Shown piece by piece: positions 1 through 21,591 of a stretch of 21,591 bases of DNA. The stretch covers positions 1 through 21,591 of the forward strand of contig JAHQXB010000101.1 in the NCBI GenBank assembly GCA_029856435.1, in the 5' to 3' direction. The DNA is from Candidatus Jordarchaeia archaeon. Its GTDB lineage: Archaea; Asgardarchaeota; Jordiarchaeia; Jordiarchaeales; Jordiarchaeaceae. A model generated the notes under the pieces. It was not told the DNA's origin, did no database searches, and saw nothing but the letters and a program-made list of their open reading frames with translations. Made by a program: the position numbers and the translations under genes. Positions within the stretch are counted from its first letter, which is position 1. Each line of letters starts with the position of its first letter.

Positions 1-124
1 TGTAGTTCAGAATAATTCTATTTAAACACTGCTATTTTATAACTGTTAGCATAGGCGATTTTGCAAAGTGAGTCGAGTGAAAAATCTAAACGCTCAATAA
101 CATAACGTGTACATTAGGTGAATT

Positions 125-1372
125 CTACACCGCGTATATCTTCATGGTTTCCGACAAAATTTTATTTAGTGTTTTTTCGATATCTGTGATGTCTGCCTGG
201 ACCTGTGTTACTTCCTCGCAGGATTTAATTGCTGTGTCTGGATCTTTTAATCCGTGCCCCGTTGTGACGCAAACCACTCTCTCATTTCTGTCAATCTCTC
301 CGTTATCTATTAGTTTCCTTAGGCCTGCTATCGAGGATGCGGAGGCGGGTTCCACGAATATTCCCTCTGCTCGGGCCAGCATTTTTTGGGCTTCCAGAAT
401 TTCACGGTCACTTACGGTCTCAGCGAGGCCCTTTGTTCCGTAAATTGCTCTGAGTGCCTTTTCCCAGTTTACAGGCTTACCTATCCTGATTGCCGTCGCT
501 ATGGTTTCCGGCTTTTCCACAAATGTAACTGTTTTTTCTCTCTTCTTGTACGCCTCAGCGATTGGTGCTGCCCCCTCAGCCTGTATCCCTATCATTCTGG
601 GTATCTTTTCTATTAACCCGATTTCCTTCCATTCAAGTAAACCCTTATAGATTGCGCTTATGTTTCCGGCATTTCCTATGGGAAGGATAATGGTATCAGG
701 TACTTCCCAGTTTAGCTGGTCGATTATTTCATATCCGATAGTTTTTTGTCCTTCGAGGCGGTAGGGGTTTAGACTGTTTAGTAGATACATATGGAACCTT
801 TCACATGACTCCTGAACCAATTCCAAAGCTTCGTCAAAGTTACCCTTAATAGCTAGAACAAAGGCGCCATACATCATGGCTTGGGCTAGTTTTCCCAAAG
901 CAATTTTCCCGGAGGGTATGAAAACCACGCAGGCCATTTTGGCTTTAGAGGCATAGGCTGCCAATGATGCTGATGTATTACCGGTGGAGGCACATGCTAC
1001 TACTCTGCTTCCCAAACTTTTGGCCACAGAAACACCCACCGTCATTCCCCTATCTTTAAAGCTTCCCGTAGGGTTTTCTCCCTCGTTCTTGACCCACAGG
1101 TTATTTATCCCCAATTTGTCCGACAAGTTAGTACAATGGTAGAGATTGGTTTTTCCCTCATTCAGGCTTATGACTTGCTTCAGTTTTGGTAAGAAGGGAT
1201 AATACTTCCAAACTGAGATGGGTCTCTTTTTCCAGTCACCGTCTATAGCCTTTTCTAGGTTTCCATATTTCACGTCTAGAAGATGTCCACATTTTTCACA
1301 AGTGTAGATTATTTTTTTGGCGTCAAATTTTGTGTGGCAATTTATGCACTCCAACCATAAATCTGAATCCAT
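125..1372 (-). CDS. thrC: Threonine synthase (PLP-dependent, archaeal type with N-terminal Zn ribbon)
   Basis: PLP-lysine motif NPTGSFKDRG, ASTGNTSAS, PIGNAGN, FVEPASA; N-terminal CxxC...CxxC; lies downstream of hom. Confidence 0.95.
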   Translation of the reverse strand: MDSDLWLECINCHTKFDAKKIIYTCEKCGHLLDVKYGNLEKAIDGDWKKRPISVWKYYPFLPKLKQVISLNEGKTNLYHCTNLSDKLGINNLWVKNEGENPTGSFKDRGMTVGVSVAKSLGSRVVACASTGNTSASLAAYASKAKMACVVFIPSGKIALGKLAQAMMYGAFVLAIKGNFDEALELVQESCERFHMYLLNSLNPYRLEGQKTIGYEIIDQLNWEVPDTIILPIGNAGNISAIYKGLLEWKEIGLIEKIPRMIGIQAEGAAPIAEAYKKREKTVTFVEKPETIATAIRIGKPVNWEKALRAIYGTKGLAETVSDREILEAQKMLARAEGIFVEPASASSIAGLRKLIDNGEIDRNERVVCVTTGHGLKDPDTAIKSCEEVTQVQADITDIEKTLNKILSETMKIYAV

Positions 1373-1387
1373 TAGTTTTCCAACCTT

Positions 1388-2386
1388 TTACCTTTCACTT
1401 TTTCTAATCTTGTTAATGTAGAGAATATCTCCCAAGATTGCGCTGGAGGTCTCTCTTGGACCCGCGCCCCTGCCGATGAGGGTGATATCCTCAGCCACAT
1501 CGGTGTGAAAAGAGATAACGTTTAGAGTGCCTCCAACAGCCAGCGGCGATCCTTGGGGGATGAGGCGGGGCATAACTTCTATTCTATTCCTATCCACGTA
1601 CCCTATGTGCTTAACTAGGTATCCGTCCTCCATTGCTAGTTCAATCATCTCTGGAGTGACCTTAGTTATACCCTGTATTTGAACATCGCTAAACCTCCTT
1701 TTCATTTTAAGTATGCCGTTGGCTAGAATCACAAGCTTGGCGGCGGCATCGATTCCTTCAATATCATAGGTGGGGTCTGCTTCCGCGTAACCCCTCTCTT
1801 GAGCTTCCCTAAGAGCTGCGTTAAACGAAATCCTTTCCTCAGTCATCTTTGTGAGAATGTAGTTGGAGGTGCCATTTAAAATTCCAGTAATAGATATTAT
1901 CTCATTTATGAGAAGGGCTTCTCTTGCCACATGGAAAAGGGGTATAGCTCCCCCAACGGTAGCCTCGTAGAGCAGGATTCTGTGCTTTTTTTCTGCTATG
2001 CCCATTAGCTCGGGAAAAGCCAGAACTAGGGGTCCTTTATTTGAGGTCACCACATCTTTACCACTATTAAGCGCTTCCCTGATGTGGGTTAATCCGGGTT
2101 CCCCATGTTCAATGTTTGTCACAGTCATTTCCACTATTAGTTCACAGTCCAGCTCCGGGATAATCTCCTTGGATACAGTGTTACTTTTCCAAGCTGGGGA
2201 AGATTTCCCCAGAGAAAGAATTTCTTGGAGTTTTAATCCCTTCTCATCGATCCAGCTTCCATCCTTTTCCAGTATGGCCACAACCTCGGGTTTAAAACCG
2301 ATTTTCTGGAGAACTTCCTTCTTTTCCAGCATAACTTGGGCTACTGCTTTGCCCACATTTCCAAATCCTACAAGTGCCATCTTCAA
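1388..2386 (-). CDS. hom: Homoserine dehydrogenase
   Basis: Rossmann GFGNVG, VVTSNKGP, YEATVGGAIP, GILNGTSNYIL, EADPTYDIEGIDAAAK, GRGAG. TTG start at 2386, or ATG at 2380. Confidence 0.95.
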   Translation of the reverse strand: MKMALVGFGNVGKAVAQVMLEKKEVLQKIGFKPEVVAILEKDGSWIDEKGLKLQEILSLGKSSPAWKSNTVSKEIIPELDCELIVEMTVTNIEHGEPGLTHIREALNSGKDVVTSNKGPLVLAFPELMGIAEKKHRILLYEATVGGAIPLFHVAREALLINEIISITGILNGTSNYILTKMTEERISFNAALREAQERGYAEADPTYDIEGIDAAAKLVILANGILKMKRRFSDVQIQGITKVTPEMIELAMEDGYLVKHIGYVDRNRIEVMPRLIPQGSPLAVGGTLNVISFHTDVAEDITLIGRGAGPRETSSAILGDILYINKIRKSER

Positions 2387-2392
2387 TAAGGT

Positions 2393-2878
2393 TCAACTCC
2401 ATACAAGGAATAGATTTTTTTCTGCTCCCACCCTTCTCAGGATTTCAACTGTTTCATCCAATTTTTCCTCGGTTTCCGCCTCTAATTGGAACTTTACTGT
2501 TGAAACTTCTTCTGGACGCTTTATACGGGCCGTGACTTCCTTTACAACGACTTTTTTCTCCAAAATTCTGTCTATTGTATCCTTGATATTTGTGGCAAAA
2601 ACGTGACCCACAAGTATCACTGTCTTTTTGCATATGCTCTTCACCGGTCCCGCGTTTGTGATTAGAACGTTTTGATTCTTTATGGCATGCTTAATTCTAT
2701 CTAGGTCTTCTTGTCTGTCTAGGTCAAAGGTTATCACTACCGGCAATTTATTTCCCTTTTTCTGGTCTCTCAGATGCGCTATTTCTCTAATGTTTCCCCC
2801 AAATTTTGAGATGGGCTCCAAAGCTTTAATTAGCTGTCCAGGCTCGTCGGCTAGCTCTATTTCCAGTATCATTCTCAT
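2393..2878 (-). CDS. Stand-alone ACT-domain protein (putative allosteric subunit of homoserine dehydrogenase)
   Basis: ACT signature LADEPGQL...GGNI plus a second ACT-like half (LVGHVFATNIKDTIDRI); directly upstream of hom. Start moved from 2908 to ATG 2878 because GGAGG lies just upstream of it. Confidence 0.85.
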   Translation of the reverse strand: MRMILEIELADEPGQLIKALEPISKFGGNIREIAHLRDQKKGNKLPVVITFDLDRQEDLDRIKHAIKNQNVLITNAGPVKSICKKTVILVGHVFATNIKDTIDRILEKKVVVKEVTARIKRPEEVSTVKFQLEAETEEKLDETVEILRRVGAEKNLFLVWS

Positions 2879-3021
2879 AAAGTATTCCTCCACAAAAACA
2901 CGTATCAACTATTATGTTCAATCATTTTAGGGTTTGTTCTTCCTCAATCCCTAGTTCAAATTTTTGAAATTGTAGCGTTTTAATAATTGGTGATATTCTT
3001 TATTTCCTATGTTTTTTGAGT

Positions 3022-4443
3022 TCATTTTTCTTCGTCTTCGTGTAGGTTAAACTCCTTATGGATGGCTCGAACGGCTCTTTCTAGGTCGTTTCTTGATATC
3101 ACTAGGGAGATGTTAAGCTCGCTGCTTCCTTGAGCAATGGCTCTTATGTTTACTTTGGCTCTTCCTAAAGCTGAACAGATCCTTCCCGCAACTCCATAAG
3201 TGTTTTTCATACCTGCGCCGATAACGCTTATTAGGCTTACATCATCCTCCATCTCTACATTAACCCACTCTTTTCCAAAGAAGGGCGACCAGTTAAGCGC
3301 CTTGATTGCTTTGTATTTATCCTCATCGCTCACGAGAAAGGTGATGTTATTTTCGGATGAGGATTGGGATATCATTATTATGTTAACGTTGTTTTTACCC
3401 ATAAGATCAAATAGCTTTGCGGCGGTTCCCGGCCTCGACACCATGGCTTCTCCTTCCACTGTTATCATATTGACATTCTTCATTTCTGCGATTGCCTTGA
3501 CCACGCTCTCCTTCGTTTTTATGCCCTTAGATATTCTGGTGTATCTGTCTGGATTTGGATTGTCAAAATTTCGAATTTCTACCATAATGCCCTTTTTCTC
3601 AACGGGAAACACGCATAGTGGGTGAAGCAGTTTGGCTCCAAAGAAGGCCAGTTCTTTGGCCTCAGCATATGATATGTCTCTAATAATGTGTGCGCTGGGT
3701 TCCAATTTGGGATTAGCCGTAAGTAAACCATCCACATCCTTCCAGAGCACTACCTTCACATCGTTGCTCTCATTCTTAAGACTGTACGCCAGTATAGTTG
3801 CAGTGAAGTCGCTTCCACCCCTACCCAGCAGGGTCACGTTACCATGGTTGTCTCTGCCAAAAAATCCAGTTACAACAGGTACTTTTCCCTCAGACAAGAG
3901 TGGGGGAATAATCTCCTTCACCTTTTGCTCGGTTCTATCAAGGATGGGAAGTGCGTTTTGAGCTTCGCTTGTGGTATAAATCAAATCATAAGAGCTTACA
4001 TAAACCGCCCTGAAGCCCTCTGACTCCAAGTACCTGTGTAGAATAATTGTGGAAAGTTTTTCACCGAAGCTGGAAACCAAATCTAGCTTCTGAGGTTTTA
4101 AACCAAAATCCCAAATGTCCTTCAGAACCGTTTTCAGTTCACCCAGCTCTCTCTGAACTTCCAGAGAAGCCTTATTTCTGGGTTCACCTTTCAGAATATT
4201 ATCAATTAGTGATGTATGCTTATCGCTTAACAACTTGAATTCATTCTCTAATTCTGGACTGTGGTTTTCCGCCTTTTTGGACAGCTCTATGAGGCTGTTA
4301 GTGACTCCATAGAGGGCAGAAGAAACCAGCACTAGTTCGTTTTTGGAATAGTCTCTCAAAATTTGCGAAATTCGATGGAATGACACGGCGTCCTTTAAAC
4401 AGCTCCCACCGAATTTCATTACTATTATGTTTCCAAGTCTCAA
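3022..4443 (-). CDS. lysC: Aspartate kinase with two C-terminal ACT domains
   Basis: MKFGGS, VSSA, SFGEKLS, VPVVTGF, LGRGGSDFTA, WKDVDG, ISYAEAKELAFFGAKLLHP, QSSSENNI and QGSSELNIS. TTG start preceded by GAGGTGG. Confidence 0.93.
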   Translation of the reverse strand: MRLGNIIVMKFGGSCLKDAVSFHRISQILRDYSKNELVLVSSALYGVTNSLIELSKKAENHSPELENEFKLLSDKHTSLIDNILKGEPRNKASLEVQRELGELKTVLKDIWDFGLKPQKLDLVSSFGEKLSTIILHRYLESEGFRAVYVSSYDLIYTTSEAQNALPILDRTEQKVKEIIPPLLSEGKVPVVTGFFGRDNHGNVTLLGRGGSDFTATILAYSLKNESNDVKVVLWKDVDGLLTANPKLEPSAHIIRDISYAEAKELAFFGAKLLHPLCVFPVEKKGIMVEIRNFDNPNPDRYTRISKGIKTKESVVKAIAEMKNVNMITVEGEAMVSRPGTAAKLFDLMGKNNVNIIMISQSSSENNITFLVSDEDKYKAIKALNWSPFFGKEWVNVEMEDDVSLISVIGAGMKNTYGVAGRICSALGRAKVNIRAIAQGSSELNISLVISRNDLERAVRAIHKEFNLHEDEEK

Positions 4444-4485
4444 TCCACCTCAAAAACAATTGCGGAAAAACAATTACACGAATCA

Positions 4486-4500
4486 GATATAAAACTTTTC
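4486..4500 (-). promoter_or_regulatory. BRE-TATA promoter of the lysC operon
   Basis: Minus strand reads GAAAAG-TTTTATAT about 45 nt upstream of the lysC start. Confidence 0.55.
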
Positions 4501-4573
4501 CCCAATTGTATTGAACCTACTCAAATGGATTCCTAATTTGATCACTGAGTGGAATTATTAGAAATTTAGGATT

Positions 4574-5206
4574 CTATTCAGGCACGAAGGTTAACCAGTT
4601 ATGGGAATGTGCAAAGTTAATTATTTTTTCTACAAGGCTCTGGTCTACTTCTAGAATTTTTGCAATCTGGTTTATTCTATAGTTTCCCTCACAAATTAGT
4701 AACACGTCGATTCCCTCCCTGCCAAATCTTTTTAGTATCTCTTTCCTCTCATAGGCTCTTGGAGCTAATAACCTATGGATTTCCAAAATTCTTTTAGGTT
4801 TCCTTCTTAGTTTTTCCTCCCTCTCACTTTTTGCGATTTCTTCATCGATTATGGACTCGAACCCTTCTATCTCTGGTGCACCAATTCCACTCAGCAAGTC
4901 TCCAAGGAGAAAAAATTTACCTTCAAAGATCTTAATGAAGGCAGCTCCAATGTTTAACAACTCTTTTCTAAACTCCGTCTTAGTGTCAGTAGCAGCAATG
5001 AAAAGGATTCTGTTAAACTCCTCTACTATAAATTTGATATTAGAGAGAACTATCTGAAAAGACTTTTCGCGGCTTTTAGTAAAGAGGGCCAAAGCCGCGG
5101 TCATAAGACTCGGAAAAGCGCTACCCGGAATAGATGGATTGCAGAAATTTTTGGAAAACAAGGTCTTCCCCGTATAGTCCTTAACATAAATACCGTAAAC
5201 AACCAA
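4574..5206 (-). CDS. Longin-like domain protein with C-terminal winged helix
   Basis: N-terminus VYGIYVKDYTGKTLFSKNF followed by a helix and strands (KFIVEEFNRILFIAAT), then a helix: a longin-type pattern. C-terminus VLLICEGNYRINQIAKILEVDQSLVEKII...WLTFV is wHTH-like. TTG start with GGAGG upstream. Confidence 0.6.
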   Translation of the reverse strand: MVVYGIYVKDYTGKTLFSKNFCNPSIPGSAFPSLMTAALALFTKSREKSFQIVLSNIKFIVEEFNRILFIAATDTKTEFRKELLNIGAAFIKIFEGKFFLLGDLLSGIGAPEIEGFESIIDEEIAKSEREEKLRRKPKRILEIHRLLAPRAYERKEILKRFGREGIDVLLICEGNYRINQIAKILEVDQSLVEKIINFAHSHNWLTFVPE

Positions 5207-5488
5207 CAGAAAAGGCCTCCATCACTCATATAACCTCTAAGCGACCCTGCTTCCTTTTTCTTAGCTTACAGCTTTCCCTCAAATTCTTGAAGACGTAGGA
5301 GCTTATGTAAATTATAATAAAATAATAGGTTTATTAATTTATTCTAGCAAAACATAGGTGATGCGGAATTGTTGAACCATGCCCAAAAAAACGGTCGCGC
5401 TTCTCTCACAACTTTGCTTTGCTGAGGAAACGGAAGCCAACAAGTCTGTGACTCTGAAAATGGTTCCAAAAGAGTTATTTTTACCAAA

Positions 5489-5503
5489 AAGTATTTTTTA
5501 TAC
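5489..5503 (+). promoter_or_regulatory. Candidate BRE-TATA for the 5602-6003 gene
   Basis: A-run, then GTATTTTTTATAC (TTTTATAC at 5496-5503). Confidence 0.4.
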
Positions 5504-5601
5504 ATAGAGTATGATTCAATCCACTCAATAAAGTGGTTGAATGAGAAAAATCTGTATATTTGCAGAAATCAAATTATTAAATGGAAAGAATCAGAAACTA
5601 A

Positions 5602-6003
5602 ATGCGATTAGTGATTTTGACAGGTGGGGTGGCCTGGATTCCTCTCGGACTGGCTGTTTTAAAGTGGGATCGTGAGCTCGGAGCAATGGTTGAAGCTTTG
5701 TTTCCGAAAAATCTGTCGATAACGCCCAATTTCGCCAACCAAATTTTTAGTATGCATTTTGTGGGCGACCTCAGCAATTCAAATGACTTAATAAGCTTAC
5801 AGGTATCCGACAAAAAGGTGCTAAGCCAACTATTAAACTTCGGAGACATAAAAAGAAGTGTAGTTCTGATCATAAGCAAGTATGAATCCCTCCAGAATAT
5901 GGAGGAAAAACTGATAGAAATATCAAAAGAAATAAAATCAAATATAGATTCTGGACTTAAAAACCTAGAATCAATATACAAAAATATGTTCTCACTAAAA
6001 TGA
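5602..6003 (+). CDS. Small uDENN/longin-like protein
   Basis: GLAVLKWDRELGAMVEALFP matches the (F/W)Dxx(L)GPxxxxxxP opening of uDENN/NPRL2-type longin domains; beta-rich middle and C-terminal helix. Start uncertain: AGGTGG at 5622-5627 suggests a start at or after GTG 5629. Confidence 0.55.
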   Translation: MRLVILTGGVAWIPLGLAVLKWDRELGAMVEALFPKNLSITPNFANQIFSMHFVGDLSNSNDLISLQVSDKKVLSQLLNFGDIKRSVVLIISKYESLQNMEEKLIEISKEIKSNIDSGLKNLESIYKNMFSLK

Positions 6004-6012
6004 GATTACCCA

Positions 6013-6744
6013 CTATACCAAAAATTCGATCTCTCTATTGAACTTTTTCCCGTCTACCTCCAAGGTTCTAGAAAGCACACCCCTTCTCTTTGATTGCACC
6101 CTTATTTCTGCAGGCGTCAGCTTTTCCTTATTCTCCGGAAACACGATTTCACTTATACGATAAGTATTAGAAAGGTTTAAAGATTTAAAGGGCACGGGAA
6201 TCACGTCTCTAAAATCTGGAAAGAGCTCATCCACAAGTGATTGTAAAAGCCCTTCACTGGCTTCAATGCTTCCCTTACAGAAACTAGTGGGATCCTTAAC
6301 CTCCGCCAAAGGTTTGGGAAAATTGCTACCCATAACCAAATTCCAAGAACCAGAATTGGGCTTAATGCTTACCAGAAATGTGGACCTATCACCAATACTC
6401 TTATACACCTCTCTTAACTCTTCAGAGGGAACACTAATATTTACCTTCGCTTTATAGTTGGCTCCTGACTTCTTCATCTTTACTCCGAGTTTCTCCAGCT
6501 CACTTGAAAAGTCCTGGTTTGAAAAAATATTACCCTTCACGCTACACTCTACATTGGGAACCCTATTTATGATGAATTCTAAAACAAAGTCTTGATAATC
6601 GAAAGCGGCCCTAAAGTTGATGCTGCCCTTTTTAATACTCACACTAATTACTGGGCCTTCAAATTCCCCTACAGAGAACTTTATAAACCTTCTATGAACC
6701 GCATCATCAATTTTTTGGGACACAACCTTCGTTAAAAAATGCAT
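6013..6744 (-). CDS. Conserved archaeal hypothetical protein
   Basis: Long ORF with ordinary composition; ATG 6744 (MHFLTKVV) preceded by GGAGG. The N-terminal motif DDAVHRRFIKFSVGEF looks familiar from archaeal hypotheticals, but I cannot assign a function. Confidence 0.8.
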   Translation of the reverse strand: MHFLTKVVSQKIDDAVHRRFIKFSVGEFEGPVISVSIKKGSINFRAAFDYQDFVLEFIINRVPNVECSVKGNIFSNQDFSSELEKLGVKMKKSGANYKAKVNISVPSEELREVYKSIGDRSTFLVSIKPNSGSWNLVMGSNFPKPLAEVKDPTSFCKGSIEASEGLLQSLVDELFPDFRDVIPVPFKSLNLSNTYRISEIVFPENKEKLTPAEIRVQSKRRGVLSRTLEVDGKKFNREIEFLV

Positions 6745-6927
6745 TTGTAAATCCTCCAGTAATGCTTCTCCAACGCACATCCCATTTCGATGCGAATTTC
6801 GTAGCTTACCTCTACCTCACGCTAATTAAAGCTCTATCCCCTCTTAAAAAAATTATGCGCATCTGAGTTCCATCCAATTTAAAGTACGCCTTCAGCCCCC
6901 AATTTTTATTCAAAATAAACCAATTTA

Positions 6928-6942
6928 GAAATTCTTATATAT
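6928..6942 (+). promoter_or_regulatory. Candidate BRE-TATA for the 7007-7813 gene
   Basis: GAAATTCTTATATAT about 65 nt upstream of ATG 7007. Confidence 0.4.
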
Positions 6943-7006
6943 CAACTAACACATAAAACTAATATTCAAATAATATTTTAAAAAATAGTTGGGAAGGAAA
7001 CAAAAA

Positions 7007-7813
7007 ATGGCAGCAAGAAAATACCACCTATCTGTAGGAATCATAGTTTATATCGCATTCTCAATAGCCTACTACTACTGGCTTTTAAACATACCCATTT
7101 ACATTCCCGCAAGCCTATTGGGAGTAGCAGGTCTTCCTACTTGGTTTCCCATCCCTTTTCCCCGTACAATATCCTCAGCGGATCCCATATATTTGGTTGT
7201 AGCCCTATTACTGGTGCTTGTTGGTTCTGAAATTGCAGACTATGATAAGGCTGTAATGTGGATGCAACACAGGGACTGGCTAACCCACTCCTGCATAATA
7301 CCCGCAATTCTTTCCGCAATTGTAATGGTGTTTACCGTAATTAATGTGGGTAACCCCATACAAACACTGTTATTTAATCCAGCGGTTAACACTGTGCTAC
7401 TGCTCGGAATGTCCGTGTTCGCGCTGGGGGCTGCTTCTCACCTCTTTTTAGATTACTTCCCTCCAATCAAAGAAACAGAGCTCCACAATAAAAAGGGTTC
7501 TCTAACGGCCGGACACGAGCTTGCCGACTTCTACGTGTCGGGAATGACTGGCCAGGAGCTCTTCAGAAGACTACAAGGAACCGCGCTTGTTCATTTCTGG
7601 TGGACAATATCCATGCCAAAAGAAGAAAAGAAAAAGAAGACCAAACAAGAAAAATATGAGATGAGAAAAACACTGGACTCGAAACGCTCACAGGCCTACT
7701 ACCTGATAAATGGAATTATACTACTCCTAATCGCCGGACTACTTTTCCTACAATATTTCCTAATACAGACAACCACAATGGTACAACAATACCTAATACT
7801 CCTATCAATCTAA
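7007..7813 (+). CDS. Membrane-bound metal-dependent hydrolase, YdjM/DUF2227-like
   Basis: Several hydrophobic helices with motifs N-terminal H, IADYD (PDxD equivalent), HRDWLTHS and SHLFLD. ATG 7007 preferred over TTG 6989. Confidence 0.7.
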   Translation: MAARKYHLSVGIIVYIAFSIAYYYWLLNIPIYIPASLLGVAGLPTWFPIPFPRTISSADPIYLVVALLLVLVGSEIADYDKAVMWMQHRDWLTHSCIIPAILSAIVMVFTVINVGNPIQTLLFNPAVNTVLLLGMSVFALGAASHLFLDYFPPIKETELHNKKGSLTAGHELADFYVSGMTGQELFRRLQGTALVHFWWTISMPKEEKKKKTKQEKYEMRKTLDSKRSQAYYLINGIILLLIAGLLFLQYFLIQTTTMVQQYLILLSI

Positions 7814-7835
7814 CGTCAAAAAGGACACATTACAA

Positions 7836-8080
7836 GTCGCAGCGACAAGCCTATGGTTTTAACCGTGGGACGAATGGTCAATAAGTTTAAACGCCGGTGC
7901 CGTTGGAGCCTTAAAAATATAGCTAGCCTCCATGGAGGCGAGGTTAACGGGCTGGTGGCACAGCCCCGGCTCCTATATGTGGAGTGGAGTGAGGTGGAAG
8001 CCTAAAAAGGGCAATGAACACAGAGCCGATGAAAACCTTAGAAGCAGGAATCTCCCGGCTTCAGCTGTGGAGAGTGTCAA
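7836..8080 (+). mobile_element. tnpB: Degenerate non-autonomous IS200/IS605-family remnant (tnpB 3' fragment plus right end)
   Basis: 7887-7919 encodes LNAGAVGALKI, a mutated TnpB RuvC-III NADxxGAxNI motif. Frameshifted tail GLVAQP...RWKPK follows. Right-end hairpin TCTCCCGGC-TTCA-GCTGTGGAGA ends in GTGTCAA at 8080. A second end-like hairpin plus TCAA lies at 7850-7881. Confidence 0.8.
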
Positions 8081-8100
8081 CAATACCTTCTTCCTTTTTT
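7887..8100 (+). ncRNA. Candidate orphan TnpB omegaRNA (reRNA) scaffold plus flanking guide
   Basis: TnpB guide RNAs are encoded across the tnpB 3' end and right end, with the guide taken from the adjacent flank. Here the flank CAATACCTTCTTCC is followed by a T6 run. Boundaries and expression are not shown by the sequence. Confidence 0.3.
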
Positions 8101-8497
8101 CTATCCCAAAGCCAAAAATAGCCGCCTCTGCACAGCTCCCTCTAACTCCGCCATTTTGTGTATCTAAATCAGAAAAAGCCATAAAAAGTTACTGGCTCCC
8201 CCATAATTCAGCTATGCATTGCCCACATTATGGGTAATTTTTCTCTCCCGGATTTTATATGTGTGATACCTTTATTTCTAGGAACAGGAAACTAGTTTTC
8301 CACACAAAATTGGAGAGAAACAATTAACCTTACCACTTATGGGTAATGTATAGCGTAATCCAGAGGGTGGAGGCTAAATCTCGCCAACAGTTTTGACAAG
8401 TTTTTCGTAGAATAAAACTCAACAATTCTGAACCTCTGGCTTTACAGAACAAATTCTGATTTATATATTTCCCAATAAGAGAAAAAATAGTTTAAGA

Positions 8498-8528
8498 CAT
8501 AAAAAAAGGGAAGAGTGGGGTCGATTTT
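8498..8528 (-). terminator. Pyrimidine-rich/oligo-T terminator after the SPFH gene
   Basis: Minus strand after the stop reads AAAATCGACCCCACTCTTCCCTTTTTTT. Confidence 0.45.
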
Positions 8529-9476
8529 TTAAATTTTTGTTCCGCATTCTGGGCAGAAGCGGCTTCCCGCTGGGACTTGAGCATTACATTTGGGGCAAGT
8601 TTTTCCACGTCCTAGCTGAACTCCACAGTTATTGCAGAAACGCGCATTGGCAGGAATTTGCGCACCGCACTTCGGGCAAGTCGTTACGGCGACCTGAGGT
8701 CCGGTAGGTTGCTGAAGGAGTTGGGGTATTATTACCATCCCTGTGCCTGCCGCCGCTGCTCCGCCTCCTTTTCCTAGAGATTCTGCGGCGCTCTTGGTTG
8801 TCTCTAGAGTGGCTATGCGGTCAGCGTGTACCTGTCCTGTTTGCAGCCAGAATAGCCTCTCTCTATATTCGGGTGAGGTGTCCATTCCCTCAAATTTGAG
8901 GTCAATTAGGTCTATTCCGATTCTGTCGAACTGTTCTTTGATTTTGGTTTTTACCTTCATGCTACTCTCATCAAGTTGGGTGAAAACATCCCGAAGCGTG
9001 AAGCCCGCCAACGTGTCAATGAGTTTTTCTACTATGAAACCTCGGATAAACTCGTTAACAGCATCGGTTGTAAATGCCTTTGAGTTTCCCACAACTTCTA
9101 CCACAAATAGTTTGGGTTCCTCAACCTTGAACCAGTATGCGCCATGAAACATTAGTGGCGCAAGCTCTTGGGTTTGGCCTCTTCCGCCAAATTTTCCTTG
9201 GAACTGCGAAGTGGAAACAAAAACAATATCTGAAGTAAACTCTGATTTCTTAATTCCTCTCATTGTACTGTACAGTTTTGAAAGTCCCGGAAGATTCTGG
9301 GTGCTCAAGATATGTCTTCCCGGACCAAAAACATCATAGGCCTTTCCATCCCTATAAAATACAGCCACTTGGTGTTCATGCACAATCAGCGTAGATCCCC
9401 AGGTAAGCCTGTTATTCGGATATCTCCAAACAATGTCTTTGGGTCCGGCTCCAGTCCATTCAATTAAGTCTGGCAC
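8529..9476 (-). CDS. SPFH/band 7 (YdjI-like) protein with C-terminal double zinc ribbons
   Basis: DIVWRYP...GSTLIVHEHQVAVFYRDGK...FGPGRH opening; tandem CPKCG...FCNNCG and CPKC...FCPECG repeats. GTG start with GAGGTGA. Confidence 0.88.
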   Translation of the reverse strand: MPDLIEWTGAGPKDIVWRYPNNRLTWGSTLIVHEHQVAVFYRDGKAYDVFGPGRHILSTQNLPGLSKLYSTMRGIKKSEFTSDIVFVSTSQFQGKFGGRGQTQELAPLMFHGAYWFKVEEPKLFVVEVVGNSKAFTTDAVNEFIRGFIVEKLIDTLAGFTLRDVFTQLDESSMKVKTKIKEQFDRIGIDLIDLKFEGMDTSPEYRERLFWLQTGQVHADRIATLETTKSAAESLGKGGGAAAAGTGMVIIPQLLQQPTGPQVAVTTCPKCGAQIPANARFCNNCGVQLGRGKTCPKCNAQVPAGSRFCPECGTKI

Positions 9477-9497
9477 AAATATTCACCTCTAACCTTT

Positions 9498-10064
9498 CTA
9501 TACAAATTCTAGCATATAGCTTCTTCTATCTCCAAATTTTTTGTCAATATCATCAAGTGTTCTTCTAAGTGAAAAGACACGTTGAAAAGAATTATCAAAA
9601 TTGCCTGATTCCAGCTCCTCTTTAAGTGACTTTATTTCTCCTCGAAAAGCATCAATGTCATCCAGTATCATCGCGTCAAATTCATACATTCTGTCAAGTT
9701 CCGGCTCCCTAATTTTTGTCGAATCAAAAAAGCCACTATAACCATAATCAGCATGATTTATTCTCTCTGCCACCCTGTCCACTAGGGCCATAAGCCGATC
9801 CATTTGCTCCCAAGTATTCTCAACATTGTAGTCCACAAGCATCTCCTGCACAAGATTCAGCTCCCTCTTACAGTCCTTGAGCTGCTTGTAAATATAGGTG
9901 CGCAGAGCCTTATCCGCCTCTCTGCGTATCTCCTTCGCCTTATAACCATGATAGCCGGGAACCAGATAAGCAACCTTCTCCGATAGATTTCTGGTAGACT
10001 GTTTCTTCACTTCTCCTCGAATCTTCTCAGCGGTAGTCTTCTTCTTATCCTTCTTGCCAAACAT
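9498..10064 (-). CDS. Conserved alpha-helical hypothetical protein, typical SPFH-ZnR neighbour
   Basis: Motifs VPGYHGYKAKEIRREADKALR and ADYGYSGFFDSTKIREPELDRMYEFD; amphipathic helical pattern. Start probably ATG 10064 (ORF track gives 10112). Confidence 0.8.
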   Translation of the reverse strand: MFGKKDKKKTTAEKIRGEVKKQSTRNLSEKVAYLVPGYHGYKAKEIRREADKALRTYIYKQLKDCKRELNLVQEMLVDYNVENTWEQMDRLMALVDRVAERINHADYGYSGFFDSTKIREPELDRMYEFDAMILDDIDAFRGEIKSLKEELESGNFDNSFQRVFSLRRTLDDIDKKFGDRRSYMLEFV

Positions 10065-10252
10065 TATCCAAACAACCCCATAAGCATTGTTGTTTGAGTA
10101 TATTTTACCCATAGCACGTTTAAAAAGATTTCATTCTGCGCAATGAACCCCCCAAACAAACTGGAAAAACCAGAATAAACCATTCAAACACACATTCTAG
10201 CGAATCTCAATTGCGGCAAAAAACAAGATAAAAAATGGGAGTTCGATTTGTT

Positions 10253-11623
10253 TTAACTCTCTTTGGTGAGGTCTTCGACTCGTTTATACTTGTGGGCAAT
10301 TTTGGGCAAATCGTCTATGGAATCCACTATTTCAATATCGGTTTCGACACCCAGTTTCTCCTTAATAATTCCAGAAACCTTCTCTCTAAACTCCTCTTTA
10401 GTTAAACCTTTGCTTCCATCGTAGACCATCTTCATCTTCAGTTTCTCCATCACGTCCTTCTTATATTTGAAGAGTGTGAAAGGAACACCTGCAGCCTCTG
10501 GCACATCTATAAACAGGTCATCCACATCCAGGGGAAGAATCCACTTACCCATAATATTAAGCTGGAAACCTGTTCGACCAATCCAAGTCGCTCGACCATG
10601 AGTCCTACCACACTTACAAGTTTCCCTGCTGAAGGTGGAAATATCCTCGCTGCCCCACCTGATAAGTGGAGTGCCCCTCATATAAAGATTCGATAGTATC
10701 AACTCGCCCCTCTCATTCTCACCCACAGGCTCCTTGGTATCCAGATCCAGAATCTCAGCCAAATAAAGATCCTCACAAATATGGGTGCCCTCACGTACTT
10801 CACACTCCGCCAAATGAATCATGGTATCCGCCGCTCCGCCGCCACTAAAAATCTTCTCTGGTTCCAGCTCCGCCTCCTTTATTAGCTTTTGCCGATAACT
10901 ATTTGTTAAAACATCTCCATAACCAATTGAAATTGTTCTCAAGCTTTCACATACCTCAGCAGGTTTTTCCCCCACCCTCTTACATGCCTCCAGAAATCCA
11001 TCAAATATGACTATGGGAGCCGCCATAACGTCTGGATGAAGATGTTTAAGTGCATAAACCATTTTGTCCGCATAGTTGGGTAAAGGATACAAAATATTTG
11101 TGATTGATACCACCCCTATTCTTTCTAGTCCTGGGGTGACTCCAAAGATGAATCCGTTCCATCTTACAGGGGGCCAGAAAAGGACGTCTCCCGGCCGGAA
11201 TCCCTGCATCCAAGTTAGCCTAGCGGTTTGCTCTGCAGCGTATTCTTGATTCTCTTTAGTCATAGCATGTATTGAGGGTATTCCCGTGGTGCCTGTTGTA
11301 GAATAAATGGATTTTATGTCTTCAAATGGAATGCATAACAGGCCGCCGAAGGGGTCACCCGCACTTATCAATTCCCTCACTGAATCCTTATAGGTGACTG
11401 GAAATTTGGTGAAATCTTCCAGTGACTTTATGTCTTCTGGTGAAATTCCTATTTTCCTCATTATCCCCCTATAGTATGAGGAGTTGTGATAAATGTTGTT
11501 TAACTGCTTATTTAACCTTTTGAATTGCACCCTCCTCAGATCCTGTCTTGATATAGTCTCAATCGACTCGTTCCAATATTTTCTCCAATCTACCATAAAA
11601 ATCCACCCTGAACATTTGTTCAT
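10253..11623 (-). CDS. Phenylacetate-CoA ligase-like (PaaK/ANL family) acyl-CoA synthetase, substrate unknown
   Basis: P-loop YSTTGTTGIP, GELILSNL...PLIRW, CKCGRT, hinge GR, C-terminal Lys in HKYKRVED. Start is either 11623 (ATGA overlap with the upstream stop) or 11596 (GGGTGG RBS). Confidence 0.88.
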   Translation of the reverse strand: MNKCSGWIFMVDWRKYWNESIETISRQDLRRVQFKRLNKQLNNIYHNSSYYRGIMRKIGISPEDIKSLEDFTKFPVTYKDSVRELISAGDPFGGLLCIPFEDIKSIYSTTGTTGIPSIHAMTKENQEYAAEQTARLTWMQGFRPGDVLFWPPVRWNGFIFGVTPGLERIGVVSITNILYPLPNYADKMVYALKHLHPDVMAAPIVIFDGFLEACKRVGEKPAEVCESLRTISIGYGDVLTNSYRQKLIKEAELEPEKIFSGGGAADTMIHLAECEVREGTHICEDLYLAEILDLDTKEPVGENERGELILSNLYMRGTPLIRWGSEDISTFSRETCKCGRTHGRATWIGRTGFQLNIMGKWILPLDVDDLFIDVPEAAGVPFTLFKYKKDVMEKLKMKMVYDGSKGLTKEEFREKVSGIIKEKLGVETDIEIVDSIDDLPKIAHKYKRVEDLTKES

Positions 11624-12612
11624 AGCTTAATTCTCAGATGGTTTCCTCCACACTTACAGCGCTTTCTGTCCAAAGTTACTTCGTAATCTGTCTGCCACCT
11701 TATCGCTGGTGTGGCCTCCGACCAGAGATTAGTTATTGTCAACTTTCCCCTCTCCCTCTCTGCCACTGGCTCTCCATTACTCAAAGCCTCTATGATGAAC
11801 ATGTCCTCCCATGCATGCAGTCCGTCATGCTCAGGGCACTCCATAGCCAGAAAAGCAGCGTCCTGTACATCCAACATTCTATAAAACTCACTACCCCACT
11901 CACTTTTGTACTCGTTCTGCTTTTCATCCGTAAGCCGCATATCATCCATTAACTCTCTTAGAACAATTATTTCCGGCTGAAAAACGTCTTTAGGCACCTT
12001 TTTTTGGCTCTTTATCCCTTGGGTAACCTGATCAAAGTATGACACCAGAGTGAAGAAAATTCTCGGTTTAAGTTGCTCTCCAAGATAAATGGCTCTAGGA
12101 GTATCAATAAAAACCAGAGAAGCCTCCAAAGGTATATTAATGAACCCTAACCTATCCTGAACCGTTTCCTGAATGGTGAATGCGCTCTCCAGAACCCTCG
12201 GAGTAAGCTCCCAAGACTGGCCAGAAGTCATAACCAAATCCTTAGCGCCAACACCAAGCATTCGGAAAAACCGCATCAACTGTTCCAAAAGAACCCGGCG
12301 ATCATTATAAGTGTACGCAGTGTATAGTGGTTTGCCAGACAACGTGGCCTCATGAGGTAAAATTATATACCATAAAGTATCTATGGGCACACAAAGCCGA
12401 CCACTAAAGGGATCACTGTCACTAAACTTGGATAGAACCTCCTCCTTAGAGGTGACAGGAATCTTCGACAAATCATCCAAACTCTTTACGTCATAAGGCT
12501 TCAACCCGGCATCAGCGAATTTTCTCCTATAAAACTCAGAATAGTTATAAGCATACTTTACCTCTCTCTGCAGTCTCTGCTCCTGAACCCTCTCAATATC
12601 TTCTCTTAGCAT
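11620..12612 (-). CDS. Truncated, motif-degenerate PaaK-like paralogue (N-terminal domain only)
   Basis: PaaK-like framework (YAYNYSEFYRRKF, LSKIPVTSKE, CPEHDGLHAWED, GKLTITNL...PAIRW, CKCG), but the P-loop is replaced by PHEATLSGKP and the ORF stops at the interdomain hinge. ATG 12612 has a GGAG RBS. Confidence 0.8.
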   Translation of the reverse strand: MLREDIERVQEQRLQREVKYAYNYSEFYRRKFADAGLKPYDVKSLDDLSKIPVTSKEEVLSKFSDSDPFSGRLCVPIDTLWYIILPHEATLSGKPLYTAYTYNDRRVLLEQLMRFFRMLGVGAKDLVMTSGQSWELTPRVLESAFTIQETVQDRLGFINIPLEASLVFIDTPRAIYLGEQLKPRIFFTLVSYFDQVTQGIKSQKKVPKDVFQPEIIVLRELMDDMRLTDEKQNEYKSEWGSEFYRMLDVQDAAFLAMECPEHDGLHAWEDMFIIEALSNGEPVAERERGKLTITNLWSEATPAIRWQTDYEVTLDRKRCKCGGNHLRIKL

Positions 12613-12702
12613 TTCTTCTCCTTTAGAAACCAAACCACTCTACTCCTACCCTTTTTTAGAAGTTTTATAGACACATTAGCCTAAATTTAAGTTAAAACAG
12701 TG

Positions 12703-12715
12703 TTATAAAATTTTC
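12703..12715 (-). promoter_or_regulatory. BRE-TATA promoter for the PaaK-like pair
   Basis: Minus strand reads GAAAA-TTTTATAA about 90 nt upstream of ATG 12612. Confidence 0.5.
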
Positions 12716-12945
12716 TAAAACAAGCCTCATCCAAATAGGTGATGCAGATTTATTCGGTTCCATCTCCCTAATAAGGCTCCAAATCGTGAAAGAAGCCCTA
12801 TAAACACCCCCTTTTCGAGGCGAAACCGAACAATTCTACATTTCCCATCCAAATACACAAATAACTTTTTATACTCAAAAAAAGGAATAAAAATGGCATG
12901 CGTCTAGGAGAGTTAACAAAACGTTTCTAAAAGACGAATTAGAAG

Positions 12946-12953
12946 TATATAAA
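12946..12953 (+). promoter_or_regulatory. TATA box for the membrane-protein gene, probably leaderless
   Basis: TATATAAA lies 20-26 nt before the ATGATGATG run at 12966-12974; no RBS is visible. Confidence 0.4.
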
Positions 12954-12965
12954 GCGCACAAACAA

Positions 12966-13607
12966 ATGATGATGATTCAATTTCTATTATGGCTCCCTTG
13001 GGCAACCATCTTTCTTACCTACTTTTGGCTCTCGTTTTTCACATCTTTTAGTATACCTCTTGAATTTCTTCCCCTCTTTAAAACCATTCTAGGGTATCCC
13101 AATATTCTCGGACTATATTGGTTTCTTGAAGTTAACACCTTCACTGTGAGAATAGCACACCTTTCCGAGAGAATCATACTATTCAGAATTAACACAACAA
13201 CCGAAATAGTCCTCCTACTGCTAATTTTCGCCCTTGCGCTTCCAGTAATAATATTGGCGGTATACAACTTTATACTTTTAAGACTCTCAAGAGAGGCTGA
13301 ATTTGGACGCTTGCTATTCACCTTCAGAACTTGGAAACTACCATCCTCAAACCGCTATAAAACCTATGGAGAAGCCAAAAAAAGAATATGTGAAATATTC
13401 AGAAACGGAACCCCAAAAGAGAAACACGCCCTCTACACCCTAGCGGCAGCCCAACTCCTGCTCTACCCCCCAATGGCAATGCTCATATTTATAGTGTCAA
13501 ATATTTTCCCTATAGCCATAAATATTTTCCACTTTTGGCTCGTATTTTTAATGGTGCTACTGCTAATTATGGGAGCTCAAAGAAATGTGTGGAAAATAAT
13601 TAGGTGA
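12966..13607 (+). CDS. Hypothetical multi-pass membrane protein
   Basis: 213-codon ORF with about 5-6 hydrophobic segments and a charged loop; no family motif recognised. Confidence 0.65.
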   Translation: MMMIQFLLWLPWATIFLTYFWLSFFTSFSIPLEFLPLFKTILGYPNILGLYWFLEVNTFTVRIAHLSERIILFRINTTTEIVLLLLIFALALPVIILAVYNFILLRLSREAEFGRLLFTFRTWKLPSSNRYKTYGEAKKRICEIFRNGTPKEKHALYTLAAAQLLLYPPMAMLIFIVSNIFPIAINIFHFWLVFLMVLLLIMGAQRNVWKIIR

Positions 13608-13718
13608 AAAAAATAAAAAATACCGTACCGCCAAAAAAGGAATTCGCTCATAAAGGGTGGAAAGCTACACTGAAACTCGAGAAAAAAGAACCTAAAAAAT
13701 AATAAGAGGGGAAGGGCA

Positions 13719-14159
13719 TCATATTGGTTTAAAGTACTCAATGTCCAAAATGTTGCCCTCTGGGCTACTCTTGAAAACAGCCTCAACCCGCATGCCAACC
13801 TTCAGCTTCTTGGGGTCGCCCTCCTTAATGATGTGCACAAAGCCAGTATTTGAACCATCCAACTCAATAATTCCATAAGCATAAGGGGGCTTCAACGGCA
13901 TAACTGGCGTCGAATAGTTAACCACCGTGAATCCCTTAACCGTGCCCTGCTTGCCAACTTCGACCCATTCCTCCATTTTCTCAAAACACTCAAAGCAAAC
14001 CATTCTAGGAGGAACATAAACTTTACCACACTTGGAACACTTGACGCCCATAATCCTCTTATTATTACCAATCTCCTGAATAAACCGACCAGCGTAGGCA
14101 CCAGCAACATGCCTATAAGGCACCTTAATCCTACCATGGAAATACTTATCCTCACTCAT
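13719..14159 (-). CDS. DUF35 Zn-ribbon/OB-fold acyl-CoA-binding protein (second copy)
   Basis: KCSKCGKVYVPPRMVCFEC, GTVKGFTVV, PYAYGIIELDG, GMRVEAVF. ATG 14159 follows GGAGGT. Confidence 0.92.
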   Translation of the reverse strand: MSEDKYFHGRIKVPYRHVAGAYAGRFIQEIGNNKRIMGVKCSKCGKVYVPPRMVCFECFEKMEEWVEVGKQGTVKGFTVVNYSTPVMPLKPPYAYGIIELDGSNTGFVHIIKEGDPKKLKVGMRVEAVFKSSPEGNILDIEYFKPI

Positions 14160-14181
14160 AACAAAACCTCCGCTAGACGCC

Positions 14182-14667
14182 TCACTTCTTCTCAACCGCT
14201 CTAAAGTAGGGAATATCCTCTAAAGTACCCTTACGCTCATTCCTAGGCTTAATCACCGCCTTCACCAGCATCCCCGGCTTAACCTTTCCGGGATCCGTCT
14301 CATCAATAAAATGCAACATCCAAGTATCCGTCCCCTTCAACTTAATCGCACCATAACCATACGGAAAAGGCCTAGTCTCACCAGTATTAGGATCCACAAA
14401 AGGGTAATTAACCACCGTAAAACCATCCAGCGAGCCCTCACCGCTCACCTCAACCATGTCATCCACAGTCAACTCCACCATACAGTCTGCACACACAGAC
14501 CTCGGAGGAAATAAAACCTTCCCACACTTCTTACACTTAATCGCCAGTAACTTACCAGACTCCTTAAGCACCCTAAAGAACTTCGATGCAACGGGTCCCA
14601 AAGCGTAACGGTAAGGCAAATCCGTAAGCCAATTTATAGTGAAAGGCTCTTCCTTCTTCTCACTCAT
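14182..14667 (-). CDS. DUF35 Zn-ribbon/OB-fold acyl-CoA-binding protein (first copy)
   Basis: KCKKCGKVLFPPRSVCADC, GFTVVNYPF, PYGYGAIKLKG, GMLVKAV; RBS GAGGTGA. Confidence 0.92.
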   Translation of the reverse strand: MSEKKEEPFTINWLTDLPYRYALGPVASKFFRVLKESGKLLAIKCKKCGKVLFPPRSVCADCMVELTVDDMVEVSGEGSLDGFTVVNYPFVDPNTGETRPFPYGYGAIKLKGTDTWMLHFIDETDPGKVKPGMLVKAVIKPRNERKGTLEDIPYFRAVEKK

Positions 14668-14681
14668 AAAATCACCTCAAA

Positions 14682-15842
14682 CTAAGGCTCCTTACCCAAA
14701 ATCATAAGATCCGCCCAAACACTACCACCGAAACCATGGGCCAACGCCAACTCCACATCAGGAACCTGACGCTTACCACCCAGGCCCCTAACCTGAATCG
14801 CAGCCTCAGCCACTCGAATAAGCGCTGTGGCACCAATAGGATTGGTTGCAATAACACCACCCGAAGGATTCACAGGCAACTCACCACCCATCTCAGTAAC
14901 ACCTTCATCCAACAACTTGCCACCCTGACCATACTCGCAGAAACCCAAAGCCTCAGTCCACATAAGCTCCGCCCAACTACTCGGCTCATAAACCTCAGCC
15001 ACATCCAAATCCTTCAACGGATTCCTAATACCCACCTTCTTGTAAAGCCTCGTAGAAGCAATCTTAGCCGCAGGATACTTATGCATCACATCGTCACCGC
15101 CAAAAGTATAATAGTGCCCAGTGTCCACACCCTTAACCCAAGCCAAATTGTCACTAATCTTTCTAGCCACACGCTCACCCGCATAAACAATCGCACAGGC
15201 ACCCTCACTCTGCGGGCAGCAATCATGGAGTCTTAGGGGCCATGATATTACTGGTGAGTTCATTACTTCCTCTATTGTCATGTTGGGCTGTTGTAGGTGT
15301 GCGAAGGGGTTGTTCGCTGCGTTTCTTCTGTTTTTGACTGTTACTTTTGCGGCTTGTTCGGGTGTTATTCCGAATTCCCACATGTACATGCTGGCCATGA
15401 TGGCGAGGGGTCCTAGTGCTCCGGCTAGGGCGGGTCTTTCCCATCTGGCGTCGAAGGCTGTTACTATTCCGGTTGTGGCCCCTCCTTCGTTTATTTTTTC
15501 CCATCCCACTACTAGGACTTTGTCATACATTCCTGAGGCTACTGCGTAGTATCCGTATAGCGCCAGGGAGGTTCCAGTGGTTCCTCCTGTGGCTACTTTT
15601 ACTACGGGTTTGAGGTATCCGGGTGCGGATTCTATTCCGGTCCACATTTCGGAGAAGTTTATTCCTTCAAAATGGTCCATGTTTCCAATAACGACGGCGT
15701 CTATGTCTTTGGGTGTGAGTTGGGCTTCGTCTAGGGCCATTTTTACTGCTTCATAAACCATTTCAGATATGTTGACGTCTCTTCTCCGGCTTCTGTGTTT
15801 TGTTTGGCCGGTTGCCACAATTGCTACTTTTTGTTTTGCCAT
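14682..15842 (-). CDS. Thiolase-fold (SCP-x type) protein, Ltp3-like, no catalytic Cys
   Basis: KNRRNAANNPFAH, CPQSEGACA, AEVYEP, PVNPSGG, NPIGATALIRVAEAAIQ, AHGFGG. ATGGTTG sits where xNACASG is expected. ATG 15842 follows a GAGGAG RBS. Confidence 0.88.
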   Translation of the reverse strand: MAKQKVAIVATGQTKHRSRRRDVNISEMVYEAVKMALDEAQLTPKDIDAVVIGNMDHFEGINFSEMWTGIESAPGYLKPVVKVATGGTTGTSLALYGYYAVASGMYDKVLVVGWEKINEGGATTGIVTAFDARWERPALAGALGPLAIMASMYMWEFGITPEQAAKVTVKNRRNAANNPFAHLQQPNMTIEEVMNSPVISWPLRLHDCCPQSEGACAIVYAGERVARKISDNLAWVKGVDTGHYYTFGGDDVMHKYPAAKIASTRLYKKVGIRNPLKDLDVAEVYEPSSWAELMWTEALGFCEYGQGGKLLDEGVTEMGGELPVNPSGGVIATNPIGATALIRVAEAAIQVRGLGGKRQVPDVELALAHGFGGSVWADLMILGKEP

Positions 15843-15861
15843 ATTTCTCATCTCCTCATTT

Positions 15862-17004
15862 TTATGCTTCTAGTATGATTACGCAGTTTCCTTGGGAGCA
15901 GATTCCGTTCATTCCGGTGGCTAGTCCCATTTTGGCATCTTTTACTTGCCTTTTTTCAGCTTTGCCCATTAGTTGTAGTGCAATTTCTGCTACGCGGATT
16001 AGTCCATTGGCCATGGAGGGGTTGCTTGAGAGTACACCTCCTGAGGGGTTTACTGGGAAGGTTCCGTTCATTTCTGTTTGTCCGCTGTCGATGAGTTTTC
16101 CCCCTTCACCTTTTTTGCATAGTCCTAGGGCTTCATAATTCATTAGTTCGTGGTAGGTGAATGCTTCAGAGATTTCTGCCACGTCGATTTCCTTCATGGG
16201 GTTTTTTATTCCTGCCATTTTGTAGGCTTCTCTTGCCGCTAGTTCTAGTCCTATGAGGTCGGTCATGTTGCGGTGTCCGAGGTAGTAGGCGTCTGTGCAA
16301 TTGCCGTGTCCCTTGAACCAGACGGGCGTGTCTGTATATTTTTTGGCCTTCTCTCTGTTTGTTAAGAGCATTGCTACTGCTCCATCCGAGAATGGGGGTA
16401 GATCCAGTTCTTTTAGGGGGTAGGCCATCATTTTGGATTTTAGAACTTCATCAACGGTGACTGCTTTTTTCAAGTGTGCGTAGGGATTGTTTAGGGCGTT
16501 TTTGCGGTTTTTTACTGCCACTTTTGCCGCTTGTTCTTGGGTAATTCCATACTTGTGTGAGTACATATTTGCCATTAGACCCGCTGACGAGACTTGATCC
16601 AGTCCCAGCCATCTTTGGTAGTAGGGCTCAAAAATAGAGTTGTTTACAAGGTAAATGTTTGACTCTGAGCACTTGCAGTGTGAAACCACCATCACTGTGT
16701 CATACGTTCCTTCTAGTATTCTCATTACTCCGTAGACATAGGCGAATGCTCCGTCTCCCGATACTCGGGACTCCGATTTTCCCACGGCTCCTAAAGCGTC
16801 CTGAATTGCCATGCTGGCGATTGTTCTCCCGTCGTTGAAATCGTTGGAGCTAGTTATTATGCTTCCCACGTCGTCTTTAGTTATTCCTAGTTCGTCGTAG
16901 AGTTTTTTGACGACTTCGAAAACCAGTTCAGAGTAGGGTAAATCCGCCTTTTCTTCCTCATACTTGGTTTGTGCTACTCCCACAATGGCTACTTCTTTAT
17001 CCAT
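15862..17004 (-). CDS. Thiolase-fold (SCP-x type) protein, Ltp4-like, no catalytic Cys/His
   Basis: LYDELGITKDD, SSNDFNDGR, DALGAVGKSESRVSGDGAFA, KNRKNALNNPYAH, FSDGAVA, AEISEAF, PVNPSGG. Confidence 0.88.
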   Translation of the reverse strand: MDKEVAIVGVAQTKYEEEKADLPYSELVFEVVKKLYDELGITKDDVGSIITSSNDFNDGRTIASMAIQDALGAVGKSESRVSGDGAFAYVYGVMRILEGTYDTVMVVSHCKCSESNIYLVNNSIFEPYYQRWLGLDQVSSAGLMANMYSHKYGITQEQAAKVAVKNRKNALNNPYAHLKKAVTVDEVLKSKMMAYPLKELDLPPFSDGAVAMLLTNREKAKKYTDTPVWFKGHGNCTDAYYLGHRNMTDLIGLELAAREAYKMAGIKNPMKEIDVAEISEAFTYHELMNYEALGLCKKGEGGKLIDSGQTEMNGTFPVNPSGGVLSSNPSMANGLIRVAEIALQLMGKAEKRQVKDAKMGLATGMNGICSQGNCVIILEA

Positions 17005-17643
17005 AATTTAAACCTCTACAAAGGAATTCAATTTATTCAGGCTCTGGAAACCCTACCTGTTTTGATTTTTCAAATAGGGTTTCACCCACGTTGGTTTAAA
17101 TCCAGAAGAGTACAAAACATCCATTCCTTGTTTGAATGCTTATTTTTTTGGCCTTCCGCCTTTGTTTTCCTCCACTCTAAGGTTTAATCAAAAGACTGTT
17201 CGCAGCGTCTTAACGAATTTTGGTCACTATTTTTCGCGGCGCGATTTTCTTGTGGAAGAATCACTGTAGCCACTAACGCCTCACATTTAAAGGGGTAACC
17301 CTTCTTCATATTTGCGCTGCTCTGGATTTCGTTTCTTTGGATTTGTTTTCTTTATAAAACTATCGGCAAAAACTATTCACATAAGGCCTGTGAGTAAGTG
17401 TCGCTTTCTCCTACTACCCTTATTTTTGGCTGGTTATCGCAATGTATTAGTTTTGCTCAGTACAAATGTGGAGAATCTGCATGTTGCCCCTCTTTGCTCC
17501 AAAAATTATAAATATATTGATTATTACTAAAAATGTATTCCCTAGTGGAGAAAAACAGGTTTTCTCTAATTTCAACGATCAACAGCCTTTGAATGGTTGA
17601 AGGTTGTATTACATAGATTGATTCTTAGTTGGAGGTGTTTTTT

Positions 17644-18777
17644 GTGTTGGAGCAGTTGGAAAGAAGGGAGAAGAAGTTTAGGACGCAGTCTAAGGGGAGA
17701 CTAATCGTTTCTGACATGTCTGGTGTAGAGTTGCTGGTGGCTTTTGATGTTTTGTCCAAGATGCGTGATGCGGGTAAGATCCCAGACACGCTCCTATTTG
17801 TTTCTCATGGTAAAGAATCACTGAGTCTAGGTAAGTATGAGGACCTGGATGAGATTAGGTACAAGGCTGTGAGAAGGGACGGCGTGCTGGTGGGGCGGAG
17901 AGAGAGTGGAGCTGGCACCTACTATGCTCCAAAAGGCCAAATCGCGGCGGTACTGGTGACAACCACGGACATATTTCCAAATTTGGAGGAGGCTGAGAGG
18001 ATTTGGGCGGGCGAAATAGTTCTAGAACTCTTCATTAGAGTGGGTGTTCTAGATGCCTATTATAGCCATCCGGGCGACATTCGAAAAGATGACAAAAAAC
18101 TGGGTGGAAGCACTTCCCTAATTTGGGGAAAAGGGGTTGTGGTGGGAACATTCATTAACCGGCTTACTCCCAGCGTTAAGTTCTTCACTGACTATTATGT
18201 TTATCCGGAGGAAAAGCTGAAGGACAAACTGCTGCGCGACGTAACCATGTATGCTGGTAGCATGGAAAAGGACGCACCCAGAACACCCACCGAAGAAGAA
18301 GTAAAGAGCCTCTTGCTAACCATTGTGAAACAGAAACTGGGAATGGACTTCACACCTGGAAACTTCACTGAGGAAGAAAAAGAAATGATTGCGGAGGGCT
18401 TCAAAAAACTCACCGCGGAAGAAGCAGTTACCAGCGTTTCCAAGAGCAGATGGTACAGTAAACTGCCCAACGATTGGAGAGCAGCAACTTTCAGATACAA
18501 GTCGGAAAGAACCATTAACGCCAGCGTAGCCATAGACCAGACCAAAAAGATTAGGGACATCCTCATAACTGGCGACTTTCTACTCTCCCCCCCAGACGGT
18601 CTAGAAAAAGTGGTTAACTCGCTCAAAGGAATATCGGCGGATAACCAGAAAACCATAAGCAACGCCATAGTTGAAGCCTTCAAAAATAACAAAATAGACT
18701 ACACAGGGTTCACACTTGAAGAATTCATAAAAACAATAATAGAAGCAACGAACCTTGCTATGCAACAAAAAACCTGA
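17644..18777 (+). CDS. Lipoate-protein ligase A family protein with fused C-terminal (LplB-like) domain
   Basis: RRESGAGTYY (RRxSGGG equivalent), GDI...KKLGGS with the conserved Lys, and C-terminal ITGDF. Start set at GTG 17644 (or TTG 17647) behind GGAGGTG at 17631-17637. Confidence 0.82.
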   Translation: MLEQLERREKKFRTQSKGRLIVSDMSGVELLVAFDVLSKMRDAGKIPDTLLFVSHGKESLSLGKYEDLDEIRYKAVRRDGVLVGRRESGAGTYYAPKGQIAAVLVTTTDIFPNLEEAERIWAGEIVLELFIRVGVLDAYYSHPGDIRKDDKKLGGSTSLIWGKGVVVGTFINRLTPSVKFFTDYYVYPEEKLKDKLLRDVTMYAGSMEKDAPRTPTEEEVKSLLLTIVKQKLGMDFTPGNFTEEEKEMIAEGFKKLTAEEAVTSVSKSRWYSKLPNDWRAATFRYKSERTINASVAIDQTKKIRDILITGDFLLSPPDGLEKVVNSLKGISADNQKTISNAIVEAFKNNKIDYTGFTLEEFIKTIIEATNLAMQQKT

Positions 18778-18985
18778 CAGACCAAAACTTTATCAATAAT
18801 TACAAAATCAAGTCCACAAATAGCTCCAACACTTTTGCCCATACTATAAGTATTTCCGAACTTCATCCACATAGGCTCACCTTTCCTCCCAACTGGTGGG
18901 CATTTGTAAAATTTGTGAAGATTGTTAAATTTCATCCCAAATAATAAGTAAACAAAATCAGCCGTATCCCCTATTTTTTGGGCTT

Positions 18986-18996
18986 TTATTTATAAG
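18986..18996 (+). promoter_or_regulatory. Candidate TATA box for the CoA-transferase-fold pair
   Basis: TTATTTATAAG about 50 nt upstream of ATG 19043. Confidence 0.35.
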
Positions 18997-19042
18997 TTAA
19001 TTCTACATATCGGGTTTTTAACAGTGTAAGGCTGATGTTATT

Positions 19043-19933
19043 ATGACTAGGAAAGAAGTGGTTATGAGTGTTAGGGAGGCAGCCTCAATGATAAAGAACG
19101 GCATGACCGTAGGCATTGGGGGCCTCCTAACTGCAAATCACCCCATGGCCATAATTCGCCAAATCATTAAGAACGGTGTAAAAAACCTGACATTGGTAGG
19201 CTCACCCGCAGCGGGACTAGAAATTGACCTAATAATCGGAGCGGGCGTTGCAAAGAAGGTAGCCACTGCTTACGTGGGCGGCGAATCACTCGCACCCATA
19301 GGTCCATTCTTCCAAAAGGCCGTAGTGGACGGCACTATTCAAATGTGGGAGTGTGACGAAGCAATCCTATGCACCGCGCTAAGAGCGGCGGCCGAGGGGC
19401 TACCCTTCCTCCCCTGGCTAGGCGGCGTTGGCACCTGCCTGCCCGACATTAACCCCGACCTGAAATACTTCCAAGACCCTATAAAGGGACAAAAATTGCT
19501 AGCTGTCCCCGCACTGGAACTTGACGTAGCCATACTCCACGCATCATGGAGCGACCCATACGGCAACATACAGTACGTGGGAAACACCTACGCAGACATT
19601 CTAATGGCGAGAGCCTCAAAAAAGTGTATCTTCCAAGTAGAAAAAATAGTTCCCAACGAAGACATAAAGAGAAACCCCCACCTAACAAAGATTTACGGCG
19701 TTGACGCAGTGGTGCCCGCACCCTACGGCTCCCACCCCTTCTCAAGCGATGGATTCTACGACTTAGATAGAGAACACCTCAAAGAATATGTAGAGGCTGC
19801 CAAAGCCCACATAAAGGGAAATCCTGAGCCCTTTAACCAGTACCTCAAAAAATACATCTTTAATCCAGAGTCTCACGAAGAGTATCTTGAAGTAATCGGT
19901 GTAAAGAAACTCCTCTCCCTACACAAATGGTAG
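19043..19933 (+). CDS. Class I CoA-transferase-fold alpha subunit (GctA/IpdA-like)
   Basis: GMTVGIGG, HPMAIIRQI, AAAEGLPFLP, LDVAILHA...DPYGN, VEKIVP, APYGSHP. Confidence 0.88.
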   Translation: MTRKEVVMSVREAASMIKNGMTVGIGGLLTANHPMAIIRQIIKNGVKNLTLVGSPAAGLEIDLIIGAGVAKKVATAYVGGESLAPIGPFFQKAVVDGTIQMWECDEAILCTALRAAAEGLPFLPWLGGVGTCLPDINPDLKYFQDPIKGQKLLAVPALELDVAILHASWSDPYGNIQYVGNTYADILMARASKKCIFQVEKIVPNEDIKRNPHLTKIYGVDAVVPAPYGSHPFSSDGFYDLDREHLKEYVEAAKAHIKGNPEPFNQYLKKYIFNPESHEEYLEVIGVKKLLSLHKW

Positions 19934-19936
19934 AAG

Positions 19937-20731
19937 GTGAAAAAATTGAACAAAAACAAAGATTACTCAATGAGAGAACTTCTAGCCGCTTTCATCTCCC
20001 GAGAAATAAAAGACGGAGAAACAGTACTAATAGGGGCCAACCTACCCGCGTGTCGAGCAGGCGTACTCCTCGCCCACCTAACACACGCGCCAAACATGCG
20101 CTGGCTACAGTTTTACCGAGCTAACTTTTCAGACGTGAAGCAAATAGAAAGTTTTGAATTCGTCACAGACTACTCCGGATTCAAATACTGCGAAGAAGTA
20201 CCAGAATATGAGCACCTCTGGGATACTATAAGAAAGTATGATGTCAGCTTCTTCGGAGGCCTCCAAATAGACAAATACGGAAACATAAACCTACTCGGCA
20301 TTGGCGGACAGTACCCAAAACTAATGTTACGAGGACCAGGCGCCATTGGACAATCAACAATAACAACCTACGTAGGCCGCTACTACATCTACACTGAGAG
20401 GCACCACCCAATGATTTTCGTGGACAAATGCGAGTATATAACCGCCGTAGGCTGGGGAGACGGTGAAAACTCCCGAAAAAAACTAGGCTTACCTGGAGGA
20501 GGCCCCAAATATGTACTAACACCCCTCTGCATAATGGACTTCGAAGAAAAGACCAAGAGAATGCGCCTCAAATCGGTACATCCAGGAGTATCAGTTGAAG
20601 AGGTGAAAAACAACACCGGCTTCCAACTCATAATTCCAGACCAAGTTCCAGAAACAGAACCTCCCACAAAAGAGGAACTCAGAATATTAAGAACTCGAAT
20701 AGACCTGAGGGGAACTCTAAGGGAACTATAA
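19937..20731 (+). CDS. Class I CoA-transferase-fold beta subunit (GctB/IpdB-like), canonical Glu absent
   Basis: EIKDGETVLIG, THAPN, FGGLQIDKYGNIN, GPKYVLT, HPGVSVEEVKNNTGF. True start may be TTG 19946, behind AGGTGA. Confidence 0.88.
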   Translation: MKKLNKNKDYSMRELLAAFISREIKDGETVLIGANLPACRAGVLLAHLTHAPNMRWLQFYRANFSDVKQIESFEFVTDYSGFKYCEEVPEYEHLWDTIRKYDVSFFGGLQIDKYGNINLLGIGGQYPKLMLRGPGAIGQSTITTYVGRYYIYTERHHPMIFVDKCEYITAVGWGDGENSRKKLGLPGGGPKYVLTPLCIMDFEEKTKRMRLKSVHPGVSVEEVKNNTGFQLIIPDQVPETEPPTKEELRILRTRIDLRGTLREL

Positions 20732-20788
20732 TTGGAAGTCTCTCAGCAACAACTACTTTTTTACCAATAAAAAGGAAGTGTAGTGTTT

Positions 20789-21591
20789 TTAGTAGTTGAC
20801 TTTGTCTAGTCCTTTTAGTCCCAGCATTTTTCTTGCTTCGTCAGGTGAGGCCACATCTCTCCCCAGTTCATTGACTATCCTAACCATCTTCGCAACCAGA
20901 TCCGCGTTGCTCTTTGCAAGTATGCGTTCCTTCTTCACGGGGTCGTAGCCTACATAAATGTTGTCTTCCATGCCTACCCTTATATGTCCCCCCATTATTG
21001 CCGCCATTGCTCCCAAGTGGAACTCTTGTGGGTATCCTATTCCGATTACCGACCAGGTGAAGTTTTGTGTGCCGAAGAGGCGGCTAGCCTCGTTGTAAAG
21101 GTGCATCAATTCCCAGGGTGTGTTTCCTGTTCCTCCCAGTACTCCTAGAACGAATTGCATGTGTAGGGGGAATTTAAGCCATCCGAAGCGGAGCATAGCA
21201 CCTGCATTCCAGACGCCACTGCTGCTGTAAATCTCAAGTTCCGGTTTAACATCGTTCTCATACATGGTTTTGGCAAACACTTCGAGGTCTGCAAATGAGT
21301 TCTGGAAGATCATTCCCTTACTCCATTCTACTAGGGGCTTTTCCCAGTCAGTTTTCCATTCCTTTATTCTCTCTGCGAGTGGAAACACTGAAAAGTTCAT
21401 TGATTCCACGTTGAAGGAGCACATCTCTGGCTTGAATTCTGGAACCACCGCTATTCTCTGCTGCGCGGTCATTCCTGCTCCTCCTCCGGTTGTGCAGCAG
21501 ACTATTACGTCTGTTTTTGACTTTATTTTTGTTAGGGTCTCTCTCCACACGCCCAGGTCGGCTGTGGGCATGCCGGTTTTGGGGTCTCTTA
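20789..21591 (-). CDS. Beta-keto acid cleavage enzyme family (BKACE/DUF849, Kce-like), 5' end outside the window
   Basis: TTGGG, SMNF, KPELEIY, QFVLGVLGG, GGHIRVGMEDN, SNADLV...ASPDEARKMLGL. The frame stays open to the window edge (RDPKTGMPT), so the HxH motif is presumably upstream. Confidence 0.9.
   Translation of the reverse strand, partial: RDPKTGMPTADLGVWRETLTKIKSKTDVIVCCTTGGGAGMTAQQRIAVVPEFKPEMCSFNVESMNFSVFPLAERIKEWKTDWEKPLVEWSKGMIFQNSFADLEVFAKTMYENDVKPELEIYSSSGVWNAGAMLRFGWLKFPLHMQFVLGVLGGTGNTPWELMHLYNEASRLFGTQNFTWSVIGIGYPQEFHLGAMAAIMGGHIRVGMEDNIYVGYDPVKKERILAKSNADLVAKMVRIVNELGRDVASPDEARKMLGLKGLDKVNY

Follow-up and report, generated by a model that had tools for sequence, protein, structure and literature searches.

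The window analysed here, that is, the whole stretch of 21,591 nt from contig JAHQXB010000101.1 (assembly GCA_029856435.1) of Candidatus Jordarchaeia archaeon (Asgardarchaeota), carries a tandem pair of genes for the alpha and beta subunits of a CoA-transferase-fold protein, together with the neighbouring genes and the features listed below.

10253-11623, minus strand: PaaK-like acyl-CoA ligase, 456 aa; weak Pfam matches to AMP-binding and AMP-binding_C_2
11620-12633, minus strand: 337-aa ORF upstream of the PaaK-like ligase; no Pfam match
13719-17004, minus strand: thiolase-fold/DUF35 module, divergent from the pair (Pfam)
15862-17004 and 14682-15851, minus strand: thiolase-fold genes of this module (Pfam)
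14182-14667 and 13719-14195, minus strand: DUF35 genes of this module (Pfam)
17629-18777, plus strand: LplA-like gene of divergent sequence, 265 bp upstream of alpha; Pfam LplA-B_cat, 46.9 bits
19043-19933, plus strand: alpha subunit gene, 296 aa, ATG start; CoA_trans fold of GctA/IpdA type
19346-19363, plus strand: alpha motif W102-E-C-D-E-A107, with E103 as a second invariant Glu and E106 (codon 19358-19360) as the proposed general base
19937-20731, plus strand: gene for the 264-aa beta subunit, GTG start; GctB-like fold lacking the catalytic Glu
20084-20125, plus strand: beta segment H50-N63, HAPNMRWLQFYRAN, counterpart of Gct APDCHIIVE54SG; no acidic residues
20192-20194, plus strand: beta E86, a family-specific Glu in the family motif R-W-A-E
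20330-20350, plus strand: beta R132-G-P-G-A-I-G138, putative Gly-rich thioester-binding loop (alignment with AibB)
20789-21589, minus strand: gene for a BKACE (beta-keto acid cleavage enzyme), convergent and cut by the window end; Pfam BKACE, 234 bits

The original prediction had placed a CoA-transferase-fold pair at 19043-20731. Both ORFs were found there intact, the GTG of beta beginning 3 nt past the TAG stop of alpha, and each matches Pfam PF01144 (CoA_trans), with 107.8 bits for alpha and 56 bits for beta, the latter match being confined to residues 100-225. The products are two separate PF01144 subunits with the fold of GctAB, IpdAB, and AibAB, and databases label the alpha-beta family as 'glutaconate CoA-transferase'. 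Both genes are under purifying selection, with dN/dS values of 0.08-0.10 against Freyarchaeial orthologues.

Comparisons with solved relatives identified GctAB of Acidaminococcus fermentans (PDB 1poi) as the closest match of both subunits overall, in sequence as well as in fold. The family-profile scores of alpha were 189 bits to GctA, 178 to IpdA, and 111 to AibA, and those of beta were 149 bits to GctB, 66-76 to IpdB, and 56 to AibB; the Foldseek TM values of beta were 0.76 to 1poi_B, 0.72 to 6co9_B, and 0.68-0.70 to AibB. Features common to the pair and GctAB are the C-terminal extension of alpha, R132 and D78 of beta, and the motif GG-Q-I-D-x-Y-G-N, with R132 (in F-R-G-P-G) aligning with an Arg of GctB. 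Overall, the pair is at least as near to GctAB as to IpdAB, and the suggestion that it is not a strict IpdAB orthologue is borne out, since both subunits score higher to Gct and the gene context differs. However, GctB possesses Glu54 (V-E-S-G), which the window beta lacks, GctA has Gln where the window family has its invariant alpha E106, and, unlike GctAB, the window family has no hydroxyglutarate-pathway genes in its contexts.

The GctB motif APDCHIIVESG with Glu54, cited in the original prediction, is present in the PDB sequences. The counterpart of Glu54 in the window beta is R61 by phmmer, Q58 in the family profile, and F59 in an ungapped reading, all of them non-acidic, and none of the 121 family members has an acidic residue in columns 58-60, with Glu in column 61 of two members. 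The proposed loss of an acidic residue from this stretch is therefore true in all three alignments and across the family columns, and the window beta lacks the catalytic Glu with which class-I (Gct-type) CoA-transferases (EC 2.8.3.x), in an E-[SNGA]-G turn, form the glutamyl-CoA thioester. A different glutamate, beta E86, is shared by 120 of the 121 family sequences, and its column holds Glu in 66 of 119 Glu-less representatives versus 1 of 21 Glu-bearing ones. This residue aligns with Glu83 in the R-S-A-E of AibB and, judging from its conservation, could be the true catalytic residue or a relocated nucleophile. When beta was modelled alone (pTM 0.80 overall), residues 59-92, including E86, showed a pLDDT below 50 (about 30), whereas the same segment in a modelled natural fused relative, a different protein with a different alignment, reached 67-79. 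The higher pLDDT in the fused relative suggests that the segment packs at the alpha/beta interface.

In the Gly-rich loop of beta, R132, G135, and G138 vary little or not at all in the family, and G138 aligns with Gly134B of AibB, whose backbone NH binds the thioester/enolate oxygen (PMC7756340). The GVRG motif attributed to IpdB is also found in the PDB IpdB sequences, which read FGVRG(A/S)PG. The claim that its Arg is not conserved stands in a strict alignment, but an invariant Arg, R132, lies two residues upstream within the same Gly-rich loop. The conserved polar residues of the family comprise alpha E103 and E106 and beta H47, D78, E86, R132, and H156; invariant H47, E86, and H156 are the family's own with respect to IpdAB.

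In IpdA, Glu105 reportedly plays a catalytic role. Alpha E103 and E106 are invariant across the 53 alpha-beta pairs, and in the family-profile alignment to PDB sequences WECDEA aligns with REMDEG of IpdA as predicted, E106 falling at the exact column of the IpdA Glu mutated in 6coj. This column holds Ala in PDB 6coj (the IpdA Glu-to-Ala variant), Gln in GctA, and Gly in AibA. The window pair combines a beta without the Glu and an alpha Glu at the IpdA Glu105 column, and on these two residues it would be classed as IpdAB-type.

The alpha and beta glutamates appear to trade places across the superfamily, a pattern that would be new here. The alpha-Glu occurs in 5/5 natural alpha-beta fusions with a Glu-less beta and in 0/3 with the canonical beta Glu (n = 8), and among the seven scorable pairs of the source genome alpha-Asn is found in all three canonical pairs and alpha-Glu in three of the four Glu-less ones, these counts being small and the sequences not phylogenetically independent. 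The canonical Glu is kept by only 21 of the 141 alignable representatives nearest to the window protein. The pair is a member of a large, otherwise bacterial subfamily that falls within a wholly Glu-less clade (29 tips, support 0.999). The sole cultured organism found to carry such a pair was Nocardioides halotolerans DSM 19273 (locus L057). Neither the subfamily nor its operons were found described in the literature on the BKACE/DUF849 context (NetSyn), deoxyribonate catabolism, or IpdAB with DUF35; the CoA-transferase of the deoxyribonate pathway is of an unrelated type.

Among the 56 loci flanked by 6 kb or more of sequence on both sides, the neighbours of the pair were SDR (39 loci), thiolase-fold (29), enoyl-CoA hydratase-type ECH (25), DUF35 (23), ligase (18), ACAD (18), BKACE (16), citryl-CoA-lyase-like CCL (14), and OYE genes (13). 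The subfamily is always found among acyl-CoA-level enzymes, with about half of the loci having no thiolase-fold or DUF35 neighbour. The neighbour sets of the bacterial relatives are analogous, not orthologous, to steroid-cluster genes, and the ECH, ACAD, and SDR genes typical of these relatives are absent from the window. One operon (L005) encodes a canonical SENG transferase, a window-type pair, and a second, fused swapped enzyme; because the canonical transferase is carried separately, the window-type pair is not the transferase of this operon.

Both thiolase-fold proteins of the window lack the nucleophilic Cys, and the four-gene thiolase/DUF35 module is 41-54% identical to the same module beside the pair in Acidobacterial and other bacterial operons. 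The module of Cys-less thiolase-fold, DUF35, BKACE, and OYE genes is carried by Acidobacteria, Burkholderiales, Binatia, Rokubacteria, and Freyarchaeia, and the Freyarchaeia probably acquired the gene block from bacteria. The PaaK-like ligase and the 337-aa ORF are syntenic in Freyarchaeial loci L001, L002, and L012. The LplA-like gene, whose product has a weak PDB match to LplA and keeps the KKxxG lysine motif, occupies the same position in L001, L002, and L010-L012 and occurs in no bacterial locus, and it may be part of the operon solely in Freyarchaeia. The best NCBIfam match of the BKACE is 3,5-dioxohexanoate:acetyl-CoA acetone transferase (269 bits for the partial gene, cut-off 430), and in the syntenic locus L012 the BKACE is full length, with another BKACE and then an OYE/FadH-type reductase after it. 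This triacetate cleavage model was rejected as a clue to the substrate, as the match is below cut-off and the gene partial, and the BKACE of Burkholderiales operons is only 23% identical, so that operons of different types are not linked by an orthologous BKACE.

IpdAB (ScdL1L2; PDB 6co6, 6co9, 6coj, and 6con), the ring-C hydrolase for COCHEA-CoA in steroid catabolism, resembles the window pair in its two-subunit class-I CoA-transferase fold, in IpdB Gly57 standing instead of the beta Glu, in its alpha E-x-D-E, and in the location of its genes among acyl-CoA ligase, ACAD, ECH, SDR, and flavin-reductase genes. IpdAB-type genes of Sterolibacterium adjoin those for DUF35, an SCP-x thiolase, ECH, and ACADs (PMC6678751), and no CoA-transferase activity of IpdAB was detected in vitro (PMC5380842). 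However, beta identity is about 19-20% (Foldseek), the window host is an anaerobic Asgard archaeon, and none of the steroid C/D-ring (KstR2-type) genes FadD3, IpdC, IpdF, EchA20, FadA6, and FadE30-33 occurs in the window.

The reading that we favour, with a probability of roughly 0.55 on the strength of these residue patterns, is that the pair works on an acyl-CoA as a non-covalent hydro-lyase of the IpdAB type, without being an IpdAB orthologue. Ping-pong transfer chemistry would be unavailable because beta lacks the glutamyl-CoA-forming Glu, and the pair would represent a heteromeric class-I CoA-transferase-fold enzyme that stopped transferring CoA. By homology, the acyl-CoA would still be bound at the alpha/beta interface, its thioester carbonyl being polarised by the beta loop R132-G-P-G-x-x-G138. 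Alpha Glu106 would serve as general base/acid, activating water and passing a proton to the enolate in the manner put forward for IpdAB, and the reaction would be the hydration of an activated C=C bond and/or C-C cleavage beside a beta-oxo group of the CoA ester (retro-aldol/retro-Claisen). More speculatively, the substrate might be an alicyclic, branched, or dicarboxylic acyl-CoA beyond ordinary beta-oxidation, and the product might pass to the neighbouring C-C lyases, that is, the Cys-less thiolase-fold proteins with DUF35, and BKACE.

A more specific proposal, which we consider unlikely, is that the pair is a ring-opening hydrolase for 2-oxo- or 6-oxo-cycloalk(en)e-carboxyl-CoA, taking the place of the crotonase-type Oah/BamA or BadI without being homologous to them. 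With the thiolase-fold/DUF35 lyases, tandem BKACEs, and FadH-type reductase, it would support Freyarchaeial fermentation of alicyclic or aromatic-derived acids, and the alpha-Glu arrangement would mark a large unrecognised class of CoA-ester hydro-lyases with IpdAB as the sole characterised member. For a classical Oah/BamA ring hydrolase, the genome gave generic crotonase matches only (best 117 bits versus a cut-off of 464), an absence that is weak evidence in a MAG that is 97.8% complete.

Another explanation is that the pair works as an intramolecular CoA-transferase (a 'CoA mutase') on a dicarboxylic acyl-CoA, whose second carboxylate would attack the thioester and form a cyclic anhydride; CoA would then re-attack the other carbonyl, so that no enzyme nucleophile is needed. 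ThnP, an intramolecular family-I (class-I) CoA-transferase of alicyclic CoA-ester breakdown in anaerobic naphthalene degradation, likewise lacks the canonical Glu (Gly238), the pair descends from binders of C5-dicarboxylates (Gct), and the dicarboxyl-CoAs of ring-opening pathways need their CoA repositioned. However, ThnP belongs to the single-chain Cat1 subgroup and not to the Gct-type alpha/beta pairs, and the alpha-Glu swap is undescribed for it; the Cat1/AcetylCoA_hydro single-chain architecture is not seen in the window pair, where the PF02550 match to the N-terminus of alpha stays below cut-off at 22 bits. Substrate-assisted transfer does not require co-variation with an IpdA-type alpha Glu, and several operons already contain genes for family-III CoA-transferases, which carry out reactions of this kind elsewhere. 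This explanation is rather improbable.

A decarboxylase of a glutaconyl-CoA-type (vinylogous beta-carboxy) thioester, as in AibA/AibB, the 3-methylglutaconyl-CoA decarboxylase of Myxococcus xanthus (PDB 5mzw-5n03), is quite improbable. It could account for the shared fold, the equally absent beta Glu (Cys56B in AibB), the structural similarity of beta noted above, and the alignment of beta E86 and G138 with Glu83 and Gly134B. However, AibAB is the lowest-scoring of the three solved relatives, and AibA has Gly where the window family has the invariant alpha Glu. Its proton relay involves Cys56/Glu72 of AibB (PMC7756340), and in the profile alignment the window beta has no such Cys at the Glu54 column. 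The biosynthetic AibAB-type context of HMG-CoA synthase, dehydratase/LiuC-type, and AibC reductase genes is absent from the window, and another pair of the same genome, on contig C177 (alpha E-Y-D-I, Glu-less beta), fits this activity better.

The possibility that the pair is still a CoA-transferase, its nucleophile having moved to alpha E106 or beta E86, is very doubtful. It is consistent with a strictly conserved carboxylate at two new positions, with the apparent interface packing of the E86 segment in the models, and with the database family name, but the nucleophile-positioning E-x-G turn is lost, IpdAB shows no transferase activity (PMC5380842), and canonical transferases are available both in operon L005 and, as three pairs, in the source genome.

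We consider it very unlikely that the pair is a plain acyl-CoA thioesterase, in which alpha Glu would activate water to release a free acid, such as a beta-keto acid for BKACE. The E54D variant of Gct is reportedly a hydrolase. Exchange of the catalytic Glu for Asp makes class-I transferases hydrolases, as in PDB 9cq2, which is titled 'CtfAB E46D active site mutant hydrolase'. For their part, BKACE enzymes require beta-keto acids in the free form, and a BKACE gene adjoins the pair both in the window and in roughly 16 of the 56 loci. However, most operons carrying the pair have a CoA ligase and no BKACE, so that a thioesterase would create a futile cycle, and IpdAB, with the same residue arrangement, leaves the thioester intact (PMC5380842). 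The missing canonical residue and the frequent thiolase-fold and DUF35 neighbours might suggest that the pair only binds acyl-CoA, as a non-catalytic scaffold of the thiolase-fold/DUF35 lyase, or regulates this lyase as a pseudo-enzyme, but this is highly improbable in view of the strongly conserved polar residues of both subunits, the low dN/dS, and the many loci, about half, that have neither neighbour.

A hydroxyglutarate pathway is mentioned in published metabolic reconstructions for Asgard archaea (PMC11291895), a reading that would be unsafe wherever it is based on Glu-less genes such as the window pair. The residue patterns give a two-residue rule that would separate true transferases (beta E-x-G and alpha Asn/His/Gln) from IpdAB-type enzymes (no beta Glu and an alpha Glu) across a superfamily of thousands of members. 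Characterising one member would provide the chemistry for a conserved, unexplained catabolic module composed of Cys-less thiolase-fold, DUF35, BKACE, and OYE proteins.

The alpha and beta genes are adjacent and co-oriented, with a short intergenic spacing that has a median of 9 nt across the family.

19043-19933, + strand: alpha, ORF of 296 aa with stop codon TAG
19937-20731, + strand: beta, ORF of 264 aa with a GTG start 3 nt past the alpha TAG

Both products match Pfam CoA_trans, the match of beta being confined to its C-terminal half, and both score far under the cut-offs of the NCBIfam 3-oxoacid transferase models. The closest solved structures are, in order, GctA/GctB (1poi), IpdA/IpdB (6co6, 6con) and AibA/AibB (5mzw), and a Foldseek search with the beta model recovered the same three relatives as the sequence search (TM 0.76 for Gct, 0.71-0.72 for Ipd, and 0.68-0.70 for Aib). 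The original prediction, which also quoted the GctB, IpdA, and IpdB motifs, described a pair without the catalytic glutamate; every quoted motif was correct on sequence check, and the loss itself stands. The equivalent of GctB Glu54 in beta is R61 (phmmer), Q58 (family profile), or F59 (ungapped reading), none of which is acidic. Across the family, columns 58-60 are acidic in 0 of 121 sequences, with Glu at column 61 in just two of them. The match between alpha WECDEA and the IpdA motif REMDEG was likewise borne out by alignment. Comparison of IpdA in 6coj and 6co6 showed Ala in place of the second Glu of REMDEG, so window alpha E106 corresponds to the residue that the IpdAB authors mutated, Glu105, the proposed catalytic base. 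This column holds Gln in GctA, and neither E103 nor E106 varies across 53 alpha-beta pairs. The suggestion that the IpdB GVRG arginine is not conserved holds in a strict alignment, but the same loop holds an invariant arginine two positions upstream, R132, which matches a GctB Arg in the alignment. The beta residues that are invariant in the window subfamily or differ in a single sequence are H47, D78, E86, R132, G135, G138, and H156. In AibB, the backbone NH of Gly134B binds the thioester/enolate oxygen (PMC7756340); once a 2-residue SEQRES offset is taken into account, this glycine aligns with invariant G138, the last residue of the invariant R-G-P-G-x-x-G loop. Since this loop and the GG-Q-I-D-x-Y-G-N motif common to GctB and the beta family are retained, the acyl-CoA-binding apparatus is, judging from the aligned residues, kept while the nucleophile is lost. 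Beta residues 59-92 are disordered in the single-chain prediction (pLDDT ~30), and the equivalent stretch of a natural fused relative reaches 67-79; because protein and alignment both differ, this gain is only suggestive of packing against alpha at the interface.

The canonical E-x-G is retained in only 21 of the 141 nearest alignable representatives (full-length proteins and beta halves of fusions). In eight natural fusions of alpha with beta, the alpha-106 column is Glu in each of the five whose beta half lacks the Glu54 equivalent (Glu-less), and His, Asn, and His in the three whose beta half retains it. The organism's own genome contains eight GctB-like genes, with seven pairs scorable: three pair a beta E-x-G with Asn in alpha, three (the window's among them) lack the beta Glu and carry Glu in alpha, and in the last, also Glu-less, alpha has Ile within an AibA-like E-Y-D-I motif. 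The characterized enzymes obey the same rule (Gct, beta Glu/alpha Gln; IpdAB, beta Gly/alpha Glu; AibAB, beta Cys/alpha Gly). The beta E86 column follows the same partition as the alpha Glu, being Glu in 66 of 119 Glu-less and 1 of 21 Glu-bearing representatives. This glutamate swap is, as far as alignments indicate, general across the superfamily, on counts that are small and not phylogenetically independent. The Gct-like pairs of this genome sort into three kinds of active site: canonical, IpdA-like, and, on contig C177 alone, AibA-like; the GctB-like genes lie on contigs C177, C21 (two), C88, C129, C7, and C38, and ~24 crotonase-fold genes are also present. The C129 match contains one TAA, and the genome is reported to carry mini-introns. 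Single-chain fusions of the swapped type occur naturally (relatives P0272, P0141, and others; L005:17306-18991, in a related locus) and would be convenient material for expression and structure work.

In the window, a divergent LplA-like gene lies upstream of the pair and a convergent BKACE gene downstream; beyond the former, further genes are divergently transcribed.

17629-18777, + strand: very divergent LplA-like gene, directly upstream of alpha
14682-17004, - strand: two SCP-x-type thiolase-fold genes, each followed by a DUF35 gene
10253-12633, - strand: PaaK-like ligase gene, with only weak Pfam AMP-binding matches, and a preceding 337-aa ORF
L012:10863-15526, syntenic Freyarchaeial continuation beyond the window 3' end: tandem BKACE, OYE reductase, MtmB-like methyltransferase, B12-binding protein

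The LplA-like protein scores 27 bits to archaeal LplA structures and keeps the KKxxG lysine motif; its gene directly precedes alpha in every Freyarchaeial locus and never does so in a bacterial one. The 337-aa ORF has no Pfam match, is syntenic in Freyarchaeial loci, and has no counterpart in bacterial operons. The nucleophilic Cys is missing from both thiolase-fold proteins (SGDG versus CASG; TGGTTG versus NNCSTG), with Ser/Gly and Gly in its place, and the Cys-less thiolase-fold/DUF35 module resembles Ltp2/ChsH2-type retro-aldolases more than thiolases. The BKACE gene is incomplete at the window edge; in L012 it is the first of two tandem genes, 88% identical. Past the window end, syntenic Freyarchaeial loci encode the second BKACE and then a 665-aa FadH/BaiCD-type OYE flavoenzyme, followed in L012 by the methyltransferase with its B12-binding protein. 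Four operon types recur across 86 loci (A/B, alpha/beta; Thl, thiolase-fold; D35, DUF35; CCL, citryl-CoA-lyase-like; LIG, ligase).

Burkholderiales: LIG SDR A B CCL BKACE SDR
Acidobacteria and others: ECH Thl Thl D35 D35 ACAD A B OYE ACAD SDR
Binatia and delta-proteobacteria: D35 Thl ECH | A B SDR SDR
Freyarchaeia: LplA-like, A B, convergent BKACE; divergent two Thl, two D35, PaaK-like ligase, 337-aa ORF

Identities to the Acidobacteria-type counterparts are 41-54% for the thiolase/DUF35 module and the alpha-beta pair of the archaea and 38% for the OYE, so these genes are read as one orthologous block. The BKACE of Burkholderiales operons is not orthologous to that of the window (23% identity), and their CCL-like gene passes the NCBIfam citryl-CoA-lyase subfamily cut-off. 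IpdABC-like genes also stand beside a DUF35/SCP-x-thiolase pair, ECH, and ACADs in the Sterolibacterium HIP-degradation cluster (PMC6678751).

A 90%-clustered database holds over 840 relatives of beta at E < 1e-5, and a 50%-clustered library 2111 representatives below 1e-3 (127 below 1e-30). The closest sequences (95-96% identical) belong to Candidatus Freyarchaeota/Jordarchaeia; the next-best (~53-57%) are bacterial wherever the record names an organism, including Rokubacteria, Binatia, Burkholderiales, Acidobacteria, and Nocardioides halotolerans, which suggests transfer into the archaeal lineage. A tree built from 138 representatives places the window subfamily inside a wholly Glu-less clade (29 tips, support 0.999).

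The IpdAB-type C-C hydrolase originally proposed is retained in a broader form, with a probability of roughly 55%: the pair would bind an acyl-CoA non-covalently, the beta Gly-rich loop would polarize the thioester, and alpha Glu106 would act as general base or acid in hydration and/or C-C bond cleavage of a CoA ester activated by a beta-oxo or 2-enoyl group, whose product would be handed to C-C lyases. The neighboring genes only suggest an alicyclic, branched, or dicarboxylic substrate class. As anticipated, the pair is not an IpdAB orthologue, because it resembles Gct no less than it does IpdAB, carries invariant residues of its own, and lies in a non-steroid gene context. The alternatives are headed by an improbable ThnP-like intramolecular CoA transfer; ThnP likewise lacks the Glu (PMC11659651). 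AibAB-like decarboxylation is less probable again; beta E86 aligns with AibB Glu83, and AibA has Gly at the alpha E106 column. A relocated nucleophile, with the pair still a transferase, ranks just below: in L005, the operon with the pair contains both the B subunit of a canonical transferase, with the SENG motif, and a second, fused, swapped enzyme, so the Glu-less enzymes are not the transferase of that operon. A thioesterase is more doubtful still. A scaffold or pseudo-enzyme is the least credible; both genes are functional, since dN/dS against three Freyarchaeial orthologues is ~0.08-0.10 for alpha and beta. In practice, these results yield a rule for annotation and call for care with Asgard metabolic reconstructions in which such genes are counted as glutaconate CoA-transferase (PMC11291895).
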